A DNA stretch of 64,000 nucleotides, taken from the NCBI RefSeq assembly GCF_022846255.1, contig NZ_AP025682.1. The stretch is one strand, 5' to 3'. The stretch is from Escherichia coli (GTDB lineage Bacteria; Pseudomonadota; Gammaproteobacteria; Enterobacterales; Enterobacteriaceae). Under the pieces are notes generated by a model. The model was not told where the DNA came from. It made no database searches and saw only the letters and a program-made list of their open reading frames with translations. Position numbers and translations under genes: made by a program. The number at the start of each line of letters is the position of its first letter. Positions within the stretch are counted from its first letter, which is position 1. Positions 1-64,000 of this stretch are shown here, piece after piece.

Positions 1-597
1 GCTAAAGCCAATCATCAACAGGAAGCTTAAGCAGAGAATAACGATCGTCGGGTGACTGTTAACGAACTGGGTTAACGGCTTGCTGGCCATCAACATCAGG
101 CTGATAGCGATAACCACGGCGGCCATCATGACCAGTAAATGGTCGACCATCCCGACGGCGGTAATCACCGAGTCGAGTGAGAAGATGGCGTCCAGTACCA
201 CAATTTGTGTCACCACCCCCCAGAACTTCGCACCTTTGCGTTGGGTGGGGTTATTGCTGTCTTTCCCTTCCAGCCGTTCGTTCAGCTCCATCGTGGCTTT
301 GAACAACAGGAAGAAACCACCAAACAGCATGATTAAGTCGCGGGCGCTAAAGGTAAACGAGCGGAAGCTGAACAGTGGTTGAGTCAGGGTGACCAGCCAG
401 GAGATTGACGCCAGCAGTAACAGGCGCATTAACATCGCCAGCAGGAGCCCGGTAACCCGTGCGCGGTCGCGCTGCTTAGGCGGTAGTTTTTCGGCGAGGA
501 TGGCAATAAAGACCAGGTTATCAATGCCGAGGACCAGTTCGATCACAATCAGCGTGATTAATCCAGCCCAGATAGACGGATCGGCAATCCATTCCAT
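1..597 (-). CDS. yegH: TerC-family inner membrane protein, 5' portion only (gene runs off the window start)
   Basis: Minus-strand ATG at 597..595; translation [30 protein letters not shown]... is hydrophobic and TerC-like; no in-frame stop down to position 1; divergent from wza. Not in the ORF track because it has no stop in the window. Confidence 0.75.
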
Positions 598-1039
598 AGT
601 AAGTACAAAACCTATTCGTTGTATGACAAATGTCACAATTCGATCATGGATAAATCGGGGCAAAAATGCAATGTTGCAGCACTATTTATCTCATATTATT
701 TGAGGGTTATAACTTCACATTATCCCCGAATTATAAGTGGTAATAATAAAGCGTTATTTAAGAAATATCGCATGTGGAGACGCCATATTAAATATTGTCA
801 ACCTAAAGAAACTCCTAAAAACCATATTGAATGACACTTAATATAATTCTTAAAAATAGCCAATTGCCGAATTGTTACCTTGCCTGCTATTCCGTTAGCT
901 GTAACACTTCCTCCTGCATTATTGGAGAGCCAATATTCAATTACCATAATGTCACCTTATATTCGGAAATTAATTTCCGCAATAACCCTTTCTCATCAAC
1001 GACTGTATGCAGAGAGGGTTTGAAAAATTAAACTAAATC

Positions 1040-1078
1040 AGTGTGTTGGTAGCTAAAAAGCCAGGGGCGGTAGCGTGT
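1040..1078 (+). promoter_or_regulatory. JUMPstart element with ops site (GGCGGTAGCGTG at 1066..1077) in the cps leader
   Basis: Exact ops 12-mer inside a 39-bp block nearly identical to the block upstream of rfbB at 25204..25243; about 180 bp upstream of the wza start. Confidence 0.8.
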
Positions 1079-1255
1079 CTGGATGCCTGAAAGACCAGTC
1101 TGAATTATTCTGTCAATAGCCTGCGGATGAAATCAATTTTTTTAGGACTGATGCCAGTTAAATTTTTATTCAATTAACTGCAAGGTAAATGTGCATGGCG
1201 ACATTGCTATTAATAGTGCACAGGATAATTACTCTGCCAAAGTGATAAATAAACA

Positions 1256-2395
1256 ATGATGAAATCCAAAATGAAATTGATGCCATTATTGGTGTCAGTA
1301 ACCTTGATAAGCGGTTGCACAGTACTTCCGGGCAGCAATATGTCGACGATGGGGAAAGACGTCATCAAACAGCAGGACGCTGATTTCGACCTCGACAAAA
1401 TGGTGAATGTTTATCCGTTAACCCCGCGCCTGATTGATCAATTACGCCCACGACCCAACGTAGCGCGCCCCAATATGACGCTGGAAAGTGAGATCGCGAA
1501 TTACCAGTATCGCGTCGGGCCGGGGGACGTTCTTAATGTCACCGTCTGGGATCACCCGGAACTCACCACGCCAGCCGGTCAGTACCGCAGCTCCAGCGAC
1601 ACCGGCAACTGGGTACAGCCTGACGGCACCATGTTCTACCCGTATATCGGCAAGGTTCACGTCGTGGGGAAAACGCTCGCTGAAATCCGCAGTGATATTA
1701 CCGGGCGCTTAGCGACGTACATCTCTGACCCGCAGGTGGACGTTAATATCGCCGCCTTCCGCTCGCAAAAAGCCTATATCTCCGGTCAGGTGAATAAATC
1801 CGGTCAACAGGCGATTACCAACGTGCCTCTGACCATTCTCGACGCTATCAACGCCGCAGGTGGCCTGACCGACACCGCTGACTGGCGCAACGTGGTGCTA
1901 ACACACAATGGTCGTGAAGAGCGCATTTCTTTGCAGGCGCTGATGCAAAACGGCGACCTCAATCAGAACCGACTGCTTTACCCCGGCGATATTCTTTACG
2001 TGCCACGTAATGATGATCTGAAAGTGTTTGTGATGGGTGAAGTGAAGAAACAGAGCACCCTGAAAATGGACTTTAGCGGCATGACCCTGACTGAAGCCCT
2101 GGGCAATGCTGAAGGCATCGACATGACCACCTCCAACGCCAGCGGCATCTTTGTCATTCGTCCGCTGAAAGGCGAGAGCGGGCGTAACGGCAAGATTGCC
2201 AATATCTACCAGCTGGATATGTCCGATGCGACGTCGCTGGTAATGGCGACAGAATTCCGCCTGCAACCTTATGACGTGGTGTATGTCACCACCGCCCCGG
2301 TATCCCGCTGGAACCGTCTGATCAATCAGTTGCTGCCAACTATTAGCGGTGTCCGTTACATGACGGATACAGCCAGCGACATTCATAACTGGTAA
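1256..2395 (+). CDS. wza: Outer-membrane polysaccharide export lipoprotein (colanic acid)
   Basis: 379-aa ORF; N-terminus [21 protein letters not shown] has a lipoprotein signal with lipobox Cys; first gene of the cps operon. Confidence 0.95.
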
Positions 2396-2400
2396 TCGTC

Positions 2401-2844
2401 ATGTTTAACAACATTTTAGTTGTCTGTGTCGGCAATATTTGCCGTTCCCCGACGGCGGAACGCTTACTGCAACGTTATCACCCGGAGCTGAAAGTGGAGT
2501 CCGCTGGACTCGGCGCGCTGGTCGGTAAGGGCGCTGACCCTACTGCTATCAGCGTCGCCGCAGAACATCAACTGTCTCTGGAAGGTCACTGTGCACGGCA
2601 AATCAGCCGTCGCCTGTGTCGCAACTACGACCTGATTTTGACCATGGAAAAGCGCCATATCGAACGCTTATGCGAGATGGCACCTGAGATGCGCGGCAAA
2701 GTGATGCTGTTTGGTCACTGGGATAACGAATGTGAAATCCCCGATCCGTATCGCAAAAGCCGGGAAACGTTTGCAGCGGTGTACACATTACTTGAACGGT
2801 CTGCCCGCCAGTGGGCGCAGGCATTGAACGCAGAGCAGGTATAA
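2401..2844 (+). CDS. wzb: Low-molecular-weight protein-tyrosine phosphatase
   Basis: 147 aa; CVGNICRSP P-loop motif near the N-terminus; starts 5 bp after wza. Confidence 0.95.
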   Translation: MFNNILVVCVGNICRSPTAERLLQRYHPELKVESAGLGALVGKGADPTAISVAAEHQLSLEGHCARQISRRLCRNYDLILTMEKRHIERLCEMAPEMRGKVMLFGHWDNECEIPDPYRKSRETFAAVYTLLERSARQWAQALNAEQV

Positions 2845-2846
2845 GA

Positions 2847-5009
2847 ATGACAGAAAAAGTAAAACAACATGCCGCTCCGGTAACGGGCAGTGATGAAATC
2901 GATATTGGTCGCCTGGTCGGCACCGTCATTGAAGCGCGCTGGTGGGTGATTGGCATCACCGCTGTATTTGCCCTCTGTTCCGTGGTTTACACTTTCTTCG
3001 CCACGCCGATTTATAGTGCCGACGCACTGGTACAAATCGAGCAAAACAGTGGCAATTCGTTAGTGCAGGACATTGGTTCGGCATTAGCCAACAAACCGCC
3101 AGCATCGGACGCCGAGATCCAGTTGATTCGTTCGCGTCTGGTGCTTGGTAAAACGGTGGACGATCTCGACCTCGATATTGCGGTGAGCAAAAACACGTTC
3201 CCGATTTTCGGTGCGGGCTGGGATCGCCTGATGGGACGTCAGAACGAGACGGTGAAAGTGACCACCTTTAACCGCCCGAAAGAGATGGCGGATCGGGTGT
3301 TTACGCTTAATGTGCTTGATGACAAAAACTACACCCTGAGCAGTGATGGCGGCTTTAGCGCCCGTGGGCAAGCGGGCCAGATGCTGAAAAAAGAAGGCGT
3401 CACGCTGATGGTTGAAGCTATTCACGCCAGCCCGGGGAGTGAGTTTACCGTCACCAAATACTCCACGCTGGGGATGATCAACCAACTGCAAAACAGCCTG
3501 ACGGTAACGGAGAACGGCAAAGACGCAGGCGTACTGAGCTTGACTTATACCGGTGAAGATCGCGAACAGATCCGCGACATTCTTAACAGCATCGCCCGTA
3601 ACTATCAGGAGCAAAATATTGAGCGCAAATCGGCGGAAGCGTCGAAAAGCCTCGCCTTCCTCGCGCAACAGTTGCCGGAAGTACGTAGCCGCCTTGATGT
3701 TGCCGAAAACAAACTGAATGCCTTCCGTCAGGATAAAGATTCTGTTGATCTGCCGCTGGAAGCAAAAGCGGTGCTCGATTCGATGGTGAACATCGACGCG
3801 CAGTTGAACGAACTGACCTTTAAAGAGGCGGAAATCTCCAAGCTGTACACCAAAGTTCATCCGGCGTACCGCACGCTGCTGGAGAAACGGCAGGCGCTGG
3901 AAGACGAAAAAGCCAAACTTAATGGTCGCGTAACGGCGATGCCGAAAACCCAGCAGGAAATTGTCCGTCTGACCCGCGATGTCGAGTCTGGGCAGCAGGT
4001 CTATATGCAACTGCTGAATAAAGAGCAGGAGCTGAAAATCACCGAAGCCAGCACCGTCGGCGATGTGCGCATTGTTGACCCGGCAATCACCCAGCCAGGT
4101 GTACTGAAACCGAAGAAAGGGCTGATTATCCTTGGGGCGATTATCCTTGGCCTGATGCTCTCTATCGTGGGTGTGCTGCTGCGCTCGTTGTTTAATCGCG
4201 GTATCGAAAGCCCGCAGGTGCTGGAAGAACACGGTATCAGCGTCTATGCCAGCATCCCGCTGTCGGAGTGGCAGAAAGCGCGCGATAGCGTCAAAACCAT
4301 CAAAGGGATTAAACGCTATAAACAGAGCCAGCTACTGGCGGTGGGGAATCCAACCGATCTGGCGATTGAAGCCATCCGTAGTCTGCGTACCAGTCTGCAC
4401 TTCGCGATGATGCAGGCACAGAACAATGTGTTGATGATGACCGGGGTTAGCCCGTCAATCGGTAAAACCTTTGTCTGCGCCAACCTGGCGGCGGTGATTA
4501 GCCAGACCAATAAACGGGTGTTGTTGATCGACTGCGATATGCGCAAAGGCTACACCCACGAGCTGTTGGGCACTAATAACGTTAATGGCCTGTCGGAAAT
4601 TCTGATTGGTCAGGGCGATATTACTACCGCTGCTAAACCGACCTCTATTGCCAAATTTGATCTGATCCCGCGCGGTCAGGTTCCGCCAAATCCTTCTGAA
4701 CTGTTGATGAGCGAACGTTTTGCCGAACTGGTGAACTGGGCGAGTAAAAACTACGACCTGGTGTTGATTGATACGCCGCCGATTCTGGCAGTGACCGATG
4801 CGGCAATTGTTGGTCGTCATGTCGGAACCACGTTGATGGTGGCGCGTTATGCAGTCAACACATTGAAAGAAGTGGAAACCAGTCTGAGCCGCTTTGAGCA
4901 AAACGGTATTCCGGTGAAAGGGGTGATTCTGAACTCCATCTTCCGCCGCGCCAGCGCATATCAGGATTATGGCTATTACGAATACGAATATAAGTCGGAC
5001 GCGAAATAA
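2847..5009 (+). CDS. wzc: Tyrosine autokinase / polysaccharide co-polymerase (PCP-2a)
   Basis: Start taken at the ATG at 2847 (MTEKVKQH...) rather than the longer track ORF that overlaps wzb; Walker A SPSIGKT; Tyr-rich C-terminus YQDYGYYEYEYKSDAK. Confidence 0.93.
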   Translation: MTEKVKQHAAPVTGSDEIDIGRLVGTVIEARWWVIGITAVFALCSVVYTFFATPIYSADALVQIEQNSGNSLVQDIGSALANKPPASDAEIQLIRSRLVLGKTVDDLDLDIAVSKNTFPIFGAGWDRLMGRQNETVKVTTFNRPKEMADRVFTLNVLDDKNYTLSSDGGFSARGQAGQMLKKEGVTLMVEAIHASPGSEFTVTKYSTLGMINQLQNSLTVTENGKDAGVLSLTYTGEDREQIRDILNSIARNYQEQNIERKSAEASKSLAFLAQQLPEVRSRLDVAENKLNAFRQDKDSVDLPLEAKAVLDSMVNIDAQLNELTFKEAEISKLYTKVHPAYRTLLEKRQALEDEKAKLNGRVTAMPKTQQEIVRLTRDVESGQQVYMQLLNKEQELKITEASTVGDVRIVDPAITQPGVLKPKKGLIILGAIILGLMLSIVGVLLRSLFNRGIESPQVLEEHGISVYASIPLSEWQKARDSVKTIKGIKRYKQSQLLAVGNPTDLAIEAIRSLRTSLHFAMMQAQNNVLMMTGVSPSIGKTFVCANLAAVISQTNKRVLLIDCDMRKGYTHELLGTNNVNGLSEILIGQGDITTAAKPTSIAKFDLIPRGQVPPNPSELLMSERFAELVNWASKNYDLVLIDTPPILAVTDAAIVGRHVGTTLMVARYAVNTLKEVETSLSRFEQNGIPVKGVILNSIFRRASAYQDYGYYEYEYKSDAK

Positions 5010-5011
5010 CG

Positions 5012-5086
5012 AGGCCGGTTGCCCGATACCTGCATTCGCACCGCCCCGTAGGCCGGATAAGGCGTTCACGCCGCATCCGGCAAGCA
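5012..5086. repeat. REP (repetitive extragenic palindrome) in the wzc-wcaA spacer
   Basis: gtaggccggataaggcgttcacgccgcatccggcaag palindromic motif typical of E. coli REP. Confidence 0.7.
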
Positions 5087-5115
5087 AACCAGCTCATAAG
5101 CCGGGAGAACAACCT

Positions 5116-5955
5116 ATGAAAGACAATCCGCTGATTTCAATCTATATGCCGACCTGGAACCGCCAACAACTGGCGATTCGGGCGATAAAATCGGTCCTGC
5201 GCCAGGACTACAGTAACTGGGAGATGATCATCGTGGATGATTGCTCCACCTCCTGGGAACAACTCCAACAGTACGTCACCGCCCTCAACGATCCGCGTAT
5301 CACTTACATTCACAACGACATTAACAGCGGAGCGTGCGCGGTACGTAACCAGGCGATTATGCTGGCGCAAGGGGAATACATCACCGGGATCGATGATGAT
5401 GATGAATGGACACCCAACCGCCTGAGCGTCTTCCTCGCCCATAAACAGCAACTGGTCACAAACGCCTTTTTGTACGCTAACGACTACGTTTGCCAGGGCG
5501 AAGTCTATTCCCAACCGGCAAGTTTGCCGCTGTATCCCAAATCGCCGTATTCACGCCGCCTGTTTTACAAACGCAATATCATTGGCAATCAGGTCTTTAC
5601 CTGGGCGTGGCGTTTCAAAGAGTGCTTGTTCGATACCGAACTGAAAGCGGCACAGGATTACGACATCTTCCTGCGGATGGTGGTGGAGTACGGCGAACCG
5701 TGGAAAGTAGAAGAGGCGACGCAGATCCTGCATATCAATCACGGCGAAATGCAGATCACCTCGTCACCGAAAAAATTCTCCGGATACTTCCACTTTTACC
5801 GCAAGCACAAAGACAAATTCGACCGCGCCAGCAAAAAATATCAGCTGTTTACCCTCTACCAGATCCGCAATAAACGCATGACCTGGCGCACTTTGCTGAC
5901 GCTGCTGTCGGTGCGTAACGGCAAACGTCTGGCTGATGGTATTCGGGGGCGCTAA
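5116..5955 (+). CDS. wcaA: Colanic acid glycosyltransferase (GT2)
   Basis: Start taken at the ATG at 5116 (MKDNPLISIYMPTWNRQ...); the track ORF's 5' extension covers the REP spacer; GT2 motifs IYMPTWN and DDDDE. Confidence 0.9.
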   Translation: MKDNPLISIYMPTWNRQQLAIRAIKSVLRQDYSNWEMIIVDDCSTSWEQLQQYVTALNDPRITYIHNDINSGACAVRNQAIMLAQGEYITGIDDDDEWTPNRLSVFLAHKQQLVTNAFLYANDYVCQGEVYSQPASLPLYPKSPYSRRLFYKRNIIGNQVFTWAWRFKECLFDTELKAAQDYDIFLRMVVEYGEPWKVEEATQILHINHGEMQITSSPKKFSGYFHFYRKHKDKFDRASKKYQLFTLYQIRNKRMTWRTLLTLLSVRNGKRLADGIRGR

Positions 5956-5957
5956 AG

Positions 5958-6446
5958 ATGCTGGAAGATCTGCGCGCCAACAGCTGGAGTTTACGCCCGT
6001 GCTGCATGGTTCTCGCCTATCGCGCTGCTCATTTTTGTTCGGTGTGGCGCAAAAAGAACGTCCTCAACAATCTTTGGGCGGCCCCGCTGCTGGTGCTGTA
6101 TCGCATTATCACCGAATGCTTTTTCGGTTATGAAATCCAGGCCGCCGCGACCATTGGCCGACGCTTTACTATCCATCACGGTTACGCCGTAGTGATCAAT
6201 AAAAACGTGGTAGCGGGGGATGATTTCACCATTCGTCACGGCGTCACTATCGGCAATCGTGGTGCCGATAACATGGCATGTCCACACATTGGCAACGGCG
6301 TCGAACTCGGTGCCAACGTCATTATTCTTGGTGATATCACGATTGGTAACAACGTCACCGTGGGCGCGGGCAGCGTGGTGCTCGACTCTGTCCCGGACAA
6401 CGCGCTGGTGGTGGGAGAAAAAGCGCGAGTGAAGGTAATTAAATGA
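5958..6446 (+). CDS. wcaB: Colanic acid acetyltransferase (hexapeptide-repeat)
   Basis: 162 aa; left-handed beta-helix repeats (IGNRGADN, GNGVELGANVIILGDITIGNNVTVGAGSVV). Confidence 0.9.
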   Translation: MLEDLRANSWSLRPCCMVLAYRAAHFCSVWRKKNVLNNLWAAPLLVLYRIITECFFGYEIQAAATIGRRFTIHHGYAVVINKNVVAGDDFTIRHGVTIGNRGADNMACPHIGNGVELGANVIILGDITIGNNVTVGAGSVVLDSVPDNALVVGEKARVKVIK

Positions 6447-7660
6447 ATATTCTGCAATTTAATGTGCGACTGGCGGAAGGCGGGGCAGCAGGTGTGGCGT
6501 TAGATCTCCACCAGCGCGCGCTGCAACAGGGGCTGGCGTCACATTTTGTCTACGGCTACGGCAAAGGCGGCAAAGAGAGCGTCAGCCATCAGAACTATCC
6601 GCAGGTCATCAAACATACGCCACGGATGACCGCGATGGCGAACATTGCGTTGTTTCGTCTGCTTAATCGCGATCTGTTCGGCAATTTCAATGAGTTATAT
6701 CGCACCATTACTCGCACACCGGGCCCGGTGGTTCTGCATTTTCATGTGCTGCACAGCTACTGGTTGAATCTTAAGAGCGTGGTGCGCTTTTGCGAAAAAG
6801 TGAAAAACCATAAACCGGATGTCACTCTGGTCTGGACGCTACACGACCATTGGAGCGTTACCGGACGCTGCGCCTTTACCGACGGTTGCGAAGGCTGGAA
6901 AACGGGCTGCCAGAAATGCCCGACCTTAAATAACTATCCACCGGTAAAGATTGATCGCGCGCACCAGCTGGTGGCGGGCAAACGGCAGTTATTTCGCGAG
7001 ATGCTGGCGCTGGGCTGTCAGTTTATTTCCCCCAGCCAGCATGTGGCTGATGCTTTCAATAGTCTGTACGGTCCAGGGCGTTGCCGGATTATCAATAATG
7101 GCATTGATATGGCAACCGAAGCGATTCTGGCGGACTTGCCTCCGGTGCGCGAAACTCAGGGCAAGCCGAAAATCGCGGTGGTAGCGCATGACCTGCGTTA
7201 CGACGGCAAGACTAACCAGCAACTGGTGCGTGAGATGATGGCGCTGGGCGACAAAATCGAACTACATACCTTCGGTAAGTTCTCGCCGTTCACCGCTGGC
7301 AACGTGGTTAATCACGGCTTTGAAACTGACAAGCGCAAGTTGATGAGCGCGCTCAATCAGATGGATGCGCTGGTATTCAGTTCTCGCGTCGATAACTACC
7401 CACTGATTTTGTGTGAGGCGCTATCGATTGGTGTGCCGGTGATTGCCACCCATAGCGATGCGGCGCGGGAAGTGCTGCAAAAATCCGGTGGTAAAACCGT
7501 CAGCGAAGAAGATGTGCTGCAACTGGTGCAGTTAAGCAAACCGGAAATCGCACAGGCGATATTTGGTACCACGCTGGCTGAGTTCAGCCAGCGCAGCCGC
7601 GCCGCCTACAGTGGACAACAGATGCTGGAGGAGTATGTCAACTTCTATCAGAATCTGTAG
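6443..7660 (+). CDS. wcaC: Colanic acid glycosyltransferase
   Basis: 405 aa; 4-bp overlap with wcaB; operon position. Confidence 0.9.
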   Translation: MNILQFNVRLAEGGAAGVALDLHQRALQQGLASHFVYGYGKGGKESVSHQNYPQVIKHTPRMTAMANIALFRLLNRDLFGNFNELYRTITRTPGPVVLHFHVLHSYWLNLKSVVRFCEKVKNHKPDVTLVWTLHDHWSVTGRCAFTDGCEGWKTGCQKCPTLNNYPPVKIDRAHQLVAGKRQLFREMLALGCQFISPSQHVADAFNSLYGPGRCRIINNGIDMATEAILADLPPVRETQGKPKIAVVAHDLRYDGKTNQQLVREMMALGDKIELHTFGKFSPFTAGNVVNHGFETDKRKLMSALNQMDALVFSSRVDNYPLILCEALSIGVPVIATHSDAAREVLQKSGGKTVSEEDVLQLVQLSKPEIAQAIFGTTLAEFSQRSRAAYSGQQMLEEYVNFYQNL

Positions 7661-8855
7661 CTACCTGCTGCTGCCGCTGATCTACCTGCTGGTTAACGTT
7701 AAAATCGCCCAGCTTGGCGAAAGTTTCCCCATCACCATCGTCACTTTTTTACCTGTCTTGTTACTGCTGTTTTTAGAGCGCATCAGCGTTAAAAAATTGA
7801 TGATTGCCTTAGGGATTGGCGCGGGGCTCACGGCGTTTAACTACCTGTTTGGTCAGTCGTTGGATGCCAGTAAATATGTCACTTCAACCATGCTGTTTGT
7901 CTATATTGTGATCATTATTGGCATGGTGTGGAGTATTCGCTTTAAAACGATTTCTCCACACAACCATCGCAAGATATTACGTTTCTTTTATCTGGTGGTC
8001 GGGCTGGTGGTGGTGCTGGCGGCGGTGGAGATGGCGCAAATTATCCTCACCGGCGGTAGCAGTATTATGGAGTCGATTTCGAAATATCTGATTTACAGCA
8101 ACAGCTATGTGCTGAATTTCATTAAATTTGGCGGCAAGCGCACGACAGCACTTTATTTCGAACCGGCATTTTTCGCTCTGGCATTAATCTCAATTTGGCT
8201 CAGCATCAAACAGTTTGGTATCAAAACGCCTAAAACCGATGCTATGATTCTCGCAGGGATAATATTATCCGGATCGTTTTCAGGGGTTATGACCTTTATC
8301 CTGTTTTATTTGCTGGAGTGGGCATTTCAATATCTGAATAAAGAGGCGATTAAGAAAAAGTTACCGTTAGCATTGATTTCTCTGGCTGTATTCCTGGTTG
8401 GTGTGGTAATCGCGTTCCCTTATATTTCCACCCGTCTGGGCGATTTAGGTACAGAAGGATCGTCATCGTATTATCGTATTGTCGGTCCGCTGGTGATGGT
8501 CGGTTATTCTTTAACCCATATTGACGGTGTAGTCAGATTTGGCTCACTTTATGAATATGTCGCATCATTCGGAATATTTAACGGTGCGGATGTCGGAAAA
8601 ACCATAGACAATGGTTTGTATCTGCTGATTATTTATTTTTCCTGGTTCGCGGTGCTTTTATCACTGTGGTACATGGGGAAAGTGATAAAAATGATGATCA
8701 ACGCTTTTGGTGATAACCGCAATTTTCGCGTGCAATTATATCTTTTTACTCCGGTATCGCTGTTTTTTACCGGTTCGATATTTAGCCCGGAATATGCATT
8801 TTTAATCGTCTGTCCGTTTATTTTGCGAAAAGCGTTAAATATACACCCTAAATAA
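7635..8855 (+). CDS. wcaD: Putative colanic acid polymerase (Wzy-like polytopic membrane protein)
   Basis: Start taken at the ATG at 7635 (MSTSIRICSYLLLPLIYLL...); multiple predicted transmembrane helices; overlaps the wcaC 3' end by 26 nt. Confidence 0.85.
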   Translation: MSTSIRICSYLLLPLIYLLVNVKIAQLGESFPITIVTFLPVLLLLFLERISVKKLMIALGIGAGLTAFNYLFGQSLDASKYVTSTMLFVYIVIIIGMVWSIRFKTISPHNHRKILRFFYLVVGLVVVLAAVEMAQIILTGGSSIMESISKYLIYSNSYVLNFIKFGGKRTTALYFEPAFFALALISIWLSIKQFGIKTPKTDAMILAGIILSGSFSGVMTFILFYLLEWAFQYLNKEAIKKKLPLALISLAVFLVGVVIAFPYISTRLGDLGTEGSSSYYRIVGPLVMVGYSLTHIDGVVRFGSLYEYVASFGIFNGADVGKTIDNGLYLLIIYFSWFAVLLSLWYMGKVIKMMINAFGDNRNFRVQLYLFTPVSLFFTGSIFSPEYAFLIVCPFILRKALNIHPK

Positions 8856-8890
8856 TTCGAGTTGCAGGAAGTGGGTGAGCGAGGAAAACC

Positions 8891-8922
<32 letters not shown>

Positions 8923-8935
8923 TACGAGGTAAAAC

Positions 8936-9682
8936 ATGTTGCTTAGCATAATCACTGTCGCGTTTCGTAACCTCGAAGGAATAGTCAAAACACACGCCTC
9001 GCTGGCGCATCTGGCGCAGGCGGACGATATCAGCTTCGAATGGATTGTTGTTGATGGCGGTTCCAACGACGGCACCCGTGAGTATCTGGAAAATCTCAAT
9101 GGTATCTATAACCTACGCTTTGTCAGCGAGCCAGATAACGGTATCTACGACGCCATGAACAAAGGTATTGAAATGGCGCAAGGCAAGTTCGCGCTGTTTC
9201 TCAATTCAGGCGATATTTTTCATCAGGATGCCGCAAATTTTGTCCGTAAGTTAAAAATGCAAAAAGATAACGTGATGATCACCGGCGATGCGCTGCTGGA
9301 TTTTGGCGACGGGCATAAAATTAAACGTAGCGCCAAACCGGGTTGGTATATTTATCACAGCCTGCCCGCCAGTCATCAGGCGATATTTTTCCCGGTATCC
9401 GGCTTGAAAAAATGGCGTTATGACCTGGAATATAAAGTTTCTTCCGATTACGCGCTGGCGGCCAAAATGTATAAAGCTGGTTATGCATTTAGAAAACTCA
9501 ATGGCCTGGTGTCTGAATTTTCTATGGGTGGGGTATCAACCACCAATAATATGGAATTGTGTGCTGACGCCAAAAAAGTCCAAAGGCAGATATTACATGT
9601 GCCTGGCTTCTGGGCTGAATTATCCTGGCATTTACGCCAACGTACTACCTCAAAGACGAAAGCCTTATATAACAAAAGCTGA
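8936..9682 (+). CDS. wcaE: Colanic acid glycosyltransferase (GT2)
   Basis: 248 aa; GT2-like N-terminus ([13 protein letters not shown]..., [10 protein letters not shown]). Confidence 0.9.
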
Positions 9683-9697
9683 ATATAAGGGAAAACG

Positions 9698-10246
9698 ATG
9701 CAAGATTTAAGCGGTTTCTCGGTACCGAAAGGGTTCCGGGGCAGCAATGCTATTAAAGTGCAATTGTGGTGGGCGGTACAGGCAACAATATTTGCCTGGT
9801 CGCCACAAGTATTGTATCGCTGGCGGGCTTTTTTATTACGTTTATTCGGCGCAAAAATAGGAAAAAACGTAGTTATTCGTCCGTCAGTAAAAATTACCTA
9901 TCCGTGGAAATTAACTTTAGGTGATTACGCGTGGGTCGGCGATGAGGTCAATTTATATACCCTAGGTGAAATAACCATTGGCGCACATTCGGTGATATCG
10001 CAAAAAAGTTATTTATGCACCGGGAGCCACGACCATGCAAGTCAACATTTCACCATTAACGCCACGCCTATTGTGATAGGCGAGAAATGCTGGCTGGCGA
10101 CAGATGTTTTTGTTGCCCCTGGCGTCACGATCGGCAACGGCACCGTCGTGGGTGCGCGAAGCAGTGTTTTTAAATCGCTTCCGGCAAATGTGGTTTGCCG
10201 GGGGAACCCCGCAGTGGTGATACGCAAACGCGTTGAAACTGAATAA
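9698..10246 (+). CDS. wcaF: Colanic acid acetyltransferase (hexapeptide-repeat)
   Basis: 182 aa; hexapeptide repeats; operon position. Confidence 0.9.
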   Translation: MQDLSGFSVPKGFRGSNAIKVQLWWAVQATIFAWSPQVLYRWRAFLLRLFGAKIGKNVVIRPSVKITYPWKLTLGDYAWVGDEVNLYTLGEITIGAHSVISQKSYLCTGSHDHASQHFTINATPIVIGEKCWLATDVFVAPGVTIGNGTVVGARSSVFKSLPANVVCRGNPAVVIRKRVETE

Positions 10247-10272
10247 ATTCAAAAAATACAGAGGAATAAGAC

Positions 10273-11394
10273 ATGTCAAAAGTCGCTCTCATCACCGGTG
10301 TAACCGGACAAGACGGTTCTTACCTGGCAGAGTTTCTGCTGGAAAAAGGTTACGAGGTGCATGGTATTAAGCGTCGCGCATCGTCATTCAACACCGAGCG
10401 CGTGGATCACATTTATCAGGATCCGCACACCTGCAACCCGAAATTCCATCTGCATTATGGCGACCTGAGTGATACCTCCAACCTGACGCGCATTTTGCGT
10501 GAAGTACAGCCGGATGAAGTGTACAACCTGGGGGCAATGAGCCACGTTGCGGTTTCTTTTGAGTCACCGGAATATACCGCAGACGTTGATGCGATGGGTA
10601 CGCTGCGTCTGCTGGAGGCGATCCGCTTCCTCGGTCTGGAAAAGAAAACCCGTTTCTATCAGGCTTCCACCTCTGAACTGTATGGTCTGGTGCAGGAAAT
10701 TCCGCAGAAAGAAACCACGCCGTTCTATCCACGCTCTCCGTATGCGGTCGCCAAACTGTACGCCTACTGGATCACCGTTAACTACCGCGAATCCTACGGC
10801 ATGTACGCCTGTAACGGTATTCTCTTCAACCATGAATCCCCGCGCCGCGGCGAAACCTTCGTTACCCGCAAAATCACCCGCGCAATCGCCAACATCGCCC
10901 AGGGGCTGGAATCGTGCCTGTACCTCGGCAATATGGATTCCCTGCGTGACTGGGGCCATGCCAAAGACTACGTAAAAATGCAGTGGATGATGCTGCAACA
11001 GGAACAACCGGAAGATTTCGTTATTGCCACCGGCGTTCAGTACTCCGTACGTCAGTTCGTGGAAATGGCGGCAGCACAACTGGGCATCAAACTGCGCTTT
11101 GAAGGTACGGGCGTTGAAGAGAAGGGCATTGTGGTTTCCGTCACCGGGCATGACGCGCCGGGCGTTAAACCGGGCGATGTAATTATCGCCGTTGACCCGC
11201 GTTACTTCCGTCCGGCTGAAGTTGAAACGCTGCTCGGCGACCCGACCAAAGCACACGAAAAGCTGGGCTGGAAACCGGAAATCACCCTCAGAGAAATGGT
11301 ATCTGAAATGGTGGCTAATGACCTTGAAGCAGCGAAAAAACACTCTCTGCTGAAATCTCACGGCTACGACGTGGCGATCGCGCTGGAGTCATAA
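10273..11394 (+). CDS. gmd: GDP-mannose 4,6-dehydratase
   Basis: 373 aa; SDR Rossmann motif [15 protein letters not shown]; operon position. Confidence 0.95.
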
Positions 11395-11396
11395 GC

Positions 11397-12362
11397 ATGA
11401 GTAAACAACGCATTTTTATCGCTGGCCATCGCGGGATGGTCGGTTCTGCCATCAGGCGGCAGCTCGAACAGCGCGGTGATGTGGAACTGGTATTACGCAC
11501 CCGCGACGAACTGAACCTGCTGGACAGCCGCGCGGTGCATGATTTCTTTGCCAGCGAGCGCATTGACCAGGTCTATCTGGCGGCGGCGAAAGTAGGCGGC
11601 ATTGTTGCCAACAACACATATCCGGCAGATTTCATCTACCAGAACATGATGATTGAGAGCAACATCATTCACGCCGCGCATCAGAACGACGTCAACAAAC
11701 TGCTGTTTCTCGGATCGTCCTGTATCTACCCAAAACTGGCAAAACAGCCGATGGTAGAAAGCGAGCTGTTACAGGGCACGCTGGAGCCGACCAACGAGCC
11801 ATACGCCATTGCCAAAATCGCCGGGATCAAACTGTGCGAATCTTACAACCGCCAGTACGGACGCGATTACCGCTCTGTCATGCCGACCAACCTGTACGGG
11901 CCGCACGACAACTTCCATCCGAGTAATTCGCATGTGATCCCTGCATTGCTGCGTCGCTTCCACGAGGCGACGGCACAGAATGCACCGGACGTGGTGGTGT
12001 GGGGCAGCGGTACACCGATGCGCGAATTTCTGCACGTCGATGATATGGCGGCGGCGAGCATTCATGTGATGGAGCTGGCGCACGAAGTCTGGCTGGAGAA
12101 CACCCAACCGATGCTGTCGCACATTAACGTCGGCACGGGCGTTGACTGCACTATCCGCGAGCTGGCGCAAACCATCGCCAAAGTGGTGGGTTACAAAGGT
12201 CGGGTGGTTTTTGATGCCAGTAAACCGGATGGTACGCCGCGCAAACTGCTGGATGTGACGCGGTTGCATCAGCTTGGCTGGTATCACGAAATTTCACTGG
12301 AAGCGGGGCTTGCCAGCACTTACCAGTGGTTCCTTGAGAATCAAGACCGCTTTCGGGGGTAA
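11397..12362 (+). CDS. fcl: GDP-L-fucose synthase
   Basis: 321 aa; N-terminal NAD(P)-binding motif [11 protein letters not shown]; immediately after gmd. Confidence 0.95.
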
Positions 12363-12844
12363 TGATGTTTTTACGTCAGGAAGACTTTGCCACGGTAGTG
12401 CGCTCCACACCGCTTGTCTCTCTCGACTTTATTGTTGAGAACAGTCGCGGCGAGTTTCTGCTTGGCAAAAGAACCAACCGCCCGGCGCAGGGTTACTGGT
12501 TTGTGCCGGGAGGGCGCGTGCAGAAAGACGAAACGCTGGAAGCCGCATTTGAGCGGCTGACGATGGCGGAACTGGGGCTGCGTCTGCCGATAACAGCAGG
12601 CCAGTTTTACGGTGTCTGGCAGCACTTTTATGACGATAACTTCTCCGGCACGGATTTTACCACTCACTATGTGGTGCTCGGTTTTCGCTTCAGAGTAGCG
12701 GAAGAAGAGCTGTTACTGCCGGATGAGCAGCATGACGATTACCGCTGGCTGACGCCGGACGCGTTGCTCGCCAGTAACGATGTTCACGCTAACAGCCGCG
12801 CCTATTTTCTCGCTGAGAAGCGTGCCGGAGTACCCGGATTATGA
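12362..12844 (+). CDS. gmm: GDP-mannose mannosyl hydrolase (Nudix)
   Basis: 159/160 aa; Nudix box [23 protein letters not shown]; the start may be the second ATG at 12365. Confidence 0.9.
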
Positions 12845-14064
12845 AAATACTGGTCTACGGCATTAACTACTCGCCGGAGTTAACCGGCATCGGCAAATAC
12901 ACCGGAGAGATGGTTGAATGGCTGGCGGCGCAAGGTCATGAGGTGCGGGTTATTACCGCACCGCCTTACTACCCGCAGTGGCAGGTGGGCGAGAACTATT
13001 CCGCCTGGCGGTACAAACGGGAAGAGGGGGCCGCCACGGTGTGGCGCTGCCCGCTGTACGTGCCAAAACAGCCGAGCACCCTGAAACGCCTGTTGCATCT
13101 CGGCAGTTTTGCCGTCAGCAGTTTTTTCCCGTTGATGGCGCAACGTCGCTGGAAGCCGGATCGCATTATCGGCGTAGTGCCAACGCTGTTTTGCACGCCA
13201 GGAATGCGCCTGCTGGCGAAACTGTCTGGTGCGCGCACGGTGCTCCATATTCAGGATTACGAAGTGGACGCCATGCTGGGGCTGGGCCTTGCCGGAAAAG
13301 GTAAAGGCGGCAAAGTGGCACAGCTGGCAACGGCGTTCGAACGTAGCGGACTGCATAACGTCGATAACGTCTCCACGATTTCGCGTTCGATGATGAATAA
13401 AGCTATCGAAAAAGGCGTGGCGGCGGAAAACGTCATCTTCTTCCCCAATTGGTCGGAAATCGCCCGTTTTCAACATGTTGCAGACGCCGATGTTGACGCC
13501 CTTCGTAACCAGCTTGGCCTGCCGGATAACAAAAAAATCATTCTTTACTCCGGCAATATTGGTGAAAAGCAGGGACTGGAAAACGTTATTGAAGCTGCCG
13601 ATCGCCTGCGCGATGAACCGCTGATTTTTGCCATTGTCGGGCAGGGCGGCGGCAAAGCGCGGCTGGAAAAAATGGCGCAGCAGCGTGGACTGCGCAACAT
13701 GCAATTTTTTCCGCTGCAATCGTATGACGCTTTACCCGCACTGCTGAAGATGGGGGATTGCCATCTGGTGGTGCAAAAACGCGGCGCGGCAGATGCCGTA
13801 TTGCCGTCGAAACTGACCAATATTCTGGCGGTAGGCGGTAACGCGGTGATTACCGCAGAAGCCCACACAGAACTGGGGCAGCTTTGCGAAACCTTTCCGG
13901 GCATTGCGGTTTGCGTGGAACCGGAATCGGTCGAGGCGCTGGTGGCGGGGATTCGTCAGGCGTTCCTGCTGCCCAAACACAACACGGTGGCACGTGAATA
14001 TGCCGAACGCACGCTCGATAAAGAGAACGTGTTACGTCAATTTATAAATGATATTCGGGGATAA
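12841..14064 (+). CDS. wcaI: Colanic acid glycosyltransferase (GT4)
   Basis: 407 aa; 4-bp overlap with gmm; operon position. Confidence 0.9.
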
Positions 14065-14066
14065 TT

Positions 14067-15503
14067 ATGGCGCAGTCGAAACTCTATCCAGTTGTGATGG
14101 CAGGTGGCTCCGGTAGCCGCTTATGGCCGCTTTCCCGCGTACTTTACCCCAAGCAGTTTTTATGCCTGAAAGGCGATCTCACCATGCTGCAAACCACCAT
14201 CTGCCGCCTGAACGGCGTGGAGTGCGAAAGCCCGGTGGTGATTTGCAATGAGCAGCACCGCTTTATTGTCGCGGAACAGCTGCGTCAACTGAATAAACTC
14301 ACCGAGAACATTATTCTCGAACCGGCAGGGCGTAACACTGCACCGGCCATTGCGCTGGCGGCGCTGGCGGCAAAACGTCATAGCCCGGAGAGCGACCCGT
14401 TAATGCTGGTCTTGGCGGCGGATCATGTGATTGCCGACGAAGACGCGTTCCGTGCCGCCGTGCGTAATGCCATGCCGTATGCCGAAGCGGGTAAGCTGGT
14501 CACCTTCGGCATTGTGCCGGATCTACCTGAAACCGGATATGGCTATATTCGTCGCGGTGAAGTGTCGGCGGGCGAGCAGGATACGGTGGCCTTTGAAGTG
14601 GCGCAGTTTGTCGAAAAACCGAATCTGGAAACCGCTCAGGCCTATGTGGCAAGCGGCGAATATTACTGGAACAGCGGTATGTTCCTGTTCCGTGCCGGAC
14701 GCTATCTCGAAGAACTGAAAAAATATCGCCCGGATATTCTCGATGCCTGCGAAAAAGCGATGAGCGCCGTCGATCCGGATCTCGATTTTATTCGTGTGGA
14801 TGAAGAAGCGTTTCTGGCCTGCCCGGAAGAGTCGGTGGATTACGCGGTCATGGAACGCACGGCAGATGCCGTTGTGGTGCCGATGGATGCAGGCTGGAGC
14901 GATGTCGGCTCCTGGTCCTCTTTATGGGAGATCAGCGCCCACACCGCCGAGGGCAACGTTTGCCATGGCGATGTGATTAATCACAAAACTGAAAACAGCT
15001 ATGTGTATGCCGAATCTGGCCTGGTCACCACCGTCGGGGTGAAAGATTTGGTGGTAGTGCAGACCAAAGATGCGGTGCTGATTGCCGACCGTAATGCGGT
15101 GCAGGATGTGAAAAAAGTGGTCGAGCAGATCAAAGCTGATGGTCGCCATGAGCATCGGGTGCATCGCGAAGTGTATCGTCCGTGGGGCAAATATGACTCT
15201 ATCGACGCGGGCGACCGCTATCAGGTGAAACGCATCACCGTGAAACCGGGCGAAGGCTTGTCAGTACAGATGCACCATCACCGCGCGGAACACTGGGTAG
15301 TGGTCGCGGGAACGGCAAAAGTCACTATTGACGGTGATATCAAACTGCTTGGTGAAAACGAGTCCATTTATATTCCGCTGGGGGCGACGCACTGCCTGGA
15401 AAACCCGGGGAAAATTCCGCTCGATTTAATTGAAGTGCGCTCCGGCTCTTATCTCGAAGAGGATGATGTGGTGCGCTTCGCGGATCGCTACGGACGGGTG
15501 TAG
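14067..15503 (+). CDS. cpsB: Mannose-1-phosphate guanylyltransferase
   Basis: 478 aa; N-terminal nucleotidyltransferase motif [17 protein letters not shown]-terminal cupin domain. Confidence 0.95.
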
Positions 15504-15603
15504 CCGTTGAATAATCAACCGGATTAATTCTCCGGTAAATAACGAAAAAACAAAATTGGCCGTTTCGGTCAGGGCCAACTATTGCCTGAAAAAGGGTAAC
15601 GAC

Positions 15604-16974
15604 ATGAAAAAATTAACCTGCTTTAAAGCCTATGATATTCGCGGGAAATTAGGCGAAGAACTGAATGAAGATATCGCCTGGCGCATTGGTCGCGCCTATG
15701 GCGAATTTCTCAAACCGAAAACCATTGTGTTAGGCTGTGATGTCCGCCTCACCAGCGAAACCTTAAAACTGGCGCTGGCGAAAGGTTTACAGGATGCGGG
15801 CGTCGATGTGCTGGATATTGGCATGTCCGGCACCGAAGAGATCTATTTCGCCACGTTCCATCTCGGCGTGGATGGTGGCATTGAAGTTACCGCCAGCCAT
15901 AACCCGATGGATTACAACGGCATGAAGCTGGTGCGCGAGGGGGCCCGCCCGATCAGCGGTGATACCGGACTGCGCGATGTCCAGCGTCTGGCAGAAGCCA
16001 ACGACTTCCCTCCCGTTGATGAAACCAAACGCGGTCGCTATCAGCAAATCAATCTGCGTGACGCTTACGTTGATCACCTGTTCGGTTATATCAACGTCAA
16101 AAACCTCACGCCGCTCAAGCTGGTGATCAACTCCGGGAACGGCGCAGCGGGTCCGGTGGTGGACGCCATCGAAGCCCGCTTTAACGCCCTCGGCGCACCT
16201 GTGGAATTGATCAAAGTGCACAACACGCCGGACGGCAATTTCCCCAACGGTATTCCTAACCCGCTGCTGCCAGAATGTCGCGACGACACTCGCAATGCGG
16301 TCATTAAACACGGCGCGGATATGGGCATTGCCTTTGATGGCGATTTTGACCGCTGTTTCCTGTTTGACGAAAAAGGGCAGTTTATCGAGGGTTACTACAT
16401 TGTCGGTTTGCTGGCAGAAGCGTTCCTCGAAAAAAATCCCGGCGCGAAGATCATCCACGATCCACGTCTCTCCTGGAACACCGTTGATGTGGTGACTGCC
16501 GCAGGTGGCACGCCGGTAATGTCGAAAACCGGACACGCCTTTATTAAAGAACGTATGCGCAAGGAAGACGCCATCTACGGTGGCGAAATGAGCGCCCACC
16601 ATTACTTCCGTGATTTCGCTTACTGCGACAGCGGCATGATCCCATGGCTGCTGGTGGCCGAACTGGTGTGCCTGAAAGGAAAAACGCTGGGCGAACTGGT
16701 GCGCGACCGGATGGCAGCGTTTCCGGCAAGCGGTGAGATCAACAGCAAACTGGCGCAACCCGTTGAGGCGATTAACCGCGTCGAACAGCATTTTAGCCGT
16801 GAGGCGCTGGCGGTGGATCGCACCGATGGCATCAGTATGACCTTTGCCGACTGGCGCTTTAATCTGCGCTCCTCCAACACCGAACCGGTGGTGCGGTTGA
16901 ATGTGGAATCGCGCGGTGACGTGCCGCTGATGGAAGCGCGAACGCGAACTCTGCTGACGTTGCTGAACGAGTAA
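15604..16974 (+). CDS. cpsG: Phosphomannomutase
   Basis: Start taken at the ATG at 15604 ([14 protein letters not shown]...), giving 456 aa; phosphohexomutase active-site motif TASHNP. Confidence 0.93.
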
Positions 16975-17028
16975 TGTCGGATCTTCCCTTACCCCACTGC
17001 GGGTAAGGGGCTAATAACAGGAACAACG

Positions 17029-18423
17029 ATGACAAATCTAAAAAAGCGCGAGCGAGCGAAAACCAATGCATCGTTAATCTCTATGGTGCAACGCTTTTCA
17101 GATATCACCATCATGTTTGCCGGACTATGGCTGGTTTGCGAAGTGAGCGGACTGTCATTCCTCTACATGCACCTGTTGGTGGCGCTGATTACGCTGGTGG
17201 TGTTCCAGATGCTGGGCGGCATCACCGATTTTTATCGCTCATGGCGCGGTGTTCGGGCATCGACAGAATTTGCTCTGTTGCTACAAAACTGGACGTTAAG
17301 CGTGATTTTCAGCGCCGGACTGGTGGCGTTTAACAATGATTTCGACACGCAACTGAAAATCTGGCTGGCGTGGTATGGACTGACCAGCATCGGACTGGTG
17401 GTTTGCCGTTCGTGTATTCGCATTGGGGCGGGCTGGCTGCGTAATCATGGCTATAACAAACGCATGGTCGCCGTAGCGGGGGATTTAGCCGCCGGACAAA
17501 TGCTGATGGAAAGCTTCCGTAATCAGCCGTGGTTAGGGTTTGAAGTGGTGGGCGTTTACCACGACCCGAAACCGGGCGGCGTTTCTAACGACTGGGCGGG
17601 CAATCTGCAACAACTGGTCGAGGATGCGAAAGCGGGCAAGATTCATAACGTCTATATCGCGATGCAGATGTGCGACGGCGCGCGAGTGAAAAAACTGGTC
17701 CATCAACTGGCGGACACCACCTGTTCGGTGCTGCTGATCCCCGATGTCTTTACCTTCAACATTCTCCATTCCCGTCTCGAAGAGATGAACGGCGTACCGG
17801 TGGTGCCGCTGTATGACACGCCGCTTTCCGGGGTTAACCGCCTGCTAAAACGTGCGGAAGATATTGTGCTGGCGACGCTTATTCTGCTGCTGATCTCCCC
17901 GGTGCTGTGCTGTATTGCGCTGGCGGTAAAACTCAGTTCACCAGGACCGGTTATTTTCCGCCAGACTCGCTATGGCATGGATGGCAAGCCGATCAAAGTG
18001 TGGAAGTTCCGTTCGATGAAAGTGATGGAGAACGACAAAGTGGTGACCCAGGCGACGCAGAACGATCCGCGCGTCACCAAAGTGGGGAACTTTCTGCGCC
18101 GCACCTCGCTGGATGAATTGCCGCAGTTTATCAATGTGCTGACCGGGGGGATGTCGATTGTCGGTCCACGTCCGCACGCGGTGGCGCATAACGAACAGTA
18201 TCGCCAGCTCATTGAAGGCTACATGCTGCGCCATAAAGTGAAACCGGGCATTACCGGTTGGGCGCAGATTAACGGCTGGCGCGGCGAAACCGACACGCTG
18301 GAGAAAATGGAAAAACGCGTCGAGTTCGACCTTGAGTACATCCGCGAATGGAGCGTCTGGTTCGATATCAAAATCGTTTTCCTGACGGTATTCAAGGGCT
18401 TCGTTAACAAAGCGGCATATTGA
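17029..18423 (+). CDS. wcaJ: UDP-glucose:undecaprenyl-phosphate glucose-1-phosphate transferase
   Basis: 464 aa; N-terminal transmembrane segments plus C-terminal bacterial sugar-transferase domain (PGITGWAQINGWRGETD). Confidence 0.93.
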   Translation: MTNLKKRERAKTNASLISMVQRFSDITIMFAGLWLVCEVSGLSFLYMHLLVALITLVVFQMLGGITDFYRSWRGVRASTEFALLLQNWTLSVIFSAGLVAFNNDFDTQLKIWLAWYGLTSIGLVVCRSCIRIGAGWLRNHGYNKRMVAVAGDLAAGQMLMESFRNQPWLGFEVVGVYHDPKPGGVSNDWAGNLQQLVEDAKAGKIHNVYIAMQMCDGARVKKLVHQLADTTCSVLLIPDVFTFNILHSRLEEMNGVPVVPLYDTPLSGVNRLLKRAEDIVLATLILLLISPVLCCIALAVKLSSPGPVIFRQTRYGMDGKPIKVWKFRSMKVMENDKVVTQATQNDPRVTKVGNFLRRTSLDELPQFINVLTGGMSIVGPRPHAVAHNEQYRQLIEGYMLRHKVKPGITGWAQINGWRGETDTLEKMEKRVEFDLEYIREWSVWFDIKIVFLTVFKGFVNKAAY

Positions 18424-18424
18424 T

Positions 18425-19903
18425 ATGAGCTTACGTGAAAAAACCATCAGCGGCGCGAAGTGGTCGGCGATTGCCACGGTGATCATCATCGGCCTCGGGC
18501 TGGTGCAAATGACCGTGCTGGCGCGGATTATCGACAACCACCAGTTCGGTTTGCTGACTGTGTCGCTGGTGATTATCGCGTTGGCAGATACACTTTCTGA
18601 CTTCGGTATCGCTAACTCGATTATTCAGCGAAAAGAAATCAGCCACCTTGAACTCACCACGCTGTACTGGCTGAACGTTGGGCTGGGGCTTGTGGTGTGC
18701 GTGGCGGTGTTTTTGTTGAGTGATCTCATCGGTGACGTGCTGAATAACCCGGACCTGGCACCGTTGATTAAAACATTGTCGCTGGCGTTTGTGGTGATCC
18801 CCCACGGGCAGCAGTTCCGCGCGTTGATGCAAAAAGAGCTGGAGTTCAACAAAATCGGCATGATCGAAACCAGCGCGGTGCTGGCGGGCTTCACTTTTAC
18901 GGTGGTTAGCGCCCATTTCTGGCCACTGGCGATGACCGCGATCCTCGGTTATCTGGTCAATAGTGCGGTAAGAACGCTGCTGTTTGGCTACTTTGGTCGC
19001 AAAATTTATCGCCCCGGTCTGCATTTCTCGCTGGCGTCGGTGGCACCGAACTTACGCTTTGGTGCCTGGCTGACGGCGGACAGCATCATCAACTATCTCA
19101 ATACCAACCTTTCAACGCTGGTGCTGGCGCGTATTCTCGGCGCGGGCGTGGCAGGGGGATACAACCTGGCGTACAACGTGGCCGTTGTGCCGCCGATGAA
19201 GCTGAACCCAATCATCACCCGCGTGTTGTTTCCGGCATTTGCCAAAATTCAGGACGACACCGAAAAGCTGCGCGTTAACTTCTACAAGCTGCTGTCGGTA
19301 GTGGGGATTATCAACTTTCCGGCGCTGCTGGGGCTGATGGTGGTGTCGAATAACTTTGTACCGCTGGTCTTTGGTGAGAAGTGGAACAGCATTATTCCGG
19401 TGCTGCAATTGCTGTGTGTGGTGGGGCTGCTGCGCTCAGTGGGGAACCCGATTGGTTCGCTGCTGATGGCGAAAGCGCGGGTCGATATCAGCTTTAAATT
19501 CAACGTATTCAAAACCTTTCTGTTTATTCCGGCGATTGTTATTGGTGGGCAGATGGCGGGCGCAATCGGCGTCACGCTTGGCTTCCTGCTGGTGCAGATT
19601 ATCAACACCATTCTGAGCTATTTCGTGATGATTAAACCGGTTCTTGGTTCCAGTTATCGCCAGTACATCCTGAGTTTGTGGCTGCCGTTTTACCTCTCGC
19701 TGCCGACGCTGGTGGTTAGTTCTGCGCTGGGCATTGTGCTGAAAGGGCAACTGGCGCTGGGGATGCTGCTGGCGGTGCAAATAACCGCGGGCGTGCTGGC
19801 GTTTGTGGTGATGATTGTGCTGTCACGCCATCCGCTGGTAGTGGAAGTGAAGCGTCAGTTTTGTCGCAGCGAAAAAATGAAAATGCTTTTACGGGCGGGG
19901 TGA
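18425..19903 (+). CDS. wzxC: Colanic acid repeat-unit flippase (MOP/Wzx family)
   Basis: 492 aa polytopic membrane protein; operon position. Confidence 0.9.
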   Translation: MSLREKTISGAKWSAIATVIIIGLGLVQMTVLARIIDNHQFGLLTVSLVIIALADTLSDFGIANSIIQRKEISHLELTTLYWLNVGLGLVVCVAVFLLSDLIGDVLNNPDLAPLIKTLSLAFVVIPHGQQFRALMQKELEFNKIGMIETSAVLAGFTFTVVSAHFWPLAMTAILGYLVNSAVRTLLFGYFGRKIYRPGLHFSLASVAPNLRFGAWLTADSIINYLNTNLSTLVLARILGAGVAGGYNLAYNVAVVPPMKLNPIITRVLFPAFAKIQDDTEKLRVNFYKLLSVVGIINFPALLGLMVVSNNFVPLVFGEKWNSIIPVLQLLCVVGLLRSVGNPIGSLLMAKARVDISFKFNVFKTFLFIPAIVIGGQMAGAIGVTLGFLLVQIINTILSYFVMIKPVLGSSYRQYILSLWLPFYLSLPTLVVSSALGIVLKGQLALGMLLAVQITAGVLAFVVMIVLSRHPLVVEVKRQFCRSEKMKMLLRAG

Positions 19904-19975
19904 ATGGCTGTTTTCGGTTCCGGCAACGAACACAACAAACATAGCCTCACCTGGCATCAAATTTATGAGGAAAAA

Positions 19976-21256
19976 ATGAAATTACTTATTCTGGGCAACC
20001 ACACTTGCGGCAATCGCGGCGACAGCGCCATCTTGCGCGGCTTACTTGATGCCATCAACATCCTCAATCCACACGCCGAAGTGGACGTGATGAGTCGCTA
20101 TCCGGTCAGTTCTTCCTGGCTGCTCAACCGTCCGGTAATGGGCGATCCGCTGTTCCTGCAAATGAAACAACACAACAGCGCGGCGGGCGTGGTTGGGCGC
20201 GTTAAAAAAGTTCTCCGTCGCCGCTACCAGCACCAGGTATTGCTCTCACGCGTCACCGACACTGGCAAGCTGCGTAATATCGCCATCGCCCAGGGATTCA
20301 CCGACTTCGTGCGCCTGCTGTCAGGTTACGACGCCATTATTCAGGTCGGCGGATCGTTTTTTGTCGATCTCTACGGCGTTCCGCAGTTTGAACATGCGCT
20401 TTGCACGTTTATGGCGAAAAAGCCGCTGTTTATGATTGGTCACAGCGTCGGCCCGTTCCAGGATGAGCAATTTAACCAACTGGCGAACTACGTATTCGGT
20501 CACTGCGACGCGCTGATCCTGCGCGAATCGGTCAGCCTTGAACTGATGAAACGCAGCAATATCACCACCGCAAAAGTCGAACATGGCGTCGATACCGCGT
20601 GGCTGGTCGATCACCACACCGAAGACTTCACCGCCAGCTATGCCGTTCAACACTGGCTGGACGTTGCCGCACAACAGAAAACGGTGGCCATTACCCTGCG
20701 CGAACTGGCACCGTTTGACAAACGTCTCGGCACCACCCAACAAGCGTATGAAAAAGCCTTTGCCGGGGTGGTCAATCGCATTCTCGATGAAGGGTATCAG
20801 GTGATTGCGCTCTCCACCTGTACGGGCATCGACAGCTATAACAAAGACGACCGCATGGTGGCGCTCAATCTGCGCCAGCACATCAGCGATCCTGCCCGTT
20901 ACCACGTAGTGATGGATGAACTCAACGATCTGGAAATGGGCAAAATTCTCGGTGCCTGTGAACTCACCGTTGGTACGCGCCTGCACTCTGCCATTATCTC
21001 GATGAACTTTGCCACTCCGGCGATTGCCATCAACTACGAACATAAATCCGCCGGGATCATGCAACAACTGGGGCTACCAGAGATGGCAATTGATATCCGT
21101 CATTTATTAGACGGCAGCCTGCAAGCGATGGTTGCGGATACCTTAGGTCAGCTTCCGGCGCTGAACGCACGACTTAACGAAGCTGTCAGTCGCGAACGTC
21201 AGACGGGAATGCAGATGGTGAAATCTGTGCTTGAACGCATCGGGGAGGCAAAATGA
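19976..21256 (+). CDS. wcaK: Colanic acid pyruvyl transferase
   Basis: Start taken at the ATG at 19976 (MKLLILGNHTCGNRGDSAILRGL...), giving 426 aa. Confidence 0.88.
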   Translation: MKLLILGNHTCGNRGDSAILRGLLDAINILNPHAEVDVMSRYPVSSSWLLNRPVMGDPLFLQMKQHNSAAGVVGRVKKVLRRRYQHQVLLSRVTDTGKLRNIAIAQGFTDFVRLLSGYDAIIQVGGSFFVDLYGVPQFEHALCTFMAKKPLFMIGHSVGPFQDEQFNQLANYVFGHCDALILRESVSLELMKRSNITTAKVEHGVDTAWLVDHHTEDFTASYAVQHWLDVAAQQKTVAITLRELAPFDKRLGTTQQAYEKAFAGVVNRILDEGYQVIALSTCTGIDSYNKDDRMVALNLRQHISDPARYHVVMDELNDLEMGKILGACELTVGTRLHSAIISMNFATPAIAINYEHKSAGIMQQLGLPEMAIDIRHLLDGSLQAMVADTLGQLPALNARLNEAVSRERQTGMQMVKSVLERIGEAK

Positions 21257-22473
21257 AGGTCGGCTTCTTTTTACTGAAATTTCCGTTGTCGTCGGAAACC
21301 TTCGTCCTCAATCAAATTACCGCGTTTATTGATATGGGCTTTGAAGTGGAGATTGTCGCGCTGCAAAAAGGCGACACACAAAACACCCACGCGGCATGGA
21401 CGAAATACAACCTTGCCGCCAGAACCCGCTGGTTACAGGACGAACCTGCGGGCAAAGTGGCGAAACTGCGCCACCGCGCCAGCCAGACCTTACGCGGCAT
21501 TCATCGTAAAAATACCTGGCAGGCGCTCAACCTCAAACGCTATGGTGCTGAGTCGCGGAACCTGATTTTGTCTGCCATTTGCGGTAAGGTCGCAACACCG
21601 TTTCATGCCGATGTCTTTATCGCTCATTTTGGCCCTGCGGGGGTAACCGCAGCAAAACTACGCGAACTGGGTGTCATTCGCGGCAAAATTGCCACTATCT
21701 TCCACGGTATTGATATCTCCAGTCGGGAGGTGCTCAACCACTACACTCCCGAATATCAGCAACTGTTCCGCCGTGGCGACCTGATGCTACCGATCAGCGA
21801 TCTGTGGGCCGGAAGGCTGCAAAAAATGGGATGCCCGAGGGAAAAAATCGCCGTATCGCGCATGGGCGTGGACATGACGCGCTTTAGCCCGCGTCCGGTG
21901 AAAGCGCCCGCAACACCGCTGGAAATCATTTCCGTCGCACGCTTAACCGAGAAAAAAGGCCTGCATGTGGCGATTGAAGCCTGCCGTCAGTTGAAAGAGC
22001 AGGGCGTGGCATTTCGCTATCGCATCCTCGGCATTGGTCCGTGGGAACGACGCCTGCGCACCCTCATCGAACAATATCAACTGGAAGATGTGGTGGAGAT
22101 GCCGGGCTTTAAACCGAGCCACGAAGTGAAAGCGATGCTAGACGACGCGGATGTCTTCCTGTTGCCATCGGTTACAGGTGCGGATGGCGATATGGAAGGT
22201 ATTCCGGTGGCGCTGATGGAAGCGATGGCGGTCGGTATTCCGGTGGTTTCTACTCTGCATAGCGGAATTCCTGAACTGGTGGAGGCCGATAAATCCGGCT
22301 GGTTGGTGCCTGAGAACGATGCTCGCGCACTGGCGCAACGACTGGCGGCGTTTAGCCAACTGGACACCGACGAACTGGCTCCGGTCGTCAAACGTGCTCG
22401 CGAAAAAGTCGAACACGATTTTAACCAGCAGGTGATCAATCGAGAACTCGCCAGCTTGCTGCAGGCTTTATAG
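21253..22473 (+). CDS. wcaL: Colanic acid glycosyltransferase (GT4)
   Basis: 406 aa; 4-bp overlap with wcaK; GT4-type C-terminal [20 protein letters not shown]. Confidence 0.9.
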
Positions 22474-22483
22474 AGGAGAACGC

Positions 22484-23878
22484 ATGCCATTTAAAAAACT
22501 CTCCCGACGCACGTTCCTGACGGCAAGCTCGGTGCTTGCCTTCCTCCATACGCCTTTCGCCCGTGCAATTCCCGCTCAACAAAGCGTTAACATTAACGAC
22601 TACAACCCTCACGACTGGATCGCCTCATTTAAACAAGCCTTCAGCGAAGGGCAAACGGTCGTCGTGCCTGCCGGATTGGTTTGTGACAATATCAACACTG
22701 GCATCTTCATTCCTTCTGGCAAAACGTTACACATCCTCGGAAGCCTGCGCGGCAACGGTAGAGGGCGATTTGTCTTACAGGACGGCAGCCAGGTGACAGG
22801 GGAGGAGGGCGGCAGTATGCATAACATCACCCTGGATGTGCGTGGTTCTGACTGCACCATCAAAGGGCTGGTGATGAGCGGCTTTGGCCCGGTGACGCAG
22901 ATCTATATCGGCGGCAAAAACAAACGGGTCATGCACAACCTGACCATCGATAACCTGACCGTTAGCCACGCTAATTACGCCATCTTACGCCAGGGATTTC
23001 ATAACCAGATAATCGGTGCCAACATCACCAACTGTAAGTTCAGCGACTTACAGGGCGACGCTATTGAATGGAACGTGGCGATTAACGACAGTGATATTTT
23101 GATATCCGACCATCTCATTGAGCGCATTAACTGTACCAACGGCAAAATCAACTGGGGCATCGGCATAGGTCTTGCGGGAAGCACTTATGATAACAACTAC
23201 CCGGAAGACCAGGCAGTGAAAAACTTTGTCGTGGCGAATATCACGGGATCGGATTGTCGGCAACTGATCCATGTTGAAAATGGTAAACATTTTGTTATTC
23301 GTAATATCAAAGCCCGTAATATCACGCCGGATTTCAGTAAGAAAGCAGGTATTGATAACGCCACAGTTGCTATTTATGGTTGTGACAACTTTGTGATTGA
23401 TAATATTGAAATGATTAATAGTGCCGGGATGTTAATCGGCTATGGGGTAATTAAAGGCAAATATCTCTCGATACCGCAGAATTTCCGAGTGAATGATATT
23501 CAACTGGATAATACTCATCTTGCTTATAAATTGCGCGGCATTCAAATCTCCGCCGGGAATGCTGTCTCCTTTGTGGCGCTGACTAACATTGAGATGAAGC
23601 GTGCGTCGCTTGAGCTACACAACAAACCGCAACATCTTTTTATGCGCAATATCAATGTGATGCAGGAATCCTCAGTTGGACCCGCATTGAGCATGAACTT
23701 TGACATGCGCAAAGACGTTCGAGGCGTTTTTATGGCGAAAAAAGAAACACTGCTGTCTCTTGCAAATGTTCATGCGGTGAATGAAAAAGGACAAAGCTCC
23801 GTCGATATCGACAGGATTAATCACCATATTGTTAATGTGGCAAAGATTAACTTTAGATTGCCGGAACGGAGAGAGTAG
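22484..23878 (+). CDS. wcaM: Colanic acid biosynthesis protein (predicted beta-helix fold)
   Basis: 464 aa; Tat-like signal ([14 protein letters not shown]); last gene of the cps operon. Confidence 0.88.
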
Positions 23879-24052
23879 ATTTGCGACCATTCCTGGAAAA
23901 ATGGAGCCATACTTAGGAACAATGCTACTGCAATCCACAACGAAGCGGCGTAACATCACAAGTAATTCAGTAATCAATTCAGGGTAATTGATGCTGGCGA
24001 AAAAAATCGAACAAGCTATAATTCAGCAACCATTTTACAGGTGGATGAAATA

Positions 24053-24946
24053 ATGACGAATTTAAAAGCAGTTATTCCTGTAGCGGGTCTTGGGATGCAT
24101 ATGTTGCCTGCCACTAAGGCGATTCCCAAAGAGATGCTACCGATCGTCGACAAGCCAATGATTCAGTACATCGTTGACGAGATTGTGGCTGCAGGGATCA
24201 AAGAAATCCTCCTGGTAACTCACGCTTCCAAGAACGCGGTCGAAAACCACTTCGACACCTCTTATGAATTAGAATCTCTCCTTGAACAGCGCGTGAAGCG
24301 TCAACTGCTGGCGGAAGTACAGTCCATTTGCCCGCCGGGCGTGACAATTATGAACGTGCGTCAGGGCGAACCTTTAGGTTTGGGCCACTCCATTTTATGT
24401 GCACGACCTGCCATTGGTGACAATCCATTTGTCGTGGTGCTGCCAGACGTTGTGATCGACGACGCCAGCGCCGACCCGCTGCGCTACAACCTTGCTGCCA
24501 TGATTGCGCGCTTCAACGAAACGGGCCGCAGCCAGGTGCTGGCAAAACGTATGCCGGGTGACCTCTCTGAATACTCTGTCATCCAGACCAAAGAGCCGCT
24601 GGACCGCGAAGGTAAAGTCAGCCGCATTGTTGAATTCATCGAAAAACCGGATCAGCCGCAGACGCTGGACTCAGACATCATGGCCGTTGGTCGCTATGTG
24701 CTTTCTGCCGATATTTGGCCGGAACTTGAACGCACTCAGCCTGGTGCATGGGGGCGTATTCAGCTGACTGATGCCATTGCCGAACTGGCGAAAAAACAGT
24801 CCGTTGATGCCATGCTGATGACCGGCGACAGCTACGACTGCGGTAAAAAAATGGGTTATATGCAAGCGTTCGTGAAGTATGGACTACGCAACCTCAAAGA
24901 AGGGGCGAAGTTCCGTAAAGGGATTGAGAAGCTGTTAAGCGAATAA
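24053..24946 (+). CDS. galF: UTP-glucose-1-phosphate uridylyltransferase-like regulatory subunit
   Basis: 297 aa from the ATG at 24053 ([32 protein letters not shown]...); the track ORF starts at an upstream GTG. Confidence 0.93.
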
Positions 24947-25203
24947 TGAAAATCTGACCGGATGTAACGGTTGATAAGAAAATTATAACGGCAGTGAAGA
25001 TTAGCGGCGAAAGTAATTTGTTGCGAATTTTCCTGCCGTTGTTTTATATAAACAATCAGAATAACAACGACTTAGCAATAGGATTTTAGTCAAAGTTTTC
25101 CAGGATTTTCCTTGTTTCCAGAGCGGATTGGTAAGACAATTAGCGCTTGAATTTTTCGAGTTAAGCGCGAGTGGGTAACGCTCGTCACATCGTAGGAATG
25201 CAT

Positions 25204-25243
25204 GCAGTGCTCTGGTAGCTGTAAAGCCAGGGGCGGTAGCGTG
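25204..25243 (+). promoter_or_regulatory. JUMPstart element with ops site (GGCGGTAGCGTG at 25232..25243) in the O-antigen operon leader
   Basis: 39-bp block cagtgctctggtagctgtaaagccaggggcggtagcgtg, about 75 bp upstream of rfbB; near-identical to the cps-leader copy. Confidence 0.85.
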
Positions 25244-25318
25244 CATTAATACCTCTATTAATCAAACTGAGAGCCGCTTATTTCACAGCATGCTCTGAAG
25301 TAATATGGAATAAATTAA

Positions 25319-26404
25319 GTGAAGATACTTGTTACTGGGGGCGCAGGATTTATTGGTTCTGCTGTAGTTCGTCACATTATAAATAATACGCAGGATAGTG
25401 TTGTTAATGTCGATAAATTAACGTACGCCGGAAACCTGGAATCACTTGCTGATGTTTCTGACTCTGAACGCTATGTTTTTGAACATGCGGATATTTGCGA
25501 TGCTGCTGCAATGGCGCGGATTTTTGCTCAGCATCAGCCGGATGCAGTGATGCACCTGGCTGCTGAAAGCCATGTGGATCGTTCAATTACAGGCCCTGCG
25601 GCATTTATTGAAACCAATATTGTTGGTACTTATGTCCTTTTGGAAGCGGCTCGCAATTACTGGTCTGCTCTTGATGGCGACAAGAAAAATAGCTTCCGTT
25701 TTCATCATATTTCTACTGACGAAGTCTATGGTGATTTGCCTCATCCTGACGAAGTAAATAATAAAGAACAATTACCCCTCTTTACTGAGACGACAGCTTA
25801 CGCGCCTAGTAGTCCTTATTCCGCATCAAAAGCATCCAGCGATCATTTAGTCCGCGCGTGGAAACGTACCTATGGTTTACCGACTATTGTGACTAACTGT
25901 TCGAATAACTACGGTCCTTATCACTTTCCGGAAAAATTGATTCCACTAGTAATTCTTAATGCTCTGGAAGGTAAGGCATTACCTATTTATGGCAAAGGGG
26001 ATCAAATTCGTGACTGGCTGTATGTTGAAGATCATGCGCGTGCGTTATATACCGTAGTTACTGAAGGTCAAGCGGGTGAAACCTATAACATTGGCGGACA
26101 CAACGAAAAGAAAAACATCGATGTTGTGCTGACTATTTGTGATTTGTTGGACGAGATAGTCCCGAAAGAGAAATCTTATCGTGAGCAAATTACTTATGTT
26201 GCTGATCGCCCAGGGCATGATCGCCGTTATGCGATTGATGCTGAGAAGATTGGTCGCGAATTGGGATGGAAACCACAGGAAACGTTTGAGAGTGGGATTC
26301 GTAAAACGGTGGAATGGTATTTGGCTAATGCAAAATGGGTTGATAATGTGAAAAGTGGTGCCTATCAATCGTGGATTGAACAGAACTATGAGGGCCGCCA
26401 GTAA
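25319..26404 (+). CDS. rfbB: dTDP-glucose 4,6-dehydratase
   Basis: 361 aa; GTG start; [20 protein letters not shown]ossmann motif. Confidence 0.95.
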
Positions 26405-27303
26405 TGAATATCCTCCTTTTTGGCAAAACAGGGCAGGTAGGTTGGGAACTACAGCGTGCTCTGGCACCTCTGGGTAATTTGATTGCTCTTGATGTTCACT
26501 CCACTGATTACTGTGGTGATTTTAGTAACCCTGAAGGTGTGGCTGAAACAGTCAAAAGAATTCGACCTGATGTTATTGTTAATGCTGCGGCTCACACCGC
26601 AGTAGATAAGGCTGAGTCAGAACCCGAATTTGCACAATTACTCAATGCGACTAGCGTTGAATCAATTGCAAAAGCGGCAAATGAAGTTGGGGCTTGGGTA
26701 ATTCATTACTCAACTGACTACGTATTCCCTGGAAATGGCGACACGCCATGGCTGGAGATGGATGCAACCGCACCGCTAAATGTTTACGGTGAAACCAAGT
26801 TAGCTGGAGAAAAAGCATTACAAGAGCATTGTGCGAAGCACCTAATTTTCCGTACCAGCTGGGTCTATGCAGGTAAAGGAAATAATTTCGCCAAAACGAT
26901 GTTGCGTCTGGCAAAAGAGCGTGAAGAACTAGCCGTTATTAATGATCAGTTTGGTGCGCCAACAGGTGCTGAACTGCTGGCTGATTGTACGGCACATGCC
27001 ATTCGTGTCGCACTGAATAAACCGGATGTCGCAGGCTTGTACCATTTGGTAGCCAGTGGTACCACAACCTGGTACGATTATGCTGCGCTGGTTTTTGAAG
27101 AGGCGCGCAATGCAGGCATTCCTCTTGCACTCAACAAGCTCAACGCAGTACCAACAACTGCCTATCCTACACCAGCTCGTCGTCCACATAACTCTCGCCT
27201 TAATACAGAAAAATTTCAGCAGAATTTTGCGCTTGTATTGCCTGACTGGCAGGTTGGTGTGAAACGCATGCTCAACGAATTATTTACGACTACAGCAATT
27301 TAA
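26404..27303 (+). CDS. rfbD: dTDP-4-dehydrorhamnose reductase
   Basis: 299 aa; overlaps the rfbB stop (ATGA-type junction). Confidence 0.95.
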   Translation: MNILLFGKTGQVGWELQRALAPLGNLIALDVHSTDYCGDFSNPEGVAETVKRIRPDVIVNAAAHTAVDKAESEPEFAQLLNATSVESIAKAANEVGAWVIHYSTDYVFPGNGDTPWLEMDATAPLNVYGETKLAGEKALQEHCAKHLIFRTSWVYAGKGNNFAKTMLRLAKEREELAVINDQFGAPTGAELLADCTAHAIRVALNKPDVAGLYHLVASGTTTWYDYAALVFEEARNAGIPLALNKLNAVPTTAYPTPARRPHNSRLNTEKFQQNFALVLPDWQVGVKRMLNELFTTTAI

Positions 27304-27360
27304 TAGTTTTTGCATCTTGTTCGTGATGGTGGAGCAAGATGAATTAAAAGGAATGATGAA

Positions 27361-28239
27361 ATGAAAACGCGTAAAGGTATTATTTTAGCGGGTGGTTCTG
27401 GTACTCGTCTTTATCCTGTGACTATGGTCGTCAGTAAACAGCTATTACCTATATATGATAAACCGATGATCTATTATCCGCTTTCTACACTGATGTTAGC
27501 GGGTATTCGCGATATTCTGATTATTAGTACGCCACAGGATACTCCTCGTTTTCAACAACTGCTGGGTGACGGTAGCCAGTGGGGCCTGAATCTTCAGTAC
27601 AAAGTGCAACCGAGTCCGGATGGTCTTGCGCAGGCATTTATTATCGGTGAAGAGTTTATTGGTGGTGATGATTGTGCTTTGGTACTTGGTGATAATATCT
27701 TCTACGGTCACGACCTGCCTAAGTTAATGGATGCCGCTGTTAACAAAGAAAGTGGTGCAACGGTATTTGCCTATCACGTTAATGATCCTGAACGCTATGG
27801 TGTCGTTGAGTTTGATAAAAACGGTACGGCGATCAGCCTGGAAGAAAAACCGCTACAACCAAAAAGTAATTATGCGGTAACCGGGCTTTATTTTTATGAT
27901 AACGACGTTGTCGAAATGGCGAAAAATCTTAAGCCTTCTGCCCGCGGTGAACTGGAAATTACCGATATTAACCGTATCTATATGGAACAAGGGCGTTTAT
28001 CTGTTGCCATGATGGGGCGTGGTTATGCGTGGTTAGACACGGGGACACATCAGAGCCTGATTGAGGCAAGCAACTTTATTGCAACAATTGAAGAGCGTCA
28101 GGGGCTGAAAGTTTCCTGCCCGGAAGAAATTGCTTACCGTAAAGGGTTTGTTGATGCTGAGCAGGTGAAAGTATTAGCTGAACCTCTGAAAAAAAATGCT
28201 TATGGTCAGTATCTGCTGAAAATGATTAAAGGTTATTAA
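27361..28239 (+). CDS. rfbA: Glucose-1-phosphate thymidylyltransferase
   Basis: 292 aa; [16 protein letters not shown] motif. Confidence 0.95.
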
Positions 28240-28243
28240 TAAA

Positions 28244-28792
28244 ATGAACGTAATTAAAACAGAAATTCCTGATGTACTGATTTTTGAACCGAAAGTTTTT
28301 GGTGATGAGCGTGGTTTCTTTTTTGAGAGCTTTAACCAGAAGGTTTTTGAGGAAGCTGTAGGCCGCAAAGTTGAATTTGTTCAGGATAACCATTCGAAGT
28401 CTAGTAAAGGTGTTTTACGCGGGCTGCATTATCAGTTGGAACCTTATGCACAAGGAAAATTGGTGCGTTGCGTTGTCGGTGAAGTTTTTGACGTAGCTGT
28501 TGATATTCGTAAATCGTCATCGACTTTTGGCAAATGGGTTGGGGTGAATTTATCTGCTGAGAATAAGCGGCAATTGTGGATTCCTGAGGGATTTGCACAT
28601 GGTTTTTTAGTGCTGAGTGAGACGGCGGAGTTTTTGTATAAGACGACAAATTATTATCATCCTCAGAGTGATAGAGGAATAAAATGGGATGATCCAAGTA
28701 TCAATATTTCATGGCCAGTCGATTCACAAGTGCTGCTATCAGCTAAAGATAATAAGCATCCTCCATTAACAAAGATTGAAATGTATAGTTAA
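28244..28792 (+). CDS. rfbC: dTDP-4-dehydrorhamnose 3,5-epimerase
   Basis: 182 aa; cupin-fold RmlC (FGDERGFFFESF..., RGLHYQ). Confidence 0.93.
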   Translation: MNVIKTEIPDVLIFEPKVFGDERGFFFESFNQKVFEEAVGRKVEFVQDNHSKSSKGVLRGLHYQLEPYAQGKLVRCVVGEVFDVAVDIRKSSSTFGKWVGVNLSAENKRQLWIPEGFAHGFLVLSETAEFLYKTTNYYHPQSDRGIKWDDPSINISWPVDSQVLLSAKDNKHPPLTKIEMYS

Positions 28793-28823
28793 GATCACGA
28801 TAAATCTTGGAAGGGTTGCAAAA

Positions 28824-30062
28824 TTGAATAAAATAGTGAGCAAAAGTGAAATAAGGAACGTAATCCACAATGCTGGCTATATGATGATTACTCAGATAGC
28901 TTTATATGTTGCACCATTATTTATACTGAGTTATCTGTTAAAAACACTGGGGGTTGCACAGTTTGGTAATTATGCCTTAATACTATCAATCGTTGCATAT
29001 TTACAGATTATAACGGATTATGGTTTTTCTTTTAGTGCAAGTCGTGCGATCTCACAGAATAGAGAGGACAAAGAATATATATCAAAAATTTATCTGTCAA
29101 CTATGACTATCAAGTTGGCGATATGCGCTTTCTTATTCTTATTGCTCATGCTATTTTTAAATCTTTTGCCTGTGCAAGCTGAATTAAAACAAGGAATATT
29201 ATATGGATATCTTCTTGTAATAGGAAATACTTTCCAACCACAATGGTTTTTCCAAGGTATCGAAAAATTAAAAATCATAGCCCTTTCTAATGTTATATCA
29301 AGATGCGCCGCGTGTTTACTTGTATTTATCTATGTGAGGAATAGCGAGGATTTACAAAAAGCACTTTTAGTACAGTCACTTCCATTAGTAATTTCTGCGA
29401 TTGGATTAAATATATTTATATTGAAATATATCAATATTATTTTTCCGGAAAAAAAATTATTTAAGGTAATTTTAAAAGAAGGTAAGGATTTTTTTCTTGC
29501 ATCACTTTATTCTGTTATTCTCAATAATAGTGGCATTTTTCTATTAGGGATTTTTACTAATCCTGTTATTGTTGGTGTATATGCCGCCGCTGAAAAGATA
29601 GTCAAGGCCGTATTGTCGCTATTTACACCACTGACGCAAGCTATATATCCTTATAATTGTCGTAAGTTTTCACTATCCGTATTTGACGGCATTGAGGCAG
29701 CAAAAAAAACTGGTATACCAATTATAATTTTAGCATTTATAGCTGCTGTTATCGTTGCAATTACCTTACCTGTTGCAATCGACTATCTTAATTTTCCAAA
29801 AGAAACAATTTTTGTAGGTCAAATATTAAGTGCATGGATCTTTTTTGGTGTTCTTAATAATGTATTCGGCATTCAGATATTGAGTGCATCAGGAAGAAGT
29901 AAAATATATAGTAGGATGGTATTCGTATCAGCGCTTATAACATTACTTTTGATTACTCTATTATTGCAGTTTTGTAACGCCACTGGAGTGGCATGTGCAA
30001 TATTATTGGGTGAAATGTTCTTATCAATATTGTTACTTAAGCGATATAAAAAAATAATTTAA
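28824..30062 (+). CDS. wzx: O-antigen flippase (Wzx)
   Basis: Polytopic membrane protein in an AT-rich gene; start uncertain: TTG at 28824 (MNKIVSKSEIRNV...) preferred over the track ORF start at 28776, which overlaps rfbC. Confidence 0.8.
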   Translation: MNKIVSKSEIRNVIHNAGYMMITQIALYVAPLFILSYLLKTLGVAQFGNYALILSIVAYLQIITDYGFSFSASRAISQNREDKEYISKIYLSTMTIKLAICAFLFLLLMLFLNLLPVQAELKQGILYGYLLVIGNTFQPQWFFQGIEKLKIIALSNVISRCAACLLVFIYVRNSEDLQKALLVQSLPLVISAIGLNIFILKYINIIFPEKKLFKVILKEGKDFFLASLYSVILNNSGIFLLGIFTNPVIVGVYAAAEKIVKAVLSLFTPLTQAIYPYNCRKFSLSVFDGIEAAKKTGIPIIILAFIAAVIVAITLPVAIDYLNFPKETIFVGQILSAWIFFGVLNNVFGIQILSASGRSKIYSRMVFVSALITLLLITLLLQFCNATGVACAILLGEMFLSILLLKRYKKII

Positions 30063-30071
30063 GGAATAGTT

Positions 30072-31199
30072 ATGAAGAAGTTATTATTAGTGTTCGGTAC
30101 TAGGCCTGAAGCAATAAAGATGGCCTCTATCATTGAATTATTAAAAAAAGATTGTAGATTCGAATATAAAATATGTGTGACAGGCCAACATAAAGAGATG
30201 CTTGATCAAGTTATGCAAGTATTTGATGTTAAACCTGATTATAATTTACGGATTATGCAGCCTGGGCAAACATTAGTATCTGTAGCAACAAATATACTCT
30301 CACGGTTAAGTGAAGTTTTAATTATAGAAAAGCCAGATATTATACTTGTGCATGGGGATACAACGACTACCCTTGCTGCTACTTTAGCTGGGTATTACCA
30401 CCAAATAAAAGTTTGTCATGTGGAAGCAGGATTAAGAACAGGGGATATTTACTCTCCTTGGCCTGAAGAGGGCAATCGTAAAGTTACAGGGGCATTAGCA
30501 TGTATTCATTTCGCCCCAACAGAGAGATCAAAAGATAATCTCCTGAGGGAGGGGGTCAAAGTAAATAATATATTTGTAACGGGTAATACCGTCATCGACT
30601 CTTTATTTATTGCAAAAGATATCATAGATAATGACCCTAATATAAAGAACGCTTTACATAATAAATTTAATTTTCTTGATAAAAGCCGACGAGTAGTACT
30701 TATAACAGGTCATCGAAGAGAAAATTTCGGGAAAGGTTTTGAAGATATATGCTTTGCAATAAAGGAATTAGCTTTCATTTATCCTAATGTAGATTTTATT
30801 TATCCGGTGCATCTTAATCCCAATGTAATGGAACCAGTACATCGTATATTAGATAATATATGTAATATTTACCTTATTGAGCCCTTGGATTATTTGCCTT
30901 TTGTTTATTTAATGAATGAGTCATATTTAATATTGACTGATTCAGGGGGGATACAAGAAGAAGCGCCTTCGTTAGGTAAACCGGTTTTGGTTATGCGTGA
31001 TACTACTGAACGCCCTGAGGCGGTTGAGGCTGGTACTGTTGTATTAGTGGGGACTTCTAAGATAAAAATAGTAAATAAAGTAACGGAGCTATTAAACAAT
31101 GCTGATATCTACAATGCTATGTCTCTGTTACATAATCCATATGGCGATGGAACAGCTGCTCAAAAAATTCTTAATGTGCTCGCCCAAGAGCTAATTTAA
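30072..31199 (+). CDS. UDP-N-acetylglucosamine 2-epimerase (non-hydrolysing, WecB/MnaA-like)
   Basis: 375 aa; N-terminal LLVFGTRPEAIKMA and HGDTTTTLAATLAGYY, HVEAGLRTGD motifs. Confidence 0.85.
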   Translation: MKKLLLVFGTRPEAIKMASIIELLKKDCRFEYKICVTGQHKEMLDQVMQVFDVKPDYNLRIMQPGQTLVSVATNILSRLSEVLIIEKPDIILVHGDTTTTLAATLAGYYHQIKVCHVEAGLRTGDIYSPWPEEGNRKVTGALACIHFAPTERSKDNLLREGVKVNNIFVTGNTVIDSLFIAKDIIDNDPNIKNALHNKFNFLDKSRRVVLITGHRRENFGKGFEDICFAIKELAFIYPNVDFIYPVHLNPNVMEPVHRILDNICNIYLIEPLDYLPFVYLMNESYLILTDSGGIQEEAPSLGKPVLVMRDTTERPEAVEAGTVVLVGTSKIKIVNKVTELLNNADIYNAMSLLHNPYGDGTAAQKILNVLAQELI

Positions 31200-31213
31200 T
31201 TTAAGCTAAAAAT

Positions 31214-32278
31214 ATGTTATTAATTATTGCTGATTATCCAAACGAAATGAATATGCGCGAGGGAGCTATGCAACGAATAGATGCGATAGACTCTCTCATT
31301 CGAGATCGCAAGCGAGTGTATTTGAATATTTCATTCAAAAAGCATCTAGTTCGCTCAAATAGTTCCTTTAATAATGTTATAGTTGAAAATCTAAATGCAA
31401 TTATTCACAGAAACATCATAAAACAGTACATGCAAAAATCAACAACTATATATGTTCATTCTGTTTATAATTTATTAAAGGTTATAACGCTCATTGATCT
31501 AAAAAAAACAATTCTTGATATACATGGTGTTGTACCGGAAGAACTTTTGGCAGATAATAAAAAATTACTTAGTAAAGTATATAACATGGTGGAAAAAAAA
31601 GGTGTCCTTGGATGCAAAAAATTAATACACGTCAGTACAGAAATGCAAAAACACTATGAAGCAAAATATGGAGTAAACTTGGCTGAAAGGTCAATAGTGC
31701 TCCCGATTTTTGAATATAAAAATATAACCCAATCGCAAAACAAATGGACAGAAAATAAAATACGAAGTATCTATCTTGGAGGATTACAAACATGGCAAAA
31801 TATTGATAAAATGATTCAAATTTGTGATGACACAGTGATAAACAATGAAGCAGGTAAGTATGAATTCAACTTTTTCATCCCACAGAGTAACTTGGAAGGG
31901 TTTATAGATAAATATTCGTTAAAATTACATAATATCAATGCTAATGCATCTACGCTATCACGTGATGAAGTAATTCCCTTTCTAAAAGAATGTCATATTG
32001 GTTTTGTATTGCGCGATGATATAATAGTAAACAGAGTTGCGTGCCCTACAAAATTGGTTGAATATTTAGAGTGTGGTGTCGTTCCAGTTGTGCTCTCCCC
32101 ACTTATAGGTGATTTTTATTCGATGGGATATCAATACATTACTACAGAGGAAATGGCTAACAGAAGTATAAGTTTGTTGGATCTTGAAAAAATGGCTGCA
32201 CATAATTTACAAATTTTGACTTCTTATCAGAAGAGAACCTACAAGGCACAGAAAGAACTTATTGCTCAACTGTGCTGA
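31214..32278 (+). CDS. Putative O-antigen glycosyltransferase (GT-B/GT4-like)
   Basis: 354 aa; AT-rich; C-terminal PTKLVEYLECGVVPVV resembles the GT4 donor-binding region; position in the O-antigen cluster. Confidence 0.6.
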   Translation: MLLIIADYPNEMNMREGAMQRIDAIDSLIRDRKRVYLNISFKKHLVRSNSSFNNVIVENLNAIIHRNIIKQYMQKSTTIYVHSVYNLLKVITLIDLKKTILDIHGVVPEELLADNKKLLSKVYNMVEKKGVLGCKKLIHVSTEMQKHYEAKYGVNLAERSIVLPIFEYKNITQSQNKWTENKIRSIYLGGLQTWQNIDKMIQICDDTVINNEAGKYEFNFFIPQSNLEGFIDKYSLKLHNINANASTLSRDEVIPFLKECHIGFVLRDDIIVNRVACPTKLVEYLECGVVPVVLSPLIGDFYSMGYQYITTEEMANRSISLLDLEKMAAHNLQILTSYQKRTYKAQKELIAQLC

Positions 32279-32329
32279 ATTTTTTACATATATAAAATTA
32301 TGTAAGCATATCGCTGGTCAGGTAATTGT

Positions 32330-33334
32330 ATGCGTATCAAATATAAAGATAACGGTTATATATTATGTTTTCTATTATGTTTCATTTTGAGCTACTTAGT
32401 TTTACTCAAATCTGACTACTTTCCTGCTGATTTTCTGCCATATACAGAAATATACGATGGGACATACGGAGAAATCAATAATATTGAGCCTGCCTTTTTA
32501 TATTTAACACGGTTGTTTCATTATTTAAATTTCCCCTATATATTTTTTGCAATGTTAGTTTGTGCCTTATGTTTAAGTTGGAAAATAAAATATGCAAGAA
32601 AAATAATTAAAGATAGTTATATATATTTATTCTTGTATGTATATGTATCATTTTATGTGTTTTTGCATGAAATGACTCAATTGCGCATAGCAATTGCAGT
32701 CACTATGTGCTATGTGTCGGTTTATTATTACTTTTATAAAAATTGTATTAAACATGCACTGCCATGGATGGTGTTGGCTATTTTGTTTCATTACAGCGCC
32801 TTGCTTTTATTTATGTCATTATTTATATACAGTTATAGGAGGTTATTAATAGTAATTATAGGGTTTGTAATATGTATGAGCTTTTTAAACGTGTATGCAG
32901 ATACAATTGCACTATATTTGCCAAATGAAAAAATAGTAAATTATTTATATAGTATTTCATCATCATTAGACAATAGAAATGATTTGGCAATATTCAACCT
33001 GAATAATATAATATTTTTATCAATATTTATTTTGATCTTTTATCTTAGCCGATATATAAAATTAAATGATAATGAGGCGAAGTTTATTAAGTATGTGCAA
33101 TGTTCAGGAATATTAGCCTTTTGTATTTTCTTTCTGGCTAGTGGAGTCCCGGTCATTGCTTATCGAACTGCAGAGTTGCTGCGAATATTTTATCCGATGG
33201 CTTTAGTATTAATCCTTTCGCATATAAAAAATAATAATATGCGTTATTTTATTGCAGTCATTATAGTTATCCTTTCAGGCTTAATGTTGTTTATAACACT
33301 AAGGGCTGTATCAATAGTTGGTCAAGGATTATAA
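32330..33334 (+). CDS. wzy: Putative O-antigen polymerase (Wzy)
   Basis: 334 aa, very hydrophobic with about 10 predicted transmembrane helices; very AT-rich; typical position in the cluster. Confidence 0.7.
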   Translation: MRIKYKDNGYILCFLLCFILSYLVLLKSDYFPADFLPYTEIYDGTYGEINNIEPAFLYLTRLFHYLNFPYIFFAMLVCALCLSWKIKYARKIIKDSYIYLFLYVYVSFYVFLHEMTQLRIAIAVTMCYVSVYYYFYKNCIKHALPWMVLAILFHYSALLLFMSLFIYSYRRLLIVIIGFVICMSFLNVYADTIALYLPNEKIVNYLYSISSSLDNRNDLAIFNLNNIIFLSIFILIFYLSRYIKLNDNEAKFIKYVQCSGILAFCIFFLASGVPVIAYRTAELLRIFYPMALVLILSHIKNNNMRYFIAVIIVILSGLMLFITLRAVSIVGQGL

Positions 33335-34295
33335 AATGAATGTTGCTATTTTGTTGTCTACGTATAATGGCGAAAAATATTTAGAGGAACAACTGGATTC
33401 ATTGCTGCTTCAAAGTTATCAGGATTTTGTAGTGTATATCCGTGATGACGGATCATCTGATAGAACTGTAAATATAATAAACCAATACGTAATGAAAGAT
33501 AACAGATTTATTAACGTGGGTAATTCAGAAAATCTTGGTTGTGCTGCTTCGTTTATTAATTTATTAAGAAATGCTTCAGCCGATATTTATATGTTTTGTG
33601 ACCAAGATGATTATTGGCTTCCGAATAAATTACAGCGTGCTGTGGATTATTTTTCGGCTATTGATCCTTTACAACCTACCTTGTATCATTGCGATCTAAG
33701 CGTTGTTGATGAAAAACTTAATATTATACAAAATTCATTTTTGCAGCATCAGAAAATGTCAGCGTATGATTCAATGAGAAAAAATAATCTTTTCATACAA
33801 AATTTTGTTGTTGGTTGTTCATGTGCTGTTAATGCTTCACTTGCGGAATTTGTTCTTTCGCGAATTGGAGAGCAGCATGTAAAAATGATAGCTATGCATG
33901 ACTGGTGGTTAGCCGTGACTGCAAAACTTTTTGGTCGAATCCATTTTGATAATACTCAAACGATTCTTTATCGACAACATCAGGGCAATGTATTAGGTGC
34001 AAAATCATCAGGTATGATGCGTTTTATTCGATTAGGATTAAATGGGCAAGGGATTTCGCGAGTAGTATCTTTTAGAAAAAAAGTTTGTGCGCAAAATAAG
34101 CTTCTTTTAGATGTCTATGATAAAGAGTTAAATCTTGAGCAAAAAAAATCTATCAGGCTTGTAATTGAGGGCCTTAAAGAGAACTCTTCAATTGCTGACC
34201 TTTTAAAATGTTTCTATCATGGTAGCTATATGCAAGGTTTTAAACGTAATCTTGCCTTAATATATTCAGTTCTTTACACAAAAAAAAGAAGATAG
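33318..34295 (+). CDS. Glycosyltransferase family 2
   Basis: NVAILLSTYNGEKYLEEQLDSLLLQSY...IRDDGSSDRT GT2 signature; start could be the ATG at 33336. Confidence 0.8.
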   Translation: MVKDYKMNVAILLSTYNGEKYLEEQLDSLLLQSYQDFVVYIRDDGSSDRTVNIINQYVMKDNRFINVGNSENLGCAASFINLLRNASADIYMFCDQDDYWLPNKLQRAVDYFSAIDPLQPTLYHCDLSVVDEKLNIIQNSFLQHQKMSAYDSMRKNNLFIQNFVVGCSCAVNASLAEFVLSRIGEQHVKMIAMHDWWLAVTAKLFGRIHFDNTQTILYRQHQGNVLGAKSSGMMRFIRLGLNGQGISRVVSFRKKVCAQNKLLLDVYDKELNLEQKKSIRLVIEGLKENSSIADLLKCFYHGSYMQGFKRNLALIYSVLYTKKRR

Positions 34296-34304
34296 TGTAT
34301 CCTT

Positions 34305-35369
34305 ATGAAAAAAATTGCTATTATCGGTACTGTTGGCATACCAGCATCATATGGCGGATTTGAAACATTAGTTGAAAATTTAACAAGATACAATTCCTCG
34401 GGAGTTGAATATAATGTTTTTTGTTCATCGTTTCACTACAAATCCCACCAAAAAAAACATAATGGGGCCCGTTTAATTTATATTCCGCTTAAAGCCAATG
34501 GATGGCAGAGCATTGCGTATGACATAATTTCGTTAGCATATTCTATTTTTTTGAAGCCTGATGTGATTCTGATTTTAGGGGTTTCTGGTTGTTCATTTTT
34601 GCCTTTCTTCAAACTCTTAACACGCGCTAAGTTTATTACTAATATTGATGGCTTGGAATGGCGAAGAGATAAATGGAATTCAAAAGTGAAACGTTTCTTA
34701 AAATTTTCAGAAAAAATCGCAGTTCAATATTCGGATGTCGTTATTACGGATAATGAGGCAATTTCTGAGTACGTTTTTAACGAGTATAATAAAGATAGCC
34801 GAGTTATTGCCTATGGAGGGGATCATGCATGGTTAAATACTGAGGATGTATTTACAACAAGAAATTATAAAAGCGATTACTACCTTTCTGTATGTCGTAT
34901 CGAACCCGAAAACAATGTAGAATTAATTTTAAAAACATTTTCAAAGCTAAAATATAAAATAAAATTTATTGGAAATTGGAATGGCAGCGAGTTTGGAAAG
35001 AAACTTAGGCTGCATTATTCTAACTATCCAAATATTGAAATGATTGATCCGATTTATGATCTTCAACAATTATTTCACTTACGAAATAATTGCATAGGAT
35101 ATATACATGGTCATTCGGCTGGAGGAACAAACCCTTCTTTAGTCGAGGCAATGCATTTTAGTAAACCTATATTTGCATATGATTGTAAGTTTAATAGGTA
35201 CACTACTGAAAATGAAGCATGTTATTTTTCTAATGAATCTGACCTCGCAGAGAAAATCATAATGCATTGTGAGCTATCATTAGGTGTCTCTGGCACGAAA
35301 ATGAAAGAAATTGCTAACCAGAAATACACTTGGAGACGAATAGCAGAAATGTATGAGGATTGCTATTAA
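34305..35369 (+). CDS. Glycosyltransferase (GT1/GT4 with DUF1972-like N-terminus)
   Basis: 354 aa; N-terminal KIAIIGTVGIPASYGGFETLVENL; last gene before gnd. Confidence 0.75.
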   Translation: MKKIAIIGTVGIPASYGGFETLVENLTRYNSSGVEYNVFCSSFHYKSHQKKHNGARLIYIPLKANGWQSIAYDIISLAYSIFLKPDVILILGVSGCSFLPFFKLLTRAKFITNIDGLEWRRDKWNSKVKRFLKFSEKIAVQYSDVVITDNEAISEYVFNEYNKDSRVIAYGGDHAWLNTEDVFTTRNYKSDYYLSVCRIEPENNVELILKTFSKLKYKIKFIGNWNGSEFGKKLRLHYSNYPNIEMIDPIYDLQQLFHLRNNCIGYIHGHSAGGTNPSLVEAMHFSKPIFAYDCKFNRYTTENEACYFSNESDLAEKIIMHCELSLGVSGTKMKEIANQKYTWRRIAEMYEDCY

Positions 35370-35473
35370 CTCTGTTAAACTTCAAATCTTTTACAATATA
35401 TGGCATGACTATAAGCGCATTAATTGTTTTTCAAGCCGCTCTCGCGGTGACCACCCCCTGACAGGAGTAAACA

Positions 35474-36880
35474 ATGTCAAAGCAACAGATCGGCGTCGTC
35501 GGTATGGCAGTGATGGGGCGCAACCTTGCGCTCAACATCGAAAGCCGTGGTTATACCGTCTCTATTTTCAACCGTTCCCGTGAAAAGACGGAAGAAGTGA
35601 TTGCCGAAAATCCAGGCAAGAAACTGGTTCCTTACTATACGGTGAAAGAGTTTGTTGAATCTCTGGAAACGCCTCGTCGCATCCTGTTAATGGTGAAAGC
35701 AGGTGCAGGCACGGATGCTGCTATTGATTCCCTCAAACCATATCTCGATAAAGGTGACATCATCATTGATGGTGGCAATACCTTCTTCCAGGACACCATT
35801 CGTCGTAACCGTGAACTTTCTGCCGAAGGCTTTAACTTCATTGGTACCGGTGTCTCCGGTGGTGAAGAAGGCGCGCTGAAAGGTCCTTCTATTATGCCTG
35901 GTGGGCAGAAAGAAGCCTATGAACTGGTTGCACCAATCCTGACCAAAATCGCCGCAGTAGCTGAAGACGGGGAGCCATGCGTTACCTATATTGGTGCCGA
36001 TGGCGCAGGCCATTATGTGAAGATGGTTCACAACGGTATTGAATACGGCGATATGCAGCTGATTGCTGAAGCCTATTCTCTGCTTAAAGGTGGCTTGAAC
36101 CTTTCCAACGAAGAACTGGCGCAGACCTTTACCGAGTGGAATAACGGTGAACTGAGCAGCTACCTGATTGACATCACTAAAGACATCTTCACTAAAAAAG
36201 ATGAAGACGGTAACTACCTGGTTGATGTGATTCTGGATGAAGCGGCTAACAAAGGTACCGGTAAATGGACCAGCCAGAGCGCGCTGGATCTCGGTGAACC
36301 GCTGTCGCTGATTACCGAGTCTGTGTTTGCACGTTATATCTCTTCTCTGAAAGATCAGCGTGTTGCCGCATCTAAAGTTCTCTCTGGCCCGCAAGCGCAG
36401 CCAGCAGGCGATAAAGATGAGTTCATCGAAAAAGTTCGCCGTGCACTGTATCTGGGCAAAATCGTTTCTTACGCTCAGGGCTTCTCTCAACTGCGTGCGG
36501 CGTCTGAAGAGTACAACTGGGATCTGGACTACGGCGAAATCGCGAAGATTTTCCGTGCTGGCTGCATCATCCGTGCGCAGTTCCTGCAGAAAATCACCGA
36601 TGCTTATGCCGAAAATCCGCAGATCGCTAACCTGCTGCTGGCTCCGTACTTCAAGCAAATCGCCGATGACTACCAGCAGGCGCTGCGCGATGTCGTCGCT
36701 TACGCGGTACAGAACGGTATCCCGGTTCCGACCTTCGCCGCTGCGGTTGCCTATTATGACAGCTACCGCGCCGCTGTTCTGCCTGCGAACCTGATCCAGG
36801 CACAGCGTGACTATTTCGGTGCGCATACTTATAAGCGCATTGATAAAGAAGGTGTGTTCCATACCGAATGGCTGGATTAA
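35474..36880 (+). CDS. gnd: 6-phosphogluconate dehydrogenase (decarboxylating)
   Basis: 468 aa; [21 protein letters not shown]ossmann N-terminus; conserved position between the O-antigen cluster and ugd. Confidence 0.97.
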
Positions 36881-36906
36881 TCTGATTTAATCAACAATAA
36901 AATTGA

Positions 36907-36937
36907 GGCCCGGCGTATATTATGCCGGGTTTTTTTT
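36907..36937 (+). terminator. Rho-independent terminator after gnd
   Basis: ggcccggcgtatattatgccggg hairpin followed by an 8-T tract. Confidence 0.8.
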
Positions 36938-37118
36938 ACCAATTATCTTATAGACTAAATTTCACTGCTTAATATTAACTTAATAAATATCAGCTATTCT
37001 TATAAAGAAATTCTGAATTGTTTTTCGTTGCGTTGACCATCTTACAACGTAGCGTTAAAACTTTTAACTCTTATCAGGATGCTAAAAACATCATGATTCA
37101 CAGTTAAGTTAATTCTGA

Positions 37119-38294
<1,176 letters not shown>

Positions 38295-38303
38295 CATCCT
38301 GTT

Positions 38304-38336
38304 ATCAGGGCTATTTACGCCCTGATTGTCTTTTGT
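38304..38336 (+). terminator. Rho-independent terminator after ugd
   Basis: atcagggctatttacgccctgat hairpin followed by a T-rich run. Confidence 0.7.
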
Positions 38337-38439
38337 TACTTGCGTAACAATTCATTATTTTTATCAATTATCCTATAGCATTCATGAGGATTATCGCTAA
38401 ACTATGCGGACTTGGAAATTTCCGTCAGTTAGGGTAATG

Positions 38440-39420
38440 ATGAGAGTAGAAAATAATAATGTTTCTGGGCAAAACCATGACCCGGAACAGATTGATTTGA
38501 TTGATTTACTAGTGCAGTTGTGGCGTGGCAAGATGACAATCATCATTTCCGTCATTGTGGCTATTGCCCTGGCTATTGGATATTTGGCAGTAGCGAAGGA
38601 GAAATGGACGTCAACAGCAATTATCACTCAGCCCGATGTGGGGCAAATTGCTGGCTATAACAATGCCATGAATGTTATCTATGGTCAGGCTGCACCGAAA
38701 GTATCGGATTTGCAGGAGACGTTAATTGGTCGCTTCAGTTCTGCCTTCTCTGCATTAGCAGAAACGCTGGATAATCAGGAAGAACCAGAAAAACTTACCA
38801 TCGAACCTTCTGTTAAGAACCAGCAATTACCATTGACTGTTTCTTATGTTGGGCAAACTGCAGAGGGCGCACAAATGAAGTTGGCCCAATACATTCAGCA
38901 AGTTGACGATAAAGTGAATCAAGAGTTAGAAAAGGATCTCAAGGACAACATTGCTCTGGGACGGAAAAACTTGCAGGACTCTTTAAGAACGCAGGAAGTG
39001 GTTGCGCAGGAGCAGAAAGATCTGCGTATCCGTCAGATTCAGGAAGCGTTGCAGTATGCGAATCAGGCGCAGGTGACAAAACCGCAGATTCAACAGACTG
39101 GCGAAGATATCACACAAGATACGTTGTTCCTTTTGGGGAGCGAAGCGCTGGAGTCGATGATTAAGCATGAGGCGACCCGTCCGTTGGTGTTCTCACCAAA
39201 CTACTATCAGACTCGTCAAAACCTGCTTGATATCGAAAGCTTAAAGGTTGATGATCTTGATATTCATGCTTACCGCTATGTAATGAAACCGACGTTACCT
39301 ATTCGTCGTGATAGCCCGAAAAAGGCAATTACCTTGATTCTGGCGGTGCTGCTGGGTGGCATGGTTGGCGCGGGGATTGTGCTGGGGCGTAATGCTCTAC
39401 GCAATTACAACGCGAAGTAA
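38440..39420 (+). CDS. wzzB: O-antigen chain-length determinant (PCP-1)
   Basis: Start taken at the ATG at 38440 (MRVENNNVSGQ...), giving 326 aa; N- and C-terminal transmembrane helices flanking a coiled-coil periplasmic domain. Confidence 0.9.
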   Translation: MRVENNNVSGQNHDPEQIDLIDLLVQLWRGKMTIIISVIVAIALAIGYLAVAKEKWTSTAIITQPDVGQIAGYNNAMNVIYGQAAPKVSDLQETLIGRFSSAFSALAETLDNQEEPEKLTIEPSVKNQQLPLTVSYVGQTAEGAQMKLAQYIQQVDDKVNQELEKDLKDNIALGRKNLQDSLRTQEVVAQEQKDLRIRQIQEALQYANQAQVTKPQIQQTGEDITQDTLFLLGSEALESMIKHEATRPLVFSPNYYQTRQNLLDIESLKVDDLDIHAYRYVMKPTLPIRRDSPKKAITLILAVLLGGMVGAGIVLGRNALRNYNAK

Positions 39421-39436
39421 TCTTTTCGGTTTTAAA

Positions 39437-39475
39437 GAAAAAGGGCAGGGTGGTGACACCTTGCCCGTTTTTTTG
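39437..39475. terminator. Bidirectional rho-independent terminator between wzzB and the his operon
   Basis: A-tract, then gggcagggtggtgacaccttgccc hairpin, then T-tract; followed by a REP-like palindrome ccggatgcggcaacaatatcgcatccg. Confidence 0.75.
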
Positions 39476-39515
39476 CCGGATGCGGCAACAATATCGCATC
39501 CGCTTACCCCGCAAC

Positions 39516-40120
39516 TCACTGATGCCGTTTACGCAGGTTCTCAATTACCGTCGTTAAATCCAGCCCCTGATCCTGCAACAACACCAGCAGGTGATACATC
39601 AAATCAGATGCCTCGTTGGTCAGCTCAAAGCGGTCATGTACCGTCGCGGCCAGCGCGGTTTCCACGCCTTCTTCGCCTACTTTCTGCGCAATGCGTTTGG
39701 TGCCGCTGGCATACAGTTTGGCAGTGTAGGAGGTTTCCGGGTCGGCAGATTTACGTTCGGCGAGCAGTTGTTCCAGTTGATACAGGAACAGCCACTGGTG
39801 AGCGGTGTCGCCGAAGCAGCTGCTGGTGCCTTTGTGGCAGGTTGGCCCGATGGGATTCGCCAGCACCAGTAACGTGTCGTTGTCGCAGTCCGGGGCAATA
39901 CTCACTACGTTGAGGAAATTGCCCGACGTTTCGCCTTTGGTCCACAGTCGCTGTTTAGTGCGCGAGAAGAAGGTGACTTTGCCGCTTTCGAGGGTTTTGT
40001 CTAAGGCTTCCGGGTTCATATAGCCCAGCATTAGCACTTCGCCGGATACCGCGTGTTGCACAATCACCGGCATAAGTCCGTCGGTTTTTTCCCAGTCCAG
40101 TTCGCGACGTTGTTGTTCTG

Positions 40121-40127
<7 letters not shown>
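39516..40127 (-). CDS. hisI: Bifunctional phosphoribosyl-AMP cyclohydrolase / phosphoribosyl-ATP pyrophosphatase
   Basis: 203 aa; last gene of the his operon. Confidence 0.95.
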
Positions 40128-42205
<2,078 letters not shown>

Positions 42206-42206
<1 letters not shown>

Positions 42207-43272
42207 TACAGCACTCCTTTTGACGAGGGCAGGGTGTCGCCTTCCACGCGGATGGCCTGGCGCAGGGTGCGACCAAAGGCTTTGAACAGGCTCTCTACAC
42301 GGTGATGATCGTTTTTACCTTTGGTTTTCAGGTGTAGCGTCACGCCCATAGTGTAAGAGAGCGAACGGAAGAAGTGCTCGATCATTTCAGTGCTGAGATC
42401 GCCCACGCGCTGGTAGGTAAATTCGGCTTTATATTCCAGGTGCGGGCGACCAGAGATATCCAGCGCGCAGCGGGCAAGGCATTCGTCCATCGGCAGCACA
42501 AAACCAAAGCGACAAATACCGCGTTTATCGCCGAGGGCAATTTTTAACGCTTCGCCCAGCGCCAGGCCGGTATCTTCGACGGTGTGGTGATCGTCGATAT
42601 AGAGGTCGCCTTTGACGTTGATTTCCATGCGGAAACCGCCGTGGGTGGCGATCTGATCCAGCATGTGATCAAAGAAGCCAACGCCGGTGTTAATCTTGCT
42701 GCCACCTTCACGATCCAGCCACACCTGGACGTCAATTTGCGTCTCTTTGGTGTTGCGCACTACGTGGGCGTAACGGTCTCGTTTAGTGAGTTGCTCGCCA
42801 ATCATCGGCCAGTTCAGGGTTTCGCGGTCGTAGCGTAAACCATTAATACCCATGTTTTCCGCCAGTTGAATATCGGTCGCGCGATCGCCAATCACATAAC
42901 TGTTGGCACGATCCATCGCTTGCTCAGCGAGATAACGCTCCACCAGTTTTACTTTCGGTTTACGGCAGTCGCACTCATCTGCGGGCAGGTGCGGACAAAT
43001 CAGCACTTCATCAAACTGCACGCCTTGCGAGGTGAAGATCTGCATCATCAGGTTGTGCGGTCCATCAAAATCCGCCTGCGGGAAACTTTGTGTTCCCAGA
43101 CCATCCTGATTAGTGATCATCACCAGTTTGTAGCCCGCTTTTTGCAGCTTCAGCAGTTCCGGGATCACGCCCGGTTCAAAGGCGAGTTTGTCAAAACGGT
43201 CCACCTGAAAATCACTCGGCGGTTCGCTAATCAGGGTTCCATCGCGATCGATAAAAAGATACTTCTGACTCA

Positions 43273-43273
<1 letters not shown>
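42206..43273 (-). CDS. hisB: Bifunctional histidinol-phosphatase / imidazoleglycerol-phosphate dehydratase
   Basis: 355 aa from [14 protein letters not shown] (HAD motif); start overlaps the hisC stop. Confidence 0.95.
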
Positions 43274-45644
<2,371 letters not shown>

Positions 45645-45649
45645 GGCGA

Positions 45650-46549
45650 TCACTCCATCATCTTCTCAATCGGCAGGACCAGGATTGAACTGGCACCCAG
45701 CGCTTTCAGTTTTTCCATGGTTTCCCAGAACAGGGTTTCGCTGCTGACCATGTGCATCGCTACGCGCTGTTGATCACCCGCCAGCGGCAGAATAGTTGGG
45801 CGTTCGGCACCTGGCAGCAGGGCGATGACTTCATCCAGACGTTCGGTCGGTGCGTGCATCATGATGTATTTTGATTCGCGCGCCTGGATCACACCCTGAA
45901 TACGGGTCAGCAGTTTGTCGATCAGTTGCTGTTTGGATTCTTCCATTTCGCCATCGCGTTGGATCAGGCAAGCTTTCGAGCGGTAGATAACTTCGACTTC
46001 GCGCAGGCCGTTTGCTTCCAGCGTGGCACCGGTGGAAACCAGATCGCAAATCGCATCCGCCAGTCCGGCACGCGGGGCGACTTCAACAGAACCGTTCAGT
46101 AAGCAGGATTTAAAAGAGATGCCTTTCTGGTCGAGATAACGCTTGAGCAGGTGAGGATAAGAGGTGGCGATACGTTTACCGTTTAAGGAGAGCGGGCCGT
46201 CCCAGGCTTCATCAACCGGCGTTGCCAGTGAAAGTCGGCAGCCGCCAAAATCCAGACGACGCAGGGTAAAGTAGCGCGGATCTTCACCCTGGGCGCGGCG
46301 GTTAAGCAGCTCTTCTTCCAGCACGTTTTCGCCGATAATCCCAAGGTCTACCACGCCATCCATTACCAGACCGGGAATGTCGTCGTCACGCACGCGCAGA
46401 ATATCAATCGGCATGTTTTCTGCCATCGCGATCAGGCGCTGGGTGTGAAGATTGATTTTAATGCCACAGCGCGCCAGCAATTCGCGTGAATCATCACTTA
46501 AACGGCCGGATTTCTGCATAGCTATGCGTAAACGAGTGTTGTCTGTCAT
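45650..46549 (-). CDS. hisG: ATP phosphoribosyltransferase
   Basis: 299 aa from [17 protein letters not shown]...; the track ORF's 13-codon upstream extension lies in the attenuator region. Confidence 0.95.
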
Positions 46550-46585
46550 TTTGTTATTCCTCTTTAAACCTGTCTGAACCGTTAT

Positions 46586-46626
46586 CAACCGCGCAATAAA
46601 AAAGCCCCCGGAAGGTGATCTTCCGG
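46586..46626 (-). terminator. his attenuator (rho-independent terminator hairpin)
   Basis: Minus-strand gagaaagcccccggaagatcaccttccgggggcttttttat between hisL and hisG. Confidence 0.9.
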
Positions 46627-46694
46627 GGGCTTTCTCATGCGTTCATGCACCACTGGAAGATCTGAATGTCTTCCAGCACACATCGCCTGAAAGA

Positions 46695-46745
46695 CTAGTC
46701 AGGATGATGGTGATGATGGTGGTGTTTAAATTGAACGCGTGTCAT
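46695..46745 (-). CDS. hisL: his operon leader peptide
   Basis: Minus-strand atgacacgcgttcaatttaaacaccaccatcatcaccatcatcctgactag encodes MTRVQFKHHHHHHHPD with 7 consecutive His codons; too short for the ORF track. Confidence 0.95.
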   Translation of the reverse strand: MTRVQFKHHHHHHHPD

Positions 46746-46783
46746 AAAAGTCTCTGTGAATGTTTATTCAACTGATGTCTTTT

Positions 46784-46813
46784 AACCTAAACCACTTTCA
46801 CGTTAGAAAGCAA
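46784..46813 (-). promoter_or_regulatory. Putative his promoter (-35 TTGCTT, -10 TAGGTT on the minus strand)
   Basis: Hexamers with about 18-bp spacing, roughly 40-70 bp upstream of hisL; AT-rich UP-like tract further upstream. Confidence 0.6.
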
Positions 46814-46967
46814 GGGCTTTTTTATATATTTTATGGCAATGGATTTGTTTAATGAATGAGCGGGGAAAGGAGGGGGCCTGGAGTGACTACGTTAGAAAAG
46901 AAATCGTGAAAATATGTCTTTAAAACCCTCAAGAACATTGTGTTCTGTAACTAAAGTGGGCTTTGTT

Positions 46968-47072
46968 CCTGCCGGATGCGGCGTGAATGCCTTATCTGGT
47001 CTACAAATGTTGCGTAAATTCAATATATTGATGTTTTTGTAGGACTGATAAGCGGAGCGCATCAGGCAATGG
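46968..47072. repeat. Two REP elements in the hisL-yeeZ spacer
   Basis: gccggatgcggcgtgaatgccttatctgg and gtaggactgataagcggagcgcatcaggc palindromic REP-type motifs. Confidence 0.65.
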
Positions 47073-47171
47073 TATATTTGCTAACCGTTTCGATTTCATT
47101 CATAGAATGAATTGTCAGTTTTGATACGCTAGCGTAGCCTTATAGATCTTAGGTGTATCAGGAGATAACGG

Positions 47172-47996
47172 ATGAAAAAGGTCGCAATTGTCGGGTTAGG
47201 GTGGTTAGGCATGCCGCTGGCGATGTCACTTTCAGCGCGAGGCTGGCAAGTCACCGGGAGTAAAACCACACAAGATGGTGTCGAAGCGGCCCGAATGAGT
47301 GGCATTGATAGCTATCTGCTTCGCATGGAGCCTGAGTTAGTTTGCGATTCTGACGATCTGGATGCCCTGATGGATGCCGATGCGCTGGTCATTACGCTTC
47401 CGGCACGTCGTAGCGGCCCCGGCGATGAGTTCTATTTACAAGCGGTACAAGAGTTAGTGGATAGCGCGCTGGCTCATCGTATTCCCCGCATTATTTTCAC
47501 CAGCTCAACGTCTGTCTATGGCGACGCGCAAGGCACGGTGAAAGAAACTACCCCGCGTAATCCGGTAACCAACAGTGGAAGAGTATTAGAAGAACTCGAA
47601 GACTGGCTGCACAATTTACCCGGTACTTCGGTCGATATTCTGCGTCTTGCGGGCCTTGTCGGACCGGGACGTCATCCCGGACGCTTCTTTGCCGGAAAAA
47701 CCGCGCCTGATGGTGAACATGGTGTTAATTTAGTCCATTTAGAAGATGTTATTGGCGCTATCACTCTGTTGTTACAGGCACCTAAAGGCGGACACATCTA
47801 TAATATATGTGCGCCAGCTCACCCTGCGCGTAATGTTTTCTATCCGCAGATGGCCCGTTTACTGGGGCTGGAACCTCCGCAGTTCAGAAATAGTCTGGAC
47901 AGCGGCAAAGGTAAGATTATTGATGGCAGTCGGATTTGTAATGAACTGGGGTTTGAATACCAGTATCCCGATCCGCTGGTAATGCCGCTGGAGTAA
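47172..47996 (+). CDS. yeeZ: NAD(P)-binding epimerase/dehydratase-like protein
   Basis: 274 aa; MKKVAIVGLGWLGMPLA Rossmann N-terminus; AGGAG RBS upstream. Confidence 0.85.
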   Translation: MKKVAIVGLGWLGMPLAMSLSARGWQVTGSKTTQDGVEAARMSGIDSYLLRMEPELVCDSDDLDALMDADALVITLPARRSGPGDEFYLQAVQELVDSALAHRIPRIIFTSSTSVYGDAQGTVKETTPRNPVTNSGRVLEELEDWLHNLPGTSVDILRLAGLVGPGRHPGRFFAGKTAPDGEHGVNLVHLEDVIGAITLLLQAPKGGHIYNICAPAHPARNVFYPQMARLLGLEPPQFRNSLDSGKGKIIDGSRICNELGFEYQYPDPLVMPLE

Positions 47997-48041
47997 ACGA
48001 TCACGCCAGCAGGACGCCGCATGCACTGCAAGGGGGCGTGT

Positions 48042-48971
48042 ATGAAACCACTGCTGGATGTGTTGATGATCCTCGATGCCTTAGAAAAAGAAGGCAGTTT
48101 TGCGGCGGCGTCGGCCAAACTCTACAAGACGCCGTCCGCTCTGAGTTACACCGTTCACAAGCTGGAAAGCGACCTTAATATTCAATTGCTTGATCGTAGC
48201 GGTCACCGCGCTAAATTCACCCGCACCGGAAAAATGTTATTAGAGAAAGGGCGGGAAGTTCTGCATACCGTGCGGGAACTGGAAAAGCAGGCGATCAAAC
48301 TGCATGAAGGCTGGGAAAACGAGCTGGTGATTGGCGTGGACGACACGTTTCCTTTTTCTCTGCTTGCGCCACTGATTGAAGCTTTTTATCAACATCATAG
48401 CGTGACGCGCCTGAAGTTTATCAATGGCGTACTCGGTGGTTCCTGGGATGCCCTGACTCAGGGGCGAGCGGATATTATTGTTGGCGCGATGCATGAGCCA
48501 CCATCTTCCAGTGAATTTGGTTTCTCGCGGTTGGGCGATCTGGAACAAGTCTTTGCGGTCGCGCCTCATCATCCGTTAGCCCAGGAAGAAGAGCCGTTAA
48601 ACCGTCGTATCATTAAGCGATATCGGGCGATTGTGGTGGGGGACACTGCGCAGGCAGGCGCTTCTACGGCCTCACAACTTCTCGACGAACAAGAAGCCAT
48701 TACCGTTTTCGATTTTAAAACCAAGCTGGAGCTGCAAATTAGCGGCCTCGGCTGCGGCTATTTACCCCGTTATCTGGCGCAACGTTTTCTCGATAGTGGC
48801 GCGTTAATCGAGAAGAAAGTGGTCGCCCAAACTCTCTTTGAACCCGTCTGGATTGGCTGGAATGAACAGACCGCAGGGCTTGCCAGCGGCTGGTGGCGGG
48901 ATGAAATTTTAGCAAATAGTGCGATCGCCGGTGTTTATGCAAAATCTGATGACGGAAAATCAGCCATTTAA
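48042..48971 (+). CDS. yeeY: LysR-family transcriptional regulator
   Basis: Start taken at the ATG at 48042 (MKPLLDVLMILDALEKEGSFAAASAKLYKTPSALSYTVHKLE, an HTH), giving 309 aa. Confidence 0.85.
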   Translation: MKPLLDVLMILDALEKEGSFAAASAKLYKTPSALSYTVHKLESDLNIQLLDRSGHRAKFTRTGKMLLEKGREVLHTVRELEKQAIKLHEGWENELVIGVDDTFPFSLLAPLIEAFYQHHSVTRLKFINGVLGGSWDALTQGRADIIVGAMHEPPSSSEFGFSRLGDLEQVFAVAPHHPLAQEEEPLNRRIIKRYRAIVVGDTAQAGASTASQLLDEQEAITVFDFKTKLELQISGLGCGYLPRYLAQRFLDSGALIEKKVVAQTLFEPVWIGWNEQTAGLASGWWRDEILANSAIAGVYAKSDDGKSAI

Positions 48972-49237
48972 AGAAAAATTATTATGACAAGCCTCTCATT
49001 CTCTTGTCATTTCCCCCCCATTTAGGCACAATGCGCCGCTGTCAAAAAATGACTAAAAACCGACGTTTCATCAGCGTCGGTTATTTTTTGCTTCAAACCA
49101 ATCATTCATACCAAGAGGCCGGGCTTCGTACCGGATAGATATTTACTAAAAATCGACAGTTGTTGTCGCTGAGGAATCCAAAAAAATGGGGCAATTTTTT
49201 GCTTACGCGACGGTTATCACCGTAAAGGAGAATGACC

Positions 49238-50596
49238 ATGTCGCATAACGTTACTCCAAACACCTCTCGCGTGGAATTGCGTAAAACGCTTACGTTAGTT
49301 CCGGTTGTAATGATGGGTCTTGCCTATATGCAGCCGATGACGCTGTTTGATACTTTTGGTATCGTTTCAGGCCTCACGGATGGTCATGTGCCGACAGCCT
49401 ATGCGTTCGCATTGATTGCGATCCTGTTTACGGCTCTGAGCTACGGGAAGCTGGTCCGCCGCTATCCTTCTGCTGGCTCTGCATACACTTACGCCCAGAA
49501 ATCCATTAGCCCGACTGTCGGCTTTATGGTGGGTTGGTCTTCTCTGCTCGACTATCTGTTCGCGCCGATGATCAACATTCTGCTGGCGAAAATCTATTTT
49601 GAAGCTCTGGTGCCTTCCATTCCATCGTGGATGTTTGTGGTGGCGCTGGTGGCCTTTATGACCGCCTTTAACCTGCGTAGTCTGAAATCCGTAGCGAACT
49701 TCAACACTGTAATCGTCGTGTTGCAGGTAGTGCTGATCGCGGTGATCCTGGGCATGGTTGTTTATGGCGTATTTGAAGGTGAAGGAGCGGGTACGCTGGC
49801 GAGCACTCGTCCGTTCTGGTCTGGCGATGCGCATGTTATCCCGATGATTACCGGGGCGACAATCCTGTGCTTCTCCTTTACCGGCTTTGACGGCATCAGC
49901 AACCTGTCGGAAGAAACCAAAGATGCAGAGCGCGTGATCCCGCGTGCGATTTTCCTGACCGCGCTGATTGGCGGCATGATCTTCATCTTTGCAACTTACT
50001 TCCTGCAGCTGTACTTCCCGGATATCTCTCGCTTTAAAGATCCGGATGCGTCACAGCCTGAAATCATGCTGTACGTTGCGGGTAAAGCGTTCCAGGTTGG
50101 CGCGCTGATCTTCTCCACCATTACCGTACTGGCGTCCGGTATGGCGGCGCACGCAGGCGTTGCGCGTCTGATGTACGTAATGGGTCGTGACGGCGTGTTC
50201 CCGAAAAGCTTCTTCGGTTATGTACACCCGAAATGGCGTACTCCGGCGATGAATATCATCCTGGTTGGCGCGATTGCCCTGCTGGCAATCAACTTTGACC
50301 TGGTAATGGCAACGGCGCTGATTAACTTTGGTGCGTTGGTGGCGTTCACCTTCGTTAACCTGTCGGTCATCTCGCAGTTCTGGATCCGTGAGAAGCGTAA
50401 CAAGACGCTGAAAGATCACTTCCAGTATCTGTTCCTGCCGATGTGTGGTGCGCTGACCGTTGGTGCGCTGTGGGTTAACCTGGAAGAAAGCTCAATGGTT
50501 CTGGGTCTGATCTGGGCTGCTATCGGTCTGATTTACCTGGCATGCGTAACCAAGAGCTTCCGTAACCCGGTTCCGCAGTACGAAGACGTAGCATAA
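49238..50596 (+). CDS. plaP: Putrescine importer (APC family amino acid/polyamine permease)
   Basis: 452 aa from [16 protein letters not shown]...; 12 predicted transmembrane helices. Confidence 0.85.
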
Positions 50597-50614
50597 TCAT
50601 CTTTTCTAATAATC

Positions 50615-50652
50615 AACCGGAGTCGAATGAATATTTGGCTCCGGTTTTTTTA
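50615..50652 (+). terminator. Rho-independent terminator after plaP
   Basis: ccggagtcgaatgaatatttggctccgg hairpin followed by a 7-T tract. Confidence 0.8.
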
Positions 50653-50774
50653 TTCTTTTTTATCGAAATCCTCATTAATAACCATTTGTTCTAATTTAGA
50701 GAATTTGGTTATTGGTCTGCATTCCACCAGTCATGAATAATTTCCTTATTAACATTCATCTGGTTAATTAATTT

Positions 50775-51833
50775 ATGTTTTCAATGATATTAAGCGGGCT
50801 AATTTGTGGTGCTCTGCTGGGATTTGTCATGCAGCGTGGGCGTTTTTGCCTGACAGGTGGTTTTCGCGATATGTATGTCGCGAAAAATAATCGCATGTTT
50901 TACGCCTTGCTGATTGCAATTTCGGTACAAAGCGTGGGGGTTTTTGCGTTAATTCAGGCGGGCCTACTGACTTACGAAGCCGGGGCGTTCCCGTGGCTTG
51001 GTACTGTTATAGGTGGGTATCTTTTCGGGCTGGGAATTGTTCTGGCGGGTGGATGTGCCACCGGGACCTGGTATCGCGCGGGTGAGGGATTGATCGGCAG
51101 TTGGATCGCGCTTTTCACTTATATGGTGATGAGTGCGGTGATGCGTTCTCCACACGCCAGTGGTTTAAATCAAACCTTGCAGCACTACACTACTGAACAT
51201 AACTCTATTGCTGATACTTTTAATTTGTCTGTGTGGCCGTTGGTTGCCGTTTTGCTGGTGATAACGCTCTGGGTGGTGATGAAAGAGTTGAAGAAGCCAA
51301 AACTCAAAGTCGCGACCTTACCGCCGCGCCGAACCGGGATCGCTCATATTCTGTTTGAAAAACGCTGGCATCCCTTTGTCACAGCTGTACTCATCGGTTT
51401 GATTGCGCTTTTAGCCTGGCCCCTGAGTGAAGCAACCGGACGTATGTTTGGGTTAGGCATCACTTCCCCAACGGCCAATATTCTGCAATTTCTGGTCGCG
51501 GGTGACGTGAAATACATTAACTGGGGCGTTTTCCTGGTGTTAGGGAGCTTCGTGGGGTCATTTATTGCCGCCAAAGCGAGCCGTGAGTTCCGCGTTCGCG
51601 CTGCTGATGCACAAACAACATTACGTAGCGGGTTAGGTGGTGTACTGATGGGCTTCGGTGCCAGCATTGCAGGTGGTTGCTCTATCGGTAATGGACTGGT
51701 CATGACTGCAATGATGACCTGGCAGGGCTGGATTGGCCTTGTATTTATGATTCTCGGAGTCTGGACTGCGTCCTGGCTTGTGTATGTTCGACCGCAGCGT
51801 AAGGCGCGACTGGCAACTGCTGCGGCAAATTAA
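50775..51833 (+). CDS. yeeE: YeeE/YedE-family inner membrane transporter (thiosulfate uptake)
   Basis: 352 aa; internally duplicated membrane protein with conserved Cys motifs (GRFCLTGG, GGCSIGNG). Confidence 0.85.
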   Translation: MFSMILSGLICGALLGFVMQRGRFCLTGGFRDMYVAKNNRMFYALLIAISVQSVGVFALIQAGLLTYEAGAFPWLGTVIGGYLFGLGIVLAGGCATGTWYRAGEGLIGSWIALFTYMVMSAVMRSPHASGLNQTLQHYTTEHNSIADTFNLSVWPLVAVLLVITLWVVMKELKKPKLKVATLPPRRTGIAHILFEKRWHPFVTAVLIGLIALLAWPLSEATGRMFGLGITSPTANILQFLVAGDVKYINWGVFLVLGSFVGSFIAAKASREFRVRAADAQTTLRSGLGGVLMGFGASIAGGCSIGNGLVMTAMMTWQGWIGLVFMILGVWTASWLVYVRPQRKARLATAAAN

Positions 51834-51846
51834 GTAAGGTGTAAAG

Positions 51847-52074
51847 ATGGCGATTAAAAAGCTGGATGTGGTGACGCAGGTCTGTCCGTTTCCACTCATA
51901 GAAGCAAAAGCAGCACTGGCAGAAATGGCCAGCGGCGATGAGTTGGTAATTGAGTTTGATTGCACCCAGGCAACTGAAGCAATCCCACAGTGGGCGGCAG
52001 AAGAAGGACATGCCATCACCGATTATCAGCAGATTGGCGATGCAGCGTGGAGCATCACCGTTCAAAAAGCCTGA
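51847..52074 (+). CDS. yeeD: TusA-like sulfurtransferase
   Basis: 75 aa; CPFPLIEAK (CPxP) motif; adjacent to yeeE. Confidence 0.88.
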   Translation: MAIKKLDVVTQVCPFPLIEAKAALAEMASGDELVIEFDCTQATEAIPQWAAEEGHAITDYQQIGDAAWSITVQKA

Positions 52075-52083
52075 CTCAAAATT

Positions 52084-52112
52084 GTCCTCCGCCGTACCAG
52101 CGGCGGAGGCTT
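52084..52112. terminator. Bidirectional terminator between convergent yeeD and sbcB
   Basis: cctccgccgtaccagcggcggagg perfect hairpin. Confidence 0.7.
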
Positions 52113-52116
52113 CACA

Positions 52117-53544
52117 TTAGACAATCTCTTCCGCGTACTGCCAAAGCGCTTTTAACAGCGCCACTTTTTCTTTATCGTCGGCATACAGCTGCGCCAGCAT
52201 CTGAATCTCTTCTGCATAGCCTTGTAAAAACTCGGGTGTGAAGACCTGGCGGCGGTGCTCAAGCCAGCGTTGCTGCTCGTTGTCATCTAACGTGCCGGGG
52301 AAGTTGCGGGCGCGGTAGTTGAACAGGAGTTTCTCGATACGCTTATCAACAAAGGTGATATCCAGAGCCGGTAAATTACGCGGTTCAGTCTCCAGCACGA
52401 TTTTCATTGCTGCACGATCGGCGTCGCTAAAAAAGCCATTATAAAGCTGTGCATCTACATTATCTGATGGTGTAAACGGTTCAGCTTCTGCAAAAATTGC
52501 CACAACTTTGTCGCGTACTTGCGGGTTTTCGCGCAACACTTTCAGGTTATCCAGGCAGTGTTGACGAGCAATCCCTAAACGCTCAGCGTCTTCCGGGCGT
52601 AGCGTATTCGCCTGGGCCAGTACCGGACATTTATTGATATGCACCAGCTTAACCGGAACGGCGGCGTTATCGCCAAGATCGGCTTTTGCGGTATATAAAC
52701 GCTCGCGCAATGTGTCGCTATCCAGCTCCAGTAATGGTGAAATGTCTCCTGCCAAATCCACCATAATTACGGCATTGCGATTTTCAGGATGCCACGCCAG
52801 CGGTGCCACCCAGCTGGTATTGCCACGCCATGCCCCAAACATTCCGGAAACGTGAACCAGGGGTTTCATCTGCGGAACATCAATCAACGCCATCAGTTTG
52901 TGTTTATTACGATGGGTAAAGAGATAATCAAACAGGCGTGGCTGACGCGTTTTTACCAGTTTCGCCATCGCAATAGTGGCGTACACATCAGCCATCGCAT
53001 CGTGGGCGTTGCTATGTTCAATACCATTCGCTTTGGTTAAATGCTCAAGGCGAAAGCTCGGTAGACCGTCATCATTTTCAGGCCAGTTTATTCCTTCCGG
53101 GCGCAGGGCATAACAGGCACGCATAACATCCAGTAAATCCCAGCGCGAGTTATCATGCTGCCAGCTCCAGGCGTAAGGATCGTAGAAATTACGATAAAAA
53201 ACGTTGCGTGTGACTTCATCGTCGAAACGCACATTGTTGTAGCCCAGAATACAGGTCTTCGGTACGGTAAAAAGCGAGTGAATACGGGCGGCAAACGCGG
53301 CTTCGTTTTCTCCTTTCGCCCGTGCTTCCTGCGGGGTAATACCGGTAATTAATACTGCTCCAGGCTGGGGTAAATAGTCATCCGCGGGCTTGCAGTAAAA
53401 GACTTCGGGTTCGCCGATGACATTGAATTCGTTATCAGTGCGAATGGCTGCGAACTGTGCAGGGCGATCTAACGCGGGGTGCGTTCCAAAGGTTTCGTAA
53501 TCGTGAAACAAAAAGGTAGATTGTTGCTTACCGTCATTCATCAT
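52117..53544 (-). CDS. sbcB: Exodeoxyribonuclease I
   Basis: 475 aa from MMNDGKQQSTFLFHDYETFGTHPALDRPAQFAAIRTD... (DnaQ-like exonuclease motif). Confidence 0.95.
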   Translation of the reverse strand: MMNDGKQQSTFLFHDYETFGTHPALDRPAQFAAIRTDNEFNVIGEPEVFYCKPADDYLPQPGAVLITGITPQEARAKGENEAAFAARIHSLFTVPKTCILGYNNVRFDDEVTRNVFYRNFYDPYAWSWQHDNSRWDLLDVMRACYALRPEGINWPENDDGLPSFRLEHLTKANGIEHSNAHDAMADVYATIAMAKLVKTRQPRLFDYLFTHRNKHKLMALIDVPQMKPLVHVSGMFGAWRGNTSWVAPLAWHPENRNAVIMVDLAGDISPLLELDSDTLRERLYTAKADLGDNAAVPVKLVHINKCPVLAQANTLRPEDAERLGIARQHCLDNLKVLRENPQVRDKVVAIFAEAEPFTPSDNVDAQLYNGFFSDADRAAMKIVLETEPRNLPALDITFVDKRIEKLLFNYRARNFPGTLDDNEQQRWLEHRRQVFTPEFLQGYAEEIQMLAQLYADDKEKVALLKALWQYAEEIV

Positions 53545-53752
53545 TAGGTTAAATCCGTTATTTCTGCTGTCTGCCAGAGTATCAAATATCACCGTGCTAA
53601 TCAGCTTTAGCGCGACAATTTGGCAGCGAGTGGCAACAGATCATGTCAGATAAAAATGAGATAGTAGTCACATTTTCTTGCACTTTATTCCAGCCAGTTC
53701 ATAAGTATTTCCGTAAAAAGAACAGCTATTTGAAACACCTGAGGGTTTGCTG

Positions 53753-54919
53753 TTGAAACGCCGTCTTATTATTGCTGCTTCTTTGTTCGTTTTTAATTTA
53801 TCGTCTGGTTTTGCGGCGGAAAACATTCCTTTTTCACCTCAGCCTCCAGAGATTCATGCCGGGTCCTGGGTATTGATGGATTACACCACCGGTCAGATTC
53901 TCACCGCGGGTAATGAGCATCAACAGCGCAATCCCGCCAGCCTGACAAAGCTGATGACGGGCTATGTCGTGGATCGTGCTATCGATAGTCATCGCATTAC
54001 GCCAGACGATATTGTCACCGTGGGGCGTGATGCGTGGGCGAAAGATAATCCGGTGTTTGTCGGTTCTTCACTGATGTTTTTGAAAGAGGGCGATCGCGTA
54101 TCGGTACGTGATTTAAGCCGTGGTTTAATTGTGGATTCCGGAAATGACGCTTGTGTTGCACTGGCTGACTATATTGCCGGTGGGCAACGGCAGTTTGTTG
54201 AAATGATGAACAACTATGCCGAGAAGCTGCATCTCAAGGATACGCATTTTGAAACAGTGCATGGTCTGGATGCACCTGGCCAGCATAGCTCGGCTTATGA
54301 TTTAGCTGTGCTTTCTCGCGCTATCATCCACGGCGAGCCCGAGTTTTATCATATGTACAGTGAGAAAAGCCTCACCTGGAACGGTATCACCCAGCAAAAC
54401 CGTAACGGGTTATTGTGGGATAAAACCATGAATGTTGACGGCCTGAAAACGGGTCATACTTCTGGTGCCGGGTTTAATCTCATTGCTTCGGCTGTAGATG
54501 GGCAGCGTCGTCTCATTGCAGTGGTAATGGGGGCTGACAGCGCAAAAGGTCGTGAGGAAGAGGCAAGAAAATTACTGCGTTGGGGTCAACAAAACTTTAC
54601 TACGGTGCAAATTTTGCACCGTGGGAAAAAGGTTGGTACGGAACGCATCTGGTATGGCGATAAAGAAAATATCGCCCTGGGAACGGAACAAGAGTTCTGG
54701 ATGGTGCTACCGAAAGCCGAAATTCCACATATCAAAGCCAAATATACCCTTGATGGTAAAGAACTCACCGCGCCAATTAGCGCCCATCAGCGGGTAGGGG
54801 AAATTGAACTTTACGACCGTGATAAACAGGTGGCGCACTGGCCGCTGGTTACCCTGGAATCTGTCGGGGAAGGCAGCATGTTTTCCCGGCTGAGTGATTA
54901 TTTCCACCATAAGGCCTGA
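53753..54919 (+). CDS. dacD: D-alanyl-D-alanine carboxypeptidase (PBP6b)
   Basis: 388 aa with a TTG start; SxxK (ASLTK), SGN and KTG motifs; signal peptide. Confidence 0.9.
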   Translation: MKRRLIIAASLFVFNLSSGFAAENIPFSPQPPEIHAGSWVLMDYTTGQILTAGNEHQQRNPASLTKLMTGYVVDRAIDSHRITPDDIVTVGRDAWAKDNPVFVGSSLMFLKEGDRVSVRDLSRGLIVDSGNDACVALADYIAGGQRQFVEMMNNYAEKLHLKDTHFETVHGLDAPGQHSSAYDLAVLSRAIIHGEPEFYHMYSEKSLTWNGITQQNRNGLLWDKTMNVDGLKTGHTSGAGFNLIASAVDGQRRLIAVVMGADSAKGREEEARKLLRWGQQNFTTVQILHRGKKVGTERIWYGDKENIALGTEQEFWMVLPKAEIPHIKAKYTLDGKELTAPISAHQRVGEIELYDRDKQVAHWPLVTLESVGEGSMFSRLSDYFHHKA

Positions 54920-55003
54920 CCTTTCTTTTGCAGCAGACTGGCAGGAGTGCGAGTCTGCTCGCATAATCAACACTCATTCCTTGTGGTTTTAATATTGCAA
55001 CTA

Positions 55004-55023
55004 TACTGTATATAAAAACAGTA
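55004..55023 (+). promoter_or_regulatory. LexA (SOS) box upstream of sbmC
   Basis: tactgtatataaaaacagta matches the CTGT-N8-ACAG SOS-box consensus, 15 bp upstream of the sbmC ATG. Confidence 0.85.
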
Positions 55024-55037
55024 TTAATGGGGGCGTC

Positions 55038-55511
55038 ATGAACTACGAGATTAAGCAGGAAGATAAACGTACCGTTGCAGGTTTCCATCTCGTTGGCCCG
55101 TGGGAACAGACGGTAAAGAAAGGCTTTGAGCAGTTGATGATGTGGATAGATAGCAAAAATATTGTGCCGAAGGAGTGGGTTGCTGTCTATTACGACAATC
55201 CAGATGAAACACCCGCCGAAAAATTACGCTGCGACACCGTCGTGACGGTGCCGAATAACTTTACGCTCCCCGAAAACAGTGAGGGCGTCATTCTGACAGA
55301 AATTTCAGGTGGTCAGTATGCGGTGGCGGTGGCTCGTGTAGTCGGTGATGATTTTGCTAAACCCTGGTATCAGTTCTTTAATAGCCTCTTGCAGGACAGT
55401 GCCTATGAAATGTTACCAAAGCCCTGCTTCGAGGTTTACTTGAACAATGGCGCGGAAGATGGGTACTGGGATATCGAAATGTATGTTGCGGTGCAGCCAA
55501 AACATCACTAA
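55038..55511 (+). CDS. sbmC: DNA gyrase inhibitor (GyrI-like)
   Basis: 157 aa; [24 protein letters not shown]... Confidence 0.93.
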
Positions 55512-55708
55512 TTCATCTCAGGGCGGTGTGTTGACGCGAAGACCACTCTTTTTTTGAAAGCGAAAAGAGTAAGATGCGCCTTTCAAATTTTTCGCTCCTG
55601 CCGGGAAATTACACTGTTCCCGGTATGTCCGTCGGATAACTCAGAGGCGCGCCTTCTGGCCGACAGATGTGTTATGAGCGCTTTTAATCTTCATTACGGA
55701 GTTTCTGC

Positions 55709-56767
55709 GTGCGTGCCGATAAGTCATTAAGCCCGTTTGAAATCCGGGTATACCGCCATTACCGCATTGTGCATGGTACTCGGGTCGCGCTGGCATTCCT
55801 GCTCACTTTTCTCATTATCCGCCTGTTTACTATCCCGGAAAGCACCTGGCCGCTGGTCACCATGGTGGTGATTATGGGGCCAATCTCGTTCTGGGGGAAC
55901 GTTGTCCCTCGTGCCTTCGAACGTATTGGCGGTACGGTGTTGGGTTCGATTTTAGGTCTTATCGCTCTGCAACTGGAGTTAATTTCGTTACCGCTGATGT
56001 TAGTCTGGTGCGCGGCGGCGATGTTTCTTTGCGGTTGGCTGGCGCTGGGCAAGAAACCGTATCAAGGATTATTGATTGGGGTGACGCTGGCAATTGTTGT
56101 GGGTTCCCCGACAGGTGAAATTGATACGGCGTTATGGCGAAGCGGCGATGTGATCCTCGGCTCTTTACTGGCAATGTTGTTTACCGGTATCTGGCCACAA
56201 CGGGCGTTCATCCACTGGCGCATTCAACTGGCGAAAAGTCTGACCGAGTATAATCGGGTCTATCAATCTGCATTCTCACCGAACTTACTCGAACGCCCAC
56301 GTCTGGAAAGCCATCTACAAAAACTGCTGACCGATGCCGTGAAAATGCGTGGGCTGATTGCGCCCGCCAGCAAAGAAACCCGTATTCCAAAATCGATATA
56401 TGAAGGTATCCAGACCATTAACCGCAATCTGGTTTGTATGCTGGAGTTGCAAATCAATGCATACTGGGCCACGCGCCCCAGCCATTTCGTGTTATTGAAC
56501 GCGCAAAAACTTCGTGATACCCAGCACATGATGCAGCAAATACTGCTGAGCCTTGTTCATGCGCTGTACGAAGGTAATCCGCAGCCGGTTTTTGCCAATA
56601 CGGAAAAATTGAACGATGCTGTGGAAGAGCTGCGTCTGTTGCTTAATAACCACCATGACCTGAAGGTTGTGGAAACACCAATCTATGGTTATGTGTGGCT
56701 GAACATGGAAACGGCGCATCAGCTTGAGTTGCTATCGAATCTGATTTGCCGGGCCTTGCGCAAATAA
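55709..56767 (+). CDS. yeeA: FUSC-like inner membrane protein
   Basis: 352 aa with a GTG start; several transmembrane segments. Confidence 0.85.
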   Translation: MRADKSLSPFEIRVYRHYRIVHGTRVALAFLLTFLIIRLFTIPESTWPLVTMVVIMGPISFWGNVVPRAFERIGGTVLGSILGLIALQLELISLPLMLVWCAAAMFLCGWLALGKKPYQGLLIGVTLAIVVGSPTGEIDTALWRSGDVILGSLLAMLFTGIWPQRAFIHWRIQLAKSLTEYNRVYQSAFSPNLLERPRLESHLQKLLTDAVKMRGLIAPASKETRIPKSIYEGIQTINRNLVCMLELQINAYWATRPSHFVLLNAQKLRDTQHMMQQILLSLVHALYEGNPQPVFANTEKLNDAVEELRLLLNNHHDLKVVETPIYGYVWLNMETAHQLELLSNLICRALRK

Positions 56768-56938
56768 TTCCTGAACTTCAGAATCATCTTGCTGCTGCTT
56801 CGATTCAGCAAGGATAAAGGGTATGATAGTGAAAAGGGATAAAAGCATTGTCATCTGCGGCAGCTATGAGTAATGTTGGCCCTATCGAATAGCGGTTGCT
56901 TAAACGAATCCGACTCTCACATTATCAGGGGTATAAAA

Positions 56939-57268
56939 ATGGAAACTACCAAGCCTTCATTCCAGGACGTACTGGAATTTGTTCGTCTGTTCCGTCGTAA
57001 GAACAAACTGCAACGTGAAATTCAGGACGTTGAGAAAAAGATCCGTGACAACCAGAAGCGCGTCCTGTTGCTGGACAACCTGAGCGATTACATCAAGCCA
57101 GGGATGAGCGTTGAAGCAATCCAGGGCATCATCGCCAGCATGAAAGGTGACTATGAAGATCGCGTTGACGATTACATCATCAAAAATGCCGAGCTCTCCA
57201 AAGAACGCCGCGATATCTCCAAAAAGCTGAAAGCTATGGGCGAAATGAAAAACGGCGAAGCGAAGTAA
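56939..57268 (+). CDS. yeeX: DUF496-family protein
   Basis: 109 aa from [18 protein letters not shown]...; the track ORF carries an N-terminal extension. Confidence 0.85.
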
Positions 57269-57282
57269 TTCCTGTTTTATTC

Positions 57283-57310
57283 AATGAGGGTTGCCCGGCA
57301 ACCCTCATTG
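57283..57310 (+). terminator. Hairpin terminator after yeeX
   Basis: caatgagggttgcccggcaaccctcattg perfect inverted repeat. Confidence 0.7.
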
Positions 57311-57368
57311 CTCATTGATTCTTATCTGTGTATCACCGTCATCATTCTCATCTGAGAACCTATCGAAA

Positions 57369-57590
57369 TTAGCGGCAGCCTTCTTCTGTATGCAGCAAGG
57401 CAAAAAGTTCTGTAACTCCATTGTTATTAACCGCACTGGTTACTAACACGTTGTGCGCTCCAGCTTCCCGTAACCAACATTTCACCAAAGATATTTGTTC
57501 CATGCTGGCTAAATCTGCTTTGGTTACTACTCCAATGACCGGGTGATTCATGGCCCGGTAGGGCGTTTTTACCTCTAATTCCTGCTTCAG
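57369..57590 (-). pseudogene. yoeF: C-terminal fragment of a PduV/EutP-family GTPase gene (yoeF-like remnant)
   Basis: Minus-strand translation ...PVIGVVTKADLASMEQISLVKCWLREAGAHNVLVTSAVNNNGVTELFALL carries the G4 motif TKAD but the N-terminal P-loop half is missing; the 5' side is replaced by IS66-type sequence. Confidence 0.6.
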
Positions 57591-57599
57591 CGCTGAGAT

Positions 57600-57781
57600 T
57601 CCTGCTTGTTGCCGGAAAAGCAGGCACCTGCCGTCTGAACGGTATCGATCCGGAAGCGTATCTGCGCCATATTCTGAGCATACTGCCGGAATGGCCCTCC
57701 AACCGTGTTGACGAACTCCTGCCATGGAACGTAGTTCTCACCAATAAATAAGCGTCAATATGGTGCTCCGTTGACGCTTAC
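57600..57781 (+). mobile_element. 3' remnant of an IS66-family insertion sequence (transposase C-terminus plus terminal inverted repeat)
   Basis: Plus-strand frame encodes ...AGKAGTCRLNGIDPEAYLRHILSILPEWPSNRVDELLPWNVVLTNK* (stop at 57749..57751), followed by an element end ...gttgacgcttac (reverse complement GTAAGCG..., IS66-type terminus) at 57770..57781. Confidence 0.7.
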
Positions 57782-57982
57782 TTTAATCCGTTTTCTGAGC
57801 TTAGATTTTTCTGTTCCTACCCAGACCGTGGATTTGGAATTCATTTTTTGTCAGGTCAATGCTAATCGTTAAAACGGCCATAACGCACCTCCACTGGAAG
57901 GTTTATCAGTAATATCCTACCGTTGCTTCATGGTCGGGGCGTCCATTCCATTATTATCGGTTTTCCTTTCTGTTTATAAATG

Positions 57983-58010
57983 AAAACGCCAGCTGTATTC
58001 AGGCTGGCGT
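57983..58010 (-). terminator. Rho-independent terminator downstream of yeeW
   Basis: Minus strand gacgccagcctgaatacagctggcg hairpin followed by TTTTC. Confidence 0.65.
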
Positions 58011-58165
58011 CAGGGGAAATGAAGCCTGTTGAGTGAGATTCACCGGTTCTGGTGCAGAAGCTGCAGATGGCGCAGGGTAAGGACATCTTCTCTTGCCTGC
58101 TTAATACAGGACAACAGTGCTGTTTCTGTGGTTAATGGCACTATACCCTGCATCACTGCATTGTC

Positions 58166-58360
58166 TTACAGCAACTGGTGAGGGCTGGCATAAGTTGCCG
58201 GTGTTTCGGTAGAGTCACGGTCATCCACCACGCGGAGTGAATAACCGTTTTCAGCGGCCTTATTAATCAGTTCAGTGATATTAACACCATCAATGTCAAC
58301 GACAATGTGCCCCATATCCAGCGCCTGTACGTTAACGCTGTCGGCTTCCAGTGTCATCAT
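58166..58360 (-). CDS. yeeW: CP4-44-type small protein YeeW
   Basis: 64 aa (MMTLEADSVNVQALDMGH...); its ATG overlaps the stop of the cbtA reading frame. Confidence 0.75.
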   Translation of the reverse strand: MMTLEADSVNVQALDMGHIVVDIDGVNITELINKAAENGYSLRVVDDRDSTETPATYASPHQLL

Positions 58361-58730
58361 TTCGCCTCCGGATACTTACCCAGGGTAATGTTATTTACCG
58401 TTCTGTAATTGTCGCGGGTCATCAGGCCGGTCGCCCTGCGAGCCCGGAGGATATCGATGCTGTTTATTAACTGAGAGCGGGTACAGGCGCTGAATCCCGG
58501 CTGGTCGGTAGCACCAGCGCGTATTTTTCCACGAGAAAGTTCACCGCATCACACAGTGAAATGCCTGCCTCAATATGCTGCTCAATCACACGTTCATCGG
58601 CAAAAGGTGTGTCATTCTGTGTGAGGCCATAGTGCTGGTCCAGCAGTCGGGACAGCAGTATCTGCCAGATTTCAACAGGAGACGGGCGAGAACTGGCCGC
58701 CTGCCCGGGTAATACAGGTAATGTTTTCAT
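58357..58730 (-). pseudogene. cbtA: CbtA (YeeV) toxin gene, frameshifted
   Basis: The first 71 codons ([35 protein letters not shown]...LVEKYALV) are followed by a frame change near 58510..58512; the -1 frame continues [51 protein letters not shown] and ends on the TGA overlapping the yeeW ATG, while the current frame stops at 58467. Confidence 0.75.
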
Positions 58731-58818
58731 ACTGAAGATTTTCCTGATATGCAGATATAAAAATGGAAAAGTGGCGTGGTGAAAACACCAGGCCGTAGCA
58801 GAAGGCTATTCTGGAGAG

Positions 58819-59187
58819 TTAATTTTTCATTTCGGGCGTCGGATAAACAGCCAGATAAACGTAACCACAACTGCTGAGGGTATCGGCTTTGCAGGTCAGC
58901 CCTTTTGCATACAGCGTGACGGTATGCTGATGGCGGGGATTCAGTTCACCGCTGGTGAGCATGAGCTCCAGTTGTTTCATCAGCAGCGGAAAGGCCTGGT
59001 CCAGGTGGTACGCATCTGCATCGCTGAACAGGCCTCTGATACCGGCGCGGTCGGCAAGGTAATGCAACCGGTTACCCTCCTGCACCAGACGTGCCCCGAA
59101 ACAGGGCGTCACGGTGCAGGGCAGCCCCCACCAGGGGCGGTCGTGATTGTCGTCGGGAAGTGTTGTCCCGGGGAGTGTGTCTGACAC
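58819..59187 (-). CDS. cbeA: CbeA (YeeU) antitoxin
   Basis: 122 aa (MSDTLPGTTLPDDNHDRPWWGLPCTVTPCFGARLVQEG...). Confidence 0.85.
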   Translation of the reverse strand: MSDTLPGTTLPDDNHDRPWWGLPCTVTPCFGARLVQEGNRLHYLADRAGIRGLFSDADAYHLDQAFPLLMKQLELMLTSGELNPRHQHTVTLYAKGLTCKADTLSSCGYVYLAVYPTPEMKN

Positions 59188-59262
59188 GATAAAATCCTCA
59201 CAGAAAATCGGTTAAGAATGGTCCGGTAGTGGCGATAATTCTGCTCATCAGAATGCCCTGAC

Positions 59263-59484
59263 TCAGTTCAGGGTGACACTCATCAGGCGGACATACGGGC
59301 CAAAACTGTCCTTACGGCGTTCAGCAAACACGGCAAGAACGCCGGGAATATCCTGCACTTCACGACCGGTATACGCTTCAGCGCTGCCGTGCCAGCGGTA
59401 CTTACCGGTACAGAACGGAAAAAGACGGGATGCAGGATGCTGTTGGTGAATACGCATGGCTTCACCACGGGTGATAATTTTCAT
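59263..59484 (-). CDS. yeeT: DUF987-family protein YeeT
   Basis: 73 aa (MKIITRGEAMRIHQQHP...). Confidence 0.8.
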   Translation of the reverse strand: MKIITRGEAMRIHQQHPASRLFPFCTGKYRWHGSAEAYTGREVQDIPGVLAVFAERRKDSFGPYVRLMSVTLN

Positions 59485-59546
59485 GATGGGATACCTCTGA
59501 AGACAGAAGATAAAAGTGAAAACAAGTGTGATGTAGTTGTGACGGG

Positions 59547-60038
59547 TTAAAGCAGACCGTGTTCCGCAAAGGAGAAAACCTGGTTGCCACCGACTATCAG
59601 ATGGTCCGGCACCCGGATATCCACCAGGGCCAGTGCCTGTACCAGACGTTCGGTGATAAGCCGGTCTGCCTTACTGGGTGTGACTTCACCGGACGGGTGA
59701 TTGTGTGCCAGCACCACGGCAGCGGCATTGTGATACAGGGCGCGTTTAATCACTTCCCGGGGATGGACTTCCGTGCGGTTGATGGTGCCGGTGAAGAGGG
59801 TTTCACCGGCAATCAGCTGATTCTGGTTGTTCAGATACAGCACCCGGAATTCTTCACGCTCCAGTCCCGCCATGTTCAGAATCAGCCATTCCCGTGCCGC
59901 ACGGGTGGAGGTGAAGGGCACGCCGGGTTCATGAAGATGGCGGTCCAGGGTTTTCAGGGCCCGCAGAATGAGGCTGCGCTCGCCGGGCGTCATCTCTCCT
60001 GGCAGAAAGGAAAGTTGTTGCATTGTGCTTCTCTCCAT
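59547..60038 (-). CDS. yeeS: RadC-like JAB-domain protein (UPF0758)
   Basis: JAMM motif HNHPSGEVTPSKAD; the start may be the internal ATG (MQQLSFL...). Confidence 0.85.
   Translation of the reverse strand: MERSTMQQLSFLPGEMTPGERSLILRALKTLDRHLHEPGVPFTSTRAAREWLILNMAGLEREEFRVLYLNNQNQLIAGETLFTGTINRTEVHPREVIKRALYHNAAAVVLAHNHPSGEVTPSKADRLITERLVQALALVDIRVPDHLIVGGNQVFSFAEHGLL

Positions 60039-64000: not shown

Follow-up and report, generated by a model that had tools for sequence, protein, structure and literature searches.

What places the E. coli gene sbmC under the control of the SOS response, and how would the repressor LexA act on its promoter? The question is raised by a 20-base palindrome located at positions 55004–55023 of the 64,000-nucleotide stretch of E. 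coli DNA analysed here (hereafter 'the window'), in the short spacer that separates dacD from sbmC. The initial annotation, made from the sequence alone, had read this palindrome as a near-consensus LexA box that puts sbmC in the SOS regulon and probably overlaps its promoter.

The sbmC locus

The gene downstream of the palindrome (55038–55511, plus strand) encodes a protein of 157 amino acids and is sbmC (gyrI), the gene for a DNA gyrase inhibitor, as judged by its open reading frame and by the RefSeq annotation of identical records. Residues 1–152 of SbmC constitute a full-length GyrI-like domain (Pfam PF06445, E = 8e-33), and residues 1–157 align end to end with the DNA gyrase inhibitory protein of PDB 1JYH_A (E = 1.7e-106); 1JYH is the sole match to the protein among solved structures. 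The surrounding 1-kb region, with the gene order dacD–sbmC–yeeA, matches several complete E. coli chromosomes at 100% identity, and the K-12 counterpart of the gene is b2009. The ribosome-binding site is located at 55029–55033 (plus strand), 5–9 nt before the ATG. It reads GGGGG in this allele; K-12 has GGAGG, as do five of the six further alleles compared within E. coli and the majority of the other genera, and a GGAGG block is strongly conserved at this position in our footprint alignment of 35 upstream regions. The difference may affect translation only slightly.

Over its whole length the window is collinear with E. coli SMS-3-5, running from the colanic acid cluster through the O-antigen cluster and the his operon to the genes sbcB–dacD–sbmC–yeeA. 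While tRNA and Rfam scans gave no match at or near the sbmC box, five Rfam matches are located elsewhere in the window (1039–1077, 15550–15599, 25205–25243, 46596–46719 and 49017–49091). Two of them are JUMPstart elements, one upstream of wza in the colanic acid cluster and one between wcaM and galF; the other three are an algC RNA motif within that cluster, the His leader, and the sRNA STnc240, which is located between yeeY and yoeI/plaP. As judged by collinearity with SMS-3-5 (NC_010498.1), an IS1A element is expected beside a truncated flippase gene in the O-antigen cluster (about 34390–35087), and the region beyond tmaR (about 60900–64000) should hold degraded CP4-44-type prophage remnants, namely a transposase fragment, a DUF957 fragment, yeeW and a frameshifted cbtA.

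A near-consensus LexA operator precedes sbmC

The palindrome at 55004–55023, TACTGTATATAAAAACAGTA, reads as a LexA (SOS) operator. Its CTG and CAG triplets are spaced by exactly 10 bp, and CTGTATATAAAAACAG at 55006–55021 fits the inverted CTG pair, CTGT-N8-ACAG, within a 20-bp quasi-palindrome. Compared to the consensus TACTG(TA)5CAGTA the box matches at 18 of 20 positions, with both mismatches confined to the A/T spacer. The gap between the end of the box and the ATG at 55038 is 14 nt (55038 − 55023 = 15), and both the motif and the 15-bp distance to the start codon given in the initial annotation proved exact in sequence and coordinates. A role of the box in regulating dacD was rejected, since dacD is on the same strand and the box comes after its stop codon.

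The bare CTGT-N8-ACAG motif is not significant when used alone as a test of the site: it occurs once in the window against 0.53 expected, and at least once in 40 of 100 shuffled sequences. We therefore turned to a full matrix test; the full 20-mer, with up to three mismatches allowed, was absent from all 100 shuffles. For the LexA weight matrix we used the operators listed by Thomassen et al. 2010 (PMC3009722, Table 4) except that of sbmC, 17 in all. Scored with this leave-one-out matrix, the sbmC box reaches 27.9 bits out of a matrix maximum of 28.7, thereby equalling the best of the training operators, which span 15.8–27.9 bits, and it still scores 27.0 bits when the identical umuD site is removed from the matrix as well. 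The maxima of 200 random 64-kb sequences of the same dinucleotide content average 13.6 ± 1.8 bits, the largest being 18.9. The second-best LexA-like site in the window, inside ugd, scores 14.9 bits; as candidates for further LexA boxes, this site (37765–37784) and those at 7891–7910 and 58154–58173 were rejected, since their scores of 11.6–14.9 bits fall within the random range. The Lewis formula, applied to the sites used for the matrix, gives the sbmC box a heterology-type index of 0.58, the lowest among these 17 sites and tied with umuD.

The published evidence points the same way. K-12 sbmC is found among the UV-induced genes, in an identical 25-mer context and with umuD, which has the same 20-mer core, adjacent to it (PMC3009722, Table 4), and the gene belongs to the standard list of LexA-regulated genes (PMC6590174). 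An sbmC promoter–GFP fusion responds to UV with a biphasic profile that has been attributed to an alternative sigma factor (PMC5999292). Culyba et al. left sbmC out of their kinetic analysis, given this biphasic response and the lack of a predicted sigma-70 promoter (PMC5999292); for the same two reasons LexA is clearly not the sole control of the gene. Reviews credit Baquero et al. 1995 with the SOS and stationary-phase induction of sbmC, and Oh et al. 2001 with its control by H-NS and RpoS. In Salmonella, sbmC has one box and is induced 3.55-fold by nalidixic acid (PMC8072944); it serves as the example of group III, a group whose high-expression subpopulation is lost in the lexA(Ind-) background (PMC8072944). 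Taken together, the matrix score, the identity with the umuDC operator, the conservation among orthologues described below and the literature bear out the assignment of sbmC to the SOS regulon, and 55004–55023 is confirmed as the LexA operator of E. coli sbmC, an already known feature.

Conservation of the operator

To follow the box beyond E. coli, we scanned 69 loci encoding SbmC relatives, with one genome taken per species. Of the 69 sbmC orthologues, 63 have a box of at least 15 bits in the 250 nt preceding the start codon, with a median score of 23.1 bits; the 942 control windows of 250 nt, taken elsewhere in these loci, all stay below this threshold, with a maximum of 11.4. Among the genera represented are Escherichia, Citrobacter, Salmonella, Enterobacter, Lelliottia, Kluyvera, Leclercia, Silvania, Klebsiella and Raoultella, and in all but one of the 63 loci the box ends 14–24 nt from the ATG. 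The count of 63 includes Intestinirhabdus, with a 16.6-bit box 166 nt upstream. Two Raoultella loci fall below the 15-bit threshold, with scores of 11.1 and 13.6 bits; the distant homologues in Tolumonas and Armatimonadetes have no box upstream.

Across genera with 59–98% protein identity the arms of the sbmC box are kept and its spacer drifts. Conserved arms combined with a drifting spacer are the usual signature of a dimeric repressor site. The left arm itself varies, reading GTG in Enterobacter and related genera and ATG in the Klebsiella clade as compared to CTG, and operators with a GTG or ATG arm are predicted from their sequence to be weaker. In Escherichia sp. MOD1-EC7003 (locus L068, about 1930–2246) a deletion has removed the box (…TTGCAAACATACTGATTGGAGGCGTC), and the match to SbmC is limited to residues 1–82; sbmC is probably decaying in this lineage. 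Within E. coli we compared eight alleles, K-12 included. The 16-bp core is the same as in the window in six of the seven other alleles; in the divergent strain E69, CCAG replaces ACAG in the core. Position 20 of the box is A or G among the eight alleles.

Predicted architecture of the sbmC promoter

The footprint alignment contains four conserved blocks: the arms of the box, the GGAGG ribosome-binding site, a TTG block, and a palindrome at 54948–54963. The TTG block belongs to a -35-like hexamer, TTGTGG, at 54981–54986 (plus strand), with the TTG conserved across genera. The candidate -10 region at 55002–55009 (plus strand) offers two hexamers, TATACT (55002–55007) and TACTGT (55004–55009), separated from TTGTGG by 15 and 17 nt, respectively. 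A TAnnnT hexamer that begins 2 nt before the box is kept across genera (TATACT, TACACT, TATAGT), and together with the TTG block it would set the -10 on the left arm of the box; the distance from the TTG block to the -10-like hexamer is 17–18 nt in the other genera examined as compared to 15–16 nt in Escherichia.

We infer a transcription start at about 55014–55016, inside the box, with the TACTGT alternative giving a start at about 55016; the published class I CRP-S mechanism (PMC1635313) fits a start at 55014–55017. Since the ribosome-binding site fills the 14-nt gap between the box and the ATG, the start must be located in the box or upstream of it. The 5' boundary of the UV-induced sbmC transcript was placed at about 55012 by tiling array, with 7-nt intergenic resolution (PMC3009722). 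Searched by name and by coordinates, the supplements of the Shigella M90T, ROSE, Romero 2014 and Cappable-seq studies contain no single-nucleotide sbmC start, and the Thomassen supplements have no sbmC entry. The initial annotation had suggested that the box probably overlaps the promoter. This part of its reading receives indirect support from the gap taken up by the ribosome-binding site, the conserved hexamers, the tiling-array boundary and the published class I mechanism of the CRP-S site described below; an overlap of the box with both the -10 hexamer and the transcription start is thus the most likely arrangement.

Two further promoter-like matches were found in the spacer by comparison with the consensus. 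The pair CTGGCA-18-CATAAT at 54938–54967 matches at 9 of 12 positions, is conserved, and may represent a second promoter. On the minus strand, a sigma-70-like match, TTAATA-16-TATAGT (window 55000–55027), overlaps the LexA box and is probably a chance occurrence in A/T-rich DNA; less probably, it could mark an antisense start under SOS control, directed at the 3' end of dacD.

The CRP-S site upstream of sbmC

The conserved palindrome at 54948–54963, TGCGAGTCTGCTCGCA, corresponds to the Sxy-dependent CRP activator site (CRP-S) of sbmC, TGCGA-N6-TCGCA. It is a perfect palindrome, TGCGAG-TCTG-CTCGCA, set in a 22-bp site (54945–54966) and followed by TAAT; the core half-sites at 54948–54963 display the TGCGA motif, with C at position 6 and G at position 17. 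The palindrome is among the most conserved blocks of the dacD–sbmC spacer and is conserved across genera. Cameron and Redfield 2006 (PMC1635313) reported a 6-fold induction of sbmC by Sxy for which CRP and cAMP are absolutely required, described the promoter as working by a class I mechanism, and treated the palindrome upstream of the gene as a CRP-S-like site (PMC1635313).

The distance between the palindrome and the box is 56–57 nt in Escherichia, 58 nt in most Citrobacter and in Salmonella, and 59 nt in Enterobacter, Kluyvera and Leclercia. Class I CRP sites are centred at about -61.5, -72 and so on from the transcription start. Provided that the TAnnnT hexamer is the -10 element and that the start lies 7 nt after it, the CRP-S site would be centred at -60.5 from the predicted starts of Citrobacter and Salmonella and at -61.5 from those of Enterobacter and Kluyvera. 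In E. coli, where the TTGTGG–TATACT spacer is only 15 nt long, its centre (54955.5) would be at about -58.5 from the predicted start, or at -60.5 with the alternative TACTGT, rather than at the ideal -61.5. Within the Klebsiella/Raoultella clade one half-site of the palindrome is a canonical TGTGA, and the palindrome is located 14 nt nearer to the box, which would put it at -41.5 from a TA(C/G)A(G/T)T hexamer just before the box; by sequence, the class I geometry may have given way to class II in the clade.

The CRP-S site overlaps a stable stem-loop (54929–54963, plus strand) that follows just after the dacD stop codon (54917–54919). Its predicted RNA fold has an energy of -22.9 kcal/mol (z = -3.4), with none of 200 shuffled sequences equally stable, and in Leclercia both sides of the stem are changed (GCAGGCT...AGCCTGC). 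The stem-loop is possibly the structure of the dacD 3' end, or a terminator structure without a U-tract.

A model of sbmC control and its alternatives

Our preferred reading, in which we have high confidence, is that the box is a LexA operator of the sbmC promoter that probably occludes the -10 element and the start, with CRP-S and stationary-phase inputs acting on the same promoter. In undamaged cells a LexA dimer would hold both CTG/CAG arms of the site at 55004–55023. The operator would thereby cover both the -10 element and the start site of a weak promoter (TTGTGG at 54981–54986, followed by TATACT/TACTGT), and the bound repressor would block RNA polymerase. Upon DNA damage, activated RecA would bring about the self-cleavage of LexA, freeing the promoter; how strongly it then fires would be set by CRP–cAMP together with Sxy at the CRP-S site (54948–54963, in class I geometry), with RpoS and H-NS acting, according to the literature, as further inputs in stationary phase. 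The SbmC/GyrI product binds gyrase and guards the cell against gyrase poisons and DNA-damaging agents. The sequence, score, conservation and gene identity that enter this model were computed here; SOS induction and the dependence on Sxy and CRP are taken from the literature. As the -10 hexamer and the start are placed inside the LexA box, a position that we infer, repression by occlusion is the best-supported mechanism.

A true LexA operator could also act as a roadblock downstream of the promoter. Transcription would then begin at about 54974, from CTGGCA-18-CATAAT, and the box would cover about +31 to +50. Apart from its 9 of 12 consensus matches, this pair has in its favour that the CACATAAT block is among the most conserved spacer columns in all genera. 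The conserved block coincides, however, with the published CRP-S site and its A/T flank (PMC1635313), and its conservation is therefore explained without a promoter; once this identity had emerged, we downgraded the distal pair as the main sbmC promoter. Furthermore, a class I CRP site needs a start about 60 nt downstream of itself rather than within it, the boundary of the UV-induced transcript lies at about 55012 and not at 54974 (PMC3009722), and in the Klebsiella clade the block is 14 nt nearer to the box, which by our count would centre it at -41.5 from a -10 hexamer just upstream of the box. We regard a downstream roadblock as unlikely.

The two remaining alternatives dispute the role of the box at sbmC. 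The more radical, that the palindrome arose by chance as an A/T-rich inverted repeat, or is an ordinary promoter element, and that LexA does not use it, could appeal to the frequency of the bare motif in shuffled sequences (0.53 expected per window, 40 of 100 shuffles with at least one) and to the A/T-rich surroundings, which also contain the minus-strand promoter-like match. It can hardly be maintained given that the full-length score is far beyond the random distribution, that the arms are conserved while the spacer drifts and no control window attains 15 bits, and that the 20-mer is that of the proven umuDC operator, with SOS induction of sbmC itself published. It is very improbable, if slightly less so, that the box mainly serves an antisense or divergent RNA transcribed from the minus-strand TTAATA-16-TATAGT (55027–55000). 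LexA boxes are symmetric and may serve either strand, and this consensus match does overlap the box; yet downstream on the minus strand there is no ORF or Rfam family, only the 3' end of dacD, the distance from the box to the sbmC ATG is fixed at 14–24 nt across genera, and the transcript induced by damage is sbmC itself (PMC3009722, PMC5999292). Occlusion of the sbmC promoter by LexA is the reading that we retain.

Relation to known operators and promoters

Among the closest known systems is the umuDC operator, which has a 20-mer identical to the sbmC box, is likewise found near the start codon of the gene under its control, and is among the operators whose LexA binding was analysed in PMC5999292. 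In Culyba 2018 (PMC5999292), umuD is a late SOS promoter with a high induction threshold. The flanks and promoter are different: sbmC has the upstream CRP-S site and the reported RpoS/H-NS input in stationary phase, and gave the biphasic response to UV.

Within the gene's own family, the K-12 sbmC box (Baquero 1995; Thomassen 2010, Table 4) is the same 20-mer in the same position before the same gene. The window differs from K-12 outside the core only, with TTA instead of TCA after the box, A instead of T at 54994, and GGGGG instead of GGAGG as the ribosome-binding site. The orthologous gene of Salmonella enterica likewise has a single box near the ATG and is induced by DNA damage (PMC8072944). 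The Salmonella boxes, however, read CACTGTATATAAATACAGTG and TACTGTATATAAGTACAGTA in the two subspecies sampled, their TTG block and -10-like hexamer are 2 nt farther apart, and the published heterology index of 6.32 indicates a weaker box than that of E. coli sbmC (PMC8072944).

CRP-S promoters such as those of ppdD and yrfD (Cameron and Redfield 2006, PMC1635313) resemble that of sbmC in the TGCGA-N6-TCGCA core and in the dependence on Sxy, CRP and cAMP, established for sbmC by qPCR (PMC1635313). As a difference, sbmC is not a DNA-uptake gene and additionally has a LexA operator; with both sites present, sbmC joins SOS and Sxy/CRP signals.

Mobile elements occupy the sbmC operator in other strains

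We queried 5,426 complete E. coli genomes with the dacD–sbmC spacer. In 276 matching genomes the query coverage was below 80%, and two causes of the low coverage were identified, the insertion sequence ISKox3 and a group II intron. Judging by the junctions in the other strains, the empty targets of both elements are located in the window at 55010–55023 (plus strand): 55010–55017 for ISKox3, and between 55022 and 55023 for the intron.

ISKox3, a member of the ISL3 family, is found inside the sbmC box of 101 of the 5,426 genomes (about 2%). It is flanked by an 8-bp target duplication, ATATAAAA, that corresponds to 55010–55017 of the window; the junctions can be seen at positions 4085–4100 and 5400–5425 of locus L072 (NZ_CM136154.1). 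The insertion splits the operator and leaves the candidate -35 and -10 hexamers and the CRP-S site about 1.3 kb away from sbmC.

The group II intron, 1.91 kb in length, is inserted between positions 19 and 20 of the box, on the sbmC strand, in 7 of the 5,426 genomes. Here the box is preserved, the first G of the intron taking position 20 (junctions at 1350–1380 and 3270–3297 of locus L079, NZ_CP200274.1). In one of the seven strains the 5' flank of the intron (2071–2097 of locus L073) is a different LexA-like box, located in a prophage-like region. The intron scores 186.6 bits against the Rfam model group-II-D1D4-6 and encodes a protein of 495 amino acids, in which the Pfam search found the RVT_1 domain only and no match to an endonuclease domain. 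A candidate EBS1 is the hexamer ACUGUU at nucleotides 188–193 of the intron, which is complementary to AACAGU, the exon sequence from -6 to -1.

The intron is widespread: the exact 18-mer of its 5' end matched 88 stretches of IMG/VR DNA, and its first 190 nt together with the last exon base are matched in 4,256 PLSDB plasmids, mostly from Klebsiella. Enough flanking sequence was available for 94 copies. A LexA box of at least 17 bits ends exactly at the junction in 89 of these copies and in 65 of the 68 distinct 30-nt flanks; the three flanks that lack a box are a tandem intron–intron junction, present in three copies, and two single copies elsewhere. Restricted to complete, non-tandem, distinct sites, the count is 36 SOS boxes out of 37. 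The target logo is conserved over both arms, at -19 to -10, -7 and -5 to +1, and the homing-site pattern can be written as a 5' exon ending in ...TACTGTATAT(A/T)(A/T)A(A/T)ACAGT, followed by A(T)(T) at +1 to +3. The stretch 55004–55025 of the window equals the commonest occupied target plus ATT; here it is empty, and the operator is intact.

An ORF in the same orientation begins at most 70 nt downstream at 27 of the 37 sites; the products of the ORFs that follow the intron are UmuD-like S24 peptidases, DinI-like proteins, SbmC and the small phage family phrog_3893. That the intron is always sense to the downstream SOS gene is ruled out by the plasmid umuDC loci, which are divergent: in the three sampled, the intron points away from umuD. 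The orientation of the intron thus follows the arm that reads ACAGT, and not the gene. Our search of the full-text literature, in which few subscription journals are covered, returned no description of a group II intron specific for SOS boxes. Known group II intron targets include terminators and attC. We put forward, tentatively and with less than even confidence, that the operator is a landing pad for mobile elements, and that an enterobacterial group II intron of about 1.91 kb homes specifically into LexA boxes. Inserted in sense between positions 19 and 20 with the box intact, such an intron would be transcribed under SOS control from the leader of the host gene.

Biological implications

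The operator itself adds little that is new; a reader working from the sequence alone placed sbmC in the LexA regulon correctly. The surroundings of the operator are more informative. A single spacer of 120 bp holds the LexA operator, the CRP-S/Sxy activator site and probably a stationary-phase promoter, and since it combines these sites, the sbmC promoter reads both DNA damage and nutritional/competence signals. In strains with ISKox3, the disruption should alter the expression of sbmC, whose product modulates how well cells tolerate gyrase poisons and DNA-damaging drugs. As to the intron, if its specificity is indeed undescribed, group II introns would gain a new class of target, a transcription-factor operator. 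The use of many SOS boxes, that of sbmC included, as insertion sites by one intron family would, if new, bear on how retroelements choose safe, inducible niches in the genome.

Follow-up and report, generated by a model that had tools for sequence, protein, structure and literature searches.

What is the sequence that separates tmaR from the CP4-44-type island in Escherichia coli, and by what events was it assembled? The question was examined in a window of 64,000 nucleotides (contig NZ_AP025682.1 of assembly GCF_022846255.1), a term used here for the whole stretch of DNA that was analysed. An earlier note, made from the letters of this DNA, had read the place as an IS66-family remnant fused to a truncated PduV/EutP-like GTPase gene, with one junction near 57590..57620 that marked an old insertion and deletion event. 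Comparison with other E. coli genomes makes it very probable that the region is a non-functional mosaic scar, in which the 3′ end of pduV, a stub of a DUF4942 gene and pieces of IS66 and IS110 elements were left behind after a deletion of the pdu operon. The locus is the K-12 yoeD/yoeF relic, which is already annotated and represents ordinary genome archaeology.

Genomic context of the scar

The window carries, in this order, the colanic-acid and O-antigen clusters, gnd, ugd, wzzB, the his operon, yeeZ, yeeY and plaP, followed further to the right by sbcB, dacD, sbmC, yeeA, tmaR and a CP4-44-type island. The tmaR gene (yeeX) lies at 56940..57268 on the plus strand, and the scar marks the exact border between the core chromosome, on the tmaR side, and the island. 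No tRNA gene is found where the island adjoins the pdu operon. Elsewhere in the window, the O-antigen cluster from galF to gnd (about 25250..35460) has no megablast match to SMS-3-5, and its flanks are 92–99.8% identical; this segment is the expected serotype-specific hypervariable stretch.

K-12 MG1655 is 98.8% identical to the window over 57201–58200, without gaps. The pseudogene yoeD (b4642) corresponds to 57623..57751 and yoeF (b4538) to 57369..57725, so that the identification with this K-12 pair made in the earlier note holds to the exact coordinates. The K-12 annotation has the same junctions as the window, but the chimeric nature of yoeF and the DUF4942 and IS110 fragments go unmarked there. 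The refinements to this annotation are the identity of pduV itself, the in-frame DUF4942::pduV joint at ATGAA, and the nesting of the IS66 end within an IS110 pseudogene. Two further refinements are the three-part, chimeric make-up of yoeF and the recurrent loss of pdu from this position.

The pduV remnant

The 3′ remnant of pduV occupies 57369..57551 on the minus strand and comprises codons 88–147 and the stop codon of the gene for the 147-aa PduV GTPase, as delimited by alignment with FEX669 and by the PduV-EutP profile (PF10662). Its translation, MNHPVIGVVTKADL...EEGCR followed by the stop, retains the G4 motif TKAD (within VVTKAD); in alignment to FEX669 PduV, residues 1–87 with the P-loop GPSQCGKT, G2 and the G3 motif DTPG are missing. 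The minus-strand ORF 57369..57725 matched PF10662 with E=1.7e-12 (47.7 bits, cutoff 21), which bears out the C-terminal GTPase fragment with TKAD that had been proposed on this strand. The match spans only ORF residues 57–112, equivalent to profile positions 86–142 of 143. The NCBIfam model TIGR02528 was matched at positions 86–141 of 142 with 41 bits, far under its whole-protein cutoff of 138, and the intact FEX669 PduV covers PF10662 positions 1–142 of 143 with 185 bits.

In FEX669, tmaR is adjoined by an intact 147-aa pduV, and pduU, pduT, pduS, pduQ and pduP follow. The 351 nt at 57201..57551 are 98.9% identical to this pduV locus, and the identity collapses at 57552; the alignment of the minus-strand fragment to PduV that had been suggested earlier therefore succeeds over codons 88–147. 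An intact pduV-pduU-pduT end beside tmaR is present in 644 of 5426 complete E. coli genomes (~12%), and pdu-positive strains (FEX669, NC101 and LF82 among them) carry pduV in the same position and orientation as the remnant. The stub region with its flank (57270..57600) was found in 5417 of the 5426 genomes. Since its position, flanks and hairpin are those of intact pduV, the fragment is an ortholog of pduV rather than of eutP. By this synteny and the 98.9% identity, the remnant and the intact pduV that closes the pdu operon are alleles of one another; the family named in the earlier note stands, and the restriction to "PduV/EutP-like" can be dropped. Compared with intact pduV, the window keeps codons 88–147 alone, and all upstream pdu genes are gone. 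Because G1, G2, G3 and these upstream genes have been lost, no GTPase or microcompartment role is possible for the stub. In Salmonella enterica, pdu presumably lies beside yeeX as well. PGAP calls a 60-aa "EutP/PduV family" CDS at the stub, and in thousands of genomes RefSeq carries the labels "EutP/PduV family microcompartment system protein" and "transposase domain-containing protein (incomplete)".

A perfect, GC-rich hairpin with a 13-bp stem and a 3-nt loop is located at 57282..57310 (−21 kcal/mol, z = −4.9), between the convergent tmaR and pduV genes. It is kept in all junction types, pdu-positive and pdu-negative, and is probably the shared bidirectional terminator of tmaR and the truncated pduV (pduV′). 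A terminator scan based on T-runs did not flag this hairpin.

The DUF4942 stub and the pduV joint

Contrary to the fusion supposed in the earlier note, the pduV homology does not abut the IS66 fragment; a 71-nt stub of a DUF4942 island gene (57552..57622, minus strand), equivalent to about codons 38–61 of ~280, lies between the two. In EC-129, the spacer sequence runs on to a DUF4942 start codon, and a search with sensitive blastn matched the spacer, together with the ~130 nt that follow it in EC-129-type genomes, to the 5′ ends of DUF4942 genes in paralogous CP4-type islands at 73–77%. One such island (L017) is 76% identical in nucleotide sequence to window 57544..57620. At the protein level, 59 aligned positions in the N-terminal part of the EC-129 ORF show 64% identity (E=1e-18) to the DUF4942 proteins encoded by paralogous islands. 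The Pfam domain itself (PF13708) covers residues 87–276 of the paralog, and the retained stub, which reaches codon 61, falls outside it; the EC-129 fusion ORF has no match to PF13708. The DUF4942 name is consequently owed to the N-terminal alignment together with synteny. A reading of the 71-nt spacer as the 3′ tail of the IS110 element was also considered and was ruled out by the blastn matches to DUF4942 5′ ends.

The synteny is that of CP4-type islands (CP4-44, CP4-6, CP4-57 and relatives), which share the order yeeS-yeeT-cbeA-cbtA-DUF5983(yeeW)-DUF957-DUF4942. The same order leads to the scar, and the spacer is the 5′ part of DUF4942 at the place expected from it, downstream of DUF957. In comparison with intact CP4-type islands, the window retains the last 30 codons of DUF957 and ~24 codons of DUF4942, and the island end proper is deleted. 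The end of the annotated CP4-44 cryptic prophage in K-12 maps to window 57552, outside the pduV stub.

To examine the joint between the stub and pduV, the bases of the window were set against those of FEX669 pduV, of two DUF4942 paralogs and of the fusion ORF in EC-129. The two parent sequences share the five nucleotides ATGAA (57547..57551, minus strand): DUF4942 reads GGGCC-ATGAA-ACAG, pduV reads CGTCA-ATGAA-TCGC, and the window reads GGGCC-ATGAA-TCAC. At the common Met codon, the reading frame passes uninterrupted from DUF4942 codon ~61 into pduV codon 88. From these bases we infer a deletion by illegitimate recombination, of which a 5-nt microhomology joint would be the signature. In EC-129 (locus L003, 4810..5175), the product is a 121-aa ORF, in which DUF4942 residues 1–61 with their native start are fused in frame to PduV residues 88–147. 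The "EutP/PduV family" label that PGAP gives to this 121-aa ORF in ~600 genomes (WP_001280454.1 and relatives) is an annotation artefact.

The IS66 remnant

The plus-strand frame at 57587..57751, translated as SALRFLLVAGKAGTCRLNGIDPEAYLRHILSILPEWPSNRVDELLPWNVVLTNK and ending in ...GTCRLNGIDPEAYLRHILSILPEWPSNRVDELLPWNVVLTNK before the stop, matches DDE_Tnp_IS66_C (PF13817) with E=8.9e-16 over profile positions 4–39 of 39. The IS66-type identity proposed for it is confirmed by this match, which, like that of the GTPase fragment, lies far beyond chance; its extent needs correction, since 42 rather than roughly 45 residues are IS66-derived and the frame closes with ...NVVLTNK instead of ...NVVL. 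The tnpC 3′ remnant, the last 42 codons and the stop (yoeD in K-12), occupies 57623..57751, as delimited by PF13817 and by alignment with ISEc23. It is followed at 57752..57781 by the 3′ non-coding end of the element with its right inverted repeat (IRR, about 57758..57781). Together, 57623..57781 corresponds to the final 159 nt of an ISEc23-like element, comprising TnpC residues 496–537, the stop codon and the IRR, and the ISEc23 TnpC C-terminus agrees with the window in 41 of the 42 residues.

The element end, ...GACGCTTAC, halts at 57781 with its terminal base (...CGCTTAC). The complement of 57758..57781, GTAAGCGTCAACGGAGCACCATAT, begins with GTAAGCG and aligns with the ISEc23 IRR, in agreement with the element end that had been read on the complementary strand. 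The reference was an intact 2532-bp copy of ISEc23 (locus L018, 828..3359) with tnpA-tnpB-tnpC, whose left inverted repeat (IRL) GTAAGCGTAAACTGACCGCCGTAT pairs with the IRR. Homology to IS66 copies spans exactly 57623..57781 across many unrelated contexts on plasmids and chromosomes. The matching copies include ISEc23, IS682 and unnamed ones, the last 159 nt of ISEc23 being ~96% identical and some unnamed plasmid copies closer (best 98.7%). Compared with ISEc23, the left 2373 nt (94%) with tnpA, tnpB, the DDE domain and the left end are absent, and the remnant cannot transpose. Of the two flanks that would carry the 8-bp target-site duplication, a single one (TTTAATCC...) is retained, the other having been deleted with the left end. 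The IS66-remnant arrangement is present in 3334 complete E. coli genomes (~61%).

The IS110 relic and the EC-129-type arrangement

To the right of the IS66 end lies a second transposase relic, which the earlier note, reading only IS66 and a GTPase, had missed. The putative head of an IS110-family transposase pseudogene occupies 57782..57881 on the minus strand, with codons 1–25 (MAVLTISIDLTKNEFQIHGLGRNRK), a frameshift, and a continuation to about codon 33. By tblastn, residues 1–25 of intact Photobacterium and Aeromonas IS110 transposases align to window 57881..57807 (E=6e-5), with the frameshift directly after. The 32-aa piece of the window by itself has no profile match in Pfam or NCBIfam, and its assignment to IS110 is suggested by collinearity with the pseudogene of EC-129. 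The latter aligns collinearly with residues 1–332 of the Photobacterium/Aeromonas transposase, and its ORF pieces match NCBIfam transpos_IS110 (NF033542) at positions 91–120, 194–238 and 247–342 of 343, as well as Pfam Transposase_20 (PF02371). The nearest intact IS110 relatives found are about 58–60% identical in protein. Unlike an active member of the IS110 family (RNA-guided DEDD), the window has the head alone, and the full EC-129-type copy is frameshifted with internal stops. A search of the EC-129 locus against Rfam returned no bridge-RNA-like or other RNA family at E<=0.1.

The limits of this element were set indirectly. All megablast copies of the IS110-type sequence in E. coli are at this locus and are degraded; the ends were therefore defined against uninterrupted paralogous islands. 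In two such islands (L016 and L017), homology to the window begins only at 57953 and extends to the right, with the DUF4942 start codon abutting this point. Directly upstream of that start codon sits the IS110-type element (~1.37 kb), and 57882..57952 (minus strand) is its 5′ non-coding end, the outer limit being approximate to a few bases. The IS66 end cuts the IS110 gene after ~codon 33, where the window reads ...KSKLRKRIK/VSVNGAPY (the slash marking the cut) and EC-129 reads ...KSKLRKRIKRSLMPVFFAN.

EC-129 and LR-72 preserve the locus in a form that IS66 has not touched. Both keep 57201..57622 and 57782..58200 at 98–99% identity, and 1311 nt take the place of the 159-nt IS66 piece of the window. 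These 1311 nt consist of DUF4942 codons 1–37 and most of the IS110-family transposase pseudogene. The EC-129-type version, with the same pduV joint and no IS66 at the site, is carried by 603 genomes. H116 and H118 differ merely by an IS100 inserted in the IS110-type copy, and H225 has an extra ISEc22. In PapRG-04-4 and EcPNK006 (L008 and L009), an IS100 (IS21 family) is inserted at the equivalent of L003 position 5195, ~15 nt away from where the IS110-type element is inferred to end on its 3′ side. With IS1, ISEc22, IS30 and IS3 debris found elsewhere (L006 and L015), the interval looks like an IS graveyard or hotspot.

To the right of the IS110 head follow a DUF957 remnant, yeeW, cbtA and cbeA. 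The DUF957 remnant (58043..58132, minus strand) comprises the last 30 of 65 codons and is 80% identical to its paralog; this second truncated island gene lies immediately beyond the IS110 head and points to one more deletion, between yeeW and DUF957. The cbtA toxin gene of the CbtA/CbeA type IV toxin-antitoxin pair (58360..58730, minus strand) is frameshifted at ~codon 74, near 58510, with K-12 residues 1–73 and 75–124 aligning in two frames, and SMS-3-5 cbtA is likewise annotated as "frameshifted". The antitoxin gene cbeA (58822..59187) and yeeW are intact.

Other truncations of pduV at the same site

Genomes outside the two arrangements described above carry pduV truncated in other ways. PBS4 keeps 297 nt of pduV and has no island; a short ORF and cobU-cobS-cobT-ldtA-tRNA-Asn follow the stub. 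The short ORF (locus L011, 4093..4452) encodes a 119-aa "hypothetical protein" between the longer pduV stub and cobU, and may be a cbi/pdu relic, for example the 3′ end of cbiP, marking the other end of an independent deletion. A pduV′-cobUST gene order as in PBS4 has been given in a paper on STEC (PMC5359238). In WB61 the pduV stub is 171 nt longer than that of the window, and the island is joined to it at the position equivalent to window 58115. In Br_178, an IS1 lies at 57360 and the stub is gone. Because the truncations in PBS4, WB61 and Br_178 differ, pdu has been lost at this site several times.

The yoeF reading frame

The 118-aa ORF at 57369..57725 on the minus strand, which appears in the ORF list and is annotated as yoeF in K-12, runs through three of these fragments. 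Residues 1–35 are antisense to IS66, residues 36–58 are derived from the DUF4942 stub, and residues 59–118 form the PduV C-terminus. It might be argued that this chimera (118 aa here, 121 aa in the EC-129 type) is a real expressed gene, such as a domesticated PduV C-terminal peptide. The frame is a CDS in K-12, PGAP predicts a 60- or 121-aa "EutP/PduV family" protein, and the ORF is open in most genomes examined; yoeF is also listed among the uncharacterised y-genes, as a CP4-44 prophage gene (PMC11551758). The N-terminal half, however, is of different origin in different lineages: upstream of the stub, the ORF reads antisense through IS66 in the window, and its EC-129 counterpart reads through DUF4942; no extended protein is thus conserved. 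The stub itself is absent or of other length in Br_178, PBS4 and WB61, and the frame contains no P-loop, G2 or G3.

The variation within the stub was also considered. Eight distinct alleles of the 60 codons differ by 15 nonsynonymous and 4 synonymous changes, at 138.7 nonsynonymous and 41.3 synonymous sites (ratio 3.4), which gives an omega of ~1.1; this is a crude estimate from 11 loci (8 alleles), three of them with intact or longer pduV. The polymorphism of yoeF looks neutral by this measure. A consensus scan of 57200–58100 for promoters and terminators found nothing above chance and no promoter-like site upstream of yoeF on its strand, the only match (57980..57953) being no better than chance. 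The literature on yoeF yielded gene lists or mentions of an uncharacterised CP4-44 gene only, and a search for pduV together with CP4-44 returned nothing specific. With this balance of evidence, an expressed and domesticated yoeF is highly unlikely. The 118-aa ORF is an accidental frame across three unrelated fragments. No function is expected from any piece of the scar, since the stub has no nucleotide-binding motif save G4, the IS66 piece has no DDE domain and the IS110 piece amounts to 33 broken codons. A more elaborate proposal, in which the DUF4942::PduV chimera is translated and retained as a new small protein and the repeated pduV truncations reflect selection for the loss of pdu/cbi instead of drift, appears just as improbable.

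Proposed history of the scar

The ancestral state is still seen in the pdu-positive strains, in which a complete pdu operon runs convergently towards tmaR and closes with the 147-codon pduV. In the first step, an illegitimate-recombination deletion at ATGAA, a mechanism suggested by the shared bases, would have joined DUF4942 codon ~61 to pduV codon 88, with the loss of what remained of DUF4942, of the end of the island and of all pdu sequence that precedes this pduV codon. Either before or after this event, an IS110-family element came to lie just upstream of the DUF4942 start and decayed to a pseudogene. Approximately 600 genomes, EC-129 among them, are found at the stage with the pduV joint, the whole DUF4942 stub and the IS110 body. 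By parsimony, an ISEc23-like element may then have entered the IS110 transposase gene after ~codon 33, with 57781 as the surviving insertion joint. A single deletion with arbitrary end points, also proposed by parsimony, would finally have taken the left 2373 nt of the IS66 element together with the IS110 body and DUF4942 codons 1–37 (1311 nt of EC-129-type sequence). The outcome of this last step would be the arrangement that the window shares with K-12 and ~61% of complete E. coli genomes. The proposed order accounts, with no appeal to coincidence, for the two boundaries that the sequence "replacing" the IS66 piece in EC-129 has in common with it.

The simpler account of the earlier note, in which a single IS66 insertion in or beside the GTPase gene and an associated deletion truncated both IS66 and that gene at one abutting junction, fits the arrangement at first sight: both fragments are 5′-truncated and lie head to head within 71 nt, and IS elements are a frequent cause of adjacent deletions. 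Yet the 71 nt between the fragments come from DUF4942, and instead of one junction near 57590..57620 two sharp ones are found, at 57551/57552 and 57622/57623. The joint at pduV is a microhomology to DUF4942 and not an IS end. Moreover, the ~600 EC-129-type genomes have the identical 57551/57552 joint with no IS66 there, so that the comparison with other genomes upholds a relic at this locus and speaks against a truncation of pduV by IS66. A single IS66-driven event is accordingly very hard to maintain, and the stepwise history with two separate deletions is preferred.

The remaining reading, that the GTPase fragment is CP4-44 cargo or a eutP paralogue brought by mobile elements instead of a native pdu relic, can practically be dismissed even though the K-12 literature counts yoeF as a CP4-44 prophage gene (PMC11551758), because the K-12 CP4-44 boundary at 57552 leaves the stub outside, and the stretch that runs from the fragment through the intergenic region and its hairpin as far as tmaR is 96–99% identical in pdu-positive strains and in island-free strains such as PBS4.

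Significance

Outside annotation hygiene, the importance of these findings is small, and a specialist would meet no surprise in them. The K-12 "protein" YoeF still figures in the uncharacterised y-ome (PMC11551758), although it is a frame over unrelated fragments. The 60- and 121-aa "EutP/PduV family microcompartment system protein" calls of RefSeq at this locus are likewise relics. Beyond annotation, the locus presents an allelic series, with intact pduV in ~12% of genomes, at least three pduV truncations and nested IS110/IS66 debris, which indicates that pdu was once present and was independently lost several times. The loss or reacquisition of cob/pdu in enteric bacteria is a question that Lawrence and Roth are said to have debated in 1996. 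The series bears on this old debate over loss versus reacquisition of the cob/pdu region in enteric bacteria.

Follow-up and report, generated by a model that had tools for sequence, protein, structure and literature searches.

This locus raises a simple question: does the toxin gene cbtA (yeeV), which lies beside the antitoxin gene cbeA (yeeU) in Escherichia coli, still encode a toxin, and if it does not, how did it lose this ability and what became of the antitoxin? We analysed a stretch of 64,000 nucleotides of E. coli DNA (contig NZ_AP025682.1, assembly GCF_022846255.1), which we call the window. An initial annotation, made from the letters alone, had claimed that cbtA is inactivated by a 1-bp frameshift while cbeA is intact. 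We find that cbtA in the window is a frameshifted pseudogene, and that the lesion is real, inherited and widespread.

The lesion in cbtA

The cbtA pseudogene occupies positions 58357..58730 on the minus strand. From the ATG at 58730 to the TGA at 58359-58357 direct translation covers 374 nt; this number cannot be divided by three and is one less than the length of the K-12 gene. We aligned the gene to the intact allele of K-12 MG1655 (375 nt), a check that the initial annotation had asked for, and found one gap only, at nt 221 of the gene. What is missing is the G in codon R74 (CGT) on the minus strand, lost between 58511 and 58510 (that is, between GTGC and TACC), so that GTG CGT ACC has become GTG C-T ACC (GTGCGTACC -> GTGCTACC). 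This is precisely the change, gtgcgtacc to gtgctacc, that had been proposed.

The two halves of the toxin can be seen separately in a tblastn search of the window with K-12 CbtA. Residues 1-73 are found at 58730..58512 in frame -3 with 98.6% identity and one change (L38Q), and residues 75-124 are found at 58509..58360 in frame -2 with 100% identity. The same search showed no second CbtA copy in the 64-kb window. With the G restored, the gene encodes a 124-aa protein, and the sole difference from K-12 CbtA is L38Q.

Compared with the intact orthologues, the reading frame is broken: 73 native codons are followed by 14 nonsense codons and a premature TAA at 58469-58467, with a second TAA directly after it. 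The ORF in the present frame (58467..58730, minus strand) consists of CbtA residues 1-73 and 14 out-of-frame residues; both the ORF listing and direct translation confirm the early stop at 58467 and the 87-aa product that had been described for it. What is left of the 3' part of the gene (58357..58509, minus strand) encodes residues 75-124 out of frame, followed by the native TGA. This stop codon (58359..58357) overlaps the ATG of yeeW (58360..58358) as ATGA, and the shifted tail does end there, as the initial annotation had it. Two of its counts were wrong, however: the shift is preceded by 73 native codons and not by 71, and the native tail has not 53 residues but 50 as present, or 51 when R74 is restored.

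The antitoxin gene and the surrounding island

The antitoxin gene cbeA (58819..59187, minus strand) sits immediately upstream of cbtA on the same strand. In the ORF listing it has a GTG start and encodes 122 aa; the product matches model positions 1-100 of the 101 positions of PF06154 in Pfam (E = 5e-53) and differs from K-12 CbeA at one residue only (D108G). The statement that cbeA is intact thus holds. Further upstream, yeeT (DUF987; 59263..59484) and yeeS (RadC/JAB family; 59547..60038) belong to the same module; both lie on the minus strand and were assigned from the ORF listing and the syntenic annotation of strain SMS-3-5. Opposite yeeS and the antirestriction gene runs a 307-aa ORF with a GTG start (59559-60482, plus strand); as a long antisense frame in coding DNA that is rich in GC, it is probably spurious. 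Frameshifts are annotated in other genes of this neighbourhood as well, namely in yeeA of O111:H8 8B (L004 4284-5081) and in yeeS of the duck isolate GS04 (L007 1016-1506).

Downstream of cbtA, yeeW (58166..58360, minus strand) is intact according to the ORF listing and the annotation of related strains. It encodes 64 aa that correspond to the N-terminal part of DUF5983, while a paralogous locus (L013) encodes a 150-aa protein with DUF5983_N and DUF5983. Variable annotation and a suspected programmed frameshift have been described for the genes downstream of cbtA (2026 paper, PMC13294457). Since translation of the frameshifted cbtA now stops 106 nt before yeeW, and not at the overlapping ATGA, the premature termination would remove the translational coupling between the two genes; yeeW has its own Shine-Dalgarno sequence, a GGAGG four bases upstream of the ATG. 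An NCBIfam scan of CbtA, CbeA and YeeW gave zero matches.

Between yeeW and the chromosomal core lies the decayed right end of a CP4-44-like island (57369..58132, no strand assigned), which was delimited by mapping the syntenic SMS-3-5 annotation with an offset of 39999. The same annotation identifies a DUF957 fragment (58040-58132, minus strand), a C-terminal fragment of a transposase (57614-57751, plus strand) and a 60-aa EutP/PduV fragment (57369-57551, minus strand), as well as the core gene tmaR (yeeX; 56939-57268), which adjoins the right end of the island, and the core gene yeeA (55709-56767). The gene order in the window is that of the right end of CP4-44 in K-12: yeeS, yeeT, cbeA, cbtA, yeeW, the DUF957, transposase and EutP fragments, tmaR, yeeA and sbmC. 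Over the surrounding 24 kb, several E. coli strains, SMS-3-5 among them, are 99.8% identical to the window. The patchwork of fragments between yeeW and tmaR recurs with an identical junction in 3,142 complete genomes of E. coli; because this junction is so common, the right end of the island appears to have decayed before it spread.

Frequency of the frameshift allele

How common is the frameshift allele? We searched a collection of 5,426 complete E. coli genomes with an exact 81-mer centred on the deletion and obtained 1,486 records without any mismatch, which corresponds to about 27% of the genomes. The same 81-mer with the G restored matched 1,775 records exactly, a count that includes some copies at other loci. 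Taking the 3,142 genomes with the yeeW-tmaR junction of island and core as the reference, the frameshift allele amounts to approximately 47%; at the CP4-44 locus it is about as frequent as the intact allele. A query with the cbeA-cbtA module gave a median of three matches per E. coli genome.

Eight of the frameshift records were opened: O157:H7 PV15-279, O111:H8 8B, APEC O1, SMS-3-5, and isolates from pig, duck, chicken and human. In all eight, a 374-nt gene lies at the same locus, it carries the RefSeq/PGAP label 'cbtA ... frameshifted', and both cbeA and yeeW are intact. On the other hand, K-12, an ST131 isolate, AZ 186 and ECSC054 have an intact cbtA at this locus. The frameshift is already known, in the sense that it is recorded in public annotation, and since about a quarter of the complete E. 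coli genomes share it, it has to be considered an ordinary lesion. Its impact on annotation is small, as RefSeq already labels the frameshifted pseudogene in many genomes. In full-text literature searches we found no paper describing the allele.

Origin and spread of the deletion

We compared haplotypes in a 1,157-nt alignment that extends from cbeA to the DUF957 fragment and contains nine frameshift haplotypes, including that of the window. All nine have a G at K-12 coordinate 1038, whereas the intact K-12 and ST131 sequences have an A. Because this SNP is linked to the deletion, a single origin is favoured. We infer from this small sample that the deletion arose once and spread by descent and by homologous recombination in an island of low diversity. 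Between strains, the island segment from cbeA to the DUF957 fragment (57574-59187) differs by 0-0.6%, and the adjacent tmaR-yeeA core (56000-57268) by 0.5-1.2%. The low diversity of the island suggests a recent spread by recombination or, alternatively, a homogenisation among paralogous islands.

A mosaic gene was found at the same tmaR/yeeA locus in a metagenomic sequence (L014 680-1053; ENA contig ERZ15185563 NODE_10483). In this cbtA, ~70 nt of the ypjF/ykfI type at the start give way to sequence that equals the window, G deletion included, and the gene is paired with a 125-aa CbeA variant. Such a composition is evidence of recombination between paralogous modules, and as the deletion is the same, it also agrees with a single origin.

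The deleted base does not lie in a homopolymer but in the loop of a 6-bp inverted repeat. This repeat (GCTGGT...ACCAGC, 58500-58518) brackets the deletion, is followed by a T-rich run on the plus strand and scores as terminator-like, antisense to cbtA. Its arms are the same in the intact allele of K-12, where the hairpin can also form, with a loop that is one base longer. A recurrent mutation at a hotspot was rejected, since the site is no homopolymer and the linked SNP at coordinate 1038 favours a single origin. A templated repair at the inverted repeat is not supported, as the deletion neither improves the palindrome nor extends the pairing.

Function of the truncated product

Next, we asked what the 87-aa product has retained of the toxin. 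The repaired CbtA covers the complete Pfam model PF06755 (CbtA_toxin; positions 1-112 of 112, E = 3e-57). The native product, in contrast, matches positions 1-73 of 112 only, and the loss of positions 74-112, or 39/112 (35%), leaves the domain incomplete. In a conservation alignment of 30 family members with 32-90% identity, 12 residues are near-invariant (conserved to 90% or more). Four of these, R74, D76, D93 and A97, are located after the break, the deletion having struck the R74 codon itself. An alignment-based AlphaFold model (mean pLDDT 82.3) contains five helices, of which the last two (91-100 and 106-116) lie in the part that is cut off. This model was used instead of a single-sequence AlphaFold model, which was discarded (pLDDT 57.7). 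No solved CbtA structure was found in a PDB sequence search, and Foldseek gave no significant fold match. Because 39 of the 112 domain positions, 4 of the 12 near-invariant residues and two of the five helices are gone, a loss of toxin function is the best reading. Judging from the alignment and the model, the 87-aa product, in which the CbtA_toxin domain lacks its C-terminal third, has most likely lost its toxicity or its stability.

The variation within cbtA can be examined as well, although the numbers are tiny. Among the sampled frameshift alleles there are two non-synonymous SNPs (A12T and L38Q) and no synonymous ones; between the intact alleles of K-12 and ST131 there are three SNPs, again a tiny number, and all of them are synonymous. 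The sampled frameshift alleles show zero SNPs in the 154 nt after the deletion, but as the overall diversity is only ~0.2%, this has no statistical power either way. Some frameshift alleles have acquired secondary lesions, such as a second frameshift, deletions that fuse the stump to downstream ORFs, or lesions in the 5' part; several of these are singletons and could be sequencing errors. Alleles of the intact lineage that are broken in other ways are present in the protein database, too. Small as the numbers are, the SNP pattern and the secondary lesions may point to a relaxed constraint on the frameshifted cbtA.

Among the broken variants in public genomes, P0003 has a second frameshift on the ΔG allele, and in P0004, P0006 and P0007 what remains of cbtA is joined through deletions either to the EutP fragment or to ORFs downstream. 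In P0023 (10 contigs) foreign sequence is joined after T75 of the CP4-44 toxin, and in P0021 the CP4-44 toxin is disrupted after residue 83.

A much less probable alternative is that the 87-aa fragment is functional and kept by selection, for example as a toxin of attenuated or separated function that can still bind FtsZ and/or MreB, or as a competitor of the paralogous toxins. Substitutions of R15 and F65 specifically abolish the binding of MreB and FtsZ, respectively (PMC5624674), and both of these mapped contact residues lie within the retained 73 residues. Moreover, the allele has a high frequency across lineages, and hundreds of database entries list its ORF (clusters P0001 with 236 members, P0005 with 151 and P0020 with 65). 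In the work of Tan, Awano and Inouye (2011), C-terminal deletions of YeeV reportedly still gave cell elongation, which would agree with a residual activity. These points have to be weighed against the missing 35% of the Pfam domain, with its four near-invariant residues and two predicted helices. Furthermore, both SNPs in the retained part of the frameshift alleles alter the amino acid, and some alleles carry, besides the frameshift, additional lesions in the 5' part or deletions. Finally, a high frequency is equally expected if the loss of the toxin is neutral or mildly beneficial in a recombining island of low diversity. We therefore consider it improbable that the product acts as an attenuated or single-target inhibitor of the cytoskeleton, or as a competitor that blunts the paralogous CbtA-family toxins. 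If it did, this would explain why one identical truncated allele is found at about half of the occupied CP4-44 loci across E. coli lineages.

Other classes of 87-aa products in the protein database ('...NFLVENT(R/H)W(C/Y)VPTSRDS...') were set aside, as they result from a different lesion, an A5-to-A4 deletion in a ypjF-like paralog. At the one such locus that was examined (L013 2501-2764; GCA_006385655.1, CP041054.1), the paralog is reduced to 87 aa by the change from A5 to A4 at a GAAAAAT run, and the neighbouring antirestriction, cbeA and DUF4942 genes are also split. At this locus the A5-to-A4 deletion is likely a homopolymer sequencing error, and since many neighbouring genes are split as well, we did not count this class as independent evidence.

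Recoding and assembly error

Could full-length CbtA still be made at a low level, by a programmed -1 ribosomal frameshift or by transcriptional slippage before the premature stop? In its favour, the -1 frame contains no stop between gene nt 183 and the native one, there is an A5 run (GAA AAA T, gene nt 203-207) upstream of the deletion, and none of the sampled alleles is damaged in its 3' part; the last observation, however, is explained by how little the island as a whole varies. Inspection of the sequence before the premature stop revealed no canonical X_XXY_YYZ slippery heptamer in frame 0, and the A5 run is the sole homopolymer of at least five bases there. A shift at this run would swap YALVR for IRAGA and in this way overwrite the near-invariant residues L72 and R74. 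A run of five A is also too short for efficient transcriptional slippage. Because there is no slippery heptamer and a shift at the A5 run would destroy conserved residues, we regard recoding as very unlikely. An internal start that would express the C-terminal part of CbtA was rejected, as the lone in-frame ATG in the 3' frame gives only 21 aa.

Least credible of all is a sequencing or assembly error in the window that conceals an intact cbtA: single-base indels are a common assembly artefact and the window is 100% identical to no RefSeq complete genome (best 99.7-99.8%), but the deletion site is not in a homopolymer, the linked flanking SNPs agree with the frameshift haplotype, and an error is excluded as the origin of the allele because the identical 81-mer recurs in 1,486 independently assembled complete genomes and because SMS-3-5, the closest relative opened (99.8% over 24 kb), has the deletion together with the 'frameshifted' label.

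Proposed explanation

In summary, we think it very probable that a CP4-44-like cryptic prophage remnant here carries the CbtA/CbeA type IV toxin-antitoxin (TA) module in a decayed form, in which codon 74 of the toxin is without its G and the antitoxin has been kept. The course of events was probably as follows. A single G was lost, probably only once, from codon 74 of the toxin gene, in the remnant beside tmaR (yeeX) and yeeA. Translation now runs through 73 native and 14 nonsense codons and halts at the double stop TAA-TAA, yielding a truncated 87-aa product that is most likely non-toxic or unstable. The deletion would have been inherited and moved across E. coli lineages by homologous recombination.

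After the loss of the toxin, cbeA would be useful or harmless, because, as the literature implies, CbeA targets FtsZ/MreB filaments and also paralogous toxins. CbeA counters its toxin by bundling FtsZ and MreB and not by binding the toxin (review PMC3827094, citing Masuda et al. 2012). In addition, each of the antitoxins CbeA, YafW and YfjZ neutralises all three toxins of K-12, YkfI and YpjF among them (PMC5371832). The initial annotation had spoken of an 'orphaned antitoxin'. This is correct in that an intact cbeA stands beside a broken cbtA, but the term is overstated, because CbeA targets MreB/FtsZ polymers and neutralises the paralogous toxins YkfI and YpjF, and because most E. coli genomes hold several such modules.

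The cbtA/cbeA pair described here is a clean natural example of the toxin-first decay of a TA module with the antitoxin kept. Studies of CbtA/CbeA use K-12, which carries the intact allele, whereas about half of the island-bearing strains, O157:H7, O111:H8 and APEC O1 included, carry the truncated one. For this reason, phenotypes of the CP4-44 CbtA of K-12 should not be extrapolated to such strains.

Comparison with known systems

The closest known system is the CbtA/CbeA (YeeV/YeeU) module of CP4-44 in K-12. It has the same locus and gene order as the window; the cbtA genes are one SNP and one indel apart, and the CbeA proteins differ in one residue. The K-12 cbtA, with 375 nt, encodes an intact toxin of 124 aa, whereas the gene in the window has one G fewer and its ORF ends after 87 codons.

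From the cbtA pseudogenes labelled 'frameshifted' in RefSeq, on the other hand, there is essentially no difference. APECO1_RS11150 (APEC O1), ECSMS35_RS05295 (SMS-3-5) and ECpv15279_RS14500 (O157:H7 PV15-279) have the same deletion, length and locus as the gene in the window, and there are 0-2 SNPs within cbtA between such pseudogenes and the window. The L38Q variant of the window (nt 113 A) is common to APEC O1, SMS-3-5 and 23CRST013. The YeeV truncations of Tan, Awano and Inouye (2011) are said to be N-terminal fragments like the product in the window, but they were reportedly over-expressed and did not have the 14-residue out-of-frame tail.

More distant are the two other modules of this type, YkfI/YafW of CP4-6 and YpjF/YfjZ of CP4-57. 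Their toxins are encoded at other loci and have 58-62% identity to CbtA, and tblastn detects neither of them in the 64-kb window. Both modules nevertheless belong to the same Pfam families as the module in the window, PF06755 and PF06154. [quoted passage not shown]
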